Of a stretch of 64,000 nucleotides of DNA, positions 1-64,000 are shown one piece after another (within the stretch, counting starts at the first letter, position 1; each line of letters starts with the position of its first letter). This stretch comes from Nitrosopumilus sp. (GTDB lineage: Archaea; Thermoproteota; Nitrososphaeria; Nitrososphaerales; Nitrosopumilaceae), in assembly GCA_965219345.1 (NCBI GenBank), contig OZ244732.1, positions 1,280,001-1,344,000 on the forward strand. Direction: 5' to 3'. The position numbers and the translations under genes were made by a program. The notes under the pieces are model-generated. The model did no database searches. It was given only the letters and a program-made list of their open reading frames with translations, and had not been told where the DNA came from.

Positions 1-430
1 CTCTTGTGTATGCCCTGTCCTGTGAGTTTACGGGCCTTGGATACAAATGGTAAAGCCGCTTCCAGTGTATGGCAACATCGTTTGTATCAAGTAGCACCTT
101 GATTGGTTTTGGATAGTTTGGGACGGTGTTGGGACTAATCTCTCCCTGTCTTACTAGTCCGTTAAAGTGCTTGATGTATTCTGCAATGATGTTTGTGCCA
201 GCCTTTGGGTTTTTCTCACAGAGCTTGACAAAGCATTCTGCACTGGACTCTAATGTTCCGTCTGGGACCGCGCATCCTAGCTGTTCGTAAAGTTCTTGCG
301 GTACCTCCCTTAGAAACCTCTCGAGGTTTTTGACATAGTGCCTCTTTGTTCCAGGGTCTTTTATGCCATCAAGGAACTTTTCGTATGGAACCCCATCAGT
401 TGTAATCTTTTGTAGATCAATTTCGAGCAT
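1..430 (-). CDS. Tyrosine integrase/recombinase, N-terminal part (runs off the window start)
   Basis: Manual translation from ATG at 430: MLEIDLQKITTDGVPYEKFLDGIKDPGTKRHY...SPNTVPNYPKPIKVLLDTNDVAIHWKRLYHLYP...DRAYTR. It resembles the integrase at 54324 (PNSIPAYYYPIQSFFESNDVDLRWRK...DKPYT) and lies 45 bp from a tRNA 3' end. Confidence 0.75.
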   Translation of the reverse strand, partial: MLEIDLQKITTDGVPYEKFLDGIKDPGTKRHYVKNLERFLREVPQELYEQLGCAVPDGTLESSAECFVKLCEKNPKAGTNIIAEYIKHFNGLVRQGEISPNTVPNYPKPIKVLLDTNDVAIHWKRLYHLYPRPVNSQDRAYTR

Positions 431-474
431 TCCACCCTTTATGTTTGAACCAGATTTAAGCCCCTCATGATATA

Positions 475-566
475 TGGACCGGATGGGATTTGAACCCACG
501 ACCTTTGCGGGATTTCTCCTTACGCAGTGTGAGTGCGTCATCCAAACCAAACTAGACGACCAGTCC
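475..566 (-). tRNA. tRNA-Val(CAC) with a 17-nt non-canonical intron (504-520)
   Basis: Acceptor stem GGACTGG/CCGGTCC, anticodon arm ACGCA-CTCACAC-TGCGT, T arm GTGGG-TTCAAAT-CCCAT. The extra 17 nt form a bulge-helix-bulge. Confidence 0.9.
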
Positions 567-661
567 AACGAACTTACAAAAGTACAAGCTTTTCTATCTT
601 TGGATTTTCAGATATTTCGTAATTACCATCCCCTTTTGTACTAATTTTCAAAACATACACC

Positions 662-910
662 ATGTCACTACAGGAATTTGATGCCTTGATTGATAAAATG
701 AACTTGGCATTTGAATACGCAGAAAATCTTGGACAATATGTCTCTGCAGCCAAAGTTTTGTTCCAAATGAATGAACAACTACCTGAAGACATTCAACTAT
801 CCCTTGAGGAATTAGAAAATCCTGAAGCTGCAAAATCCTTCACAACACAATACAGTTCAGAAATAAAATCAGCAATTACACAGTATAGACAAAGATTGAT
901 GAATTTCTAG
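662..910 (+). CDS. Hypothetical protein
   Basis: 82-aa ORF with host-like composition. Confidence 0.65.
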   Translation: MSLQEFDALIDKMNLAFEYAENLGQYVSAAKVLFQMNEQLPEDIQLSLEELENPEAAKSFTTQYSSEIKSAITQYRQRLMNF

Positions 911-912
911 TT

Positions 913-1080
913 CTATTTCTTAACGCCGAGAGTCCTGTTCTTTAGTCTAAGATATGGGTTTCTGCATTTTCTGCATCTTATGGCATCTATATCATTTCTG
1001 GCTCCACACTTGAAGCAGATCTTCATAACAAGACGTGATTGTTGTGCAATGCGTTTCTTCTCGGGGTCTGTGATTGGCAT
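913..1080 (-). CDS. rpl40e: 50S ribosomal protein L40e
   Basis: Manual translation MPITDPEKKRIAQQSRLVMKICFKCGARNDIDAIRCRKCRNPYLRLKNRTLGVKK, with the L40e CxxC...CRKC pattern. Confidence 0.9.
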   Translation of the reverse strand: MPITDPEKKRIAQQSRLVMKICFKCGARNDIDAIRCRKCRNPYLRLKNRTLGVKK

Positions 1081-1111
1081 TTAATTCACTCCAAAATCTC
1101 TCTCTTTTATT

Positions 1112-2026
1112 CTAATCGGATTTTTGCATCTTTCCTGCTAGTAACACTGGTACTTCTGCAGGTCTCTTTGCTACTGGAACGTTTGCTTTGTTAAACATGG
1201 ATATCTTGGATTCTGCAGAACCATAAGTTCCCATTACTATAGCTCCGGCATGTCCCATTCTCTTCTCTTTTGGTGCTGCTCTTCCAGCAATGTATGCTAC
1301 TGTTGGTTTGTTAAACTCTAAATCAATAATTTTCTGAGCTAAAATTTCTTCCGAGTCTCCGCCAATCTCTCCCACAACTACCAGTCCCTCCAAGTCTGGA
1401 ACGTCTTTTACCATTTCAAATGCATCAATGAGCCTTGTTCCATTAACTGGGTCTCCTCCAATTCCAATTGTAATTGATTGTCCAAATCCTGCAGTGGTTA
1501 GTGCATCTGAAATTTCATAGAGCAAAGTTCCACTCTTTGATAGAACAGCAATCTTCCCTGCCTTGAAAGGAGTTACTGGCATGATTCCGATCTTGATTAG
1601 TTCTGGGATCATTATTCCTGGAGTGTTTGGTCCAATTACTGTAGCTCCTTTCTCTTTTGCTAATTCTAATACTGCCATAGTATCTCTAATTGGAACATGT
1701 TCTGGTATTGCAACTAGTAGCTTGATTCCGGCTTCAAGTGCATCTTTTGCAGCAGCGAGAAAGAATTTTGCTGGAACAAAGATAATTGAAATTTTTGCAT
1801 TTGTAGCATCTACTGCCTCTTGCATTGTATCATAGATTGGAATTGTATCTTCAAATTTCTGACCTCCCTTGCCCGGGGTCACTCCTGCAATTATGTTAGT
1901 TCCATCTATAATCATATGCCTTGCATGAATGGAGCCGTATGCTCCAGTAATTCCCTGAACGATAACTCCTTTTTTCATATAATCAGAATCTTCTGGATTT
2001 CCTTTGAGCAGTTCAAAGATATCCAT
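1112..2026 (-). CDS. sucD: Succinyl-CoA ligase alpha subunit
   Basis: VQGITG, GPNTPG and RMGHAGA phospho-His motif. Confidence 0.95.
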   Translation of the reverse strand: MDIFELLKGNPEDSDYMKKGVIVQGITGAYGSIHARHMIIDGTNIIAGVTPGKGGQKFEDTIPIYDTMQEAVDATNAKISIIFVPAKFFLAAAKDALEAGIKLLVAIPEHVPIRDTMAVLELAKEKGATVIGPNTPGIMIPELIKIGIMPVTPFKAGKIAVLSKSGTLLYEISDALTTAGFGQSITIGIGGDPVNGTRLIDAFEMVKDVPDLEGLVVVGEIGGDSEEILAQKIIDLEFNKPTVAYIAGRAAPKEKRMGHAGAIVMGTYGSAESKISMFNKANVPVAKRPAEVPVLLAGKMQKSD

Positions 2027-3132
2027 TATTTTTTTACTCCCATTACTGCTGCATTGATTGCTTCTTCCACTGAATCAAATATCTTGGTTTTAGAACCTCG
2101 AAGCATCTCTTTTGCCTTTTCTGATTCAGTTCCTTTCAGTCTTGAAAACACTGGCAAGTCAATCAAATTATTTTCATATGCTTTAAGAAATGCTTCAGCT
2201 ACTACTGTTGTCTTTACAATTCCGCCATAAAGATTTACAAGAATTCCTTTTACTTTACTTATCTTACTGATCAAAGTTAATGCTTCGTAAACTGATTCTG
2301 TAGTTGCACCGCCACCAACATCAAGAAAACATGCTGGCTTGCCACCACTATCAGATAACATATCAAGTGTAGACATTACAAGTCCTGCACCATTCCCTAC
2401 TACTGCAATATTCCCATCTAGTTCCACTAAGGAGAACCCACTTTTTTCTGCTCTTGTTTCTATCTCTGACATCTCCTGGTATTTTCGTAATTCTTCATGT
2501 CGAAAATCACTATTATCATCTGTAACAAATTTACCGTCAAGTGCAATTACTGAATCGTCTTGCATGATTGCAAGTGGATTGATCTCTACAAGTTCAGCTT
2601 CTTTTTCAATTGTAAGCTTTGATAATTTTTTCAAAGTATCGACAAAACCATCTGCTGTCTTTCCTTCTAGTCCCATCTCTTTTGCAACTTCGTTTGCAAT
2701 CTCATCTGAGACATCTCCTAATCCAATCTCTTTGATGATTTGATTTTTTACTGATTCGATCTCAACTCCACCTTCTGCTGATGCAATGATTGTGTAGTGT
2801 CTTTTTGAACGGTTCAAAAATATAGAAAGATACAACTCTTTTTTGATGTCTGCCATCTTTTCAAGCAGAATTGCCCTAGCTTTCTCTCCTTTAATTACCA
2901 AATCCATGACTTGAGGGTACTTTAGCTCAAATTCATCATCGTTTTGGCATGTTTGAATTCCTCCTGCCTTTCCCCTTCCTCCTACGGGAACCTGAATTTT
3001 AATCACAAATGGGTATCCTAACTCCTTTGCATGCTTTTTTCCTTCCTCTATATTAGTAGATGACTTGCTATCGAGAAGATTAATTCCATATTCTCGAAAT
3101 AATTCCTTTGCTTGAAACTCTAGTAAACGCAT
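2026..3132 (-). CDS. sucC: Succinyl-CoA ligase beta subunit
   Basis: GGRGKAGGI, EINPL, NGAGLVM and FLDVGGG motifs. Confidence 0.95.
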   Translation of the reverse strand: MRLLEFQAKELFREYGINLLDSKSSTNIEEGKKHAKELGYPFVIKIQVPVGGRGKAGGIQTCQNDDEFELKYPQVMDLVIKGEKARAILLEKMADIKKELYLSIFLNRSKRHYTIIASAEGGVEIESVKNQIIKEIGLGDVSDEIANEVAKEMGLEGKTADGFVDTLKKLSKLTIEKEAELVEINPLAIMQDDSVIALDGKFVTDDNSDFRHEELRKYQEMSEIETRAEKSGFSLVELDGNIAVVGNGAGLVMSTLDMLSDSGGKPACFLDVGGGATTESVYEALTLISKISKVKGILVNLYGGIVKTTVVAEAFLKAYENNLIDLPVFSRLKGTESEKAKEMLRGSKTKIFDSVEEAINAAVMGVKK

Positions 3133-3160
3133 GCAAAAATTCTGACCTTCACGGTCTTTA

Positions 3161-3502
3161 TTAATTATGATATTGTCTCAGCTGTTCCTCAAGAAAATCA
3201 ATCATCTCTAAAAAGCGATCCTGGCTTTTTCTCAATAATTCTTGAGGATAATCTTGAATTGTAAATACTATTTGTTGATGAATGCTTGGAACTAAAATTC
3301 CTCCTGATGTAATTAACTGCTCAATGACATATCCTTTGGTAAGTGTACACACAATTTCTTCATAAGATTCTTCTTCTTCTTCTAGAGTTTGTCTGTACAG
3401 AACAATAGGTTTGTTTGTCTTTGCAACAATGTTTGAACCTTTTTCTAACAAATCTGATAAATGCTGAATCTGCCAAGCATCAAGGCTAATCTGCTTAACC
3501 AT
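3161..3502 (-). CDS. Hypothetical protein
   Basis: 113-aa ORF. Confidence 0.6.
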   Translation of the reverse strand: MVKQISLDAWQIQHLSDLLEKGSNIVAKTNKPIVLYRQTLEEEEESYEEIVCTLTKGYVIEQLITSGGILVPSIHQQIVFTIQDYPQELLRKSQDRFLEMIDFLEEQLRQYHN

Positions 3503-3605
3503 ATTCTTTATACGTAGTTTTTCTATTTAACCGTGATAAAACAACGCATATTCACTATTTGTCGTCAATAAAGTAACCAAAGTCAAAAAGAAAATGATTT
3601 GGCAT

Positions 3606-4193
3606 TTATGCCATATCTAGTGCTCGAGAGTGCTTTCTAGTATGTGGCCTTTCACCCGAATGCTTTCTTCTCATGTGTCCTGATGGTCTTCCATAGATTA
3701 GTTCTAGGAACCATGACTCATGTTCAATCTCTTCTGCTAAGATATCTTTTGCAATGTCATATGTTGCAGGATCTTTGCCCAGCGTCATTTTACAAATTTT
3801 ATCCCAGTTAACAATTGCACCTTGTTCTGCTTTGAGACATTTTTCTAGGATTTCTTTGTGATCTGTTGGATTTGCTGGAAGCTGTAAGAATTCACAACCT
3901 GACATCTTGATAAACTCAGTTGCATCATTTGGAAGAGTACCTCCTAACTGATAGATTCTCTCAAGACAAGACTCAAAATGACTAAGATCTTCTAACCTTG
4001 CATCCTCAATAATTCCTTTGAGTCCCTCTCCTTTCATGCCTGTACAATGTGCTCTGAGGTTGGTAAAGTAGTAGTATGCTGTAAATTCAACTGCAGCATT
4101 GCTGATTAACTGTTTTAGTAGTTCATCAACATCAAGACCATTTTGTTTTAGAATATTAATTCCAACAACATTTGGTTTACTTGATTCGGACAT
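3606..4193 (-). CDS. DPS-like (DPSL) ferritin-family protein
   Basis: EFTAYYY, EDARLEDLSHFE and EEIEHESWF di-iron motifs; GRPSGH. Confidence 0.9.
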   Translation of the reverse strand: MSESSKPNVVGINILKQNGLDVDELLKQLISNAAVEFTAYYYFTNLRAHCTGMKGEGLKGIIEDARLEDLSHFESCLERIYQLGGTLPNDATEFIKMSGCEFLQLPANPTDHKEILEKCLKAEQGAIVNWDKICKMTLGKDPATYDIAKDILAEEIEHESWFLELIYGRPSGHMRRKHSGERPHTRKHSRALDMA

Positions 4194-4244
4194 TATTCTT
4201 GCAAATTATGATTCTAATAAAAATATTACACTAATTCTCAAAAT

Positions 4245-7200
4245 CTATTCTACTGAGATTCTGATTTTTTGTCCATCAATATCATCTTCTTTGTATTCTT
4301 TACAAGATTCCGAAAAATTCACCTGTTTTACTCTAACTAAAAATGCCAACTCTTCTGCTCTTTCTTTTACCATTTCAAGTGATTCATCATCTAAATCAAG
4401 AATAGATGCAACACCTAAAACATCAGTTGGATTGTATCCTCTCTCTTTTCTAAGAGTTTGCAGCCTTCTTGCAACATCTTTTACTAGCCCCTTTGCCACC
4501 AAGTCTTTGTTTCGTGATGTTGAGATAAACACGATATAGTTGTCTCTTTTTGCTGCTGCAAAGTTTTCACTTGCATCAAAATCTATAATGAAGTCTTCAT
4601 TGTCAAGTGAGATAGTTTCTCCATCAATATCAAAATTATATTTACCATCTTTTTGTAATGATGAAATAATTTCTTCAGGATTGGTTTCATTAAATGTTGT
4701 AACTAGTTTTCCCATGTGTTGTTTTGCTTTAGGCCCAATTCTTTTTCTTTCTAATTCAACTATTGCTTTAACAGGCAATCCTAACTGTTTTAATTCTAAA
4801 AGTTGTTCTAATCCTGATTCTTTTTGTGTTTCAAAAATATTGAATTTTTCTACGTTTAATTGAGATTGTAACAAATCTGATAATGATTCAAGTTTACTTT
4901 TTTGATCTTTTCTTACACAAATTTGTACTTCGTTTAGAGGCCACCTTCTCTTTAGTTTTCCTTTCATTTTTGCAGCTGATGATACAGATACAACATCTTT
5001 CATAATACCAAATGACTCTTCAATCTCTTGATTAACAAGTGATTCTTGGTATTGAGGCCATGAATCAAGTAGAATGCTTTGTTTTCCCTCAAACACTGTT
5101 TGATATAGATGCTCACTAGAAAATGGACAAAATGGATGAATCAAAATATCTAGAGTTTTGAGTACTTCACCTAGTACTGCATATATTGCCAGTCTTCTGT
5201 TTTTCTTTTCCTCGTCTTCATTCCATAATTCTCCTCTAGTAATTGGAATGTACACTTGGCTTAGATTATTTATGATAAAATCATCAATTGCCTTCGCACC
5301 CTCGTGGAATTTACATGTCTGATTCTTTTCTGTAATTTCACGGATTAATTTTTGAAGTTTTGATAAGAGCCAAATATCTGGCGATGTTAACAAATCATTT
5401 TGCTTTGCCCACTCAATTGTGCTTGATTGTTCAAAATTATCATACTCACTATTTTGCTTAAAGTAAAGATGCAGATTGAACAGTGTATTGATCACCTGAT
5501 ATGGCCTTGACATTAATTCATCTGTGCTGAAACTTAGTGGTTCAATTGGGCTTGCCTTCCACATAAAGTAGAATCGTACTAAATCTGCTGGATATTTTCG
5601 TAGTAATTCTGCTCCCTCCAAAACATTTCCTTTGCTTTTACTCATCTTGCCTCCTTTTTCATCAAGAACGTGTCCTTGAAACAAAAATGACTTGTAAGGT
5701 GGAGTTGGATTATTGCTTAAAATAACATTTTCAATTAAAAGAGTGTATGCCCACCCTCTAGTTTGATCAATCCCTTCTGTAAAAAATGGTGCAGGAATTT
5801 CTTTTGAATATTCTTCATCTGTCAATGATGCATATGGTGCAGAACCGCTATTGTGCCATGTATCTAAAACATACTCTTCTCTCTTTGTATTGATGCTACT
5901 ACATTTTTTGCATTTTACAGTAACATTGTCAATCCATGGTCTATGTAGTTCAAAATCTGGCCCGTCTGGCAAATTATATGCTGCATCAACTATTTCTTTT
6001 CTTGTAAAGAACCAATTTTTTTCACCACAATCTTCACAATTCCAAACAGGTAATGGGCAACCCCAAATTCTTTCTCGTGAAATACACCATGGATGTCTTT
6101 CTTTGATAATTCCAAGGAATCTGTTTTTTGGCTGCTCAAAAAAGTACTCTACGCTTTCTGCAGCATCAATTGCTTTGTTCTCAAGACGGTCTAATTTGTA
6201 AAACCAACCTCTTCTTGCAAGCCATACAATTGGATGGTGTGATCTCCAACACAAGGGATACTTGTGTTTAATTTTTCCAATCTTTACTAGGGCATTACAG
6301 TCTTTTAGATCCTCTACAATTGTTCTATCTGCATCTCTGACAAACATTCCTGTATACCTGCCTGCTTGAGCAGTAAATTTTACTTCATCATCTATGGGGC
6401 TGAAAATCTTGACATTTCTTTTATTTGCAATTTTGATATCTTCTTCACCGTTTGCAGGAGATAGGTGTACTAATCCACTTCCTGTGGTGACATCGACAAA
6501 TGATTCAGAGACTGCAATATGATAATTGTCCGATTTTGCACACTCGTTTAATTCTGGAATTAAATCAAGTAATGGGTGGACGTATTTTTTTCCTTCAAAC
6601 TCTGAACCCTTTACAGTTTTTTCAATTTTATAATCGTCAATTTTTACCTCTACCATGAATTCCACTAGTCTTGTTTTTCCAATAACCCATGTTTCATTTT
6701 CTACTTTAACATAAACATAATCTTCTTTGGGTTGCAAACCCACCATTGCATCTGTAATTAGAGTAAATGGCATAGTAGTCCATACTATCAAAAATGCGTC
6801 TTCATCAACTAGTTTTACTTTGTAGTAAAGTGATGGATCTTTTACTTCTTCATATCCTTGATTTACTTCTGCATGGCTAAGTGATGTCTGGCAACTTGGA
6901 CAATATGCAATTACAGTAAAGTCTTCTTCTAAAATTTTATTTTCATATGCTTTTTTTAGCACTTGCCATTCTCTTTCTATAAATTCATCTCTGAAAGTCC
7001 AGTATGCTTTATCATGATTAAATGACATTCCAAGTAACTCATCAACGTCAACCCATACTTTGTTGTATTTCTCTACTACTTTTTTACATTCAGATACGAT
7101 TCTTTCAATTCCAAATTGTTTGATGGCTTCAGTCTTCCCACCTGTTACTCCTAACTCTTTTTCAACTTGTAATTCTACTGGAAGTCCTTGAGTGTCCCAC

Positions 7201-7442
7201 CCTCCATTGAATTCAATTTTTTTCCCTTGTAATGTATTGAATCTATACCACAAATCTTTGATGACTCTGCCTCTGAGATGTCCTGCATGTGGGATTCCAT
7301 TCATTGTTGGGGGGCCTTCAATGAATCTGATTTTTTCAGGTTTGTCAGATGCAAAAATCTGTTTTTCTAAATCTATTGATTTGATGTATTCTTTTATTTG
7401 GGATTCTATTGCTTTTGCATCAAACTTTGTAGAAAGTTCCAT
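4245..7442 (-). CDS. ileS: Isoleucine--tRNA ligase
   Basis: HAGH and KMSKS class I motifs, WTTMP, EGIDQTRGW. Confidence 0.95.
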   Translation of the reverse strand: MELSTKFDAKAIESQIKEYIKSIDLEKQIFASDKPEKIRFIEGPPTMNGIPHAGHLRGRVIKDLWYRFNTLQGKKIEFNGGWDTQGLPVELQVEKELGVTGGKTEAIKQFGIERIVSECKKVVEKYNKVWVDVDELLGMSFNHDKAYWTFRDEFIEREWQVLKKAYENKILEEDFTVIAYCPSCQTSLSHAEVNQGYEEVKDPSLYYKVKLVDEDAFLIVWTTMPFTLITDAMVGLQPKEDYVYVKVENETWVIGKTRLVEFMVEVKIDDYKIEKTVKGSEFEGKKYVHPLLDLIPELNECAKSDNYHIAVSESFVDVTTGSGLVHLSPANGEEDIKIANKRNVKIFSPIDDEVKFTAQAGRYTGMFVRDADRTIVEDLKDCNALVKIGKIKHKYPLCWRSHHPIVWLARRGWFYKLDRLENKAIDAAESVEYFFEQPKNRFLGIIKERHPWCISRERIWGCPLPVWNCEDCGEKNWFFTRKEIVDAAYNLPDGPDFELHRPWIDNVTVKCKKCSSINTKREEYVLDTWHNSGSAPYASLTDEEYSKEIPAPFFTEGIDQTRGWAYTLLIENVILSNNPTPPYKSFLFQGHVLDEKGGKMSKSKGNVLEGAELLRKYPADLVRFYFMWKASPIEPLSFSTDELMSRPYQVINTLFNLHLYFKQNSEYDNFEQSSTIEWAKQNDLLTSPDIWLLSKLQKLIREITEKNQTCKFHEGAKAIDDFIINNLSQVYIPITRGELWNEDEEKKNRRLAIYAVLGEVLKTLDILIHPFCPFSSEHLYQTVFEGKQSILLDSWPQYQESLVNQEIEESFGIMKDVVSVSSAAKMKGKLKRRWPLNEVQICVRKDQKSKLESLSDLLQSQLNVEKFNIFETQKESGLEQLLELKQLGLPVKAIVELERKRIGPKAKQHMGKLVTTFNETNPEEIISSLQKDGKYNFDIDGETISLDNEDFIIDFDASENFAAAKRDNYIVFISTSRNKDLVAKGLVKDVARRLQTLRKERGYNPTDVLGVASILDLDDESLEMVKERAEELAFLVRVKQVNFSESCKEYKEDDIDGQKIRISVE

Positions 7443-7525
7443 CTGGATTTTGATATGTACGTGACATTATAAAGCTAAATTGGTTTTCTGAGACTTGGAT
7501 TATATAATTGAACAAAAGATAATTT

Positions 7526-8791
7526 TTGTTGGTAAATGTTCTGGTAATTGGTTCTGGTGGGCGAGAACATGCATTGTCATGGAAATTATCTCAAAGTCCT
7601 CAAGTTGATATTGTTTTTACTGCTCCTGGAAACGGTGGCACTGAAAACAATGTTCCAATAGATGTAGATGATATAGATGGATTATCTGATTTTGCTCAAA
7701 AAAATAATTGTTTTACCGTAGTTGGACCTGAAGCCCCATTGGCAGCTGGAATTGTTGACAAATTTAATCAGAAGAATCTCAAAGTTTTTGGTCCCTCTCA
7801 ACAGGCAGCACAACTTGAATCAAGTAAGATTTGGGTCAAGAATTTCATGAAACGAAATAACATTCAGACAGCACGATTTGAAATATTTGATGGTGCCCAA
7901 AAAGCTCAAGATTATGTAGAATCTCTTGATTACAATGTTGTAGTAAAGGCTGATGGCCTTGCTGCAGGAAAAGGTGTTATTGTTTGTAATAGTAATGAAG
8001 AAGCATTTTCTGCAATCCAGACAATTTTAGTCAAAAAGACATTTGGAGATGCTGGAAATCGTATCATAATTGAAGAGAGAGTTGATGGGATTGAAGCATC
8101 ATACATTGCACTTTCTGATGGTGAGATTACTATTCCTATGGCATCAAGTCAAGATCATAAGAGAATTTTTGACAATGACAAAGGTCCAAACACTGGTGGT
8201 ATGGGTGCATATTCTCCAACACCAATTATTGATGACGCATTAGCACAAAAAATCCAGGAAAAAATAATTGATAAAACAATTCAATCTATGAAAAATGAAG
8301 GAATTTCATTTAAGGGATTTTTGTATGCTGGAGTAATGATTAGAGATAATGAACCATATGTTTTAGAATACAATGTAAGAATGGGCGACCCTGAATGTCA
8401 ACCAATCACAATGAGAATGGACTTTGACTTGTATGATTATTTTGTTGCAAGCATTAATGGAAAATTATCCTCAATGCCTCCTATCTCTTGGAAAAATCAA
8501 TCTTCAGTGTGTGTTGTATTGGCATCTGAAGGCTATCCAGAATCGTATCCCAAAGGTGAAGAAATCTCTGGGTTTGGTTCTGTTCCAAATGAAGCATATG
8601 TTTTTCATGCTGGTACAAAAAAGATAGATGGAAAAGTTCTCTCAAATGGTGGACGTGTTTTAGGAGTTACAGCATTAGGTGATTCTTTAGAATCTGCAAT
8701 TACAAATGCTTATGCTGCATCTGATAAAATCTCATGGACTCACAAGTATTATAGAAAAGATATTGGTCAGAAAGGACTAACTTATCTCTGA
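7526..8791 (+). CDS. purD: Phosphoribosylamine--glycine ligase
   Basis: GSGGREHAL, KADGLAAGKGV, GPNTGGMG. Confidence 0.97.
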   Translation: MLVNVLVIGSGGREHALSWKLSQSPQVDIVFTAPGNGGTENNVPIDVDDIDGLSDFAQKNNCFTVVGPEAPLAAGIVDKFNQKNLKVFGPSQQAAQLESSKIWVKNFMKRNNIQTARFEIFDGAQKAQDYVESLDYNVVVKADGLAAGKGVIVCNSNEEAFSAIQTILVKKTFGDAGNRIIIEERVDGIEASYIALSDGEITIPMASSQDHKRIFDNDKGPNTGGMGAYSPTPIIDDALAQKIQEKIIDKTIQSMKNEGISFKGFLYAGVMIRDNEPYVLEYNVRMGDPECQPITMRMDFDLYDYFVASINGKLSSMPPISWKNQSSVCVVLASEGYPESYPKGEEISGFGSVPNEAYVFHAGTKKIDGKVLSNGGRVLGVTALGDSLESAITNAYAASDKISWTHKYYRKDIGQKGLTYL

Positions 8792-9345
8792 GTTTGCAAA
8801 AATCTGTCTTCAGTTACAATCCAGTCAATAATGATATCATGTTCTGATTTTGGAATATTTTTTACAATTTGTTTTTCCCAAGTCAAAGATATTGTTGTAG
8901 TTTTGTGTTCTGCCAGAAATTTATCATAAAATCCATGACCATATCCTAACCTGACTCCAATCGGCGAAATTCCTACAGTTGGTACTAAAAGTACGTCTAG
9001 ATTGTTATCTGTTTGGCAGTCATCTTTAGGCTCCATAATATCAAAACTACCTTTTTCTAGACTTGAAAAGTCACTGATTTTTCTAAACTCCATTTTTTCT
9101 CCTATGACTTTGGGCAAAAACACATCTTTCCCGTTACTGAGCAATTCCTGAATGATGTCCTGCGTCAAAACTTCGCTTCCAATTGGATGATACACTCCAA
9201 CCTTCTGAGCATTTCTAAATGAATTAATCTTCTTTAATCTTTTTTGTATCTTCTCAGCTGATATCTTCATAAAATCAAAAGATGTGTTATCTCTTTTTTC
9301 TAAAAGAAGATTTCTCAATGATTTTTTTTCAGGACTGTCTTCCAA
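8782..9345 (-). CDS. 5-formyltetrahydrofolate cyclo-ligase
   Basis: RLGYGHGFYD motif; adjacent to folD. Confidence 0.92.
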   Translation of the reverse strand: MEDSPEKKSLRNLLLEKRDNTSFDFMKISAEKIQKRLKKINSFRNAQKVGVYHPIGSEVLTQDIIQELLSNGKDVFLPKVIGEKMEFRKISDFSSLEKGSFDIMEPKDDCQTDNNLDVLLVPTVGISPIGVRLGYGHGFYDKFLAEHKTTTISLTWEKQIVKNIPKSEHDIIIDWIVTEDRFLQTQR

Positions 9346-10198
9346 TTTGAGTGCTCAAAGATGCTGCAATAATCGTGTTTTTTAATAGCATGGCTACTGT
9401 CATAGGTCCAACTCCTCCTGGAACTGGTGTTGCAAAAGATGCTTTTTTGATAATTTCTTCATAGTCTGAATCTCCTACTAGTTTTTCTTGGAATCTTGAA
9501 ATTGCAACATCAATTACAATTGCACCTTCTTTAATCATCTCAGGAGTTAAGGTGAACTTGCTTCTATCACCAACCGCAGTAATGATAACATCAGCTGCTT
9601 GGCAAAGCTCTGTTAGATTTTTAGTTTTAGAATGACAGGTAATTACAGTTGCATTTCTTTGTAATAATAGATGATAAAGTGGTTTTCCAACAAGATTACT
9701 TCTATTAATTAATACAACATTCTGTCCACCTAAATCAATTTCATGATGATCAAACATCTCCATTACTCCTGATGGTGTGCATGCAACTAGAACTGCTTTA
9801 TTCATTGCAAGTAAACCTGAATTGTGTGGCGTTAAACCATCTACATCTTTTAGTGGGGATATCCTTGCAGTAGTGGAAAATTCATCTAATTGTTCAGGTA
9901 ATGGCAGTTGAACTAAAATTCCATGAACCGAACTATCATTGTTTAGATTTTCAATAATTTCATCAAGTTGTGTCCGTGAAACATTTGCATCAAGTTTATG
10001 ATCTTTAGTGGAAATTCCTATTTCTTCACAAGCCTTGTGCTTGTTTCTAACATATGTGGCAGATGCTGGATTATCTCCAATCAAAATTGTAGCCAAACAT
10101 GGAGTAATTCCTTGAGTTTTTAGATCTTCTACTGCTTTTTTTACTCTGTCTTTGACTGATTGGGCAATGAGTATTCCATCAATTTTGGTACCTACCAT
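9329..10198 (-). CDS. folD: Methylenetetrahydrofolate dehydrogenase/cyclohydrolase
   Basis: YVRNK, KDVDG, RSNLVGKP, PGGVGPMT. Confidence 0.97.
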   Translation of the reverse strand: MVGTKIDGILIAQSVKDRVKKAVEDLKTQGITPCLATILIGDNPASATYVRNKHKACEEIGISTKDHKLDANVSRTQLDEIIENLNNDSSVHGILVQLPLPEQLDEFSTTARISPLKDVDGLTPHNSGLLAMNKAVLVACTPSGVMEMFDHHEIDLGGQNVVLINRSNLVGKPLYHLLLQRNATVITCHSKTKNLTELCQAADVIITAVGDRSKFTLTPEMIKEGAIVIDVAISRFQEKLVGDSDYEEIIKKASFATPVPGGVGPMTVAMLLKNTIIAASLSTQIGRQS

Positions 10199-10289
10199 AA
10201 ACTGCCTTTGGTTTGTTGATATTTAATTCTTGGAATTCTTTGGTGAGAATCTTAGAAAAGAAATTAAATGGTATTTTTCTAGCCACAGT

Positions 10290-10574
10290 ATGTTTGTAAT
10301 GATGGCAGATGTTCAACTCAAAGAAGGTGTTGAAGAGGATTTCAAAAGTTGGTTTTCAGAGACAAACAAAGTATTGTCAAGCTTTCCAGGATTTATCTCA
10401 AGACGATTTTTAAAATCTGTAGATGGAAGTTATAAAATAATTGTAGAGCATGAAAGCAAGGAAACTTTTATTAAAATGCATCAAAGTCCTGAGCATAAAA
10501 AACTTCACCCAACAGGACATTCCTTTATGAGTGCAGATCCTGTAAGAAAAACATTCACAGTAGCTGCTGAATAA
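10290..10574 (+). CDS. Antibiotic biosynthesis monooxygenase (ABM) family protein
   Basis: FPGFIS and ESKETF..H.SPEH pattern; ATG at 10290 is the likely start. Confidence 0.7.
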   Translation: MFVMMADVQLKEGVEEDFKSWFSETNKVLSSFPGFISRRFLKSVDGSYKIIVEHESKETFIKMHQSPEHKKLHPTGHSFMSADPVRKTFTVAAE

Positions 10575-10575
10575 A

Positions 10576-10896
10576 TTGAAACTTGAATTTGATTTAAACA
10601 CATATCTTGAAAAAATCAAAAAAAGCAGTTCTTATTTTCAGACTTTTATCAACAAGGATAGTTTAGCTGCTGGTGTTTTGGTTCTTCAACCTGGAGAAAA
10701 AGATACACAAGTACCTCATGACAGTGATGAGGTATATTATGTAATTTCAGGAGATGGTTTTTTGAACATTAAAGATAAAGATTACAAAGTTTCAAAAGAC
10801 AAACTATTCTTTGTAGCAAAAGATGTTGAGCATTATTTTCATGGAAACAAAAAAGAACTCAAAGTTTTATACTTTTTTGGCGGGCCGGATACTTAA
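10576..10896 (+). CDS. Cupin domain protein
   Basis: PHDSDEVYYV...EHYF cupin motifs. Confidence 0.85.
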   Translation: MKLEFDLNTYLEKIKKSSSYFQTFINKDSLAAGVLVLQPGEKDTQVPHDSDEVYYVISGDGFLNIKDKDYKVSKDKLFFVAKDVEHYFHGNKKELKVLYFFGGPDT

Positions 10897-11510
10897 CTGA
10901 TAATGGTTCTTCTTCCAGACACTTTGATCTTTTTTCTGGCAAACAAATTAACTGCTTCAGGATAAATTTCGTGTTCTTCTTTTAGAATTCTTTTTGATAG
11001 TGATTCTGCGGTATCATTTTCTTTTACTTTGACTACTGCCTGAATAATTATTGGACCTCTGTCCATTCCTGTATCTACAAAATGAACTGTACATCCTGAG
11101 TATTTTGCACCATGATCTAATGCTCGTTTCTGTGAATCTAATCCTGGAAATGCTGGAAGTAATGCTGGATGAATATTGATCATTTTGTTTTTGTATTTTT
11201 TTACAAACTGTGGACTGATAATTCTCATAAATCCTGCAAGACACACAAGGCCATTTCTAGGTGTAACTCCATGTTTTGTTAGAGCAGCAATCACCTTTTT
11301 GTCGTATTGTGCCCTAGTCCCTTTGAATCCCTTACTCTCAATTACTTCTACGGTTATTCCTAATTTTTTAGCTGTCTTCAGTCCCTTTGCATTAGACTTG
11401 TTTGAAATTACTACTGCAGGATTAATTGGGATCTTTTTTTTCTTAATTGACTTTAGAATAGACTCCATGTTGCTTCCACGACCTGAGATTAAAATTCCTA
11501 GATTTAGCAA
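10893..11510 (-). CDS. purN: Phosphoribosylglycinamide formyltransferase
   Basis: SGRGSN, NIHPALLP, GCTVHFV. Confidence 0.97.
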   Translation of the reverse strand: MLNLGILISGRGSNMESILKSIKKKKIPINPAVVISNKSNAKGLKTAKKLGITVEVIESKGFKGTRAQYDKKVIAALTKHGVTPRNGLVCLAGFMRIISPQFVKKYKNKMINIHPALLPAFPGLDSQKRALDHGAKYSGCTVHFVDTGMDRGPIIIQAVVKVKENDTAESLSKRILKEEHEIYPEAVNLFARKKIKVSGRRTIIS

Positions 11511-11568
11511 CTAGTCAATACTAGATCAAACCTGTAATTTATATCAAATCTAATCACCCTGATTTTCG

Positions 11569-12549
11569 TTGCTAAAACAAGTCAGGATGACAAAAAATGG
11601 AATTCTGTGTGAAATTAATGATAAACGCGTTTACTTGGATCCAAAAAACACTGATGCCACAGGAATCAATTTTGTGTCTCATGCTCATTCTGATCATCTC
11701 CCTTCAAAAAATGGTGGAACCATTTTGTCCTCACTTGAGACAAATGAAATAGCTAATCTTCGTGGGTTTAAAATGGAAAATCATGTTGATTCTCTTGATG
11801 ATTTTTCTCTAATTGACAGTGGTCATATACTTGGTGCAAAAGGATTGCTCTTTGATGATATCTTTTACACTGGAGATATCTGTACTAGGAATCGTGGATT
11901 TCTATCTGGAGCCAAAGTGCCAAAATGTAAAACTCTGATTACTGAATGCACATTTGGTCTACCTGAATTTGTTTTTCCTAGCATGGATGAAATACAAAAA
12001 CAAGTTAATAAATTAATTTCTGAACTATATGCAAAAGGCATTCCTGTAATTTTAATGGGATATCAATTAGGCAAAGCACAAACCATTACGCAACTCTTTG
12101 GTCACTGGAATCCACTTTACTTTCATGATTCAGTATATGAGATGAATTCTCTTCATCAAAAATTAGGGGTTCCACTCAAAGATGGAATGAGTCATTCTGA
12201 GGCTGAAAAAAATGGGTTACTAGAGAAAAAACCTTGGGTAATGGTTGCACCATTAATGTCTGCTAAAAATAAATTCATTCAAGATATGAAATCAAAATAT
12301 GGTGCAGTAACAATAGGATTTAGTGGATGGGCACAATCTACAAGATTTCCTTTTGGACGTAGAACTGATTATTCTATTCCAATGAGTGATCACTGTGACT
12401 TTAATGAACTCGTAGATATGGTAGTGCAATCAGGTGCACAACAAGTTTACACTATACATGGTTTTGTTGAAGAGTTTGCAGAACACCTAAAAAAAATAGG
12501 GATCACTGCACAACCACTAGTAGAAAATTCTTTAGATGATTTTACTTAG
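11569..12549 (+). CDS. MBL-fold/beta-CASP nuclease
   Basis: SHAHSDH, GHILG, YTGD, SDHCD. Confidence 0.85.
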   Translation: MLKQVRMTKNGILCEINDKRVYLDPKNTDATGINFVSHAHSDHLPSKNGGTILSSLETNEIANLRGFKMENHVDSLDDFSLIDSGHILGAKGLLFDDIFYTGDICTRNRGFLSGAKVPKCKTLITECTFGLPEFVFPSMDEIQKQVNKLISELYAKGIPVILMGYQLGKAQTITQLFGHWNPLYFHDSVYEMNSLHQKLGVPLKDGMSHSEAEKNGLLEKKPWVMVAPLMSAKNKFIQDMKSKYGAVTIGFSGWAQSTRFPFGRRTDYSIPMSDHCDFNELVDMVVQSGAQQVYTIHGFVEEFAEHLKKIGITAQPLVENSLDDFT

Positions 12550-12796
12550 TAAATTTAGTGCACTCACAATCTGCAGCTAGACACGTTTCTGAATTTCTAA
12601 TATGATCATGAGAGAAATGTTTACATTTTTCATTTTTACAGATTCTTCTTTGTGATTCTTTTTGTACAACTTTTTGTGCAATCTCATTTGCTTGGTCTTT
12701 CGTGTATCCTTTTTTGTCAATGTAGAAATGAACTATTCTATTGTATAACACATTTGGATTGAATTGTTTTTCTAGCATGGATTTGTCTGGATACAA
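12542..12796 (-). CDS. Hypothetical Cys/His-rich protein
   Basis: 84-aa ORF with a C-terminal Cys/His cluster. Confidence 0.6.
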   Translation of the reverse strand: MYPDKSMLEKQFNPNVLYNRIVHFYIDKKGYTKDQANEIAQKVVQKESQRRICKNEKCKHFSHDHIRNSETCLAADCECTKFTK

Positions 12797-12825
12797 TACG
12801 GCATCATTATATTAAAAGATCATTT

Positions 12826-14115
12826 TCAATTCAAAATCACGCCTATATCCATAAGATTTGTATGAGTAAAATCAGTTACAATGTTTCCTTTTTGTTTTTG
12901 AAAGAATCTACCTGAATCACTGTTTTTGAGAAATTCTTTCATTGTATTCAAATCAACTCTAATATTTTCTGTAATGGCTCCCGCAAAAACAGAATTTCCA
13001 TCTATTCCATCAGTACCCATTGATGAAATGACCATTTTTTTTAATTTTTGAGTATTTTTTAAAATTCTTAACACTAATTCTTGGTTCCTCCCTCCCATTC
13101 CTTTTCCAAGAACTCTAACTGTTGTCTCACCACCAAAAATAAGACATGTTTTTTGCTCCTCTGAAATATTTTCAAGAATTTTTGTTACTGCATCTTTAAT
13201 GTCTCCAAAAACTTGCATTGTAGTAACTTTGTAGCCTTTTTTCCTTGCTTCTTCTTGCATAGCATTCAAACAACCACTGTTATTTGCAATAACATAGTTT
13301 GCAATTCTTGCCTTCTTTGGAGTTTCATTACTTTCTTTTTCTAACCCTTTCTCTAAAGTTTGCAAAACTTCTATAGGCGTTTTTCTTTTTAGTTTATATT
13401 TTTCAATAATGTTTAATGCATCTGCAAATGTTGTACCGTCCATAAATGTAGTTCCTGACGCAATTGATGATAGATCATCTCCTTCCACATCAGACATTAC
13501 CAAACTTATTCCCTGACATTTCATATTTTCTACTAATTTACCTCCCTTGATTTTTGATAGATGTTTTCTAATGCAATTGAATTCTTGAATACTTGCACCC
13601 GATTTTAACAGTAAATTTGTAACAAAGATTTTATCATCAAGTGTTATTTTGTTTGGCATTGCAAGAAGTGATGATCCTCCTCCAGAAACAAGAAAAATAA
13701 TTAATTCATTACTTCGCTTATTTTGTACAAATTTCATTACTTCTTTTGCTGCCTTTACGCTTGTTTGGTCTGGTTTAGGATGCCTAGAATTAAAAATCTG
13801 AAATTTTTTGCCCTTAATTCTTGACTTGGATCCTTTTGGAATTACAACTATTCCACTTTTGATGGGAATTATTGCATTAAGTGCTCTTGTCATGGAATCT
13901 CCAGCTTTCCCAAAAGCTACTGAATAGATGTTGGAATATTTTCCAATATTGAACACATTTTCATCAATCTTGATTTCATTAGGTGTTACAAACTTTGAAA
14001 TGATGTTTTCTGGATTTGCTGCTTGAAGACCTGCTTCTAAAATTTCTAGACAATCCTTTTTCTTATCTGTAATTGCTAAATCTTTGAAATTTTGAATAAT
14101 CATATAGTTTCTCAA
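12826..14115 (-). CDS. Glycerate 2-kinase (MOFRL family)
   Basis: SGGGSSL, GGETTV, GGRNQE, TDGIDG. Confidence 0.9.
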   Translation of the reverse strand: MRNYMIIQNFKDLAITDKKKDCLEILEAGLQAANPENIISKFVTPNEIKIDENVFNIGKYSNIYSVAFGKAGDSMTRALNAIIPIKSGIVVIPKGSKSRIKGKKFQIFNSRHPKPDQTSVKAAKEVMKFVQNKRSNELIIFLVSGGGSSLLAMPNKITLDDKIFVTNLLLKSGASIQEFNCIRKHLSKIKGGKLVENMKCQGISLVMSDVEGDDLSSIASGTTFMDGTTFADALNIIEKYKLKRKTPIEVLQTLEKGLEKESNETPKKARIANYVIANNSGCLNAMQEEARKKGYKVTTMQVFGDIKDAVTKILENISEEQKTCLIFGGETTVRVLGKGMGGRNQELVLRILKNTQKLKKMVISSMGTDGIDGNSVFAGAITENIRVDLNTMKEFLKNSDSGRFFQKQKGNIVTDFTHTNLMDIGVILN

Positions 14116-14155
14116 TAATGTAAGATATAATAATAATCAATGATGCCTTTGATTT

Positions 14156-15100
14156 ATGCACACAATACGCATTCCAAAAGTTATCAACTTTGGAGAAGAT
14201 GCACTTGGTCAAACAGAGTATCCTAAAAATGCCCTAGTTGTCACAACAGTTCCACCAGAACTTTCTGACAAATGGTTAGGAAAAATGGGAATTCAGAATT
14301 ATATGCTGTATGATAAAGTACAACCTGAACCATCAATTGACGATGTCAATACTGTGATTTCACAATTCAAAGACAAAAAACCATCTGTTCTAATTGGATT
14401 AGGTGGTGGAAGTTCAATGGATGTAGTAAAATATGCTGCACAAGATTTTGGAGTAGAAAAGATCTTGATTCCAACTACATTTGGAACTGGAGCTGAAATG
14501 ACAACTTATTGTGTTCTGAAATTTGATGGAAAAAAGAAATTGTTACACGAAGACAGATTCTTAGCTGACATGGCTGTAGTCGATTCATATTTTATGAATG
14601 GCACTCCAGAACAAGTTATCAAAAATTCTGTTTGTGATGCATGTGCTCAAGCTACTGAGGGTTATGATAGCAAACTTGGTAATGACTTGACTAGAACTCT
14701 ATGTAAACAAGCATTTGAGATTCTTTATGATGCAATAATGAATGACAAATCAGAGAACTATCCATACGGTTCAATGTTGTCTGGAATGGGATTTGGAAAT
14801 TGCTCAACAACACTTGGACATGCTTTGTCATATGTATTCTCAAATGAAGGGGTTCCACATGGTTATTCACTATCATCTTGTACTACAATTGCACACAAGC
14901 ATAACAAGTCAATCTTCTATGATAGATTCAAAGAAGCTATGGAAAAACTTGGTTTTGATAAATTAGAACTTAAAGCTGATGTTTCAGAAGCTGCAGATGT
15001 TGTTATGACTGATAAAGGACATTTGGATCCAAACCCAATTCCAATATCAAAAGATGATGTCGTCAAATGTCTTGAGGGTATCAAAGTAGGTAATTTGTAA
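14156..15100 (+). CDS. Iron-containing alcohol dehydrogenase; candidate malonic semialdehyde reductase of the 3HP/4HB cycle
   Basis: GGGSSMD, PTTFGTGAE, GHALSY...PHG. The specific function is inferred from recalled Nitrosopumilus synteny. Confidence 0.8.
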   Translation: MHTIRIPKVINFGEDALGQTEYPKNALVVTTVPPELSDKWLGKMGIQNYMLYDKVQPEPSIDDVNTVISQFKDKKPSVLIGLGGGSSMDVVKYAAQDFGVEKILIPTTFGTGAEMTTYCVLKFDGKKKLLHEDRFLADMAVVDSYFMNGTPEQVIKNSVCDACAQATEGYDSKLGNDLTRTLCKQAFEILYDAIMNDKSENYPYGSMLSGMGFGNCSTTLGHALSYVFSNEGVPHGYSLSSCTTIAHKHNKSIFYDRFKEAMEKLGFDKLELKADVSEAADVVMTDKGHLDPNPIPISKDDVVKCLEGIKVGNL

Positions 15101-15194
15101 AAAATTCAAAAATTTTTTACCTTTTTTCTATTTTCTTGATAAACTGCGAAATTGGTATCTGATTAAACTTATTTATTCTAATAATCTGTCGTAA

Positions 15195-16301
15195 ATGTAC
15201 GTGACTGAAAAAAAGCTAAAATTTGGTATTCAAAACGGATTAAATGTTGCCAGAGCCGGGTATTCTGAAGATCAAATTCTAACTGCTTGTATTCTTGCCG
15301 ATAAAACTGGCTATGATTCTATTTTCTATATGGACCATACCAATGTACCACAATGGAAAAATGCAATAGTTTTGGATCCTTGGGTTATGTTATCTGCAAT
15401 TGCTGCAGTTACACAGAATGTAGAACTAGGAACTTGTGTAACTGATGCAATTAGAAGACATCCATCTAACATTGCACTAGCTGCTATTTCTCTTGATAGA
15501 GTTTCAAAAGGTAGAGCTATACTTGGAATTGGTGCGGGTGAGGCTCAAAATCTAAAAGAATTTTGTATTCCATTTGAAAAACCAGTTACAAAATGGGCAG
15601 AACAAATTAAAACTATTCACAAATTGTATGAATCGACTCCAGATAATGTAGTAAGTTTTGATGGAAAATATTACCAACTTGCAGGTGCATGTTTGCAGGC
15701 ACCTCCAATTAGAAAACCACGTCCACCAACTTACATGGCAGCTGGTGGTAAACGTACACTTGCATTAACAGGAGAACTTGGTGATGGTTGGTTGCCAATT
15801 GGTTACACTCCAGAACTCTTTGAAGATCATGCAGCACAAATTACAAAATCGATGAATGAAAATAACAGAACGCAAGAAGAAAAAGACAATTTCCAATATG
15901 CTCTTGATATTGACGTATACTTTTCTGAAGATGCAGAAGAGTCTTGGGCAAAAATGAAAGAAGCAGTAAAAGTAAGTTTGTTTAAGCCTGAAATACTTAG
16001 AGTTCACGGATTAAAAGAAATTGAAGGATTTGATTTCGTCAAATACTTTACTGAATATTCAATGTCTGATCAAACTTGGATTATAAAGATGAGAGAAGCT
16101 GCAACTAAAATTCCCGATCCTATCGCTCGCTCTTCAACTGCAGTTGGTACTCCAGATGATATAATTCCAGTATTTGAGAGATTCATGAAAGCTGGTGTTG
16201 ATCACTTTGTAATTAGATTCTGGGGTAAGAATTACTTTGGCTCTATTGATAAATTTGCAACCCATGTAATGCCAAAACTCAGAGAATTAGGCAAACAATA
16301 A
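15195..16301 (+). CDS. LLM-class (luciferase-like, probably F420-dependent) oxidoreductase
   Basis: DPWVMLSAIAAVT, GRAILGIGAG, GDGWLP. Confidence 0.9.
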   Translation: MYVTEKKLKFGIQNGLNVARAGYSEDQILTACILADKTGYDSIFYMDHTNVPQWKNAIVLDPWVMLSAIAAVTQNVELGTCVTDAIRRHPSNIALAAISLDRVSKGRAILGIGAGEAQNLKEFCIPFEKPVTKWAEQIKTIHKLYESTPDNVVSFDGKYYQLAGACLQAPPIRKPRPPTYMAAGGKRTLALTGELGDGWLPIGYTPELFEDHAAQITKSMNENNRTQEEKDNFQYALDIDVYFSEDAEESWAKMKEAVKVSLFKPEILRVHGLKEIEGFDFVKYFTEYSMSDQTWIIKMREAATKIPDPIARSSTAVGTPDDIIPVFERFMKAGVDHFVIRFWGKNYFGSIDKFATHVMPKLRELGKQ

Positions 16302-16366
16302 GACATTCCATTTTATAGCATATGATATTTTAGAAGAAAATGCCATAATCTTGGCAAATCTTTAAT

Positions 16367-16786
16367 TTATGACTTGTGTGGTCTTTTGCTTTTGGCTTTT
16401 GTAAATGATTTTGCTCTACGTTTGTTTCGTTGTTTTGCTAATCTTTTTCTTGTACGCTCTGTTGATTTTGTTTCACCCTGAATGACTTTTGTCCTACTTC
16501 CATCTCTTAACATGATTACTTTCCCTTTGAATCTAAATTCCACATCTCTACATTTGACATAATATTTTTTGAGACAAAAAAATATTCTATTATTTGTCCC
16601 GTGCAAATCTTTGATTTCTTTTGATTTTTTTAACTCATTAATTATATTTCGAAGTATGCCTTTGTCAATATCTGTAATCCTATGTAATTCTCTAAACCAG
16701 ATGAATCTAGATTCAGAACCCCATTTTTCTAGAACATCTAAGACTTGTTGCGTAGTCTCTTCTTGTTCTTTGTCTATTTCATACAT
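16367..16786 (-). CDS. Hypothetical basic protein, possible wHTH
   Basis: WFRELHRITDIDKGILRNIINEL HTH-like segment and Lys/Arg-rich tail. Confidence 0.5.
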   Translation of the reverse strand: MYEIDKEQEETTQQVLDVLEKWGSESRFIWFRELHRITDIDKGILRNIINELKKSKEIKDLHGTNNRIFFCLKKYYVKCRDVEFRFKGKVIMLRDGSRTKVIQGETKSTERTRKRLAKQRNKRRAKSFTKAKSKRPHKS

Positions 16787-17111
16787 TGTTTGTCTTGAAA
16801 TATTCCCATATTTTATCAGTTTTCATTAATAAAAAGTTTGGATTAAAAAAGTCAAATTTTAGAATGTTCTTCCTTTTTGATTATTTTTGTAATGATTCAC
16901 TATGAACACTAAATTAAAAAATGAATGTACAGAATTGTCATGTAGAATTTTAGAAATAAAAGCATTGGCAAAAGAACTGGATAAGGAAGATTAGTATTCT
17001 TTTTTGATTTAAACTGTTTTCTTTTAGTCTAGGTATGTTTTTTCATTTGCCTGCTAGAACATTTTACTATTTTACTCTTGATTTATAAAATGATTTTTCA
17101 TAATTCAACTA

Positions 17112-17744
17112 TTGCAATTTGCTGGAATCTTAAAAATTCGTTCATTTGAAAAAATTAAAGAATTTCTTAAAGAAGAACATATTGGCAGAATTTCTAGTAT
17201 TGATAAAAATGGGTTTCCTCAAATAATTCCTATGAATTTTGTTTGTTTGAATGATAATATCTATATGCACTCTCATGTTAGAGGTGAAAAATTAGATAAT
17301 ATTTCTCGTAACGATAAAGTAGGTTTTGAAGTAGATAAAGAACTAGAATTTCTACCATCTTATTTTGAGGATCCTAATGATGCATCTCTGGCAGATACTT
17401 TGTATATCAGTGTTGTAATCAAAGGAATTGGTTCTTTTGTAACTGATAGAAAAGAAAAGACACTTGCTCTCAATGGATTGATGGAAAAATATCAACCCGA
17501 AGGACAGTATGACCCAATTAAATCTGATATGCAAGTTTTAGATAAAGTTACTGTAATCAAAGTAACTTCACAAACAATACATGGAAAATACAAAATTGGT
17601 CAGAACATGAATCTTACAGATAGAATGGATTTAGCACAAAAGATTTTGAAAAGAAATTCTCCATCAGCGAAACAAACTCTGAAAATTATGGGGTTTGAAG
17701 TGACTGATGACGGACTAAGAATGGTTGATGAACCCGTATGGTAG
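17112..17744 (+). CDS. Pyridoxamine 5'-phosphate oxidase-like flavin-binding protein
   Basis: GRISSIDKNGFPQIIPMNF, GEKLDNI, KYKIGQN. Confidence 0.85.
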   Translation: MQFAGILKIRSFEKIKEFLKEEHIGRISSIDKNGFPQIIPMNFVCLNDNIYMHSHVRGEKLDNISRNDKVGFEVDKELEFLPSYFEDPNDASLADTLYISVVIKGIGSFVTDRKEKTLALNGLMEKYQPEGQYDPIKSDMQVLDKVTVIKVTSQTIHGKYKIGQNMNLTDRMDLAQKILKRNSPSAKQTLKIMGFEVTDDGLRMVDEPVW

Positions 17745-17802
17745 CACAGAATGTAATTGTGATTAAAATCAGAAAAAATAAGAAAAAAGGAAAAAGTTTT
17801 GG

Positions 17803-18468
17803 TTAGTTCACTGTAACACTGCCAGTCATCCATGGATGAACCATACAATAGTACTCATAGCTACCTGCCTCTTCAAAGCTAAATGCATATGTTGCATCTG
17901 CCATGACTAGACTGCTATCAAATACTCCTGATGGACCATCAAATGCATTTCCGCCAGTCACTGTATGTGCTGCTGTGTCTACATTCATCCAATGTACTGT
18001 ATCTCCAGCATTAATTGTGACATCTGCTGGTGACCAACATTCGTTAGTTTCTTCACATCCTGGAACTGAAGTTCCTCCTGGAATTTCAATATGGTGTGTT
18101 TGTGGTTCTGCTGTCTCTTCCATCATGACTTCATCTTCCATCATGACTTCATCTTCCATCATGACTTCATCTTCCATCATGACTTCATCTTCCATCATGA
18201 CTTCATCTTCCATCATGACTTCATCTTCCATCATGACTTCATCTTCCATCATGACTTCATCTTCCATCATGACTTCATCTTCCATCATGACTTCATCTTC
18301 CATCATGACTTCATCTTCCATCATGACTTCATCTTCCATCATGACTTCATCTTCCATCATGACTTCATCACCGGCATTTTGTGTTGCGCCCATTGAAGCT
18401 GTAGCTCCTAATGCTACAGCTACAATTGCCATTGTTAATGCAATTGCTGCTTTGTCTATAACTGCCAT
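17803..18468 (-). CDS. Exported blue (type 1) copper protein with a (DEVMME)14 linker
   Basis: N-terminal hydrophobic helix; HTVT and YYCMVHPWM copper ligands. Confidence 0.92.
   Translation of the reverse strand: MAVIDKAAIALTMAIVAVALGATASMGATQNAGDEVMMEDEVMMEDEVMMEDEVMMEDEVMMEDEVMMEDEVMMEDEVMMEDEVMMEDEVMMEDEVMMEDEVMMEDEVMMEDEVMMEETAEPQTHHIEIPGGTSVPGCEETNECWSPADVTINAGDTVHWMNVDTAAHTVTGGNAFDGPSGVFDSSLVMADATYAFSFEEAGSYEYYCMVHPWMTGSVTVN
18118..18369. repeat. Perfect 18-bp tandem repeat x14 (ttccatcatgacttcatc)
   Basis: Counted directly; encodes DEVMME on the minus strand. Confidence 0.97.
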
Positions 18469-18773
18469 AATTGATCTTAAATTTTATGTATGCTAAATAA
18501 ATCTAATTGTCAATATTACGTTCATAATTTCAATTTTAGAAGATTTTCAAGTTAACCGTATATTTTCCTACTTTTTGGTATTAATTCCATTTTCATAAAT
18601 CTTGATTTTTTGATATTTTTCAAATATTTGCAAAAATTTCAAAAATCAATTGAAAATTTTACATGATCGCTCTAATCGAACAATAACTGTTGTCAATGAT
18701 ATTGAACAATTCTTTCTTTTATGAATCTAGTACGTAATACAACTAACATTGTAGACGAGCTGTCATCAAGTAA

Positions 18774-19184
18774 CTAACTGTTTTTGGTCTTAAGCTCCTT
18801 TGCAATGATCTTTTTTTTGGCTAAATTTTTTTCTGTATTAATTATTTCAAATTCGATATTTAATTTTCTCTGTTCTATTAATTTTTTAATGGGCTGTATT
18901 CGCTTTTCTATAAATTCATCTTCAATTTTTAAACTAGATTTAAAATGATCATACATAATTTTTTCATCTAATTTTATTTTGACAGTGTCTTCATTTTTTA
19001 TTATAAAAACTCCAATTCCCCAAAACAAACCAACATGTAATGTGATATACTTTGATTGCAAACTTGTTACTTTATCGTTATAGATTTCTATATGATCTCG
19101 GCTCTGCTCAATAATTGAATCCTCAGTTTGAATAATCTATGAAATCTTTTTTGTATTTCCATATGAATAAAAAACATGATGCAA
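18774..19184 (-). pseudogene. Hypothetical gene with an in-frame TAG at 19137-19139
   Basis: Frame extends upstream of the listed ORF as LHHVFYSYGNTKKIS*IIQTEDSIIEQSRDH. Confidence 0.55.
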
Positions 19185-19260
19185 TTGTCAACCAAAAAGG
19201 GGCCTTTTGTCTATATATTTTGAATACGCTCCTTATGATCATAGATTGAAATGTGTATTC

Positions 19261-19467
19261 ATGCTTGAGTCGCACACATTCTTCTCAAAGATGGTCGATG
19301 AACTAGTAGAATTCTCTGAGTATGATCCGGAATTAGCAGACGGAATAAGATGGCTTGATGATCAGGCACAGAAAAAAGGTATCACATTTTATGATATGGT
19401 TTTTGAAGTGTTGTACAAACATGACGTAAACTCTAAAGCAAAAGAGTGGCTCAGTACAAGAAATTAA
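19261..19467 (+). CDS. Hypothetical protein
   Basis: MLESHTFFSKMVDEL... ORF; ATG at 19261 is the likely start. Confidence 0.65.
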   Translation: MLESHTFFSKMVDELVEFSEYDPELADGIRWLDDQAQKKGITFYDMVFEVLYKHDVNSKAKEWLSTRN

Positions 19468-19470
19468 AAA

Positions 19471-20643
19471 TTATTTTCTCAAGTCTAGTGTTTTATATTC
19501 ACACCCTTCTGGGCCACAATACTTTCCAACATAGGCAGCTTTTGGTCTATAGAGTGCTGGTTTTGGTGCTGCTTCTGCGAATTTTTCTTCAATGATATGA
19601 GCTGCCCATCCTACAACTCTTGAAATTGCAAAGATTGGTGTGTTAAGGTCTACTGGAATTTTTAACATGTAGTAGATTGAAGCGCTATACAAATCTACAT
19701 TGGGATAGATATCTCGATCTTTCTGAGATTTCATCTCAGAAATAGTTGTGGTTTCAATTTTTTCTGTCATATCAAACCATGGTTCTTTGGTTTGTTCTGC
19801 TAGTTTTCTTGACAATTCTTTTAGAACTTGTGCTCGTGGATCATATGTTCTGTAAACTGCATGACCCATTCCCATAATTCTTTCACCTTTACTCATTTTT
19901 TCTTTAATGTATGGTTGAACTTTTCCTATATCTCCAATCTCTAACAACATTTTCATAACTTCCGTATTTGCACCTCCGTGTAATTCACCACTTAATGCTC
20001 CAATTGCAGCACTTGATGCTGAGTACATATGTGCTCTTGTTGATGCAACTTGTCTTGCTGTAAATGTTGATGCATTGAAGGTATGGTCAGCATGAAGAAT
20101 TAAACATACATCAAAGACTTTTTCCACTTCCGGATCTGGTTTTTTACCAGACATCATGTATAGAAAATTTGCAGCATGGCTTAGAGAAGGATCAGGATCT
20201 ACAATTTTTAATCCATTTCTAATTCTTTGCCAACTTGCAATGATAGTGGGGACTTTTGCAATGAGGTTTATTGCTCTATCATAACTAGCCTCTTTAGTTG
20301 CAAATTCTTCATCATAATAACCTGCAAGAGCAGCAACAAATGCCTGAAGCATATCCATGGGGTCTGCATCTTTTCTCCAATTTCCAATGTTCTTCTGCAT
20401 TTGCTTTGGAATTTGTCTTGCGTCAATCAATTTTGCATTAAATTCACTTAGTTGAGCTTTGTTTGGCAGACTATCATGAATCAGCAAATATGCTGTTTCT
20501 TCAAAGTTTGAGTTTTTTGCAAGATCTAAAATATCATATCCTCGATAAATGAGCTTGCCGATTTCTCCTTCAATGTTTGAGATCCTGGTATCTGCAATCT
20601 CAATTCCACGCAAACCAATGTTTTTAGTCTCCATATTGAGCAT
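19471..20643 (-). CDS. gltA: Citrate synthase
   Basis: HADHTFNAST, LHGGAN, GMGHAVY, PNVD. Confidence 0.95.
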   Translation of the reverse strand: MLNMETKNIGLRGIEIADTRISNIEGEIGKLIYRGYDILDLAKNSNFEETAYLLIHDSLPNKAQLSEFNAKLIDARQIPKQMQKNIGNWRKDADPMDMLQAFVAALAGYYDEEFATKEASYDRAINLIAKVPTIIASWQRIRNGLKIVDPDPSLSHAANFLYMMSGKKPDPEVEKVFDVCLILHADHTFNASTFTARQVASTRAHMYSASSAAIGALSGELHGGANTEVMKMLLEIGDIGKVQPYIKEKMSKGERIMGMGHAVYRTYDPRAQVLKELSRKLAEQTKEPWFDMTEKIETTTISEMKSQKDRDIYPNVDLYSASIYYMLKIPVDLNTPIFAISRVVGWAAHIIEEKFAEAAPKPALYRPKAAYVGKYCGPEGCEYKTLDLRK

Positions 20644-20752
20644 ACCGAAAATCTTCTATTATATTTTCGCCAAAATTATGTCTATGAAGTTTAGTAATTA
20701 GTCTAATATGGTAACTTTTGGCCATAAATGAAAATTTCTAATTTAAAATTAA

Positions 20753-20944
20753 ATGACACCCAAAGAGCGTAAACATTTACAAAAATTAGACGACCTGGTA
20801 CTTAACGCATCCCCAAAGGAATTAGCAAAAATTCGAGAAATCGACCATTTAACCCAGATGGAAGGATTGTCATTTTGTGATATCTATATTGATTCCAGTT
20901 CTTTGATTAATCAAAGCATCAAAAAGTCTTTTAGAAAATCTTAG
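20753..20944 (+). CDS. Small hypothetical protein
   Basis: 63-aa ORF with ATG start. Confidence 0.5.
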   Translation: MTPKERKHLQKLDDLVLNASPKELAKIREIDHLTQMEGLSFCDIYIDSSSLINQSIKKSFRKS

Positions 20945-20988
20945 TTTTTCATTCTTCATTTAAATGAGGGACTAATTTTTCAATCGTA

Positions 20989-22044
20989 TTGTCAGTATCT
21001 AAACCAAAGAAACCTGCAAGTAAAAAAATTGTAAAAAAGACTTCCTCTAAAAAAACTGTTAAGAAACAACGAACAAAAGTAATCTGTATTTCTCATAAGG
21101 AAGATGCTGATGGAATCAGCTCAGCTGCATTAATCCGACAAGCCTTTGGCGGAGATGCAATTCTTGTAGATTATCCCGGTCAAATGGAAGCTATTCAACA
21201 AGTAGTTTTAGATAAAAAACTAAAATCTTTGTATATTTGTGATCTAGGACTAAGCAAAAAGACACAAGATGAATTTGTAGATATTATGACAACTCTTAGA
21301 AAAAATAAAATTGCAGTTACTTACATTGATCATCACGATCTTGATCCTACTGTTATAAAATCACTGAAGAAAATCAAAGTCAAAGTTATTCATGATATCA
21401 ATGAATGTACTGCTGTTCAGATTTATACCGCATTCAAATCCAGACTCAATGATCATGCTTCATTTATTGCAACGTGTGCAGCTATTACTGATTATATGGA
21501 GGATAGGCCAATTGGCTCCAAATTACTCCAAATTTATGACAGACAATTTGCACTAATCAACGCTACAGTACTTACATACAATATTGTTGGACATCAAAAG
21601 GAACCAGATTATTTACTGTATTTAGCAGAAGAATTGGCAGACTCTAAATTCCCACATGACATTCCAAATTCTTTTGAGTTTGCCCAAATTCAAGTCGAAA
21701 AACTCTCTCAGATGATTGCCAAAGTAAAGAAAGGAATGAAAACCATGAAAAATCTTGGTTATATGGAAATTTTAGATGCAGGAGCAAGTGGTGCTGTTAA
21801 CTTTGTGATGGGGTTATCAGGAAAAGATGTTGGTGTTGCATACAAAGAAAGAGTTGATCACGGTATCTATGCTGTTTCAGTAAGAGGTTCTAAGGACTGT
21901 AAAGTCCATTTAGGTAAAATTGTTAATATTTTAGCAACCGACCTTGGCGGTTCTGGTGGTGGACATGATAAGGCATGTGGTGCTGTAGTTCCAAAACCAA
22001 AGATAAAGAAATTCATTACAGAATTAAACAAAAAAATAAAGTAA
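20989..22044 (+). CDS. DHH family phosphoesterase
   Basis: HKEDADG, CDLG, IDHH and GGGH (DHHA1) motifs. Confidence 0.9.
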   Translation: MSVSKPKKPASKKIVKKTSSKKTVKKQRTKVICISHKEDADGISSAALIRQAFGGDAILVDYPGQMEAIQQVVLDKKLKSLYICDLGLSKKTQDEFVDIMTTLRKNKIAVTYIDHHDLDPTVIKSLKKIKVKVIHDINECTAVQIYTAFKSRLNDHASFIATCAAITDYMEDRPIGSKLLQIYDRQFALINATVLTYNIVGHQKEPDYLLYLAEELADSKFPHDIPNSFEFAQIQVEKLSQMIAKVKKGMKTMKNLGYMEILDAGASGAVNFVMGLSGKDVGVAYKERVDHGIYAVSVRGSKDCKVHLGKIVNILATDLGGSGGGHDKACGAVVPKPKIKKFITELNKKIK

Positions 22045-22467
22045 TCACTGTAGGAATCTGGGAATTTTCCTAACTAGATGTGAAATTGATATTCTTCCTG
22101 GTCCTGCAACAATAATTACTAAACTTGCAGCAAGAAGTATCAAGTCTAGCTCAAATGCTTTTTCTCCTGTGAGATTTGTAGCGCCTTTTACGTAAAATAT
22201 AGCTCCTAACATTACTATAGATAATAATGAGGATGAAATTCTAGTTAAAACTCCAATAATTAACAATATTCCTGGAATCGTTTCTGCCAATGCAATTGGG
22301 ATTTGCATCTCTGGTGGAAATCCAAGAGAACCGCTAAGAAACCCTGCAAAACCTGGATCAAACTTTGCTGTTCCGTGAACAATGAAAATCACTCCAATGG
22401 CAGTTCGTAATCCCATGAAAGCAACATCATGTAATACGTTTCCCTTTAGAGTTGCCTCCGTGTTCAT
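22045..22467 (-). CDS. DoxX family membrane protein
   Basis: LRTAIGVIFIVHG..K; GPGRISI; four hydrophobic segments. Confidence 0.88.
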   Translation of the reverse strand: MNTEATLKGNVLHDVAFMGLRTAIGVIFIVHGTAKFDPGFAGFLSGSLGFPPEMQIPIALAETIPGILLIIGVLTRISSSLLSIVMLGAIFYVKGATNLTGEKAFELDLILLAASLVIIVAGPGRISISHLVRKIPRFLQ

Positions 22468-23250
22468 GAATAGTTTTTTTTCTAAACGTATTAAAAGGAT
22501 CTGTGCGAATTAATGATAGGGTTGGAGTAATTTTTTAATATTTTACAAACACAAATTATTCAAAATTGAACCCAAAGATTATAGTACCTATAGTCATAAT
22601 TGGTGTTGCAATTGCTGTGTTAGCTGTTTCATTCCAAGGTGAATCTATTCCTGAAATCATCATTTCTAATCAAATTGAGTCTGTTGCAATTGATTTTGAG
22701 TCTACAGAACTGATTATGATGGAGACAAATGGCGTCAAGCATATCATTCCACTTGATAAGATCAAAGGAGGCGGACCACCAAAAGATGGAATTCCTTCCA
22801 TTGACAGTCCTATATTTGCAAATGTTCAAGGTTCTCACTTTATGTCTGATTCTGATACTGTTCTTGGAGTAGAAATTAATGGAGAAGTAAAAGCTTATCC
22901 TCTCTTTATCTTAGTTTGGCATGAAATAATTAATGACAATGTGGGTGGAACGCCAGTAGCTGTTACTTATTGTCCATTATGTTATGCCAATCAAGTCTTT
23001 GAGAGAGTTATTGATGGACAAGAAGTAGAATTTGGAACTTCTGGAAAACTATACAACAATAACTTGTTGATGTACGATAGATTAACTGAATCGTATTGGA
23101 GTCAAGCACTTGGAATATCAGTTAAAGGTGAACTAAGTGGATACAAACTGAATTTAATTCCGTTTGATGTCATTACTTGGGGTGATTGGAAAACACTTCA
23201 TCCTAATACATTGGTATTGACAACTGATACAGGACACATTCGTTCGTATA

Positions 23251-24550
23251 CAGTAGTCGGAAATGTCCCCATAAAACCAGCCAACAGATGCTCTCTGATG
23301 CGTTAACATTTTTCGATCATACAGATCTATTATCTACAGTGCCCTTACCCACCTTAGTGTTAGTGCAAAAAGGTGGGCAGGTACACCGTAACAAGATTGG
23401 AGAAAGGATACTTAATACCTTGTCAGCAATACTAGAGTCTTCATCCATAGGATTCTCTACTAGGAAGAATGCTCAATATGGGGTAAGCGAGTTTGTAGCC
23501 ATACTGATGAAGATGTCTGAATCCAACATAGCTTCCGAGGAAGCAATCAGGCTTCTCAAGCACGCAGAAAAGAAGATGCCATCACCCAAGTGGTTTCGCA
23601 ACAGGATAAACTCGTTGGGATCAGGCAGTGCAGACAAACTCTGCAGGGACATGCTCACACGCACCGCAAGACTTGCCAAGAATACATGCCGATACAAGGG
23701 AGGCGTACTAGTAGCAATAGACAAGCACCTGATACCAAGGCATGACAAGGACAACATGTCACATTTGACAAGATCCAAACCAAAGGGCGGTACAAGCAAG
23801 TTCGAGTGTTACGCAACAATGCATGTGGTAGCAGAACGGGTTCCTGCCATTTTGGAGTGCATGCAGGTAACGCGCAGCGTGGATGATGCCGATTTTGTGC
23901 GTAAATTCGTACAAAAACTCAAGGGTTACAGGATACGGGCCCGGCTGCTGCTGATGGACCGCGAGTTCTACTCTACTGAAATAATCAATCTTGTATCAGA
24001 ACATAGATGCAAGTTCCTGATGCCTGCAGTCAAGAACGCGGGGATAAAGAGGATGATACGGGAGCACCACGATAAATCACGCAAGGCAGTCTCACAGTAC
24101 GCCATCAGAAACGCAGCAGGTCAGTCTGCCACATTCACATTGATAATCACGCCATCAAAAAAGATAGACGATCCTGATGCTGACATCACGGAAAGATACA
24201 ATGTCTTTGCCACCAACCTTTCCCCAGCCAAGGCATTAGAAGAGATTGAGACGCTTCCAGATGAGTACAAGAGTAGGTGGGGAATAGAGACAGGATACAA
24301 GCAGGTCGAGCAGGTGCGTCCGAGGACAACAAGCCGCAATGCGTCATTTAGGGGAATCATGTTTCACGTCTCGATGTTCATGTACAATGCATGGGCAGTG
24401 GAGCAGTACCGAACAGATTCAAATTATGATCGGGTAACCCTGGCACTTGTCGCATATGCTACGGCAATGGCTGCGTTGGAATTATGCAGGATGGCGGGTC
24501 AACCGTATGATGTCGGAGGATCTGCCTAAGAGGCATATTTCCGACTACTG
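23251..24550 (+). mobile_element. ISH3-family insertion sequence, 1300 bp
   Basis: 14-bp perfect TIR CAGTAGTCGGAAAT; 5-bp TSD GTATA at 23246-23250 and 24551-24555. Confidence 0.92.
23288..24529 (+). CDS. DDE transposase (ISH3 family)
   Basis: VAIDKH, LMDREFYS, YKSRWGIETGY. Confidence 0.9.
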   Translation: MLSDALTFFDHTDLLSTVPLPTLVLVQKGGQVHRNKIGERILNTLSAILESSSIGFSTRKNAQYGVSEFVAILMKMSESNIASEEAIRLLKHAEKKMPSPKWFRNRINSLGSGSADKLCRDMLTRTARLAKNTCRYKGGVLVAIDKHLIPRHDKDNMSHLTRSKPKGGTSKFECYATMHVVAERVPAILECMQVTRSVDDADFVRKFVQKLKGYRIRARLLLMDREFYSTEIINLVSEHRCKFLMPAVKNAGIKRMIREHHDKSRKAVSQYAIRNAAGQSATFTLIITPSKKIDDPDADITERYNVFATNLSPAKALEEIETLPDEYKSRWGIETGYKQVEQVRPRTTSRNASFRGIMFHVSMFMYNAWAVEQYRTDSNYDRVTLALVAYATAMAALELCRMAGQPYDVGGSA

Positions 24551-25212
24551 GTATACAACTGATCCTTACGGAAGTTATTACGCAGAACCACGAATAATGT
24601 TTCCAGTAGAACATCAAGATGATAGAATGCATCCAAAAGAGATAATCCTTGGACTTAATCTAGATGATATCTACAAAGCTTACAAACAAAATTATATTGA
24701 ATCAAACGATAAGAGCTTAATTCAAAAGTATGCCTCATTAGGGAAAGTTATATTAACAGAGAATGACAGATAAAATCATGGGAATTCAATATGTAGCTGA
24801 CAAACTCTGGAAAAAATATGGAGGACCAAAAGGCCCAGGATTCAATTTGGATTCATTGGCAGATAATATGGCCGGATGGACCAATTACAGTTATTCTGAT
24901 TCATTAGCAGCTTTGAAAATATCTGCTTACAGGACCTAAAAAAGATTGACAGGGTATTGGACAAGCTAATCAGGTAAGGACAATACTCTTAAAAATCAAA
25001 AAAAAAAAAATCTTATTTGGAATAAAAAAAAGAAGTTCATATTCTTTCTCTTCCATCAGAGTAAAAATTTTTAATTAAAATTGAAATAATTTTAATAAAT
25101 ATTTGATTTTAATCGAATTTTTTTAATACATATAAAGAATACTTGGCAGCTTTATTACCAAGGATTCCAGTTTTTCTTCAATTAAGACTATTGTGCCTTT
25201 TTTTGGCTGATT

Positions 25213-26373
25213 TTAGTTTTTACTTATTTTGATGTGAACTTTTTCGCCTTTGTTGGAATTGTTTTGATAAATTGTTTTGGTTTTGTAACCTTGTTTTTGG
25301 AGGCATCCATCTAAAATTGAAATCCAAGGTAGTGAATGACTACTGTTTAGTTTTGACTCAATCATGATATTTTTGGTATTTACTTCATAATTCACACGTC
25401 CTGAGCACGTTATCTGCATTATTGCGTCCAACATCTCTATGATATCATCAAGTGATTTTGACTTTAATGAAATTCCATTTTTTTCCAATAGTTTGAACAT
25501 ATCAAATTCAGGTTTTTTTGACATCATTATAGAATTTAGAATATACATCAAACCGGTTTCATTAACAGTTTTAATTATTTTGTAAATTTCTTGTGCTTCT
25601 GTTTTTGTCATATCTGCAAGGGCTCTAGTTTTTATTGCATTCTTCCAGATGTTAGAAAATACTTTTTCCTGATTACTCCCAAGAATTTCAGTAGATGAAA
25701 AAATTGCTCCTTTTCCATTATTATTACTAATCATTAACAGTTCAGTCTCATCAAAAATAAAGCAATTTTGAGTAATCTCTGATGCTCTGATCTCAACTCC
25801 GTCAGGAATTGTTCTATATGACTCTGAGCAAATTTGTGTAGGAAGAACAAGTAGTTTAACATCCAGATTTCGACGTAAAACTGATAGTAACTGTTCTTTA
25901 CATTCAGCTAATAATCCAAACCCCCATTGGTCTGCCATTATTTTAATTGATGATTTTGAACCTCCAATCATAGTCTGAAGTTGAGCCAAGACATTATTTG
26001 CACTAAGTTCAAAGTATTTTTTTTCTTCAGACCCTCTAGATTTTCTACTTTCTTCACTGGCTTTCTTTAGATTTGAAATCAATGTGTTCATTGCATTTAC
26101 CTTGTTGATTTGTTCATGAATGATTCCATCAAATGCATCCTCAGGTGCAATCGCTGTACACATTATTGGCTTGCTCTTTGATATTATTACCAACTTCTTA
26201 TTTTCCAGTTTCAATAAAGTTGGATAGATTTTAGTTCGCGGAATCTCTGAATAATATGCTAACTCCCCTGCAGATATTGTTCCTTTAGCAATCAGAGCTA
26301 CATATGCCTGTGCTTCATATTTGCTTAATCCAAATTCTTCTAAACTGACTGTCAATGCATGTTCATTTACCAT
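25213..26373 (-). CDS. TrmB family transcriptional regulator
   Basis: FGLSKYEAQAY...IPRTKIYPTL wHTH plus effector domain. Confidence 0.9.
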   Translation of the reverse strand: MVNEHALTVSLEEFGLSKYEAQAYVALIAKGTISAGELAYYSEIPRTKIYPTLLKLENKKLVIISKSKPIMCTAIAPEDAFDGIIHEQINKVNAMNTLISNLKKASEESRKSRGSEEKKYFELSANNVLAQLQTMIGGSKSSIKIMADQWGFGLLAECKEQLLSVLRRNLDVKLLVLPTQICSESYRTIPDGVEIRASEITQNCFIFDETELLMISNNNGKGAIFSSTEILGSNQEKVFSNIWKNAIKTRALADMTKTEAQEIYKIIKTVNETGLMYILNSIMMSKKPEFDMFKLLEKNGISLKSKSLDDIIEMLDAIMQITCSGRVNYEVNTKNIMIESKLNSSHSLPWISILDGCLQKQGYKTKTIYQNNSNKGEKVHIKISKN

Positions 26374-26531
26374 GATTCTATTTGATCTGTTATTAGGTAA
26401 AATTGAGAGCTAAATTCCTTTAGACAACTACTCAAAAAAAATCAAAATTGTATCTGCAGGTGGGTGTAATCGTAGTTACTGAATTAATTGTTACAAGGCC
26501 CTCAAATACAAAATCTAGAATAACAAAATAC

Positions 26532-27096
26532 ATGTTGGTTAAATGCAATGTTAGCACATTGGAAATGGAAACATATCTCATTCAGTTACTCTTGTTCCAA
26601 GATTGAAATATTCTATAAATCTGCTAGATGAAATTATTGATATTCTCAAGGAAAAAAAATGTTACCTAAAAAAATCAAACAGATCTTTGGTTACTGATTT
26701 TGATGATACTGATAATGTTCACCTTGAAGCAATTGAACTAGAACGAATTACTACCTTTTCTTTAGAGATACTCTCTCTCAAATAAAAAAAATAACAGTAA
26801 GAATATCTGACATAAACATCACTACTGAAATACTGCCTGCAGCTATCCCAATTATTCGAACAGTCAGTGCACAATTATTTGGCATTGTTCCAAATTGTAG
26901 CCAAAAACTATCTGAACTGTCAGTTCATTTGTGCAGTATAGTACTAGATTCTGCTGCACTCACAAATGCACGATTTGACTTTGTTCAATCAAATGAGGAA
27001 TCCTCAACTTTGCTTAATGAAGTAAAGTTGATGGTAGACTCTAAAATAAGTAAGCAGTACCCTAATCTTGATTTTTTTAAAGTATGTAATACTTGA
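26532..27096 (+). pseudogene. Frameshifted ESCRT-III/CdvB paralogue
   Basis: C-terminal frame LPAAIPIIRTVSAQLFGIVP...SNEESSTLLNEVKLMVDSKISKQYPNL resembles CdvB. Frameshifts at about 26550 and in the (CT)n run at about 26771-26779. Two genes upstream of cdvC. Confidence 0.6.
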
Positions 27097-27584
27097 CAAT
27101 ACTGAATTCTAAACGAAACTTTTCTAAGGATATTGAACGTATTAGAACACTTTCGTCAAAGATTGATAAAAAACTATCAGAGGCTAAACCTTCTGATGAT
27201 GATAAACTAGACAAATTTACTTCAGAAGAACTACAGGATTTAAACAAAATTGTTGGAGTTGCTGATTTCATGCTATGCAAATATGCTGACAAAAAAGAAA
27301 TGCACTCAATTCTACAGCACTTTGTATCTATTATTTCTGATACTGCCAAATCTCTTGATAGTTTAGATGATGAATTATCTGAACTGATAATTTCAGCTGA
27401 AGACTCGATAAACAAAGTAAAAGATATGCATGTCCATATATCTGAGAAATCTGATTTCAAAAAGCAATATCATGATGGGCCTGAGTATAATGAGCATGAA
27501 ACAAGTGCAATTAATTTAACCAATTTTGGCACACAGGTTAACATAGCAGAATACCAACAAAATTCTCAAGAAGAAGCTGCGTAG
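27093..27584 (+). CDS. Hypothetical coiled-coil protein in the cdv cluster
   Basis: 163-aa helical ORF directly upstream of cdvC. Confidence 0.7.
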   Translation: MTILNSKRNFSKDIERIRTLSSKIDKKLSEAKPSDDDKLDKFTSEELQDLNKIVGVADFMLCKYADKKEMHSILQHFVSIISDTAKSLDSLDDELSELIISAEDSINKVKDMHVHISEKSDFKKQYHDGPEYNEHETSAINLTNFGTQVNIAEYQQNSQEEAA

Positions 27585-27593
27585 GTAATTAAG

Positions 27594-28787
27594 ATGAGTA
27601 TGGCCCCACAAGAATTAGAAAACACTGCTAGTAAATATGCCTCTGAGGCTATCAAATTTGACTCTCAGGGAGCGCGTGGAATGGCAATTTCACATTATCA
27701 GCAGGCTATTGATGCCCTTGTAAAATTATTGCAACTTTACCCTCATAGCAAACTGAACCAAATTTACAAAGAAAGATGTAACTCTTATCATAATAGAATT
27801 CAGGCATTACAACAGGCTGGTGGCGTAGAACCTGCAGTTGATCCAAAAGCATCAGAAAAAGATCAAAAGTCGTCTGTGCAAAGACAAGAAACAGAAAATG
27901 ACTTTGAAGATCTTGTAATGAAAGAAAAACCAGATGTTACCTGGGCCCAAGTAATTGGTTTAGAAGATGCTAAAAATGCATTACGTGAATCAATCATATA
28001 TCCTGCTAAAAGGCCTGATTTGTTTCCTCTTGGATGGCCAAAAGGAATGTTACTTTACGGACCTCCTGGTACCGGAAAAACAATGCTTGCAGCTGCTACT
28101 GCAAATGAGATGGATGGTTACTTTATCAATGTAGATGCATCATCTATGATGAGTAAATGGTTGGGTGAGGCAGAAAAGAATGTTTCAAAATTATTTGATA
28201 TGGCAAGACATTATGCTGAAAAAGAAGGTAAACCAGTTATTTTGTTTGTAGATGAAGTTGACTCTTTATTAGGTTCTAGAAATAGTGAAGTCGGCGGGGA
28301 AGTAAGAACTAAAAATCAATTCCTAACAGAGATGGATGGTGTTAATGGTAAGGGAAAAGATTTGATGCTTTATGTGATTGGAGCAACAAACAAACCTTGG
28401 AGTCTTGATTGGCCTTTCCTACGAAGATTCCAAAAGAGAATCTATGTATCACTGCCAACACTAGAAGCTAGAGAACATCTGTTTAGGGAGTATACTGAAC
28501 CCCTAAGAAAAAGTCTTAAAGTAAATCCAACTGAATTAGCAAAATTATTTGATGGATACAGTGCAAGTGACATCAAAGATATCTGTCAAGCAGCACAAAT
28601 TAAAACAGTTCACGAAATATTCAAGTCTCCAGACTATCACGAACCTGTAGAAGGTGAAGAACCTGTACAGCCAAGAGATCTTACTCCCTCTGATTTTAAG
28701 GAAATCATGGCAAGAAGAAAACCAAGTGTTTCAACTGAAATGATTCGCGCCTATCACAAATGGAGCGAAGAGTTCAAAGCACTCTGA
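27594..28787 (+). CDS. cdvC: Vps4-like AAA ATPase CdvC
   Basis: N-terminal MIT domain, GPPGTGKT, FVDEVD, ATNKPW. Confidence 0.92.
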   Translation: MSMAPQELENTASKYASEAIKFDSQGARGMAISHYQQAIDALVKLLQLYPHSKLNQIYKERCNSYHNRIQALQQAGGVEPAVDPKASEKDQKSSVQRQETENDFEDLVMKEKPDVTWAQVIGLEDAKNALRESIIYPAKRPDLFPLGWPKGMLLYGPPGTGKTMLAAATANEMDGYFINVDASSMMSKWLGEAEKNVSKLFDMARHYAEKEGKPVILFVDEVDSLLGSRNSEVGGEVRTKNQFLTEMDGVNGKGKDLMLYVIGATNKPWSLDWPFLRRFQKRIYVSLPTLEAREHLFREYTEPLRKSLKVNPTELAKLFDGYSASDIKDICQAAQIKTVHEIFKSPDYHEPVEGEEPVQPRDLTPSDFKEIMARRKPSVSTEMIRAYHKWSEEFKAL

Positions 28788-28878
28788 TCATACATTTTCG
28801 TGCGATCAATATTTTTCATTCCTTTATGTCTCACACAAAACTTAAATTAATATTAATTCGGACTCAACGAGGGTAACA

Positions 28879-30018
28879 ATAACTACCAAAAAATCTAACC
28901 ACGCAAAAAAGTTTGGAAAGCTGGTTTTTGATGATGGCACTGTTCTTGATGGTGAAGGTTTTGGTTATTCTACAACTGTTTTTGGTGAAATTGTCTTTAA
29001 CACTGGAATGGTTGGTTATACTGAAGCACTTACAGATCCATCATACAATGGCCAAATTCTTACACTAACATATCCGCTAGTTGGAAATTATGGTGTTCCT
29101 GATCCCTCTATAAAAGACGATGATGGTATTCCAAAATTCTTTGAATCTGATAAAATGCAAATTCGAGGACTAGTAGTCCATGAATTATCATTAACTGCAA
29201 GTCATTGGAATCTCTCAATGACATTAGATGAGTGGATGTACAACGAAAGGGTACCTGGAATTTCAGGAATTGACACCCGTGAACTAACAAAGAAACTTCG
29301 AACAGGCGGTGTTATGATGGCAGCTCTTGTGGTCTCTGATTCTGAAATTGATGTTGAGCAAGTCAAAAAAGAACTTGCATCAGCTGTTCATTATGACTCT
29401 GAGCAATTCATGGATGTAGTATCTACAAAACAAGAACGAGTTTATGGTGCAGGTGACAAATCAGTTGTTGTAATTGATACTGGCGCAAAAAATGCAATTT
29501 TAAGAAATATTCGTGAACTTGGATACAAGGCAATTTTACTTCCTTGGAATACAACTTATGAAAAGGTAATGTCTTACAACCCTAAAGGAGTTATACTTAG
29601 TAGTGGTCCTGGTGATCCTCAAAAATGTCCAGACACAATTGATACTGCTAAAAAATTAATTGAAAATAATATCCCTACATTGGGAATTTGTTTAGGAGCA
29701 CAAATTATTGGTATTGCAGGAAATACTGAGACTTACAAACTTAAGTATGGACATCGAGGACAGAACAAACCTTGTGTTAATTTAGAAAATAACCAAATCT
29801 ATGTTACTAGTCAGAACCATGGATATGGAATTACTCCAGAATCTTTGGAAAAATCTGAATTTAATTTATGGTTTACAAATGCAGACGACAAAACAGTTGA
29901 AGGAATAAAACACAAAAAACAAAATTGTGTTGCAGTACAGTTTCATCCAGAAGCTGCACCAGGTCCTTTTGATTGCAAGTTCATCTTTGAAGAGCTAAAA
30001 CACCTAATGGAGAAATGA
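28879..30018 (+). CDS. carA: Carbamoyl-phosphate synthase small subunit (start uncertain, apparently non-canonical)
   Basis: GEIVFNTGMVGY, GICLG, QNHG, QFHPE. The conserved N-terminus extends upstream of ATG 29008. Confidence 0.93.
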   Translation: MTTKKSNHAKKFGKLVFDDGTVLDGEGFGYSTTVFGEIVFNTGMVGYTEALTDPSYNGQILTLTYPLVGNYGVPDPSIKDDDGIPKFFESDKMQIRGLVVHELSLTASHWNLSMTLDEWMYNERVPGISGIDTRELTKKLRTGGVMMAALVVSDSEIDVEQVKKELASAVHYDSEQFMDVVSTKQERVYGAGDKSVVVIDTGAKNAILRNIRELGYKAILLPWNTTYEKVMSYNPKGVILSSGPGDPQKCPDTIDTAKKLIENNIPTLGICLGAQIIGIAGNTETYKLKYGHRGQNKPCVNLENNQIYVTSQNHGYGITPESLEKSEFNLWFTNADDKTVEGIKHKKQNCVAVQFHPEAAPGPFDCKFIFEELKHLMEK

Positions 30019-30022
30019 ACAA

Positions 30023-33000
30023 ATGCCAAAGAATGAATCGCTAAAGAAAATTCTTGTACTGGGAAGTGGCGCAATTAAAATCGGAGAAGCTGGTGAATTT
30101 GATTACTCTGGAAGTCAATGTCTTAAAGCAATACATGAAGATGGATTGAACAGTGTTTTAATAAATCCAAACATTGCAACAATTCAGACAGACACTAGAT
30201 TTGCAGATCAGGTGTATCTTCTTCCTGTAAACCAAGAGTATGTAGAATCAATTATCGAAAAAGAAAGGCCAGATGGAATTATGTTAGCATATGGTGGACA
30301 AACTGCACTGAATTGTGGTGTTAAGCTAGAGGAATCTGGTATTTTGCAAAAATACGGAGTAAATGTACTTGGAACTCAAATTTCTGGAATTCAAAAGACC
30401 GAAGACAGGCAGCTTTTCAAGAATTCTATGAAGGAATCAGGCGTACCTGTACTGAAAAGCGAGACTGTTACTAACTTTGAGGATGCCAAAAAGGTAGCAA
30501 TAGATCTGTGCTATCCTGTCATAATTCGAGTAGCCTATACTTTAGGTGGACGCGGAGGAGGAGTCGCCCATAATGAAATTGAACTTTATGAGATAGTTGA
30601 ACGAGGTCTTAAAGCAAGTATTGTTGGCCAAGTTTTAATTGAAGAATACATTGGACACTGGAAACAAATCGAGTATGAAGTAATGCAGGACTATGATGGT
30701 AACAACGTAATTGTCTGCAACATGGAAAATGTTCTTTCTATGAAAGCCCACACTGGTGATAATATTGTAGTTGCTCCATCACAAACTATTGATAATCATG
30801 AATATCACACGCTACGTTCTACAGCATTGCGTGCAACAAAACATGTTGGGATTGTAGGTGAATGTAATATTCAATATGCACTTGAACCAAACTCAGATAG
30901 GTATGTCGCAATTGAAATTAATCCACGACTTTCACGTTCTTCTGCTCTTGCAAGCAAAGCAACAGGATATCCACTTGCATACATGTCTGCCAAAATTGGG
31001 TTAGGATACAACTTGTCAGAACTAGCTAATAGAATTACAAAAAGTACCACTGCGTGCTTTGAGCCATCACTTGATTATATTGTATGCAAACATCCTCGAT
31101 GGGACTTTGAGAAGTTTGAACTAGTAAACCGAAAACTTGGACCTGCAATGAAATCAGTAGGAGAAGTAATGGCAGTAGGTAGAACCTTTGAGGAATCACT
31201 TCAAAAATCAATCCGAATGTTGGATATTGGAAACGATGGTCTAGTTCTTAATCGTGTAAATGGGAAAACCTACACTGAAGAAGAAATTGAAAGTAAACTC
31301 ACTCATCATGATGATCATATTTTGTACAATGTTGCAATTGCATTGAAGATGGGAATTTCAGTTGAGAAAATTTACAAACTCTCTACAATTGATCCGTGGT
31401 TTATTGAAAAGATAAAAAATATCATAAATATAGAATCAAAATTAAAAGACTCTGAACTGGGAGAATCACTTCTTTGGGAAGCCAAAAAAATGGGCTTTTC
31501 AGATAAGCAAATTGCTCGTGCCAAAGATAAAACGCCTGATGAAGTGCGTGATTTACGAAAGAAATTGGGTGTTTTACCCTCTGTAAAGCAGATTGATACT
31601 CTTGCAGCAGAATGGCCTGCAGTTACAAATTACCTCTATCTAACGTATGGTGGTCATTCTCATGACATTGAGATTCCTTCTGATGAAAAAGGAATTGTTG
31701 TACTGGGAGCTGGACCATATAGAATTGGAAGTAGCGTGGAATTTGATTGGGGTACAGTCAACATGGTTTGGGGTCTACAAGAAAATGGTGAAAAAAATAT
31801 CTCTGTGGTGAATTGCAATCCAGAAACAGTATCTACTGATTATGATATTTGTACTCGATTATACTTTGAGGAATTAACACAGGAAAGGATTCTAGATATC
31901 AGTGAATTTGAAAATCCTAAAGGAATTGTTACTTGTGTTGGAGGACAGACTGCAAATAATCTAACTCCTGGTCTTGCTAAACATGGTGTTAACATCTTAG
32001 GAACTAGTGCATTTGATGTTGATAGAGCAGAAAACCGTTCAAAGTTCAGTGCGGAGCTTGATAAACTACACATTCAACAACCACGTTGGCAAGCATTCTC
32101 AAATCTCAATGAAGCCAAAAACTTTGCACAAGAAGTTGAGTTTCCAGTACTTGTAAGGCCCTCTTACGTTCTTTCCGGCGCTGCCATGAAAGTTGTTTGG
32201 TCTCCAACAGAACTAAAGACATATGTCAAGGCTGCAGCTGATGTTTCCCCTGATCATCCAGTTGTAATTTCAAAATTCATGTTAAATTCACTTGAGGTAG
32301 ATGTAGATGGAATATGTAATGGAAAACAAGTAGTCATTGGTGCAATTGTTGAACACATTGATAGTGCTGGTGTCCATTCTGGAGATGCTATGATGTGTAT
32401 ACCACCATGGCGACTAAGTAACAAAATCATTGAGACCATAATTGAGTCTACAAAAAAGATTGCATTGACCTTTAATGTCAAAGGTCCGTTTAACCTACAA
32501 TACTTGGTTCATGATGACCATGTCTATGTAATTGAGCTGAATATTCGAGCATCGCGTTCTATGCCATTTGTCTCAAAACTTGTTAAAATGAACCTGATTT
32601 CTCTTGCATCCAAGGCTATTTTGGATAAGCCCTTGCCCAAAATATCTGAAAACAAGTGGCAAAAGATCCACAACTATGGAATCAAAGTTCCACAGTTCTC
32701 CTTTATGCAACTACAAGGTGCAGATATTGCATTGGGAGTTGAGATGCAGTCCACTGGCGAAGCTGCTTGTTTTGGAAATAGTTTCCATGATGCATTATCA
32801 AAGGGGTTGATATCTGTTGGTTACAATCTACCTGTTAAAGGAACTGCACTTGTAACTGTTGGTGGTGAGATAAACAAACAAAAACTAGTTTCAAGTATTG
32901 CAAAACTCAAACACCTTGGGTTCAAAATTTTAGCAACTGAACATACTGCAGAATTCTTTGAAGAAAAAATTGGTCAAGTGGAAACAGTTCACAAAATTTC

Positions 33001-33265
33001 AGAACCTGAAAGAAAACCAAACATATCTGATCTTCTATATGGACGAAAGATTGATTTCATCATAAACATTCCAAGTACTTCTACATTGGAAAAATATGTT
33101 GGAATGTTAGATGATGAATATCAAATTAGGCGAAAATCATTGGAATTAGGAATCCCTGTTTTGACAACTATTGAATTAGCAGATTCCTTTGTAAAGACTT
33201 TGGAGTGGCTCAAAGACAATGAAACTACAAAGGAACCAATTGAACCCTATGATGAATTTGATTGA
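30023..33265 (+). CDS. carB: Carbamoyl-phosphate synthase large subunit
   Basis: Two ATP-grasp domains, EFDYSG, EINPRLSRSS. Confidence 0.97.
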   Translation: MPKNESLKKILVLGSGAIKIGEAGEFDYSGSQCLKAIHEDGLNSVLINPNIATIQTDTRFADQVYLLPVNQEYVESIIEKERPDGIMLAYGGQTALNCGVKLEESGILQKYGVNVLGTQISGIQKTEDRQLFKNSMKESGVPVLKSETVTNFEDAKKVAIDLCYPVIIRVAYTLGGRGGGVAHNEIELYEIVERGLKASIVGQVLIEEYIGHWKQIEYEVMQDYDGNNVIVCNMENVLSMKAHTGDNIVVAPSQTIDNHEYHTLRSTALRATKHVGIVGECNIQYALEPNSDRYVAIEINPRLSRSSALASKATGYPLAYMSAKIGLGYNLSELANRITKSTTACFEPSLDYIVCKHPRWDFEKFELVNRKLGPAMKSVGEVMAVGRTFEESLQKSIRMLDIGNDGLVLNRVNGKTYTEEEIESKLTHHDDHILYNVAIALKMGISVEKIYKLSTIDPWFIEKIKNIINIESKLKDSELGESLLWEAKKMGFSDKQIARAKDKTPDEVRDLRKKLGVLPSVKQIDTLAAEWPAVTNYLYLTYGGHSHDIEIPSDEKGIVVLGAGPYRIGSSVEFDWGTVNMVWGLQENGEKNISVVNCNPETVSTDYDICTRLYFEELTQERILDISEFENPKGIVTCVGGQTANNLTPGLAKHGVNILGTSAFDVDRAENRSKFSAELDKLHIQQPRWQAFSNLNEAKNFAQEVEFPVLVRPSYVLSGAAMKVVWSPTELKTYVKAAADVSPDHPVVISKFMLNSLEVDVDGICNGKQVVIGAIVEHIDSAGVHSGDAMMCIPPWRLSNKIIETIIESTKKIALTFNVKGPFNLQYLVHDDHVYVIELNIRASRSMPFVSKLVKMNLISLASKAILDKPLPKISENKWQKIHNYGIKVPQFSFMQLQGADIALGVEMQSTGEAACFGNSFHDALSKGLISVGYNLPVKGTALVTVGGEINKQKLVSSIAKLKHLGFKILATEHTAEFFEEKIGQVETVHKISEPERKPNISDLLYGRKIDFIINIPSTSTLEKYVGMLDDEYQIRRKSLELGIPVLTTIELADSFVKTLEWLKDNETTKEPIEPYDEFD

Positions 33266-34018
33266 TTAAATTACCTGTTCAATTATTGACTCATTTCCAA
33301 TAATTGCTCCATCCAACGTGACTATTCTTGCCGTAGATACTGTTTTAATTTTATCAATAATGGGTGAAATTGATTTTTTGTATTTTTTTTTGTGTGTTGC
33401 ATACAAGTATTTGTTAAATGAAGGAATTATAGTTATTTCCAACTCTCCTGATTTGTTTGGGAAAATTTTTTCTTTTTCTGTCTTGATTGATACCCAAACC
33501 CTTTGCCCATTTATCACAGAGTCTTCTTGAAAAAATACTGGATGTACGTGCCCCATGATAATTTTATCAACATGAGAAAAATTTTCTGATGGCATTGTAT
33601 GACCATGTGTCAACAAAATATTTTCTTCAACCATGCCTGTTGAGCTGATCATCGAAATATTGTCTGGAACCAATTTCTGAATATTTGCATCATGATTTCC
33701 AGGAACTAGAATTACATCACATTTCTCTCTGATTTTCTCAAAAAACATTGGAACATCGTTCCACTCATTTCTTGAAATACTTTTAATGCTAGATTTGATA
33801 TCTCCTAACAAAATCACTGCATCAGGACTTTCTGTATCTATAATTTCTGATAGTTCTTGAATTGTTTCATTTATAGTAGAATTTTTACCTATGAAGATTT
33901 CATTAAACGCCAGACTATTTTCAAATCCTATGTGAATATCGGTTAGTATCAGATACTTTTTTTTACCTTCTAGAATTAATGCAGGTTTTGATGGGATTAT
34001 TCTAGTTTGTAACATCAA
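33266..34018 (-). CDS. Calcineurin-like metallophosphoesterase
   Basis: DIHIG, LGD, GNHD, HGH, GHVHP. Confidence 0.9.
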   Translation of the reverse strand: MMLQTRIIPSKPALILEGKKKYLILTDIHIGFENSLAFNEIFIGKNSTINETIQELSEIIDTESPDAVILLGDIKSSIKSISRNEWNDVPMFFEKIREKCDVILVPGNHDANIQKLVPDNISMISSTGMVEENILLTHGHTMPSENFSHVDKIIMGHVHPVFFQEDSVINGQRVWVSIKTEKEKIFPNKSGELEITIIPSFNKYLYATHKKKYKKSISPIIDKIKTVSTARIVTLDGAIIGNESIIEQVI

Positions 34019-34049
34019 AGTTATACTACAGATATGTGATTAAATCCTT

Positions 34050-34352
34050 GTGAACAAAGGCTTCGATAGAGTTGAATCAATAGTTTCTGAAAAACGTATT
34101 AAACTACACATTTTTGAGCCTAGTCAAAGAAAGATTTGGACAGTTGTAGGGAAAGGAGAAGAATACTGGATTGATCCTGAAAGTGGTTATTGCTCTTGTC
34201 CTGGATTCTACTTTGGAAAACTAAATGGAAAAACTACTTGCTATCACTTGGAATCTGTAGAGCTTGCTCAAAAAGAAAACAAAATTGAGAAAATTATTTT
34301 TTCCGATGATGAATTTTCTGATTTTCTTTCTGGACTACTTTCTGATTTGTGA
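34050..34352 (+). CDS. SWIM zinc-finger protein
   Basis: CSCPG...CYH motif. Confidence 0.75.
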   Translation: MNKGFDRVESIVSEKRIKLHIFEPSQRKIWTVVGKGEEYWIDPESGYCSCPGFYFGKLNGKTTCYHLESVELAQKENKIEKIIFSDDEFSDFLSGLLSDL

Positions 34353-34391
34353 TTATCTTTTATTCGAACGTGTTAATAACTAGAAATTCTA

Positions 34392-34652
34392 TTGAAATTT
34401 ATGGATGACGATCAACAGAATTCTGAAATCGAGAAAATTGCAAACCTAATGATTCATGATGGCATTTCACCAGATGAACAAGATGTTACTAAATTAGAAA
34501 AATACAAAAATCAAATCAAAGAAGATTGCAATCTCGATGATGAAAAATCAATGAAGCTTGTTTATGAGACACTTCTTTACAGAAAATTAAAAAATTCCAA
34601 TTCTGGTGATATACTAGACAAAGGTAATGAGTTTGGTGCTGGTTTCAGCTAA
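34392..34652 (+). CDS. Hypothetical protein
   Basis: 86-aa ORF. Confidence 0.6.
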   Translation: MKFMDDDQQNSEIEKIANLMIHDGISPDEQDVTKLEKYKNQIKEDCNLDDEKSMKLVYETLLYRKLKNSNSGDILDKGNEFGAGFS

Positions 34653-34653
34653 A

Positions 34654-34950
34654 CTATAATGGTATGGTGTCTATATCGTCTTTTGAAACCCCTTTCCAAA
34701 GACCAATCATACCCTCAGGTTCTACTTTTTCAACTTTTGTAATTTGTTGAATTTTAATGTGGTCTGGATTTGGTGGCATCCATAACATTGCCATATAATC
34801 TCCGACGCTTCCAACTTCATTTGGTAAAGCCATGGTTACTTTGTCGTCTGCAAATCCTTTCGCAGTAAGTGCATTCATTGCTTTTTCTCTCAGATCCATT
34901 TTTCCATGAAGGAACAAATAGATATTTTTTTGAGTATCAATTTCTGCCAT
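34654..34950 (-). CDS. Hypothetical protein
   Basis: 98-aa ORF. Confidence 0.65.
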   Translation of the reverse strand: MAEIDTQKNIYLFLHGKMDLREKAMNALTAKGFADDKVTMALPNEVGSVGDYMAMLWMPPNPDHIKIQQITKVEKVEPEGMIGLWKGVSKDDIDTIPL

Positions 34951-35039
34951 GAATTCACTGATTTTTTAAACTAAATCAATCTTTCTTGATCTAATGTCTG
35001 CCAAAAAGGGTTAAATTAGAATGGACAAAATTTTTAACC

Positions 35040-35333
35040 ATGAAAATCTTCACTGTCGGCGATAAATCATTTGTAACTAGTTTTCAATTAGCTGGAGTTC
35101 CAGGCATCATTTCTGAAACACCTCAAAATGCTTTGGAGGAAATTAAGAAATTAACCGATGATTCTGATGTTGGACTGATCTTAGTCAGTGATGATATCAC
35201 AAAATCTATCGATGATGAACTAACTACACTTCGAGCTGAAAAATCCACTCTTGTTTTTGCATTACCTTCGATTGGAAGTGAAAAAACTGAAGCCGATTAC
35301 AGAGTAATGCTAAAAAAGATTCTTGGTGTATAA
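35040..35333 (+). CDS. atpF: A/V-type ATP synthase subunit F
   Basis: KIFTVGDKSFVTSFQLAGV, DVGLILV, KKILGV. Confidence 0.85.
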   Translation: MKIFTVGDKSFVTSFQLAGVPGIISETPQNALEEIKKLTDDSDVGLILVSDDITKSIDDELTTLRAEKSTLVFALPSIGSEKTEADYRVMLKKILGV

Positions 35334-35374
35334 TTCCTTTAATCTACTTATAATCAATATTCCAATATTTTACC

Positions 35375-36403
35375 ATGAAAGCAGCATCTGTTAAAGAGTC
35401 ATCCGTAATTTCTGTTGATGAAATTGAAAAACCAACGTTAGAGTCTGGCGATATTTTAGTACAGATGCATGCTTGTGGAATTTGTGGCTCTGACTTGGAA
35501 AAAGTTTATGGTCAATATGGGCAACCATCTATGCGTTTAGGTCATGAGCCAGCAGGTATAGTTTTAGATATTGGTTCTGATGTAATGGACTTCAAAAAAG
35601 GTGATAGAGTATTCACTCACCATCATGTTCCTTGTTATAATTGTCATTTGTGTAATCACGGCAATGAAACAATGTGTAAAAAATACTATGAAACTAATCT
35701 TTTACCTTGTGGTTTATCTGAGGAATATGTTGTACCTTCGTGGAATGTTTCTCACGGCGGTGTTCTGAAAATTTCTGATTCTATAAGTTTTGAAGAAGCT
35801 GCAATGATTGAACCACTAGCATGTTGTGTGAGGGCATGGACAAAATATCTCTATCAGGAAGGTGATTCTGCTGCAATTTTTGGTGTTGGCCCTACTGGAA
35901 TAATGCATGTGATGTTAGCTCAGACAAAGAAATTCTCAAAAATTTTCTGTTTTGATATTAATGACTTTAGATTAGATTTTGCAAAAAAATTCAATATAAC
36001 TAAATCAATTAATTCTATGGATGAAGGTAGAAAACAAAAGATTTTGGAACATACTGACGGAAGAGGAGTAGATGTAGCAATTGTTGCAACTAGTAGTATG
36101 AAAGCGCTTGAGGATGCCATTGATATGGTGAGAAAAGGTGGCACTGTTATGATGTTTGGCGTTCCTTCAAAAGATGCACGATTGGATTTGGATATGAGTA
36201 AAATCTATTCCAAAGAGATTACTACTATTACTAGTTATGCTGCCTCTGACAAAGACACCAAAGATGCACTTAATCTCATTGAATCTTCTCAAATCGATGT
36301 TAAACAACTAATCACGCATACATATCCAATCATTGATTCCCAAAAAGCATTTGATCATGCACGCAGTGGTGACAATGCTATGAAAATAATCATTACAAAA
36401 TAA
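35375..36403 (+). CDS. Zinc-dependent alcohol dehydrogenase
   Basis: CGICGSD, GHE, CxxCxxC, GVGPTG. Confidence 0.92.
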   Translation: MKAASVKESSVISVDEIEKPTLESGDILVQMHACGICGSDLEKVYGQYGQPSMRLGHEPAGIVLDIGSDVMDFKKGDRVFTHHHVPCYNCHLCNHGNETMCKKYYETNLLPCGLSEEYVVPSWNVSHGGVLKISDSISFEEAAMIEPLACCVRAWTKYLYQEGDSAAIFGVGPTGIMHVMLAQTKKFSKIFCFDINDFRLDFAKKFNITKSINSMDEGRKQKILEHTDGRGVDVAIVATSSMKALEDAIDMVRKGGTVMMFGVPSKDARLDLDMSKIYSKEITTITSYAASDKDTKDALNLIESSQIDVKQLITHTYPIIDSQKAFDHARSGDNAMKIIITK

Positions 36404-36448
36404 GAAAGGCTTAAGAAGGTATTTTCATTCTTTCAAAATCGAAGAGAA

Positions 36449-37306
36449 ATGGATTGGGGATTAAAAAATAGAATATCACAAATCATTAAACCACATGATA
36501 ATCGTGCATTAATGTTAGCAGTTGATCATGGATACTTTCTTGGCCCAACTGAAAAATTAGAGAACCCAAAAAAGGTGATTGCGCCTCTTTTAAAATATTG
36601 TGACTCTTTGATGCTTACAAGGGGTGTTCAGAGAACATCCGTTCCTGCAACCACTGACACTCCAATGGTTTTGAGAGTTTCTGGCGGTTCAAGTATTATT
36701 GGTGAGGACTTATCTAAAGAAGAAATTACGGTTTCTATTCAAGATGCAATTAGACTTAATGCTAGCGCACTTGCAATGTCTATTTTTGTTGGCTCAAAAT
36801 ATGAACACCAAACCATTGTAAATCTAGGAAAATTAGTAAGTAAAACAGAGCAATATGGAATTCCTGTTTTGGCTGTTACTGCGGTTGGAAAAGAATTAGG
36901 TAAAGATGAAAGATATCTCTCATTGGCATGCAGAATTGCAGCAGAACAAGGAGCACATATTGTCAAAACATACTATTGTGAAAATTTTGAAAAAGTCGTC
37001 CAATCATGCCCTGTTCCAATTATTGTTGCAGGAGGAAAAAAAATTTCAGAACGCGATGCATTACAATTAACATATGATTCAATCAAAGGTGGTGCAGTTG
37101 GTGTTGACATGGGTAGAAATATCTGGCAATCAGAATGCCCTGTTGCTATGATTAGAGCAGTCAGATCAATAGTTCATGGAAATTCAACTGTTGATCAAGC
37201 ATATACACTCTACAAAAAACTAGTCAGCGACGACCCAAAAACGAAACAAAAATCAAAGAAACCTACTCAAAGCAAATCAAAGAAACCTACTCAAACTAAG
37301 AAATAG
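36449..37306 (+). CDS. lsrF: LsrF/DhnA-type class I aldolase/thiolase
   Basis: MDWGLKNR, AVDHG, IVKTYY, GVDMGRNIWQ. Confidence 0.85.
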   Translation: MDWGLKNRISQIIKPHDNRALMLAVDHGYFLGPTEKLENPKKVIAPLLKYCDSLMLTRGVQRTSVPATTDTPMVLRVSGGSSIIGEDLSKEEITVSIQDAIRLNASALAMSIFVGSKYEHQTIVNLGKLVSKTEQYGIPVLAVTAVGKELGKDERYLSLACRIAAEQGAHIVKTYYCENFEKVVQSCPVPIIVAGGKKISERDALQLTYDSIKGGAVGVDMGRNIWQSECPVAMIRAVRSIVHGNSTVDQAYTLYKKLVSDDPKTKQKSKKPTQSKSKKPTQTKK

Positions 37307-37310
37307 ACAA

Positions 37311-37721
37311 TTACTCTATCTTTGAGAGATGAATATGTGCAATTTTCCATGTTGGTTGTTTTACCAAAACAAATGTTGCCCTTCCGTTAATTTTCATGTG
37401 TTCACCAGTGAATGCTTTGTTATCTACTAGCATTCCTTTTTGAATTAACTCCATTGCTACAATTGCAGTATTCTCAAAAATACTAATTTTTGGATTTTTA
37501 ATTTCATAACTATAGTCTGAAATACTGATGAATCTTAATTCTTCTAATTCTATTGTAGTTTGATAATCTTTAAGATCATATGGTGGCAAATCACTAAAGC
37601 TTGAAAATTTAGGATCATTAAGATGAATGTCTTTCAGTTGTGTTAGATCTTTTGTTATCCCTGCTTGAAATAATGTTTCAATTACTTTGATGATTTCTTT
37701 ACTGTCTGGCAAAACAATCAT
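37311..37721 (-). CDS. NTF2/SnoaL-like protein
   Basis: RATFVLVK..WKIAHIHLS C-terminus. Confidence 0.75.
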   Translation of the reverse strand: MIVLPDSKEIIKVIETLFQAGITKDLTQLKDIHLNDPKFSSFSDLPPYDLKDYQTTIELEELRFISISDYSYEIKNPKISIFENTAIVAMELIQKGMLVDNKAFTGEHMKINGRATFVLVKQPTWKIAHIHLSKIE

Positions 37722-37794
37722 TTCGAATATGAAAATAATCAGTTTAAGTCTTCTGGCACGAAAATGATTAAATCACGATTATTCTTCTGGGGTC

Positions 37795-37876
37795 TGTTAA
37801 ATCCTGGTGACCTGCCACGGGGTGTTAAATTGGTGACCTGCCGACGGGGATCAGTGTTAAGAGTCGGTGACCTGAC
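37795..37876 (+). repeat. Three subterminal direct repeats TGTTAA-N3-5-GGTGACCTG
   Basis: Units begin at 37795, 37823 and 37855. Confidence 0.85.
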
Positions 37877-38120
37877 AGAATCGGCGGGCAATCACGGCTC
37901 CCGTGTAGGGGGCAGCCAGTATGGGCTGCGCGCCATCCGGCGATCCCGTCCAGAACAGGCCCGAATATTTAAAAAACCGGCCGGCTAACCTGCAACCGGA
38001 CTGAACCAGACGCATTGCCAACACACGACATCTGCGGGCGCAGACGCCCGTAACACATGGGAGTTACCTAATTCTTACTACGCCATACCCAGATATAGCT
38101 CTGTTTCAATTGATCTGATC

Positions 38121-38663
38121 ATGGTTAAGGAGGATAATAAAATCAAAGTATTTGCATCTGATGATAACCTAAAAAATTTAGGCGAATTGCTCAGTAATGA
38201 GACTAGCAGAAAAATTATCAAACATCTGATGGAAAATCAAATGTACACAAATGAGATTGCAACAAAACTAGACATTAAAGTTAGTAATGTAATTCATCAT
38301 CTCAAGAAGTTAGAAGATCTTGGATTACTAGAAATTGAAAACAAGAAAATCAAAAGAAAAGGAGAAAATCATAGATTTTTCAAAATGAGTTCTGATATTT
38401 TTATTACAATTAATAAAACAAAAGAAGAGGTTGACAAGAAAGGTATTCTCAAAAAAATTTTTAAAGAAGGAATAAAATTTACAGTGATTGGATTTAGTGC
38501 AATTACTTCTTGGCTAAGTGCGATTCCAAATAATGTTGAAGAAATTGAGCCATTCGGAGAGTGGGGTAATGCTACTGAAACTAGTGATAACTTGTTCTTA
38601 ATTCCAATAATAATTATTGGGTGCAGTTTGTTTTTGATTTGGTTTTCTAAAAAATATAAATAA
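38121..38663 (+). CDS. ArsR-like wHTH regulator with two C-terminal TM helices
   Basis: LSNETSRKII...EIATKLDIKVSNVIHHLKKLEDLGL; hydrophobic C-terminus. Confidence 0.8.
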   Translation: MVKEDNKIKVFASDDNLKNLGELLSNETSRKIIKHLMENQMYTNEIATKLDIKVSNVIHHLKKLEDLGLLEIENKKIKRKGENHRFFKMSSDIFITINKTKEEVDKKGILKKIFKEGIKFTVIGFSAITSWLSAIPNNVEEIEPFGEWGNATETSDNLFLIPIIIIGCSLFLIWFSKKYK

Positions 38664-38676
38664 AAAAAGAAAGGGG

Positions 38677-39849
38677 CTAGTATAAGGTTACCCCAACACC
38701 ATTTGTTGAATCAGCTATTAGTGACCAAGGAATTACTTTGATGTAATCAGTACTACCGATAGTATATGATCCTTCGATAATACCTACAATTTCACCATCA
38801 CTCAAGTCTATGACTGGTGCTCCACTATCACCTGGACCGCCACTACTAGTATCTTCTATCAGTATTCTGGTACCAATGCTGGAATGATAATAATCATTAT
38901 CATAAACATCTTCCCAGTACCAACCGCCGGTATTACCCGATATGTCTAGTTCTTCATTATCAGATGGTACTTGTGTATCATCTATAGTTCTAGAATAGCC
39001 GGATGTAAACCATACCTTTGATTCATTTGTTCTAGAATTGGAATCTTCGATAAATGCACAATCACAGTCATTATCATTGTGACTGTCACCTGATTCTACT
39101 GTTCCGATTTGCCAATTCCATAACCAGTGATCATAAGGTTGGTGTACATCATCATTGACACTATAGCAGTGGCCTGCTGTTAGATAGCCTGATGTACTTC
39201 CTTGTTCAACTGGAAGACCTAAAGTACAGTAATTAGTACCACTTCCACCTTCTCTAATGGCAAGTCCACCATGTAATGGATCACATTTACTTTCTTGTGA
39301 ATTACAACTCCATTCTTCTGAGCTAACTTCACCATATTCAATTACCACATTTAGATTCCCGTTAGGAATATACTGGTTAATGATCTCTTCATATCCTTTA
39401 TTCTCATTACCTGGTGCTAATAGAACGGTGAGTTTGTTCTTACCAACTACTGTAGTGACTAAAGGTATATCTTCAAGATTTCTAATATCTTGTTGAATTG
39501 ATCTGAGTTGCGGGTGATCGTCGTATTGATTTCTGTTCTCATCTTCGGTTTCACCTAGTTTGACATGTTCTTCCTCAATTAATTCATCTAAATCTCGTTT
39601 TTCAGATTCACTTTCTGTTAGTTTTTTCTGTTTTTCAAGTTTTAAGATTTTTTCCATATGAGGTTGTCGTTCTGGTGACATTTTGCTGATCTTCTGTTTC
39701 AATTCATCGGATAGCTCTATTGGCTCTACGGCATTTACCATACTATATGCTGGAATTAGTAACATTCCTGCAACAGCCATTACAGCTATCAATGAAATTT
39801 TCGTTTTTCTAATCATTGAAACTACATAAATCGTGGATATAATAAACAA
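38677..39849 (-). CDS. Secreted S1 (alpha-lytic/streptogrisin-like) serine protease with pro-region
   Basis: Signal peptide; CTLG, LTAGHC, DCAFI, GDSGAP catalytic triad motifs. Confidence 0.85.
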   Translation of the reverse strand: MFIISTIYVVSMIRKTKISLIAVMAVAGMLLIPAYSMVNAVEPIELSDELKQKISKMSPERQPHMEKILKLEKQKKLTESESEKRDLDELIEEEHVKLGETEDENRNQYDDHPQLRSIQQDIRNLEDIPLVTTVVGKNKLTVLLAPGNENKGYEEIINQYIPNGNLNVVIEYGEVSSEEWSCNSQESKCDPLHGGLAIREGGSGTNYCTLGLPVEQGSTSGYLTAGHCYSVNDDVHQPYDHWLWNWQIGTVESGDSHNDNDCDCAFIEDSNSRTNESKVWFTSGYSRTIDDTQVPSDNEELDISGNTGGWYWEDVYDNDYYHSSIGTRILIEDTSSGGPGDSGAPVIDLSDGEIVGIIEGSYTIGSTDYIKVIPWSLIADSTNGVGVTLY

Positions 39850-39883
39850 ATCTTCAATTCAAATGATGATCAATTCAAATGAT

Positions 39884-41075
39884 TGTGGGATCCTGAAAGT
39901 AGTATACCCCCTATCTGACATCGTATTCCTCTCCCGTTTGTTCGTCAATAACTGTTTGTCCTGGGGATGGCATCTTTCTGGTGAATGCCCGCGCCGGTGT
40001 CTCTAGGTTGTCCAGATCAAGTGACATGTGTGGCCGGTCGTGGTTGAACCATTCCACAAACCGCTCCACGGGATCCGTCTTTGGTTTCGTGTTGAACGGT
40101 CCGCCCACACGGTCCGTCTCGGATCCTGCTGAACGCACCGTTCTGTAGGCCGACTCCTCCTCGAAGAGGTGCAGTTTGCGCTGGAGTTCACCGTGAACCC
40201 TCTCGAGCTTGCCGTTTGTCTGCGGGTGTCTTACACGCGCCAGGATCTGCCTGATGCCCAGCGACACCAGCTCCCGCTCAAATTCGGAGGCGCCTTTCTT
40301 CTTGTACTGCCCCTCGTTGGCGTAGAACTGGCTGCCGCGGTCAGTCAGAATGGACGCGGGTTTGCCGTGCGCCTCCATTGCTGCCCTGAGAACCTCGATT
40401 GCGTGCCTGGAGGTGGCCTGATCAAAGACGCCGTATCCGACAATAAACCTGGAGGCGTCATCCAGATAGGCGATAAACCACCTTCCGTCATCCAGCTGCT
40501 TGTAGTCTGTGTGCCACATCGAGTTGGAGTAGGTGCGCTCAAAGCGGATCCACTTGCGCCTCTTGCTCTTCTTGGGCTGCCTTGCCGACAGGTTGTTGTC
40601 CCTCATTATGCCGTGTATGGCATTGTGAGGGATATGTATTCCCTCTTCCTCCTCGATCAGTCGCTCCGTGCGGACGGCCCCCTGGCGGTGCCTGCAGTGT
40701 GCAGAGAGGACCGCAGAGTGTTCCCTGCGACCCGGAAGACCATTCTCGGGCCTGCCCATGCTAGCCGGGTAGACTATCCTGTCAGGTTCCACACCCTTGT
40801 ACCTGGCCCACAGTTTCTTTACCCAGATCTCGGAGATGCCCATGGTATCTGCAATCTGTCTGTTGGTCGTTTTGCCGGCCTTCTTCTGCAGGATTATCCA
40901 CTTTACCTTTGACTCGTCAAGTTTTCTCATGACCCTGATGCGGCGCCTTCCGATATGTCTCCACCTCTGTGTGCGCTTTAGGAACCCACGCACCATCATC
41001 TCAATTCTGCGTCTTGCTTCAGTCAGTATGCGTCCCTCCTATTTTGAGGGGGTATACTACTTTCTGGACTATACA
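39884..41075 (-). mobile_element. IS481-family insertion sequence
   Basis: TIRs TGTGGGATCCTGAAAGTAGTATACCCC and TGTATAGTCCAGAAAGTAGTATACCCC; no TSD. Confidence 0.88.
39911..40999 (-). CDS. IS481-family transposase (rve DDE core)
   Basis: WHTDYK, LDDASR, LTDRGSQF, PQTNGKLER. Confidence 0.92.
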   Translation of the reverse strand: MMVRGFLKRTQRWRHIGRRRIRVMRKLDESKVKWIILQKKAGKTTNRQIADTMGISEIWVKKLWARYKGVEPDRIVYPASMGRPENGLPGRREHSAVLSAHCRHRQGAVRTERLIEEEEGIHIPHNAIHGIMRDNNLSARQPKKSKRRKWIRFERTYSNSMWHTDYKQLDDGRWFIAYLDDASRFIVGYGVFDQATSRHAIEVLRAAMEAHGKPASILTDRGSQFYANEGQYKKKGASEFERELVSLGIRQILARVRHPQTNGKLERVHGELQRKLHLFEEESAYRTVRSAGSETDRVGGPFNTKPKTDPVERFVEWFNHDRPHMSLDLDNLETPARAFTRKMPSPGQTVIDEQTGEEYDVR

Positions 41076-41224
41076 ACAGAGCCTTCTTCTGGTAATCTTT
41101 ATTAATTATCAATTAGATTTCTTTTTGATTTCAATGAGCAGAAAATTAACTGGATCACTTGGCAAAGATTTGCAAGTTGTTATTCTACTGTAAAGACTGC
41201 TCAAAATTTTAACACATTAAAATT

Positions 41225-42937
41225 ATGGAGATTGAATTGATGAATAAAATGGAAACTATGACAGGTGCAAAGGCTTTGATGACGGCTATGGAAAAAGAAG
41301 GCGTCAAACAAGTGTTTGGCATACCCGGAGGTGCAAATCTTCCGATGTATGACGAATTTGCTAGATGTGATATTAGACACATTTTGGCAAGACATGAACA
41401 ATCAGCAGCTCATATGGCTGATGGTTTTGGTAGAGTTAGCAGAAAACCAGGTGTTTGCTTTGCAACATCAGGACCCGGCGCTACTAACATATTGACTGGG
41501 CTTGCAACAGCACAAGCTGATTCTGCACCAATGATTGCAGTAACTGGCCAAGTACCAGTAGCTATGATTGGACGTGATGCATTTCAAGAAAGTGATATAA
41601 TTGGGATGTCGAATCCTGTTGTAAAATATGCATTTCAACCAAGAACAGCTGGTGAAGTTCCAGAAGCTGTAAGAAAAGGATTCTACATTGCAGAAACTGG
41701 ACGACCTGGACCTGTACTTATTGATATTCCAAAAGATGTTCAACAAAATGAAGCAGAGATGACATTTCCAGATGAATTTAAAATACAAGGTTATCATCCT
41801 TGGACTGATCCTGATGTTGTTGCATGTGAAAAAGCAATTGATATGTTACTTAATTCAGAAAAACCAATCATTTTAGCTGGTGGAGGAACTATTATCTCAT
41901 CAGCTTTTGCTGAATTACAATCTATTGCTGAAACTCTTATGCTTCCAGTAGTAACTACTTTCAAAGGAAAAGGTGCATTTCCTGAAAATCATCCTTTGTC
42001 ATTAGGTCCAATTGGAATGCATGGACATGCAGAGGCAAATAAAATGATGACAGAAGCTGATTGTGTATTAGCAATAGGCACTAGATTCTCTGATAGATCA
42101 GTTGGAACCTTTGAGGCATTTGAAAAGAGGCTCAAAATCATTCACATGGATGTGGACCCTGCAGAGATTGGCAAAAACCAAAATGCACAGATTGCAGTAG
42201 TTGGAGATGTCAAAGTATCTCTTAGAATAATGATAAAATTACTTTTGCAAAGAGCGATTAAAAAAACTGAAGAGACTACTTGGATAAAGCATGTAAAAGA
42301 AACTAAATCTTACTGGCAAGAAAACTTGAAAATTCATCCAGGTGAAATGGGTGCTGCAAAAATTTTACGTAAACTTCGAGAGTTGTTACCAAAAGAATCT
42401 ATTGTAACTACTGAAGTAGGACAACACCAAATGTGGGCATCATTATTCTATGATGTAATTCAACCTGGTACTTTCTTTAGTTCTACTGGACTTGGTACTA
42501 TGGGTTGGGGATTTCCAGCATCAATTGGTGCCAAAGTTGCAAAACCTGATGTTCCTGTAGTGGATATTGCAGGTGATGGAAGCTTTGCAATGACTGAAAA
42601 TTCCCTTGCAACTTGTATTCAAGAAGACATTCCAGTAATCGTATTTATCTTAAATAATTTTACTTTGGGAATGGTAGCTCAATGGCAAAGAACTTTCTAT
42701 GACAGAAGAATGATTGGAGTGGACCAAGCACGTATTCCTGATTATGTTAAATTAGCAGAATCATACGGAGCTCAAGGAATTAGAGCACAGTCAATGGATG
42801 AGCTTGACAAAGCAATCAAAGCTGCATTAAGTAGTGATGTTGCAACTGTAATTGACATTCCAATTGATCCTGAAGAAGACGTATTACCATTTGTAGCTCC
42901 TGGAACTTCGCTTGAGGATATGATCTTACCATCATAG
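41225..42937 (+). CDS. ilvB: Acetolactate synthase large subunit
   Basis: RHEQSAAH, TSGPGATN, GDGSF TPP motif. Confidence 0.96.
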   Translation: MEIELMNKMETMTGAKALMTAMEKEGVKQVFGIPGGANLPMYDEFARCDIRHILARHEQSAAHMADGFGRVSRKPGVCFATSGPGATNILTGLATAQADSAPMIAVTGQVPVAMIGRDAFQESDIIGMSNPVVKYAFQPRTAGEVPEAVRKGFYIAETGRPGPVLIDIPKDVQQNEAEMTFPDEFKIQGYHPWTDPDVVACEKAIDMLLNSEKPIILAGGGTIISSAFAELQSIAETLMLPVVTTFKGKGAFPENHPLSLGPIGMHGHAEANKMMTEADCVLAIGTRFSDRSVGTFEAFEKRLKIIHMDVDPAEIGKNQNAQIAVVGDVKVSLRIMIKLLLQRAIKKTEETTWIKHVKETKSYWQENLKIHPGEMGAAKILRKLRELLPKESIVTTEVGQHQMWASLFYDVIQPGTFFSSTGLGTMGWGFPASIGAKVAKPDVPVVDIAGDGSFAMTENSLATCIQEDIPVIVFILNNFTLGMVAQWQRTFYDRRMIGVDQARIPDYVKLAESYGAQGIRAQSMDELDKAIKAALSSDVATVIDIPIDPEEDVLPFVAPGTSLEDMILPS

Positions 42938-42946
42938 TGATAAATC

Positions 42947-43429
42947 ATGTGGGCAATAATTTCTCTTTTAGTTGAAAACAAAACTGGAATCTTGTTTAAG
43001 ATAACTCATCTTTTCAGATCTAGGAACTTTAACATTGATAGTATCTCCGTAGGGGTAACTGAAAATCCCGATTATTCTAGAATGACTATTACTACTAATA
43101 GTGATGAAAAGCGAGTGGCACAGATTGTAAAACAACTCGAAAAAATGATTGATACTGTGGAGGTAAAGCACTTAGATGAGCACAAAACGGTATACCGTGA
43201 ACTCAGTCTTTTTATGATAAAGCTCAGCAATGCTACTGATAGTATGGAAATTAACAAGATAGCTAATGCATATGGTGGAAAGGTACATGATGTGAAAAAG
43301 GATTCACTTATGGTAGAATTGACTGCAACTCCTCATCAAATCCAAGCATTTGAGGAATTGATAAAGCCATTTGGAATTCTTGATGTGGCACGAACTGGTG
43401 TTGCTGCTTTGCAAAGGAGCGGATCATGA
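42947..43429 (+). CDS. ilvN: Acetolactate synthase small subunit
   Basis: ACT domain VEN..G.L, RNFNIDS, ARTG. Confidence 0.93.
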   Translation: MWAIISLLVENKTGILFKITHLFRSRNFNIDSISVGVTENPDYSRMTITTNSDEKRVAQIVKQLEKMIDTVEVKHLDEHKTVYRELSLFMIKLSNATDSMEINKIANAYGGKVHDVKKDSLMVELTATPHQIQAFEELIKPFGILDVARTGVAALQRSGS

Positions 43430-44940
43430 AAGTTAGAATATTTGATACAACATTAAGAGATGGAGAACAAACTCTTGGAGTTTCTTTATCGCCAGATCAA
43501 AAACTCTCAATTGCAAAAAAACTTGATGCACTAGGTGTTGATGCTATAGAAGCAGGCTTTCCAGTAATTTCAGAAGGTGAGTTAAAAGGAGTAAAAATGA
43601 TTACTGCTGAAGGATTATCTTGTGAGATTGCAGGATTGACTAGAACTATCAAAACAGACATTGATGCTGCAGTTAATGCTGGATTAAATTACATTCACAC
43701 ATTCATTGCAACATCTGATATTCACTTGGAACATAAACTCAAAATGACTAGAGACCAAGCACTTGAAAAAGCAATTGAAGCAGTAGAATACGGAAAGTCT
43801 CGTGGCCTTCAGGTTGAATTCTCAGCTGAAGATGCTACAAGAACTGATAAAGAATTTTTGAAAAAAGTATTTGGTGAAGTTGCCAAGGCAGGAGCTGATA
43901 GAGTTAACATTCCAGACACAGTTGGGTATTGTACTCCTGAATACATGGCAGAATTAACTCGTGATACAGTTGAAGCAACAAAACTTCCAGTGAGTGTTCA
44001 TTGTCATAACGACTTTGGATTAGCTGTTGCAAATGCATTATCTGGAATTCATGCAGGAGCATCATGTGCACATGTTACAATTAATGGAATTGGTGAACGT
44101 GCAGGAAATGCATCATTAGAAGAACTCTCTATGGCGTTACAATGTCTCCCTTATGATCAAAAATATGAAACTAACATCAAATCTGTATTAATTTATGAGA
44201 CTTCTCGATATGTTTCAAAAATTGCAGGCATCAAAGTTCAGCCAAACAAGGCTATAGTTGGAGATAACGCATTTGGACACGAATCAGGAATTCATACTCA
44301 TGGTGTATTGAATAATCCTCTTACTTACGAGCCAATCAGTCCTGAATTAGTTGGACGAAAGAGACGACTTCGTGTTGGAAAACATGCAGGAATTCATGGA
44401 ATGAATGCAATGCTTGCAGAATTTGGAGTCAAACCAAATGAAGAACAATCACAACAAATTCTTGAGAAAGTCAAAGTGTTAGGTGATCAAGGAAAGCAAA
44501 TTTCAGATGTGGAGTTACTATCCATTGCAAGTGATGTCTTGGGAGATAAAGGAATCAAAAGAATTGTTCAATTAACTGGTTTTTCCGTATCTACTGGAAT
44601 TGGAACAATGCCTTATGCATTTGTAAAATTAAACATTGATGGAAAAGAGTATAGCGGAACTGATCACGGTGTTGGCCCTGTTGATGCGTCACTCAATGCA
44701 ATTCAAAAGATTACCGGAAAAATTTCAGAAATACGAATAAAAGATTATGCTTTAGCATCTATCTCTGGTGGTGCTAATGCATTATGTGAGGTTACAATTA
44801 GTGTAGAGGATGGACATGGAAATAGAGTTTCAGCAAAATCAGTCGGTGAAGATATTGTAACTACAAGTGTTCAAGCAGTTATTGATGGTATTAATCGAAT
44901 TATGCTCAAAAAGATGCTAAAAGAAAAGCAGGTAAGCTAA
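43426..44940 (+). CDS. leuA: 2-isopropylmalate synthase / citramalate synthase family
   Basis: DTTLRDGEQ, HCHND, GERAGN, regulatory domain. Confidence 0.85.
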   Translation: MKVRIFDTTLRDGEQTLGVSLSPDQKLSIAKKLDALGVDAIEAGFPVISEGELKGVKMITAEGLSCEIAGLTRTIKTDIDAAVNAGLNYIHTFIATSDIHLEHKLKMTRDQALEKAIEAVEYGKSRGLQVEFSAEDATRTDKEFLKKVFGEVAKAGADRVNIPDTVGYCTPEYMAELTRDTVEATKLPVSVHCHNDFGLAVANALSGIHAGASCAHVTINGIGERAGNASLEELSMALQCLPYDQKYETNIKSVLIYETSRYVSKIAGIKVQPNKAIVGDNAFGHESGIHTHGVLNNPLTYEPISPELVGRKRRLRVGKHAGIHGMNAMLAEFGVKPNEEQSQQILEKVKVLGDQGKQISDVELLSIASDVLGDKGIKRIVQLTGFSVSTGIGTMPYAFVKLNIDGKEYSGTDHGVGPVDASLNAIQKITGKISEIRIKDYALASISGGANALCEVTISVEDGHGNRVSAKSVGEDIVTTSVQAVIDGINRIMLKKMLKEKQVS

Positions 44941-44973
44941 ATCCTAAAATTTCACTTGATGTGTTGAAGTATA

Positions 44974-45987
44974 ATGTATAAAATATCATTAATTACTGGT
45001 GATGGAATTGGTCCTGAAATATCCGAATCTGCAATTTCTGTATTGGATGCCATTAATGACAATCTTAATTTGAAATTTGATATCACTAAATTATCTGCTG
45101 GTGATAAGGCACTCAAAGACACAGGAAACGCACTTCCTGATGAGGCTATTAGTGTGATTAAACAATCTGATGCATGCTTGAAGGCTCCTGTTGGTGAAAG
45201 TGCAGCTGACGTTATTGTTGTGTTGAGAAGAATGCTTGATCTTTATGCCAATATTAGACCTGCAAAATCATATCCACACATGCCTGCATTACGTGATGAT
45301 ATTGATATGGTAATAGTTCGAGAAAATACAGAGGATCTCTACAAAGGCCAAGAGTTTAGAGTGGGTGATTCTGCAGTAGCATTACGAATAATTTCTGAAA
45401 CTGCATCAAAAAGAATTGCAAAGTATGCATTTGAAACTGCAAAGCAGAGAAATTCTAAGAGAAAAGTGACATGTGTTCATAAATCAAATGTAATGAGAGT
45501 GACAGATGGGTTATTTGCAAAAGCTTGTACTGAAGTTTCTAAGGAGTATCCTGACATTGCATTTGAGGAGATGTATGTAGATGCTTGTGCAATGAATTTA
45601 ATTCGCCAACCACAAGAATTTGATGTTGTAGTTACTACAAACTTGTTTGGTGATATTCTCTCTGATGAATCCTCTCAGGTTGTAGGGGGATTAGGAATGG
45701 CACCAGCTGCAAATATTGGTGATAATTTTGCATTGTTTGAACCAGTCCATGGAGCTGCATTTGATATTGCTGGTAGGAATATAGCAAATCCATCATCGTT
45801 CTTGTTATCTATCAAAATGATGTGCGACTGGCTTGGAGCTAAGAATAATGATTCAAAATGTATCGAGGTTGGTCAGAAATTAGAATCTACAATCTTTGAT
45901 TTAGTAAAAACAGGCGTTAAAACTAAAGATATTGGCGGTACCATGTCTACTTCAGAGTTTACTAAAGCAATTACAGATAATCTCTAA
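44974..45987 (+). CDS. leuB: 3-isopropylmalate dehydrogenase family
   Basis: GDGIGPE, RENTE, NLFGDILSD, EPVHG. Confidence 0.85.
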   Translation: MYKISLITGDGIGPEISESAISVLDAINDNLNLKFDITKLSAGDKALKDTGNALPDEAISVIKQSDACLKAPVGESAADVIVVLRRMLDLYANIRPAKSYPHMPALRDDIDMVIVRENTEDLYKGQEFRVGDSAVALRIISETASKRIAKYAFETAKQRNSKRKVTCVHKSNVMRVTDGLFAKACTEVSKEYPDIAFEEMYVDACAMNLIRQPQEFDVVVTTNLFGDILSDESSQVVGGLGMAPAANIGDNFALFEPVHGAAFDIAGRNIANPSSFLLSIKMMCDWLGAKNNDSKCIEVGQKLESTIFDLVKTGVKTKDIGGTMSTSEFTKAITDNL

Positions 45988-46024
45988 AACTGTTAACTAA
46001 AAGTATCCTGTCTATAATCTATCA

Positions 46025-46375
46025 ATGGAATCATTTCAGAATAATGAATTTGCAGATTTGCTACAAGCACTAGTTGAGGAAATGCTATTGAGTTCTAATC
46101 AGTTTGCAGAACAAACTACAGAGTTTCTTACTAAAATTAATACTGACAAAGAAAAATTTCATGACATTCTTGAACAAAAGAAAATGGTTATGCATGAATC
46201 TACAATTTTGAAAGGTAACCAGGATCCAACTACAGCAGGAACTGATGGTTCCTATTGTGTAGACAGACTTCTAGCATCCAATTATGTCGCTATGGGTGCA
46301 GTGGCAGTAGAGGGATTAACTCCGCCAAAACTTGAAGAACCGATTTGGCCTAGACCAAGGTTAAATCCAAAGTAA
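46025..46375 (+). pseudogene. Truncated NurA-like nuclease, N-terminal part
   Basis: TTAGTDGSY...AVAVEGLTPP resembles NurA motif I; only 116 aa. Confidence 0.55.
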
Positions 46376-46587
46376 AGCCAATTCCTGACAAAATTGACTA
46401 TTACATAGACATAGATAGAATCGATGTCTGGAAAAAGCAACCAAGCATTAGAAATATTCTATCAAAACTAAGTTTCATTAAAAACAAGGAACATTGGGGG
46501 TTGCACCTTCAGGGCGGCATCTTGAAGATGAATAAAAAAGATCATTCCACTATTATTAAAGAAGCAAAAAAAACTAAAATATCATAA
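46357..46587 (+). pseudogene. EVE-domain protein, C-terminal fragment
   Basis: Start-less frame ...SIRNILSKLSFIKNKEHWGLHLQGGILKMNKKDH. Confidence 0.55.
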
Positions 46588-46785
46588 TTAACCTCATAGT
46601 TTTAGATAAGTCCGATCTTGTTTTCTCAATCTAATCTTCTTTCAGGTATAATTCCAATAACTCTCTCATGGAATTCATAGATAAATTCGTCTACCTCTTC
46701 TTTATCCATAATTTTCATAATAATTTTTAGTATATAGCAAATATTATGTTCAGAATATTACACATGCTATTAACTATTTTAGAAT

Positions 46786-47403
46786 CTAACATCCATGTTT
46801 GATGGCCCAAGGATCATTCCCAAACTCACTGGAATCACAAAATTGATCAGCCAAATATCCCAAATTTGCATCAAGTAACTCTGAATTTAGATTAACTCCG
46901 TTACAATAAACCACTCCGATAACTCTACCAAAACTTCCTTTAGTCTGACTGTCGTCTTCATCAACTATAACATCGGAGCCAACAGGACAAATCGTCACAA
47001 TAAAATCCCTTGAATCTACTCCTCCAAATCCTTCTAGTTCAGGAGCTGATGCCATTGCAAATCTAACTGATGTTCCATCGACATGAATTGTATCGCCATC
47101 AACAATTTTAGTTACCGTTCCAGTGATACATCTGGCATTACCAGAACATTCTTCAGACGTTATGTTAGTTGATTCTTCTATTTCCATATCTGAACAATTA
47201 TCCATAAAATATTGATGAAATTCTAAATGCATAGCATCATCCATCAAATTATGTTCCGCAGACCCACTAAAGTCAAGCATTTCATTACAGTCCATTCCAG
47301 ACCATGGTTCTACACCAACTGACATTGAATCTGAAGAAATCGCCAATCCTGCTGCAATAACCACAATCATACCAACAATTCCAATAATTATTGTAGGTTT
47401 CAC
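46786..47403 (-). CDS. Membrane-anchored thermonuclease (SNase) family protein
   Basis: VTKIVDGDTI, VRFAMASAPE, FGRVIG. Confidence 0.85.
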   Translation of the reverse strand: MKPTIIIGIVGMIVVIAAGLAISSDSMSVGVEPWSGMDCNEMLDFSGSAEHNLMDDAMHLEFHQYFMDNCSDMEIEESTNITSEECSGNARCITGTVTKIVDGDTIHVDGTSVRFAMASAPELEGFGGVDSRDFIVTICPVGSDVIVDEDDSQTKGSFGRVIGVVYCNGVNLNSELLDANLGYLADQFCDSSEFGNDPWAIKHGC

Positions 47404-47420
47404 ATATTTTCTGAATTAAA

Positions 47421-48782
47421 CTAAGAATTAAGAATTCCTTGGTTCATTAACCAATCAATTGCACTTTTCATCTCTTCCTCAGAAATTTTACCTTCTTCAA
47501 ACCAGACAAAGATGCTTTCTATCCATTCAGGAATCACAGTATCAAAAAGCGACGTGACACGAAGAATTCTATCGTCATTGTATGATGGTGAACCACGTCC
47601 ATCTTGGTTGCTAGTTAAAACATACAATCCATCTGGCCCATTTGCTACATCTCGTAATCTACCAAATTCGCCCAAGAATAGCTTCTCAACAGAAATTACA
47701 TTATACTCTGAATCAAAGTCAATTGCAAGTAGAGTCTGTTCTCTAAGTGATGCTGCAAAGTATTTTCCATCCCATTGCGAAATTTCTCCATAATAAAATG
47801 AACTACCTGATGGTGCCCATGTATCATCACCCGAATGCAATACAGGATTAGTCATTCCATCTTTGGTCTCATCTCCAATTACATTAGGCCAGCCATAGTT
47901 TTTTCCTGCTCGAATTAGATTAATTTCATCATGAGCTGATTGACCGTGTTCTGTACCAATTAACACACCTGATTTGTCCCAGTCAATTCCTTGCGGATTA
48001 CGATGTCCATATGAATAGACTGGAGAATTAGGAAATGGGTTATCATCTGGAATTGTTCCATCAGAATTAATTCGAAGAATCTTTCCTGCAACAGAATCCA
48101 GTCTTTGCGATAGATTAGGATCACCTGTATCCCCTGTTGTAATGTATAATTTGCCATCTGGTCCGAACTTTATTCTACCTCCATCATGGTATGATGCTCC
48201 TGGAATATCATCAAGTAGAATCTTGTCTTCTGTTAGAGAATTATTTGATTCTACATATCGTACAAGTTTGTTTTTAGTTGAGAATAGTTCATTGTAAGTA
48301 TAGTAGATGTAGATGTAGTGATTGGATTCAAAGTCAGGATCCAGTGCAATTCCAAGCATTCCACCTTCTCCGTTTCCAACATTAAGGCCCAAGATTTGTT
48401 TTTGTACACCTTTATTAATTACTTGCAAGGTCCCTGTTCTTTCAGAAAAGAATATTCTGCCATCATATGCAAAATCAATACTCCATGGAATTGTAAGATT
48501 CTCAGCTATTGTTTCTACTTTTACTCCCAAGTCAGGGTAAGATTCTGCAAAAGCAAAATCTACTCCAACGTTTTTTATTGTTAATGGTACTGTATCTTTA
48601 TTTTCCCATGCATCTCTGCCTCCCGGGATTTCAGAACATAGTTTATCTCCACAAACGCGAGGATCAAGCACATTCCAACCTCCTCCTCCTCCGCCACCTC
48701 CATAACCAAAGGATTGAGGAGTCAAGACAACAGAAATGATCAAAATAGAAAATATCATAGGGAAAACAATTTTTAGTTTCAC
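47421..48782 (-). CDS. PQQ-dependent glucose/sorbosone dehydrogenase family protein
   Basis: HDGGRIKFGPDG, YGHRNPQG, GRLRDV; IPEWI C-terminal thaumarchaeal repeat. Confidence 0.88.
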   Translation of the reverse strand: MKLKIVFPMIFSILIISVVLTPQSFGYGGGGGGGGWNVLDPRVCGDKLCSEIPGGRDAWENKDTVPLTIKNVGVDFAFAESYPDLGVKVETIAENLTIPWSIDFAYDGRIFFSERTGTLQVINKGVQKQILGLNVGNGEGGMLGIALDPDFESNHYIYIYYTYNELFSTKNKLVRYVESNNSLTEDKILLDDIPGASYHDGGRIKFGPDGKLYITTGDTGDPNLSQRLDSVAGKILRINSDGTIPDDNPFPNSPVYSYGHRNPQGIDWDKSGVLIGTEHGQSAHDEINLIRAGKNYGWPNVIGDETKDGMTNPVLHSGDDTWAPSGSSFYYGEISQWDGKYFAASLREQTLLAIDFDSEYNVISVEKLFLGEFGRLRDVANGPDGLYVLTSNQDGRGSPSYNDDRILRVTSLFDTVIPEWIESIFVWFEEGKISEEEMKSAIDWLMNQGILNS

Positions 48783-49060
48783 AAATTTTCTACGTTACAC
48801 TAAGAATTAAGAAGTATTACGATGCACAAAGCACTTGTTTAGAAAAAATTAGCTAATGTTATAACGAATCATTATATGCAATTTTGACGTATACAATATA
48901 ACGAGAAGCCGTTGTTCTGCGTCGTAGAATAATAGGTTTGGAAAGCACGTCATGTAAAGTCCTAGAATTCGTGTGTTTTCCGTGTTTTCTCGTTTTTTAT
49001 TGTAACAGCCAACCCCTCTCACTTAATTTTTCAACGCTTGATGGTTTGACACATGCAGGA

Positions 49061-49327
49061 TTATCTGATTTTTTGAAAACCAAATGCAACCTGTGCAATC
49101 ACATATTCACCTTTACCAATCTTTGAGGCAAATTCATTTCGTACCGACCAAGCTCGTGTAGCTGATTCAATTGGTTTTAGACTTTCTCTTTGTGTAAGAA
49201 GATTTTTTGCATTTGTTCTATGTTCGCTATACTTTACTTCACCCAACATATTACAAACAGTGGCAAATCTAATGTTAGGACTAATTTTTAGGGCCTTTTC
49301 TACCAAATTAAGATAAGGAAATCCCAT
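49061..49327 (-). pseudogene. Truncated roadblock/DUF6659-like protein fused to an unrelated fragment
   Basis: IRFATVCNMLGE...IGKGEYVIA then a switch to unrelated sequence. Confidence 0.5.
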
Positions 49328-49359
49328 AAGATGATTACATGATGCTCAAACTTAAATAA

Positions 49360-49575
49360 TTATTCACGTTCTTCCTTTAACATCACATAGGTCTTAATTT
49401 TGCCTTTGGTTTCAAGCAATTTGAAAAACTTTCTGAATTTAAGATTACATATCGAGCAATGACTATAACACAGATATTTTGTACATCTGCCTTTTTCGTC
49501 AGTTTCGTGGGAAACAAAATCATCCAGTTCTATTTTTTCATGCTTACACGCATTCATTATATCAATATAGATCAA
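49360..49575 (-). CDS. Small Cys-containing hypothetical protein
   Basis: 71-aa ORF with CKH and CSIC. Confidence 0.4.
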   Translation of the reverse strand: MIYIDIMNACKHEKIELDDFVSHETDEKGRCTKYLCYSHCSICNLKFRKFFKLLETKGKIKTYVMLKEERE

Positions 49576-49599
49576 AGTGCAATATATTGTGAGCCCAAA

Positions 49600-49923
49600 A
49601 TGTTGATTAATCTAGAAAAAATTTTCCTTCAACTATTGTATGTTTGTAAAAGTAAAGATAGTGAAAATCTTGAGACATTACAAAAGCAAATTCAAGAACG
49701 AATCTATTTTCTCAACGAAGAGAATATGAACAGTTACAATGATCCCAAACTTTTAGAATATTACGAACTGTACAATCAGATTCAACAATGTCTTTTTCAG
49801 GATCACTCCAGCCAATACTTGCTTTATGCTGGAATTATTGTAAGCGTTTCTCTTTTCGTTTGCTTTCGTTGGTGGATGATAAAAAAAGGCGAGTCTAAAA
49901 AGAAGTTAAATTCCAAGGAATAG
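49600..49923 (+). CDS. Hypothetical membrane protein
   Basis: C-terminal TM helix; start uncertain. Confidence 0.4.
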   Translation: MLINLEKIFLQLLYVCKSKDSENLETLQKQIQERIYFLNEENMNSYNDPKLLEYYELYNQIQQCLFQDHSSQYLLYAGIIVSVSLFVCFRWWMIKKGESKKKLNSKE

Positions 49924-50069
49924 TCTATGGAAAAAATGATTAAACTATCATGACAGAAGGTGAAATTGTTGTCCCAATTTTGATATCTCTTGGAGTGGGA
50001 ATTTTAGTAGGAACTAGAATCTGGATGATGTTTAGAAAATAAAGAGTTGATTAAATTAGTAAATGATGT

Positions 50070-50375
50070 GTGAAATGCATGGCAGAAAAAATATCTGGAC
50101 AAGATCTAAAGGCTAGAAAAGATGAATTTGTAATAATTGATGTTCGAGAAGCTGATGAGCTAGAAAGTGGAAAGATTGAATGTTCGATTAGCATGCCACT
50201 AGGTTTGACAATTAGAAATACAAAGAAAAAGCAGATAGAAGACATGCGGGGAAAGAAAATTTGTACTTATTGTGGGACTGGTTACAGAGGAAATATTGCA
50301 GCAGACGAATTAAATAAAGAAGGATTTGATGCTGTAACTTTAGATGGTGGCTTTCCTTCTTGGAATCAATCTTAA
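50070..50375 (+). CDS. Rhodanese-like protein
   Basis: IDVREADE, YCGTGYRG, LDGGFPSW. Confidence 0.9.
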   Translation: MKCMAEKISGQDLKARKDEFVIIDVREADELESGKIECSISMPLGLTIRNTKKKQIEDMRGKKICTYCGTGYRGNIAADELNKEGFDAVTLDGGFPSWNQS

Positions 50376-50417
50376 TTTTTCATTAGTCTCTTTTCTTTTT
50401 TTGATATCAGCTATTTA

Positions 50418-50603
50418 CTAAACGCCAAATGTCTGGGATTTTTTTTCGCAATTTGGACACTTTAGTCCTCTTGTTTCAAACCCACACTTTTTACAATGCA
50501 TATCAATTCCTGCTACCTCACGTGGATGAGTTTTAGATAGCTTGATAACAAGAGCTGTTACTGCTGAAATTCCTATAATAATTCCTATCAGTGCAAGAAC
50601 CAT
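50418..50603 (-). CDS. Small TM plus zinc-ribbon protein
   Basis: TM helix, CKKCG...CPNC. Confidence 0.65.
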   Translation of the reverse strand: MVLALIGIIIGISAVTALVIKLSKTHPREVAGIDMHCKKCGFETRGLKCPNCEKKSQTFGV

Positions 50604-50653
50604 ACATAGTGTAGAGTATCATATCATAAAAATCACTACACCACAATTCAAAG

Positions 50654-51037
50654 TTAAGCTCTGCAGATTTGATTGCTAGTCTCTTCTTTTTTCACATCTG
50701 ACGCTGGTGGATTCAGTAACCAGAAGAACATGGCCAACCCTATTGGAATCATGATTAGTATAGCTGCAACTATAGAAATTGCATAAAATCCTGGATCCAA
50801 TACTGGAATTAAAGGACCAGAAAATACTGCATATATCCACAAAAATCCAACAAAAATCAAAATAATCTTATTCTTTTTTACTAATCTCTTCCATCCCAAT
50901 CTTCTTTTATGAGTATGGCATTGCTTGCAACGTGTTCTGTCATCTGTCATACAAGATGTGTAGCAATATTTTTTACAGAAGTAGCATATTCTATCGCCAA
51001 ATGTTGATCCACAAAAATCACACTTGTACACGACCAT
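50654..51037 (-). CDS. Zinc-finger membrane protein
   Basis: Several CxxC motifs and two TM helices. Confidence 0.65.
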   Translation of the reverse strand: MVVYKCDFCGSTFGDRICYFCKKYCYTSCMTDDRTRCKQCHTHKRRLGWKRLVKKNKIILIFVGFLWIYAVFSGPLIPVLDPGFYAISIVAAILIMIPIGLAMFFWLLNPPASDVKKEETSNQICRA

Positions 51038-51112
51038 AGATCGTTATCTTAGAATTTATCTTTTTTTCAAAAATTGCCAATTTTTATTAATTGGAAATTA
51101 TGCCTTTACACC

Positions 51113-51244
51113 ATGGCAGTATGCTGTATTTGTAAAAATGTCGAAGGTAAACTCAAAATTACCGATGGCAATCCAAAATACAAAGGAAAGCCTATTTGCA
51201 AAGAGTGTCAGGGCTATCGTAAATTACTGAAAGAAACCAAATAA
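51113..51244 (+). CDS. 43-aa zinc-finger microprotein
   Basis: Manual translation MAVCCICKNVEGKLKITDGNPKYKGKPICKECQGYRKLLKETK. Confidence 0.55.
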   Translation: MAVCCICKNVEGKLKITDGNPKYKGKPICKECQGYRKLLKETK

Positions 51245-51245
51245 C

Positions 51246-51485
51246 TTATTCTGATTTATTCTTCTCTACCCAATCTTCGTACATCTTGATCAACCCATCA
51301 ACATCTTTTCCATCTTCTGAATAAGTTACAATTACACCAAATTTTCCTTTTGTGTCATGCCCTCTTGCAAAATATCCCCAAAAAGAGTCTGGTAGTTTAA
51401 CAAAATTGTTTGAATCATGTGATACACCTATCAGATTATTCCCAATCACTTCAACCACTTTTTTTGCATCATCAGCTTCAATCAT
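51246..51485 (-). CDS. Hypothetical protein
   Basis: 79-aa ORF overlapping the aspS stop. Confidence 0.6.
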   Translation of the reverse strand: MIEADDAKKVVEVIGNNLIGVSHDSNNFVKLPDSFWGYFARGHDTKGKFGVIVTYSEDGKDVDGLIKMYEDWVEKNKSE

Positions 51486-52768
51486 GGACTTAACCTATCA
51501 GGATCTCTTGGATAAAACACTACTTCACGTACATTATCAACTCCAATAAGGGTAGTCATCAATCTATCTAATCCCATTCCCCACCCTGCATGAGGCGGCA
51601 TTCCCCAGTCAAATGCTTTAAGATGGTCAGTAAATTGTGCAGGATCCAATCCTTGCTCTTTTAATCTATTCTTTAACATCTCTGGATTGTGAAGTCTAGT
51701 TCCACCAGAAGATAATTCCAGAAATCCATATTGCAAATCAAATGATCGTGATAGTGTGATGTCTTCATCTTTTTCTCTAATGTAAAATGGTTTTAGTTTC
51801 ATTGGCCAGTCAATCAAAAAGTAAAATCCCGGATGATTCTTTCCGATAATTCTGAGATGTGAATCCAGCAAATCATCTCCAAATTCTACTTTTTCTCCTT
51901 CTTTCTTTAACTCCTCAATACAATCATTGTAAGTAATTCTCTCAAATGATGAGGCTGGAACTTCTATGGTGTGGCCAATAACCTCTTGTTCTTTCTTGCA
52001 ATTCACAGACGTGAATTTGTAAACCTCCATAACTAGGGACTCCAAAACATCCATGACATCATTATAGTCCATAAATGCTGCTTCAATGTCAATACTGGTA
52101 AATTCAGTTAAGTGTCTTCCTGTGTGGGAATTTTCTGCTCTATAAAAGTTTGAAATCTCAAAGACTCTTTCTAGTCCTATGGTCATCTGTTCTTTGTATA
52201 ACTGCGGACTTTGTGCAAGATATGCTGTTTTTCCAAAATAATCTAATGAAAAGAGATTTGCTCCACCTTCACTCGCACTGCCAATAATTTTTGGTGTAGT
52301 AATCTCCAAAAATTTTCTTTCTGCTAATGTTTTACGTAATGATTGCAGTACGTGGTGTCTTAATTTAAAAATGGAAGCTGTTCTTTGATTTCTCATATCT
52401 AATGCACGATGGTTCAATCTTGTGTCAATGTTACTCTCTAGTCTTCCAATTGGATCAACTGGTAATGGATGAACTGCTTTTGCTAAAACTTCCATATCTT
52501 CAGCTTTAACCTCAAAAGCAAAATCCCTTGCTTTAGTTTCTTGTACAATCCCCTTAACCCTTACAACACTCTGACGATTAATCTCTCCTAGTGTGTCATT
52601 TAACTCTCCTTTTACAATAATTTGAGAGATTCCTGATACATCACGTAATGTGATAAATGTCATCTTTCCTAACTTTCGAAGGTCTTCAATCCATCCTCCT
52701 AAGACCACTTGTTTTCCGATTAATTCTGTAGTTAGTTCTGAAATGTCATGTGTTTTAACAAAGACCAT
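51482..52768 (-). CDS. aspS: Aspartate--tRNA ligase (archaeal type)
   Basis: OB fold, LAQSPQLYK, YRAE, PPHAGWGMGLDR. Confidence 0.96.
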   Translation of the reverse strand: MVFVKTHDISELTTELIGKQVVLGGWIEDLRKLGKMTFITLRDVSGISQIIVKGELNDTLGEINRQSVVRVKGIVQETKARDFAFEVKAEDMEVLAKAVHPLPVDPIGRLESNIDTRLNHRALDMRNQRTASIFKLRHHVLQSLRKTLAERKFLEITTPKIIGSASEGGANLFSLDYFGKTAYLAQSPQLYKEQMTIGLERVFEISNFYRAENSHTGRHLTEFTSIDIEAAFMDYNDVMDVLESLVMEVYKFTSVNCKKEQEVIGHTIEVPASSFERITYNDCIEELKKEGEKVEFGDDLLDSHLRIIGKNHPGFYFLIDWPMKLKPFYIREKDEDITLSRSFDLQYGFLELSSGGTRLHNPEMLKNRLKEQGLDPAQFTDHLKAFDWGMPPHAGWGMGLDRLMTTLIGVDNVREVVFYPRDPDRLSP

Positions 52769-52854
52769 ATTCTTACCTATCTTTTATCATTCTGATAATG
52801 TTGTTTATATCCCTTAATGTAAAACAAAAATTCTAGTTTGGATCTAAGAATGAT

Positions 52855-53793
52855 ATGACTTTTCTGTCAGTTAATGGACTATTCGCAAAATACAATTCAT
52901 CAAAAGGCCCAGTTTATGCAGTTGATGATGTAGATTTTGAATTAGAAGATGGAAAATCTATAGGAATTGCTGGTGAAAGCGCATGTGGAAAAAGTACATT
53001 GGGACTTTCCCTTATCAGAATGCTTTCTGGTGGCAAGACTGAAGGCAAAATTCTATTTGATGGGCGTTCCATTTTAGAAATGAAAGAATCTGATTTTGAT
53101 GAAAAATTTCGATGGAAAGAAATCTCTATGGTTTTTCAAGGTGCAATGAATTCATTAGATCCTGTTTTTACTATTAAAGAACAATTTATTGAAATTCTAA
53201 AACAACATAATTTTGATTGTGATTCTAAACAAGTGATTTTGGATGCTATCCGCTCAGTTAGCCTAGATGAACCTGTTTTGAAAAAATATCCTCATGAGTT
53301 GAGTGGCGGAATGAAACAGAGAGTAACTATTGCAATGGCGTTACTTCTCAAGCCAAAATTTGTGATTGCTGATGAACCAACCACTGCACTTGATGTGTTA
53401 ATTCAAGCACAAATTGTAACTTTACTAAAAAACCTTAAAAAAAATGGCATGTCTTTTATGCTAATCACACATGATTTAGCAGTGTTATCTGAAATTGCCG
53501 ACAAGATTGGTATTATGTATGGTGGACATATGGTAGAATTTGGTTCTTCTGAAGAAATTTACAAAAATCCAAAACATCCTTACACTCAAGGACTCTTAGA
53601 ATCAATTCCAACATTAAAAGGAAATATTCCTAAATACATTAAAGGAATTCCTCCTAGCTTACTTGACGCGCCAACAGAATGTAGATTTATAGAGCGATGT
53701 CCTTTGGCAATTGAAAAATGCAAACAAGTTCCTCCAAAATTTAAAACTAAAACCGGATATGTTAGATGTTGGCTTTATGAAGAAGAAAAATAA
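52855..53793 (+). CDS. Peptide/nickel ABC transporter ATP-binding protein
   Basis: GESACGKS, YPHELSGGMKQR, PKHPYT, C-terminal Cys cluster. Confidence 0.9.
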   Translation: MTFLSVNGLFAKYNSSKGPVYAVDDVDFELEDGKSIGIAGESACGKSTLGLSLIRMLSGGKTEGKILFDGRSILEMKESDFDEKFRWKEISMVFQGAMNSLDPVFTIKEQFIEILKQHNFDCDSKQVILDAIRSVSLDEPVLKKYPHELSGGMKQRVTIAMALLLKPKFVIADEPTTALDVLIQAQIVTLLKNLKKNGMSFMLITHDLAVLSEIADKIGIMYGGHMVEFGSSEEIYKNPKHPYTQGLLESIPTLKGNIPKYIKGIPPSLLDAPTECRFIERCPLAIEKCKQVPPKFKTKTGYVRCWLYEEEK

Positions 53794-53833
53794 TTCTGAA
53801 TTAAATTAACAACCACATCAAATTGTTAAATGT

Positions 53834-54208
53834 TTAAGAATGTTTTTTTACAATTGGCAGACATGAATCTATAATTCTTAACATTTCAGTTCTTAATACT
53901 TTTTTATCAATTGCTACCCATACTCTTAATTTTTTGATGGCAAAAGAAATGGTCTGTACTTTCTTTCTTTCTTCCCAAACAAATTCAATCTCTCCTAGAT
54001 TCTTATCAAAAAATCCCTCCAGATCCGTCTTTATGGCAATATGTGAAAATTGATACTGTGTATCTTTGGCATCCAAAAGAGGTTTTAGTCCTGATCTTCT
54101 TTTATTGGCTAGTAACTCACCACTCTCATCAACTACACCTACAAATCTGACAAATGGGCTTATGTTGGATATAGAATCGCAAATTTTTTCAAAGTCATTT
54201 TTAGCCAT
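53834..54208 (-). CDS. Roadblock/DUF6659-like protein
   Basis: VRFVGVVDESGE...FDKNLGEIEF pattern. Confidence 0.6.
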   Translation of the reverse strand: MAKNDFEKICDSISNISPFVRFVGVVDESGELLANKRRSGLKPLLDAKDTQYQFSHIAIKTDLEGFFDKNLGEIEFVWEERKKVQTISFAIKKLRVWVAIDKKVLRTEMLRIIDSCLPIVKKHS

Positions 54209-54323
54209 TTAATTTACTTGCAAAAATATGATATTTTAATGATATTGCGGTAATGTATATTCTAGTTTTAATTAAAAGCCTATGGAAAACGGGGTTTTAA
54301 TAATTCAAGATCTATAATTTACT

Positions 54324-55177
54324 GTGGATCGAAGCCTTCTACTCTTTCAAAACTCTTTGAAAAGTGATGTATCTGTTTCAAACTATACACGACATTTAGA
54401 TCTATTCATGAATTTTGTAAGCAATGAAATGGACCTAAAATTAGACTATGATAGGTTATCTACAATCCCAGTTCCTCAACTTCAGATTCTTGTAGAAGAC
54501 TATGTTATGACACTAAAAGAAATTAAATCCTAATTCAATTCCAGCATACTATTATCCAATTCAATCTTTTTTTGAATCAAACGATGTTGATCTAAGGTGG
54601 AGAAAAATTAGAAAATTATTTCCTCAAAAAGTCAGTGTCTGGTGATAAACCATACACTAATGATGATATCAAAAAGATGCTAGATGTTACTCCACAACTA
54701 CGAAATAAGGCAATCATTCATTTTCTTGCATCATCTGGATGTAGATTAGGTGCATTGCCTGATCTACAACTAAGACATTTGTCTGAAATGTCTGATGGTT
54801 GTAAATCTGTTTTAGTTTATGAAGACAGCATTGAAGAATATTATACTTTCTTTACTCCTGAATCCTCAAAGTCTTTAGATGAATATTTTGAACAGAGAAA
54901 AATTGATGGTGAAGTTTTATCTGCAACAAGTCCCGTGTTTAGAAACAAGTATCTTATTGGTAATTCACCAGTAAAAGAAATGAGTGAAAAAAGTATTCAA
55001 AACGTTGTTGCTCGTGCAGTTTTAAAATCTGGAATTAGAGGTGAAGTTAAACGAAATGGAAGATATGAAAAACAAACTGATCATGCATTTAGAAAATGAT
55101 TCAATACAATATTGAAACTCAACAATGATGTAAATTCTAATGTAGTTGAAAAAATGCTTGGGCATAAAAAAGGATTA
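54324..55177 (+). pseudogene. Tyrosine integrase pseudogene
   Basis: SGCRLG, HAFRK and MLGH motifs; frameshift at about 54525, TGA at 55097-55099, cut by IS630 before the catalytic Tyr. Confidence 0.85.
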
Positions 55178-56342
55178 TACTGACGAGCAAAAGTTCATGA
55201 GATCAAACATGTTAGACGGCAACACATTTTGATCACGTCCCACTACGCATTACAATGCCCGCAGTAAAATCCGAAGACCTGAAGAAGGCGTACAAGAAGG
55301 AAAGAGATCCCAGTTGATGCTGTTGGGTTTGTTGTTGTTGTTGTTGATGACCTGAAGAAGGCGTACAAGAAGGAAAGAGATCCCAGAGTCAAGATCAGGA
55401 TGGCCGCAGTAAACATGGTGTGCATGAACAATAAGAGCATCCAGCATGCGGCAGACTCACTCATGCAGTGTCCCAACTGGGTCTCCTTCTGGGTGGAACG
55501 CTTCCGGGAGGGCGGCATCGACGCCCCCGGGATCTTCCCAAGAGCGGCAGGCCACCGAAGGTCAGGCTCGAAGACATTGAAGAGACAATATCCGGGGCAG
55601 GCAGCATCATTACTCCCCCGCAGCTGAGGGAACGTGTCCGCAAGATGCACGGCATAACATACCACATTACAAGCGCCAGGAGGATAATGCACAGGCTGGG
55701 CATGTCTGCCAAGACGGCAAGACGGGTCCACATAAACAGGCAGGGACAGACGAGATCAGAAGGTGGCAGCGCAACGCAAAGAGGCGCATATCGCGCCTGG
55801 AATCGAGGGGTTTTGCCGTCGTAGTCTTTGACGAGTCCATATTCATAGACGACCCGGCATCGGGGACAAAGTACTGGTCGCCAAAAGGCCAGCCCATAGT
55901 CACCACATACAAGGGCAGACACGGCAGGGTCGTGGCGTACGGTTCCATCGCGACTGACGGCAGGCAGTTCATCAGGGCGTACAAAAAATTTGACAAGGAG
56001 ACGGTACTGCGGTACCTAAAGGAGCTTGCGGGACATTTCGGAAAGGTTGCCATAATAATGGACAACGCGCCGCAGCACAAGGCAAAGACGGCAGGCGAGT
56101 TCCCAAAGGGCAACAAAAAAGTCAAGGCAGTATGGCTTCCAACCGCAACACCGGAGCTCAGCGTCATGGAGGAGTACTGGCACCAGTCAAAGCGCGACGT
56201 GCTGGTGTCAGAATATTATGGAACAATAGGGCAGATGCGCCGCGCAATGTCAGAGCATTTCAGGACGGCGCGGCCGTGGCTTGACGCAATGAAGTTCATC
56301 TGCAGAAAGTCATTTGATCTCAAGAACTTTTGATCGACAGTG
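55178..56342 (+). mobile_element. IS630-family insertion sequence with an inactivated transposase
   Basis: About 30-bp TIRs TACTGACGAGCAAAAGTTCATGAGATCAAA and CACTGTCGATCAAAAGTTCTTGAGATCAAA; TA on both flanks; FDES, MDNAPQH, PELSVMEEYW motifs; frameshifts plus a 73-bp insertion. Confidence 0.9.
55276..55386 (+). repeat. 38-bp duplication + 35-bp insert (spacer-integration-like scar 1)
   Basis: Copies at 55276-55313 and 55349-55386 are identical. Confidence 0.95.
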
Positions 56343-56344
56343 TA

Positions 56345-56940
56345 ATGCCCTTTGCCCTGATGCAAAATGTGCCATCAATTGATTTTCTTGAGAGTCATTA
56401 TACATTAAATTATATAATTTATGAAATGTTAAATCTAAATTATTTAGTTTTGTTAAGTATGCCCCAATGTTTCCTTCTTTAGGAATTTGAATTTCTCCAT
56501 TAATCACTTCTCTAGGATGTTTATGATAAACAAAAAGTCCTGTTTTAAGTGATAGATAATTTGACAGTCTAGATGCAGTCTTTAATGCTTCAATAATTTT
56601 TTATCACTTCCATCTGTTTTAATTGTAAATCCAGTGATTATTTTGGTGTTTTCAAGATCAAATTGTAATTCAATATCTGTTGAATTTGTAGATATCCCAG
56701 GCAACCAGACAGGTTCAATAAATTCAAAATATAATCCAACAACAACTATTACTTCTTCTTTAAAATTTACATGTTCACTTACCACAACTATTTTTACATC
56801 ATGATCACATGAAAACTATTTTACCTTTTTTCCATATTCATCAAAAAAAGTTTTTTGTAGAGTACCTTCTTTACATTCAGCACATTTTTCTTCGTTTGAT
56901 ATTGTTTTATTTTGCTGTTATTTTATTAAAAACATGATCA
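56345..56940 (-). pseudogene. Fragmented hypothetical gene
   Basis: Consecutive short ORFs in different frames, truncated at the IS630 end. Confidence 0.4.
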
Positions 56941-56962
56941 TGCACTTTAAGAAAATTTTATT

Positions 56963-57256
56963 TTATACTTTAAGAATTGCTTTTCTTAAAACTCCGCCAG
57001 TGAATATTTGATCTAATACTCCAACAATGATTACTCCTAGTACAACTTTACCAGTATTGCTTTCTGCCACATGTTTAATCAAAGAAGATGTTGATTCATG
57101 TGGATCATGCTTATCATAATGTACATTACATCTGCCTGTTTTAGGATCACATTCTGCATGATAGTGTCCTTTTCTAAAGTGAATTTTACCTAATTTTTCC
57201 CCTAAAGAACGAGTCCAGGCATGGTCATTTTCAAAATTTTCTATTCTGTATATCAT
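56963..57256 (-). CDS. Hypothetical His-rich protein with a C-terminal hydrophobic helix
   Basis: HFRKGHYHAECD...VHYDKHDPH. Confidence 0.6.
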   Translation of the reverse strand: MIYRIENFENDHAWTRSLGEKLGKIHFRKGHYHAECDPKTGRCNVHYDKHDPHESTSSLIKHVAESNTGKVVLGVIIVGVLDQIFTGGVLRKAILKV

Positions 57257-57748
57257 TTATTTACTTCTCACTTGTGAAACTTCTTCAGTTATCCATTGCC
57301 CAGATTCTTTTGTTGCAACTAGTTCAATAATTCCTCGTGTGATAGTACTTCCAATTATCCCTCCAAGTAATGCCCCAAGAAGAGTAGTTGCCAAGGCACC
57401 GCTTCCACTTCTTGAACCCGCCAGTAATCCAGCACCTCCACCTGCCATGGCAGCTTCAACAGATCTAGATGCTATCTTTGTTACTACTGCCTTTATGGCA
57501 ATTATTCCAATATCCATTAAAATTTGATCTAATTCTTGAATAAGTAATTTATCATTTCCATTTTTATATCGGACAATCAATGTAGGTTGGATCAAATTAT
57601 CTTGAATTTGAGTCTCTTTTGCAATAACGTTATCGAGTGTGCATTTTGATTTTATTCCTTTAGTTACATATTCTTCTACCGTACGACAACGTTCATCTGA
57701 AGGAATTCCAGTATAATTATTGCATTCCATTATAATCTCTTTCTTCAT
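57257..57748 (-). CDS. Glycine-zipper membrane protein
   Basis: AGGGAGLLAG...GALLGGIIGS. Confidence 0.65.
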   Translation of the reverse strand: MKKEIIMECNNYTGIPSDERCRTVEEYVTKGIKSKCTLDNVIAKETQIQDNLIQPTLIVRYKNGNDKLLIQELDQILMDIGIIAIKAVVTKIASRSVEAAMAGGGAGLLAGSRSGSGALATTLLGALLGGIIGSTITRGIIELVATKESGQWITEEVSQVRSK

Positions 57749-58365
57749 AACGTTTTCCTCCTTTCTAATATTTTTCTAATCATAACTGCATTTGGAGCTG
57801 TTGGAATGGCCATCTGGATCAAGTGTGGATGAACACTCACTGTCTGTTTTGGTATTTCAAGAGAAATTTTTTCTAATTCAGAATATAATTTCAATGCACC
57901 TTTTGCTATGTATCTTCCATCTTCTGTAAGGTAGTATTTGTCGTTAATTTTTCCAACATGCTCAGATTCAACTAGTTCTTTTAGAATATGATCTTCTCGA
58001 AGATCTATTGCAGAATCTGGATTTGTAGCATTTTTCAAAAGTATGTGGGTAAGTATCTCCTCTTCTCTGGAAACGGCAGGATAGTGACTTGTTTTAATTA
58101 TTAAATTCTGAATATGTTCTGGAAACAATGTCATACCTGTCTTTTCTTTCATTTTAATTACAGTTAGGTTATCCAGATTGGATACGTCCAAGTGTTTTCC
58201 AGAAAAGGATGATTGACTAGATTCCAGAACATGTAGAATCTTCTTTACAGTTCTAAAATTCAAATTTGCTTCTTGAGCTAGCTTGCTCAGTGAGTATGGT
58301 TTTCCAGATTCTAAAATATCCAAAATCATTTCAAGTGCTGTGGCAAAATCTGTTCGTGTTTTCAT
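57745..58365 (-). CDS. wHTH DNA-binding protein
   Basis: YSLSKLAQEANLNFRTVKKIL HTH; second wHTH-like YYLTEDG segment. Confidence 0.65.
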   Translation of the reverse strand: MKTRTDFATALEMILDILESGKPYSLSKLAQEANLNFRTVKKILHVLESSQSSFSGKHLDVSNLDNLTVIKMKEKTGMTLFPEHIQNLIIKTSHYPAVSREEEILTHILLKNATNPDSAIDLREDHILKELVESEHVGKINDKYYLTEDGRYIAKGALKLYSELEKISLEIPKQTVSVHPHLIQMAIPTAPNAVMIRKILERRKTL

Positions 58366-58366
58366 C

Positions 58367-58418
58367 TATAATTATACTAGTGTTGTATACTAATATATGA
58401 GTTGTGTATAATTATACA
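58367..58418. promoter_or_regulatory. Divergent promoter with two palindromes (TATAATTATA and TGTATAATTATACA)
   Basis: Palindromes at 58367-58376 and 58405-58418 between divergent genes. Confidence 0.5.
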
Positions 58419-58427
58419 ATATAGTGA

Positions 58428-58745
58428 ATGCCTCTCAAACCATATGAAATAGCTGTTTTGCTTCAAATGTATGATGAACGAATAATCGGACCAGGTGGGT
58501 ATACTAGTCTTCAAACCGTTCGAAGTAAGATCAACTGGAAAAAAATATCTTCTCATTATAGGGTAAAAGAAAGCTTTGACACCATAGCAAGAAGGCTAGT
58601 AAAAAAACGGTTATTATCAGATGATGGAAAAAGCCTGCAAGTTCTTTTTTTGGATAAACTTGGAGTGGATTTTGTAGTGGGCTATTTGGATGAGAATCCA
58701 AACTCTTTCAAGGATCTGGAGGATATACTTAAAGGAAAAACTTGA
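58428..58745 (+). CDS. Hypothetical protein, possible wHTH
   Basis: 105-aa ORF; RRLVKKRLL...FLDKLG. Confidence 0.55.
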   Translation: MPLKPYEIAVLLQMYDERIIGPGGYTSLQTVRSKINWKKISSHYRVKESFDTIARRLVKKRLLSDDGKSLQVLFLDKLGVDFVVGYLDENPNSFKDLEDILKGKT

Positions 58746-59064
58746 GATTTTGGTAATATGGAAAATGATGATTTGATAAACAAAGCATTTGAACACATTA
58801 AAGGAGAATTAATGATTCCTCAAATTATTAATTCATTAAAAACTAATTTTGACCTGGCGAAGTTCACATGATTCCATTCATGAATTTATTTTATTCATGG
58901 GCATGATGATCTCAAATAATTCTAATTATTCATTTAAACAAAACATGGTTTTTTTCCTTTACTGTGAAGAAATATTCTTTCTAGCTCATAGATCCTCTTT
59001 AGATGCTTTATCTGTTCATTATAATGCAGTATTTATTAATTTACGAGCAATACTTGAGCTTTTA

Positions 59065-59824
59065 ATTCAGGGAACTTTGATAATAATTGGACTCTCGAGT
59101 TTGATTGGAGTGCCGATAGGCGTGATGTCGGGAATATATCTATCTGAATATGGTGATAACAAACTTGCTAGAACAATTCGATTCTTCAATGATGTATTCA
59201 TGGAATTCCCATCAATTGTTCTTGGAATTTTTGCATTTTTGGTGATTGTATTGCTTCTTGGACACTTTTCAGTATGGGCAGGTGCTTTTGCATTATCTTT
59301 AATCATGTTTCCAATTGTTGCTAGAACTACCGAAGAACCCCTCAAGATGGTGCCAGCCGGCCTGTACCGGACGCCGCTCGTTGTCTATGACAGCTAGAAC
59401 TACCGAAGAATCCCTCAAGATGGTGCCAGTAACTCATCGTGAAGCTGGAACTGCTTTAGGTCTTAAAAAATGGGTAATTACTTTTAGAATTGTAATTTCT
59501 GCTGCAAAAAATGGAATGATCACTGGAATTTTATTATCTGTATCTAGAATCGGTGGTGAAACTGCCCCATTAATTATGACTATCTTGGGCAGTAGTCAAT
59601 TCTTTAGCAGTATGGATGTACCAATGGATGCTTTTCCATTGAGAATTTGGAGATTATCTTTATTGCCATATGATAGTGCACAGCTTCCGGGTTGGGGTTC
59701 AGCACTAGTTCTAATCTTCATCATTCTAGGAATTAATCTTGCTGTTAGATACTTTTTTGCAAACAAGAAAAGGAAAAATGGAATTTTTGGGCAATTAATC
59801 AAAGGAGTTAGAGCTAAAAATTGA
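59065..59824 (+). pseudogene. pstA: Phosphate ABC permease PstA, 5' deleted and interrupted
   Basis: GIYLSEY, PSIVLG, REAGTALG, RIGGETAP; 73-bp insertion at 59320-59429; 5' end fused to island DNA. Confidence 0.92.
59320..59429 (+). repeat. 37-bp duplication + 36-bp insert (spacer-integration-like scar 2)
   Basis: Copies at 59320-59356 and 59393-59429, one mismatch. Confidence 0.95.
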
Positions 59825-60719
59825 CGGCGCTAAGTACATCTGCTAACATGGAAACACAGGCAAAATCGGTTCCACCTAAAATTGATTCTGAAAAATACAA
59901 AATGATTGCAGAAAATGTCACTATAAGTTATGATGGAATTGAAGCTGTCAAAAATGTCACAATGAAATTCAAAGAAAGATCAGTCACTGCTTTGATAGCC
60001 GATTCTGTGGGCATCTGCGAGGTTGGATTTTAATGAAATTCAAAGAAAGATCAGTCACTGCTTTGATAGGGCCATCTGGTTGTGGGAAAACAACATTTCT
60101 TCGATGTCTTAATCGAATGCACGATATGACAAAAAATGCAAGAGTTGATGGAAAAGTTATGATTGATGATATTGATCTTTATGATAAATCAGTTGATCCT
60201 ATCTATCATCGCAGAAAAGTAGGCATGGTTTTCCAAAAACCAAACCCGTTTCCAACCATGTCAATTTATGATAATGTTATTGCAGGTTTGAAACTTAATG
60301 GAGTCCGAGATAAAAAAATTCTAGATGAGATTGTCGAAGACTCATTGAAGATGGCATATCTTTGGGATGAAGTAAAACATGATTTGAAAAAATCCGCAAT
60401 TGAATTATCTGGTGGTCAGCAACAACGTTTATGCATTGCAAGAGCCCTTGCTATCCAACCTGAAGTTTTGCTAATGGATGAACCTGCATCTGCACTTGAT
60501 CCAATCGCAACTCAAAAAATTGAAGAAACAATTGCCGAATTAAAAAAAGAGTATACCATAATTATTGTAACTCATAATATGCAACAGGCAGTACGTGTTT
60601 CAGATTATACTGGATTCATGTATCTGGGTGACTTGTTGAATTTAGAGAAACAAAGAAGCTATTCACTGATCCAAAAAATGAATTAACTGCAAAATATGTT
60701 CAGGGGGCAATTTGGATAA
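59821..60719 (+). pseudogene. pstB: Phosphate ABC ATPase PstB, interrupted and frameshifted
   Basis: [23 protein letters not shown]; 71-bp insertion plus frameshifts near 60635 and 60705. Confidence 0.92.
59961..60069 (+). repeat. 38-bp duplication + 33-bp insert (spacer-integration-like scar 3)
   Basis: Copies at 59961-59998 and 60032-60069 are identical. Confidence 0.95.
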
Positions 60720-61375
60720 TGACAAGACTGATTGCTCCTTCCCTTGAAAAATTATCTCAAATAATGTCTGAGATGGGAGATGCTGCAATAGAATGTATTT
60801 CATTAGCTGTTGATTCCTACCTTGAAGGGAAAAATACTACTAATCAAGTTCATGAACTATCTGATTCAATTCGCAACAAGTACTTTGAAGTCGAAGACTT
60901 GATTTTTGATATGCTTTTGAAATATCAACCAGTAGCTGATGATTTTAGAATGATTCGCTCTTCTACTGAAATATCATATGCATTTTCAAGATTTGGAAGA
61001 TATGCCTATGACATTACACAAGTACGAGACTTGTTTGGTGATATTTCTGAATGTACAAATGCATCACTGTTTGAAATAACAAAAAAAGTGAAACACATGA
61101 TCAAAGAAGCTATTCTCTCTTTTGCAGAACTAGATGTTAGAAAAGCTGTAAAAATTCAAGAAGATGAAGCATTCATTGATAAAATATACAAAGAAAGACT
61201 GACAAAACTAATAGAGTCTAATAATACTAAATATGCATTAGCTGAAGCATTGCTCTTGAGGTATCTTGAAAGAATTGGAGACCATGCAGTTTTCATGAGT
61301 GATGCCATTAACTATATCGTTACAGGAAAACACAAACCAAGCGAAAAAAGAATAACATCTCATACAAAACCCTGA
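60719..61375 (+). CDS. phoU: Phosphate uptake regulator PhoU
   Basis: YQPVADDFR, YLERIGDHA; follows pstB. Confidence 0.9.
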   Translation: MTRLIAPSLEKLSQIMSEMGDAAIECISLAVDSYLEGKNTTNQVHELSDSIRNKYFEVEDLIFDMLLKYQPVADDFRMIRSSTEISYAFSRFGRYAYDITQVRDLFGDISECTNASLFEITKKVKHMIKEAILSFAELDVRKAVKIQEDEAFIDKIYKERLTKLIESNNTKYALAEALLLRYLERIGDHAVFMSDAINYIVTGKHKPSEKRITSHTKP

Positions 61376-61512
61376 TTATGTGGGAGCATATGTTTTACAA
61401 CTAGTCTCCATGTAGATCTATGTAAAATATCAAAAATACCATCATGAATCTTATCATTCTCATATTCTAATTACATGGTGTCTTGATGCCCTCACCAAGT
61501 CTGGAGCGAAAT

Positions 61513-61895
61513 TTGAAAATCTCAAACCTGTGTCAAGATATCCTATCAATTCATCCCAAGACTCATTGTTTATCTTTTATCAATAGAAATGGTAGAATTA
61601 TTGAATCCACATTTCGTGATGATGGCAACAATACAGGTCTTGTCAAGAATTAGAAATGTTGTATACGCAATGTAAATTACAGTCATCTATGAATATGGAA
61701 TTTGAGGACAAACTAGGATATCTATCTTATACTCTAATTTGCAGGGAATCTACACTGGAATTTATTTTTCCATTTTATGATGGGATTATTTTTGTAAGTT
61801 TAGACAGAGACATTTCAATTCAGAATATTAGCAAAAAAATTTCAGAACTAATACTCAAGTTTGAATTTGATTCGGGAGCAGAGAATCTTCGATAA
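61513..61895 (+). pseudogene. Frameshifted roadblock/DUF6659-like gene
   Basis: Upstream frame LCQDILSIHP...FINRNGRIIES; frameshift at about 61640; downstream FEDKLGYLSY. Confidence 0.5.
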
Positions 61896-61897
61896 AA

Positions 61898-62062
61898 ATG
61901 CCTGATGAATCATGCAGAAAATGTGGAGCTCCACTTCACTTTCATACTAAATGTAGAAGCTGCAAAGTAACAATAACAGATATCTGCTTAAAATGTGGTG
62001 CAAAGACCTTGCCACGATATCACGTTTGTTCACCAAATATGACAACTGTATCCTTGTGTTGA
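61898..62062 (+). CDS. Small double zinc-ribbon protein
   Basis: Manual translation MPDESCRKCG...CRSC...CLKCG...HVC. Confidence 0.65.
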   Translation: MPDESCRKCGAPLHFHTKCRSCKVTITDICLKCGAKTLPRYHVCSPNMTTVSLC

Positions 62063-62144
62063 TGTAATTTTACTTCAAAATTGACCAATAAAACCCCGAA
62101 AAGCATTCCTTTTGATTAAATAACGCCTGAAAATAGTTTGATTT

Positions 62145-62786
62145 GTGGATTTTGTTGAATTATTCCCATTTGCTCCCGAAGTGGGGTATCTTAGTTTAGC
62201 TTTAGTCAATTTCTTTGGTTCTCTTGTACCCTTTGTTCCTTTGCCAGGATTTCTGTTGCTTGCTACAATGTCAGTTGGTGACAAGTTTGATTTGCATGTT
62301 TTAGCAATACTGTCAGCACTTACTGCTACTGCAGCAAAACAAATCATCTTTTTTGCTAGTTACGGTGGAAGAAAAATAATTAGTGAAAAAACCCGAAAGA
62401 GAATGCGCCCATTTGAGAGATTAGTCAAGAAATATGGTGCGGCTGCTGCATTTTTTGCTGCAGCAACTCCGATCCCTGATGATTTAGTATATGTTCCGTT
62501 AGGACTGGCAAAATATAACCCAAAAAGATTCTTTATTGCAACTCTCACTGGCAAATTTGTACTTAGTTACACGATAGTTTTTGTTTCTCATTATCTTGGA
62601 TTATCTCTAGTTGAACCTTTCTTGGATGGTATTGACAATGCAACCCCAATTTACATTGGAATTATTATTTTTGGAGCAATGATGACAGCAGTAATAATTT
62701 TGCTTTTGAGATTGGATTGGGCAAGAATTCTTGGGAAATTTGCTCCATGGACTTTGGATGAGAACAATGAAGATGAAACTAATTAA
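62145..62786 (+). CDS. VTT/DedA (YqaA-like) membrane protein
   Basis: AATPIPDDL...GKF motif; several TM helices. Confidence 0.8.
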   Translation: MDFVELFPFAPEVGYLSLALVNFFGSLVPFVPLPGFLLLATMSVGDKFDLHVLAILSALTATAAKQIIFFASYGGRKIISEKTRKRMRPFERLVKKYGAAAAFFAAATPIPDDLVYVPLGLAKYNPKRFFIATLTGKFVLSYTIVFVSHYLGLSLVEPFLDGIDNATPIYIGIIIFGAMMTAVIILLLRLDWARILGKFAPWTLDENNEDETN

Positions 62787-63340
62787 ATTTCTATTTTAAA
62801 ATTCCATAACTTTTCAGTTGCTTCTTTAATTCCTATTCTAGACGATGCAGAAATTTTTTTTGGTTTTATCCCCTCTGTAATGAATAACTCTGAATGTTTT
62901 GTCAAATCTATACCATAATGTTCCTTAGTAATTTCTAAGGCTTGAGTTAATTTTGCTGGTCCGTTTGTAAGACTTTTCAAATTTTGAATCTTTCTGTTTT
63001 TTTGCATTATTTTGATTCCCTTTTCAGGTTCAATTGCACGAATAAGAACTGCGCCTGCTTCAATTTTTGGATGCTTTGCTACAACGTTAAAGCAATAATG
63101 CATTCCATAGGTAAAATAAACGTATGATATTCCAACATTTCCGAACATCACTCTGTTTCTATCAGTAATTTTTCTAAATGCGTGACTTGCGGGATCATCT
63201 TTGTGCCTGTATGCCTCCGCTTCTTTAATTATCCCTGATACTTCATGCCTCCCTATTTTTCTGACAATTCTTTTTCCTAGAAGATTTTTTGCGACAATAA
63301 CTGTGTCTTTTAGATAAAATTTTCTAGGAAGTATATTCAA
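62783..63340 (-). CDS. DNA-3-methyladenine glycosylase (MPG/AAG)
   Basis: EAEAY, YVYFTYGMH, AVLIRA, GPAKL, RIGI. Confidence 0.93.
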   Translation of the reverse strand: MNILPRKFYLKDTVIVAKNLLGKRIVRKIGRHEVSGIIKEAEAYRHKDDPASHAFRKITDRNRVMFGNVGISYVYFTYGMHYCFNVVAKHPKIEAGAVLIRAIEPEKGIKIMQKNRKIQNLKSLTNGPAKLTQALEITKEHYGIDLTKHSELFITEGIKPKKISASSRIGIKEATEKLWNFKIEI

Positions 63341-63917
63341 TATCTATGGTTACTTTTTTACCATTTTTTAATTCTCTGATCAAATCAAACAGTTTCACAA
63401 TATCTGCATTTAGTATCTCAATTAATCCTTGATTGTATATTGTAGCAGCTGGATGAACTGTTAGGAAATACAACTGATTGTCTTTTCGTACTATTTTGCC
63501 TCTAAATTTTGTAATCTCTGATCCGCCCAGAATTGAATTAAATGCGGTATTTCCTAAAATACAGATTATTTTTGGTTTGATTATGGAAATTTCTTGTTTT
63601 AGATATTCCTGACACGTATTTCGCTCAATTGTATTTGGAACTCTGTTGTTTGGTGGTCTACATTTTACAATGTTTGTTATGTATACTGAATCTCTTGAGA
63701 TTCCTACTTCATCTAGTGCAATAGAGAGTTTTTTTCCTGCCACTCCGACAAATGGCTCCCCCCTACTGTCCTCATTTCTTCCAGGTGCTTCCCCAACAAA
63801 GATTACGTCGGATTGAAAATTTCCTTTACCTGGCACTGCGTTAGTTCTTGTTTTACACAGATCACACTTGGTACATTTTATGACGTTTTGTTTAATTGTC
63901 TCTAATTCTTGGCTCAT
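63324..63917 (-). CDS. Family 4 uracil-DNA glycosylase
   Basis: CTKC, GEAPG, KCRPPNNR, HPAA. Confidence 0.93.
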   Translation of the reverse strand: MSQELETIKQNVIKCTKCDLCKTRTNAVPGKGNFQSDVIFVGEAPGRNEDSRGEPFVGVAGKKLSIALDEVGISRDSVYITNIVKCRPPNNRVPNTIERNTCQEYLKQEISIIKPKIICILGNTAFNSILGGSEITKFRGKIVRKDNQLYFLTVHPAATIYNQGLIEILNADIVKLFDLIRELKNGKKVTIDIEYTS

Positions 63918-63920
63918 TTT

Positions 63921-64000
63921 TTAGTTTACACTCTTTACTGTTGCAGTTCCTCGTATAGATGGACCGCCATTTCCCATTATCATAGATTGCATAGGATCTC
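63921..64000 (-). CDS. C-terminus of a TldD/PmbA-family protein (partial)
   Basis: DPMQSMIMGNGGPSIRGTATV. Confidence 0.55.
   Translation of the reverse strand, partial: DPMQSMIMGNGGPSIRGTATVKSVN

Follow-up and report, generated by a model that had tools for sequence, protein, structure and literature searches.

A 64,000-nt stretch of a Nitrosopumilus chromosome (hereafter, the window) contains three genes in which a short sequence occurs as two direct copies separated by a unique insert, and the question raised by this locus is what produced these repeat-insert-repeat structures, here called scars. The initial annotation had attributed them to a promiscuous Cas1-Cas2-like integrase inserting foreign fragments across the chromosome. 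A direct-repeat search of positions 54000–61500 of the window detected three direct-repeat families and no more, which corresponded to the three scars with the positions, insert lengths, and periods given in that annotation (Table 1). The match lengths of 38 bp given for scars 1 and 3 were also reproduced, but the "37-bp maximal match" of scar 2 was found to contain one mismatch (C versus T). For scar 1, three placements of a 36-nt unit fitted equally well. Exact 36–38-mers repeated at one offset within 64 kb cannot be ascribed to chance. As the annotation had stated, the inserts were unrelated: none of the three matched another, a spacer of the native array described below, or any other part of the genome. 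Further searches beyond the genome with the inserts of scars 2 and 3 likewise yielded no match or source.

Table 1. Scars and host genes in the window (positions counted from its first nucleotide)
Feature	Position	Strand	Remarks
IS630-family element	55180–56344	+	HTH_33 and DDE_3 fragments; scar 1 near 5' end of transposase frame
Scar 1, repeat including one mismatch	55273–55313 / 55346–55386		41 nt; period 73
Scar 1, unit copy 1	55276–55313	.	38-nt exact core; true unit probably 36 nt
Scar 1, insert	55314–55348	.	35 nt between maximal matches, 37 nt with 36-nt unit; spacer-like
Scar 1, unit copy 2	55349–55386	.	
PstA-like ABC permease gene (BPD_transp_1)	58849–59824	+	split into two open frames by +73-nt scar 2
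Scar 2, unit copy 1	59320–59356	.	37 nt, one internal derived mismatch; period 73
Scar 2, insert	59357–59392	.	36 nt, 64% GC
Scar 2, unit copy 2	59393–59429	.	ancestral sequence, same as relatives
PstB-like ABC ATPase gene	59821–60686	+	5' end severed by +71-nt scar 3
Scar 3, unit copy 1	59961–59998	.	38-nt exact match; period 71
Scar 3, insert	59999–60031	.	33 nt between maximal matches, 35 nt with 36-nt unit
Scar 3, unit copy 2	60032–60069	.	

The sites of scars 2 and 3 contained one unit and no insert in all six aligned congeneric genomes, and the site of scar 1 was empty, lacking the 73-nt insertion, in four paralogous IS630 copies of the same genome. The empty alleles that the initial annotation had proposed to look for were thus found for all three window scars, in congeners or IS paralogues, and each window scar is an insertion with target duplication relative to an ancestral one-unit site. 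Because the relatives carry T at the mismatched position of scar 2, copy 2 of this scar was assigned as ancestral. The claim that removal of the insert and one copy restores the reading frames was also borne out: excision of one unit plus the insert reopened a 303-aa PstA-like frame at scar 2 and a 265-aa PstB-like frame at scar 3, and the two full-length IS630 paralogues examined have a single intact transposase frame of 348 aa across the scar 1 site.

Similar structures were distributed throughout the 1.91-Mb Nitrosopumilus genome (denoted G000 in comparisons). Among 51 isolated pairs with periods of 35–139 nt, 29 were repeat-insert-repeat structures with periods of 70–76 nt, corresponding to a density of about 15 scars per Mb. 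Periods of 70, 71, 72, 73, 74, 75, and 76 nt were observed in 1, 4, 5, 9, 6, 3, and 1 scars, respectively. The maximal exact match was most frequently 36 nt (nine scars), and matches of 37, 38, 35, and 33 nt were found in four, three, two, and two scars, respectively, with internal mismatches in nine. In the best 36-nt window of each of 28 independent scars, the two copies were identical at 36/36 positions in 16 scars, 35/36 in eight, 34/36 in three, and 33/36 in one, giving 17 mismatches over 28 × 36 positions. With a 36-nt unit, periods of 70–76 nt correspond to inserts of 34–40 nt. The length distribution, which the initial annotation had named as a test, was therefore narrow genome-wide (periods of 70–76 nt, modal unit of 36 nt), and the 29 scars with array-like lengths support its proposal of integrase activity across the chromosome. 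A smaller second mode consisted of pairs with periods of 64–68 nt, for which the spacer lengths of the native array do not account. Every scar had two unit copies only, and none of the 29 contained more than one insert; the suggested seeding of neo-arrays was not seen.

Paralogous empty sites were found for other scars as well (C1:37490/243305, 92343, 333438, 404166, 919312, and 1503080), and one scar is present twice, at 37490 and 243305, having been duplicated together with the element that hosts it. As judged from the mismatches between unit copies and from the scar copied with its host element, the scars are real and of differing ages. Genes broken by scars in this genome encode PstA, PstB, UDP-glucose/GDP-mannose dehydrogenase, FMN reductase, and transposases. 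Insertions with lengths not divisible by three shift the frames of their host genes. Most scars either frameshifted the host gene or were located in decayed DNA. A 75-nt insertion at C1:88227 lies in frame inside a giant surface-protein gene, which stays open.

An intact type I-G CRISPR-Cas locus with a Cas4/Cas1 fusion, Cas2, and an array is located about 300 kb from the window. The Cas4g/Cas1g protein (NF049935) exceeded the cut-off of 560 bits with a score of 754, and Cas2, Cas7g (GSU0053), and Cas3 are encoded beside the array. The array contains 164 repeats, each exactly 36 nt, and 163 spacers, of which 8, 37, 35, 34, 23, and 13 are 35, 36, 37, 38, 39, and 40 nt in length, respectively, and 13 are longer; the 150 spacers of 35–40 nt correspond to array periods of 71–76 nt. 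Thus, the true array and the cas1 and cas2 genes for which the initial annotation had suggested a search are present, but they belong to type I-G (formerly I-U) and the repeats are 36 nt, in contrast to the I-B, I-D, or III systems with 37-nt repeats that it had considered. The scar duplication matches the cognate repeat in length (36 nt), and the insert range matches the cognate spacer range. In addition, the remains of a second Cas1 were found at C1:1123019–1123234; this degraded fragment of 83 aa has no array in its vicinity.

The possibility that the scars are bona fide CRISPR arrays was rejected, since the units are unrelated to each other and none occurs in more than two copies. Mean best identity of the units to the native repeat was 12.5/36, compared with 10.9 for random 36-mers, in a comparison that is biased upwards. 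Because the units share no sequence, the scars are not CRISPR arrays, and self-derived inserts are accordingly tolerated.

A full-length, single-copy chromosomal source was identified for 7 of 28 independent inserts (32–39 nt; six exact and one with one mismatch), compared with 0 of 163 array spacers (Fisher p = 7e-7), and primase, Cdc48, and the region upstream of orc1/cdc6 are among the sources. The description of the inserts as foreign fragments therefore does not hold for about a quarter of them genome-wide. When the flanks were read by hand, TTN, the PAM reported for I-G (PMC6547450), was found directly upstream of only two of eight self protospacers in either orientation, a weak signal. 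A search of 121 genomes of the genus, among them G000, detected no protospacer for any array spacer. At the target sites, a symmetric half-site preference was observed: of 28 half-sites, 19 had G at +4 (p = 9e-9) and 16 had T at +2, and T was present at +1 in one. The AG with which, as noted initially, all three window units end on the + strand is part of this preference. The two ends of the native repeat read ATTT and GCTT, which the half-site did not match at +4.

Relatives were compared in 396.2-kb samples by counting isolated pairs with periods of 70–76 nt. The two I-G relatives had 5 (G051) and 7 (G009) pairs per 396.2 kb, and the three relatives without a Cas4g/Cas1g match had 0 (G072), 1 (G002), and 0 (G059), the five genomes being kin and not independent of each other. 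A pair with a 36-nt unit and a 72-nt period occurs in G002. The same count in slices of G000 gave 8, 6, 6, 8, and 1. In these five sampled kin genomes, scars co-occurred with I-G.

We conclude, with a probability of about 0.9, that the window scars and about 26 others resulted from off-target spacer integration by the organism's own type I-G Cas4/Cas1-Cas2. The data show the scar anatomy, the matching lengths, the empty sites, the self inserts, and the co-occurrence with I-G among relatives; that the I-G enzyme is the agent, and the chemistry by which it would act, are inferred. The integrase would load a prespacer of about 35–40 bp, either foreign or chromosomal, and its two 3' ends would be joined to a non-CRISPR target at points separated by 36 bp, one on each strand, a stagger equal to the spacing used on the cognate 36-bp repeat. 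Gap repair would then double the 36-bp target to give unit-insert-unit. Targets would be selected with little stringency, each nick having a weak symmetric half-site (any base but T at +1, T at +2, and G at +4).

The genome is probably metagenome-assembled, and the duplications might accordingly have been created by errors in assembling long metagenomic reads or in calling their consensus. Such artefacts, however, would not reproduce the 36-nt repeat and 34–40-nt spacer lengths of the organism's own array, would not yield inserts copied from distant single-copy genes, and offer no reason for mismatches between copies or for duplication with a host element. Their scarcity (0, 1, and 0 pairs) in three single-contig congeners without I-G would not be expected either, and we give this explanation almost no credence. 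Break repair can make direct repeats with filler sequence, and tandem duplications with junk between them are therefore a possible product of replication slippage or of break repair with filler DNA. These processes would be expected to generate a wide range of lengths for both duplication and filler, not units peaking at 36 nt with periods between 70 and 76 nt only, and no tie to the presence of I-G, and their involvement is extremely improbable.

Another integrase or mobile element making 36-bp staggered cuts, with a merely coincidental match to the CRISPR repeat length, would be consistent with the disagreement between the target half-site and the native repeat at +4, with the similar pair in G002, and with the degraded Cas1 fragment. 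Nevertheless, unit and insert lengths both fit the cognate array, and scars co-occur with I-G in the sampled relatives. Moreover, mutually unrelated, spacer-sized inserts that are partly copies of chromosomal genes are untypical of a transposon, inserts of 33–40 nt are too short for any gene such as a transposase, and the second Cas1 as the agent is opposed by its remnant state and the lack of an array nearby. We therefore consider a different enzyme very unlikely. The in-frame insertion in the open surface-protein gene might point to scars that are functional mini-arrays or regulatory elements under selection, but most scars frameshift their host gene or sit in decayed DNA, every scar holds a single insert, the units are unlike each other in sequence and have only a slight likeness to the native repeat, and the primase and Cdc48 inserts would be lethal if used as guides. 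A selected function of this kind is hardly credible.

Off-target integration by the I-G enzyme, as preferred above, has consequences for the host. The results support the view that a CRISPR adaptation enzyme breaks ordinary genes and that the immune system thus doubles as a natural mutagen. It is conceivable, although we regard it as rather doubtful, that this activity is chronic and lineage-wide at the observed density, that the scars preserve a record of naive capture unpurged by interference, in which self DNA is biased towards the neighbourhoods of the replication origin and the cas locus, and that the knock-outs are reversible. Because 36-bp direct repeats bracket each scar, precise removal by recombination or slippage might occur, and the knock-outs would be reversible by this route.

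Off-target CRISPR adaptation has been demonstrated chiefly with over-expressed E. coli Cas1-Cas2, and no account of large-scale natural occurrence turned up in the literature searched. The present genome provides about 28 independent natural events with array-matched lengths, verified empty sites, and identifiable broken genes, and the upkeep of an active adaptation module now has a measurable genomic cost. The scars may display the captures of the integrase at a stage when interference has not yet eliminated those that target self (25% self in scars versus 0% in the array) and offer dozens of natural targets for learning how Cas4/Cas1-Cas2 recognizes DNA without leader and repeat. They will also be called two-repeat "arrays" by CRISPR finders, and their hosts will be listed as split genes by gene callers.

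IS elements and casposons duplicate about 2–15 bp of target upon insertion. The scars resemble these insertions in that the target would be directly duplicated around the inserted DNA via staggered strand transfer. However, the duplication is 36 bp here, and a different fragment of 33–40 nt with no common ends and no gene is inserted each time; an origin as IS-element or casposon insertions was rejected on these grounds. The Cas4/Cas1 fusion belongs to the same protein family (NF049935) as that of the I-G (I-U) module of Geobacter sulfurreducens. In Almendros et al. 2019, the predominant spacer acquired by this module was about 36 bp, chromosomal spacers were a minority in naive acquisition (the plasmid accounted for about 70% of unique spacers), and a TTN PAM was present at at least 50% of unique spacers (PMC6547450). 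Integration into the array alone was scored in that study, and the TTN frequency exceeds that of the self protospacers found here (2/8). Pyrococcus furiosus Cas1-Cas2 integrates in vitro at non-CRISPR sites with repeat-like sequence features, and the authors of that work proposed that off-target sites expose context-independent determinants (PMC6698737). That system was studied on plasmids and is of another subtype with a 30-nt repeat, whereas the half-site preferred here departs from the native repeat at +4.

Another close parallel is the type I-E system of E. coli, in which the duplication is reportedly one repeat length in the experiments of Nivala, Shipman and Church. According to works citing Nivala, Shipman and Church 2018 (10.1101/148544, PMC7054753, PMC6698737, PMC9456107), non-canonical integration by E. 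coli Cas1-Cas2 spawns "neo-CRISPR arrays", and circumstantial evidence of off-target integration exists in two other species; one of them, a preprint (10.1101/148544), describes the evidence for natural off-target adaptation as circumstantial only. As in E. coli, a spacer-sized fragment lands outside the array and creates a new repeat-spacer-repeat unit. In contrast to the over-expressed Cas1-Cas2 and supplied oligonucleotides described for a laboratory strain of E. coli, the events here are natural, took place in a marine archaeon of an uncultured type, and are attributed to its I-G Cas4/Cas1 fusion; no scar has developed into an array, self DNA makes up a quarter of the inserts, and about 15 scars per Mb have accumulated, with identifiable genes inactivated.

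A repeat search of window positions 54000–61500 yielded three direct-repeat families and no more, each consisting of a duplicated target unit flanking a spacer-sized insert (a scar), and the inserts of scars 1, 2, and 3 were 35, 36, and 33 nt long, respectively. The coordinates, the lengths, and the AG at the unit ends described in the initial annotation were borne out by sequence reading and the repeat search; the sole correction to this anatomy concerns scar 2, whose 37-nt match was right in length but contains one mismatch and is not exact. The three inserts matched neither one another, nor the CRISPR spacers, nor the rest of the genome under study (G000), and the source search for insert 1 covered that genome and the array spacers. 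Inserts 2 and 3 had no exact matches in the viral contigs of IMG/VR, insert 2 had none in JGI metagenome contigs, and a search of 31 genomes (G000 included) with window 58850–60700 gave no match to either of these two inserts.

Positions of the scars and associated features (window coordinates for scars 1–3, genome and contig coordinates for the rest)
Feature	Position	Description
Scar 1 units	window 55273-55313 and 55346-55386	41 nt, 1 mismatch; exact core 38 nt; period 73
Scar 2 units	window 59320-59356 and 59393-59429	37 nt, 1 mismatch; period 73
Scar 3 units	window 59961-59998 and 60032-60069	38 nt, exact; period 71
Scars with unit and insert in common	G000 C1:37490, 243305	copies of one event on a repeated element
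Giant surface-protein gene	G000 C1:82227-92351	open frame of ≥3350 aa; matches to SGL/lactonase beta-propeller and SWM repeats
Scars in this gene	G000 C1:88227; 92343	75-nt, in-frame; second scar, 5′ end
Scar and insert source near cas4/cas1	G000 C1:1638625, 1636412	scar ~950 bp upstream; insert source 3 kb upstream
Insert sources near orc1/cdc6	G000 C1:523291, 561910, 575144	at most 52 kb from orc1/cdc6
Scars with a position-3/34 mismatch	G000 C1:333438, 429362; G009 34474, 41414, 186739; G051 141733, 281500	
Pairs with periods of 64–68	G000 C1:431953, 1251065, 1265409, 1448836, 1483337, 1573079, 1573487, 1824847, 1826938	units ~30–36 nt; inserts ~29–34 nt
Tandem protein repeats, left out	G000 C1:605008-605120, 1168748, 1482757, 1778712-1778880, 1780170	
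Second Cas1 match (L002)	G000 C1:1123019-1123234	83-aa open frame; C-terminal part of PF01867
Solitary near-perfect I-G repeats	G017:C1:1535361-1535404; G115:C1:2066163-2066197; G094:C1:1629273-1629313	
Isolated pair in a relative	G002:C1:106317	unit ~36 nt; period 72

Alignments with unoccupied sites show that each window scar is an insertion accompanied by target duplication. When window 58850–60700 was compared with 31 genomes (G000 and 30 relatives), the alignments were interrupted precisely at scars 2 and 3. The empty-site alignment comprised six of the relatives' 11 loci (L012, which a contig end cuts, and the more distant L013–L016 were omitted); all six (L006–L011), from the same genus and 81–86% identical in the pstB part, had a single unit without an insert at each of the two sites. 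The surpluses of 73 and 71 nt at scars 2 and 3 are not divisible by three, and in silico excision of one unit plus the insert gave open frames of 303 aa and 265 aa for the host genes, which encode a PstA-like permease and a PstB-like ATPase, respectively. The first ~75 codons of the PstA-like frame (window 58849–59064) had no counterpart in the relatives' pst loci, homology of this gene to the relatives beginning only at about 59064 (query position 215). A 42-nt junction string of the empty or the filled pstB allele had no match in metagenome contigs. An intact phoU lies downstream; upstream, neither pstC nor pstS homology was seen. The pst operon may have been truncated before scars 2 and 3 arrived. 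The host of scar 1 is an IS630-family element (HTH_33 and DDE_3). Four other IS630 copies in G000, 93–99% identical, align on both sides of scar 1 with alignments that overlap by one unit, and these copies are therefore empty at this site. Both full-length copies that were inspected have a single 348-aa transposase frame running across the site, unlike the window copy, which is broken.

Cas1 (PF01867) was found at two places in G000. At one of them, a Cas4/Cas1 fusion of 561 aa (NF049935 cas4g_cas1g, 754 bits against a cut-off of 560) precedes Cas2, and a leader of ~175 nt is followed by 164 copies of the 36-nt repeat ATTTCCATAACGAAAAAGTTATGGCCCCATTGAAGC. The far side of this array encodes a GSU0053-family Cas7, two proteins without a Pfam family, and Cas3 with a C-terminal HD domain. 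This CRISPR locus is of type I-G (I-U) and lies ~300 kb from the window, which spans G000:C1:1280001-1344000. With the 36-nt repeat, spacers of 35–40 nt (150/163) give the array periods of 71–76, and the scars have the same periods and duplication length as the array. All related I-G arrays recovered in full also had 36-nt repeats and periods of 71–76. The second Cas1 match, near which neither an array nor long ORFs were found, is probably what is left of a lost system or of a casposon. Comparison of the whole array with 121 genus genomes (G000 included) revealed no protospacers, and the three non-array matches examined were solitary I-G repeats (table); G017, which carries one of them, has no full-length Cas4g/Cas1g.

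A mismatch-tolerant direct-repeat search at offsets of 35–139 over the two contigs of G000 (1.91 Mb, 36% GC) gave 51 isolated pairs, 29 of which had periods of 70–76 (1, 4, 5, 9, 6, 3, and 1 scars with periods of 70, 71, 72, 73, 74, 75, and 76, respectively). Pairs less than 300 bp from other repeats, all of them tandem protein repeats (table), were left out of this genome-wide list, as was the CRISPR array itself. Since the two scars with unit and insert in common were counted as one, the 29 scars represent 28 independent events. Among these, the best 36-nt window was identical at 36, 35, 34, and 33 of 36 positions in 16, 8, 3, and 1 scars, respectively. The modal maximal exact match was 36 nt, and matches of 37 and 38 nt are as expected from chance identity of flanking bases beyond a 36-nt unit. 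A minor mode of pairs had periods of 64–68, mostly with more mismatches and with inserts below the spacer length range of the array. Comparison with an empty paralogue at 333005–333120, 100% identical, shows the pair at C1:1448836 to be a true insertion; it struck the same repeated element as a 74-nt scar at 404166, with an offset of ~9 nt.

Besides the two pst genes, those hit include genes for a UDP-glucose/GDP-mannose dehydrogenase (split cleanly within the central domain), an FMN reductase, IS630 and IS1595 transposases, an HNH endonuclease, an fn3/Big_9 surface protein, and the giant surface protein. Other scars lie at gene ends or in DNA already decayed. The scars were clustered (7 adjacent gaps of <6 kb versus 2.3 expected, P = 0.004), and the DNA around them was somewhat richer in GC (0.395 versus 0.360); this distribution may reflect survival in dispensable DNA, not targeting. 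The scar near cas4/cas1 lies at the 3′ end of a nucleoside 2-deoxyribosyltransferase-like gene; with an insert source also nearby, capture and integration occur close to the cas locus too.

Cas4g/Cas1g scored above the cut-off in 5 of the 61 genus genomes sampled, G000 included. The first 396.2 kb of five relatives was scanned in the same way as G000. The I-G relatives G051 and G009 had 5 and 7 isolated pairs with periods of 70–76 per 396.2 kb, respectively, whereas G072, G002, and G059, which have no Cas4g/Cas1g match, had 0, 1, and 0; 396.2-kb slices of G000 itself contained 8, 6, 6, 8, and 1. Within the limits of a comparison of five kin genomes, the scars follow the I-G system in the genus. 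The pair in G002, a 53%-GC genome, may be left over from a lost system or be due to chance. The unit copies in G000 differ at 17 of 1008 positions, as against a difference of ~15% in pstB from the nearest species, so all the scars are younger than the species splits, in agreement with the empty sites.

Seven of the 28 independent inserts had full-length matches (32–39 nt; six exact, one with 1 mismatch) at single chromosomal sites, compared with 0 of 163 array spacers outside the array (Fisher p = 7e-7), and an eighth partially matched a repeated gene family. Of eight self protospacers, two had TTN, the PAM reported for I-G, directly upstream, in either orientation. All seven sources fall in or around core genes: the boundary between the genes for the small and large primase subunits, Cdc48, AT-rich DNA 43 nt upstream of orc1/cdc6, a NuoL/Mrp-type antiporter subunit, a HEAT-repeat protein, an ArsR-type regulator, and a methyltransferase gene 3 kb upstream of cas4/cas1. 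This share of self DNA is expected if the scars are an unselected sample of integrase captures and self-targeting guides have been purged from the real array. Of the seven sources, three lie near orc1/cdc6 (table), close to an extreme of the cumulative GC skew, which peaks at ~590 kb and has its minimum at ~1550 kb. This clustering (P = 0.005 for a fixed point, 0.07 for any cluster) is a hint of preferential capture from the replication origin region.

Half-sites were read inward from the inferred nicks in the 14 scars with unambiguous 36-nt boundaries. T was present at +1 in 1 and at +2 in 16 of the 28 half-sites, G was present at +4 in 19 (p = 9e-9 against genome composition), and +6 to +9 were A-rich. 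The AG unit end of the initial annotation, seen as described, is the complement of half-site positions +1 and +2. The native repeat ends, ATTT and GCTT, agree with the half-site at +1 and partly at +2 but not at +4, so that likeness to the repeat does not by itself account for the preference. Likeness of the units to the native repeat was slight, with 12.5 of 36 positions versus 10.9 for random 36-mers, a value inflated by taking the best of up to three offsets for 13 scars. By the strict 36-nt criterion, 1 of the 12 scars of relatives qualified, hence too few for a half-site hold-out. In nine uniquely placed scars, 5 of 13 mismatches between unit copies lay exactly 3 nt from the unit end, and the two terminal unit bases still matched in the scars with this mismatch (table). 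Polarisation of scar 333438 with two paralogues placed the derived base in the insert-adjacent unit end (n = 1); G009 scar 34474, which adjoins a multicopy IS, had no homologue elsewhere for polarising. The position-3 mismatch may stem from an error made as gap filling ends.

We attribute the scars, with a probability of about 0.9, to off-target integration by the I-G Cas4/Cas1–Cas2. The anatomy, the lengths, the empty sites, the insert sources, and the association with I-G were observed, and the steps of the reaction are inferred from them. A prespacer-loaded complex would attack two phosphodiesters on opposite strands, 36 bp apart, in a non-CRISPR duplex, and gap filling would then duplicate the 36 bp. 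Because the units are unrelated in sequence, the 36-bp spacing would be set by the complex and not by the repeat sequence.

The other explanations, even taken together, are improbable: that the structures arose in assembly, that a different element with a 36-bp stagger left them, that they record slippage or repair with filler DNA, or that they are functional mini-arrays. A second insert was absent from all 29 scars. Apart from the different element, these readings were rejected, as was target duplication by an IS or a casposon.

According to passages of 10.1101/148544, PMC7054753, PMC6698737, and PMC9456107, off-target integration occurs in E. coli over-producing Cas1–Cas2 (Nivala et al. 2018) and can spawn neo-CRISPR arrays, and the evidence from two other species is circumstantial. 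Off-target integration in vitro by P. furiosus Cas1–Cas2 is described in a passage of PMC6698737, and for the Geobacter I-G Cas4/Cas1 fusion, a passage of PMC6547450 gives a modal spacer of 36 bp, a TTN PAM, and chromosomal spacers as a minority. A full-text literature search brought up no account of off-target integration occurring naturally across a genome, nor of it in Nitrosopumilus. The reaction is the one already known, but the events in G000 are natural, frequent, and gene-breaking, and they involve an archaeal type I-G system with a target preference unlike its repeat.
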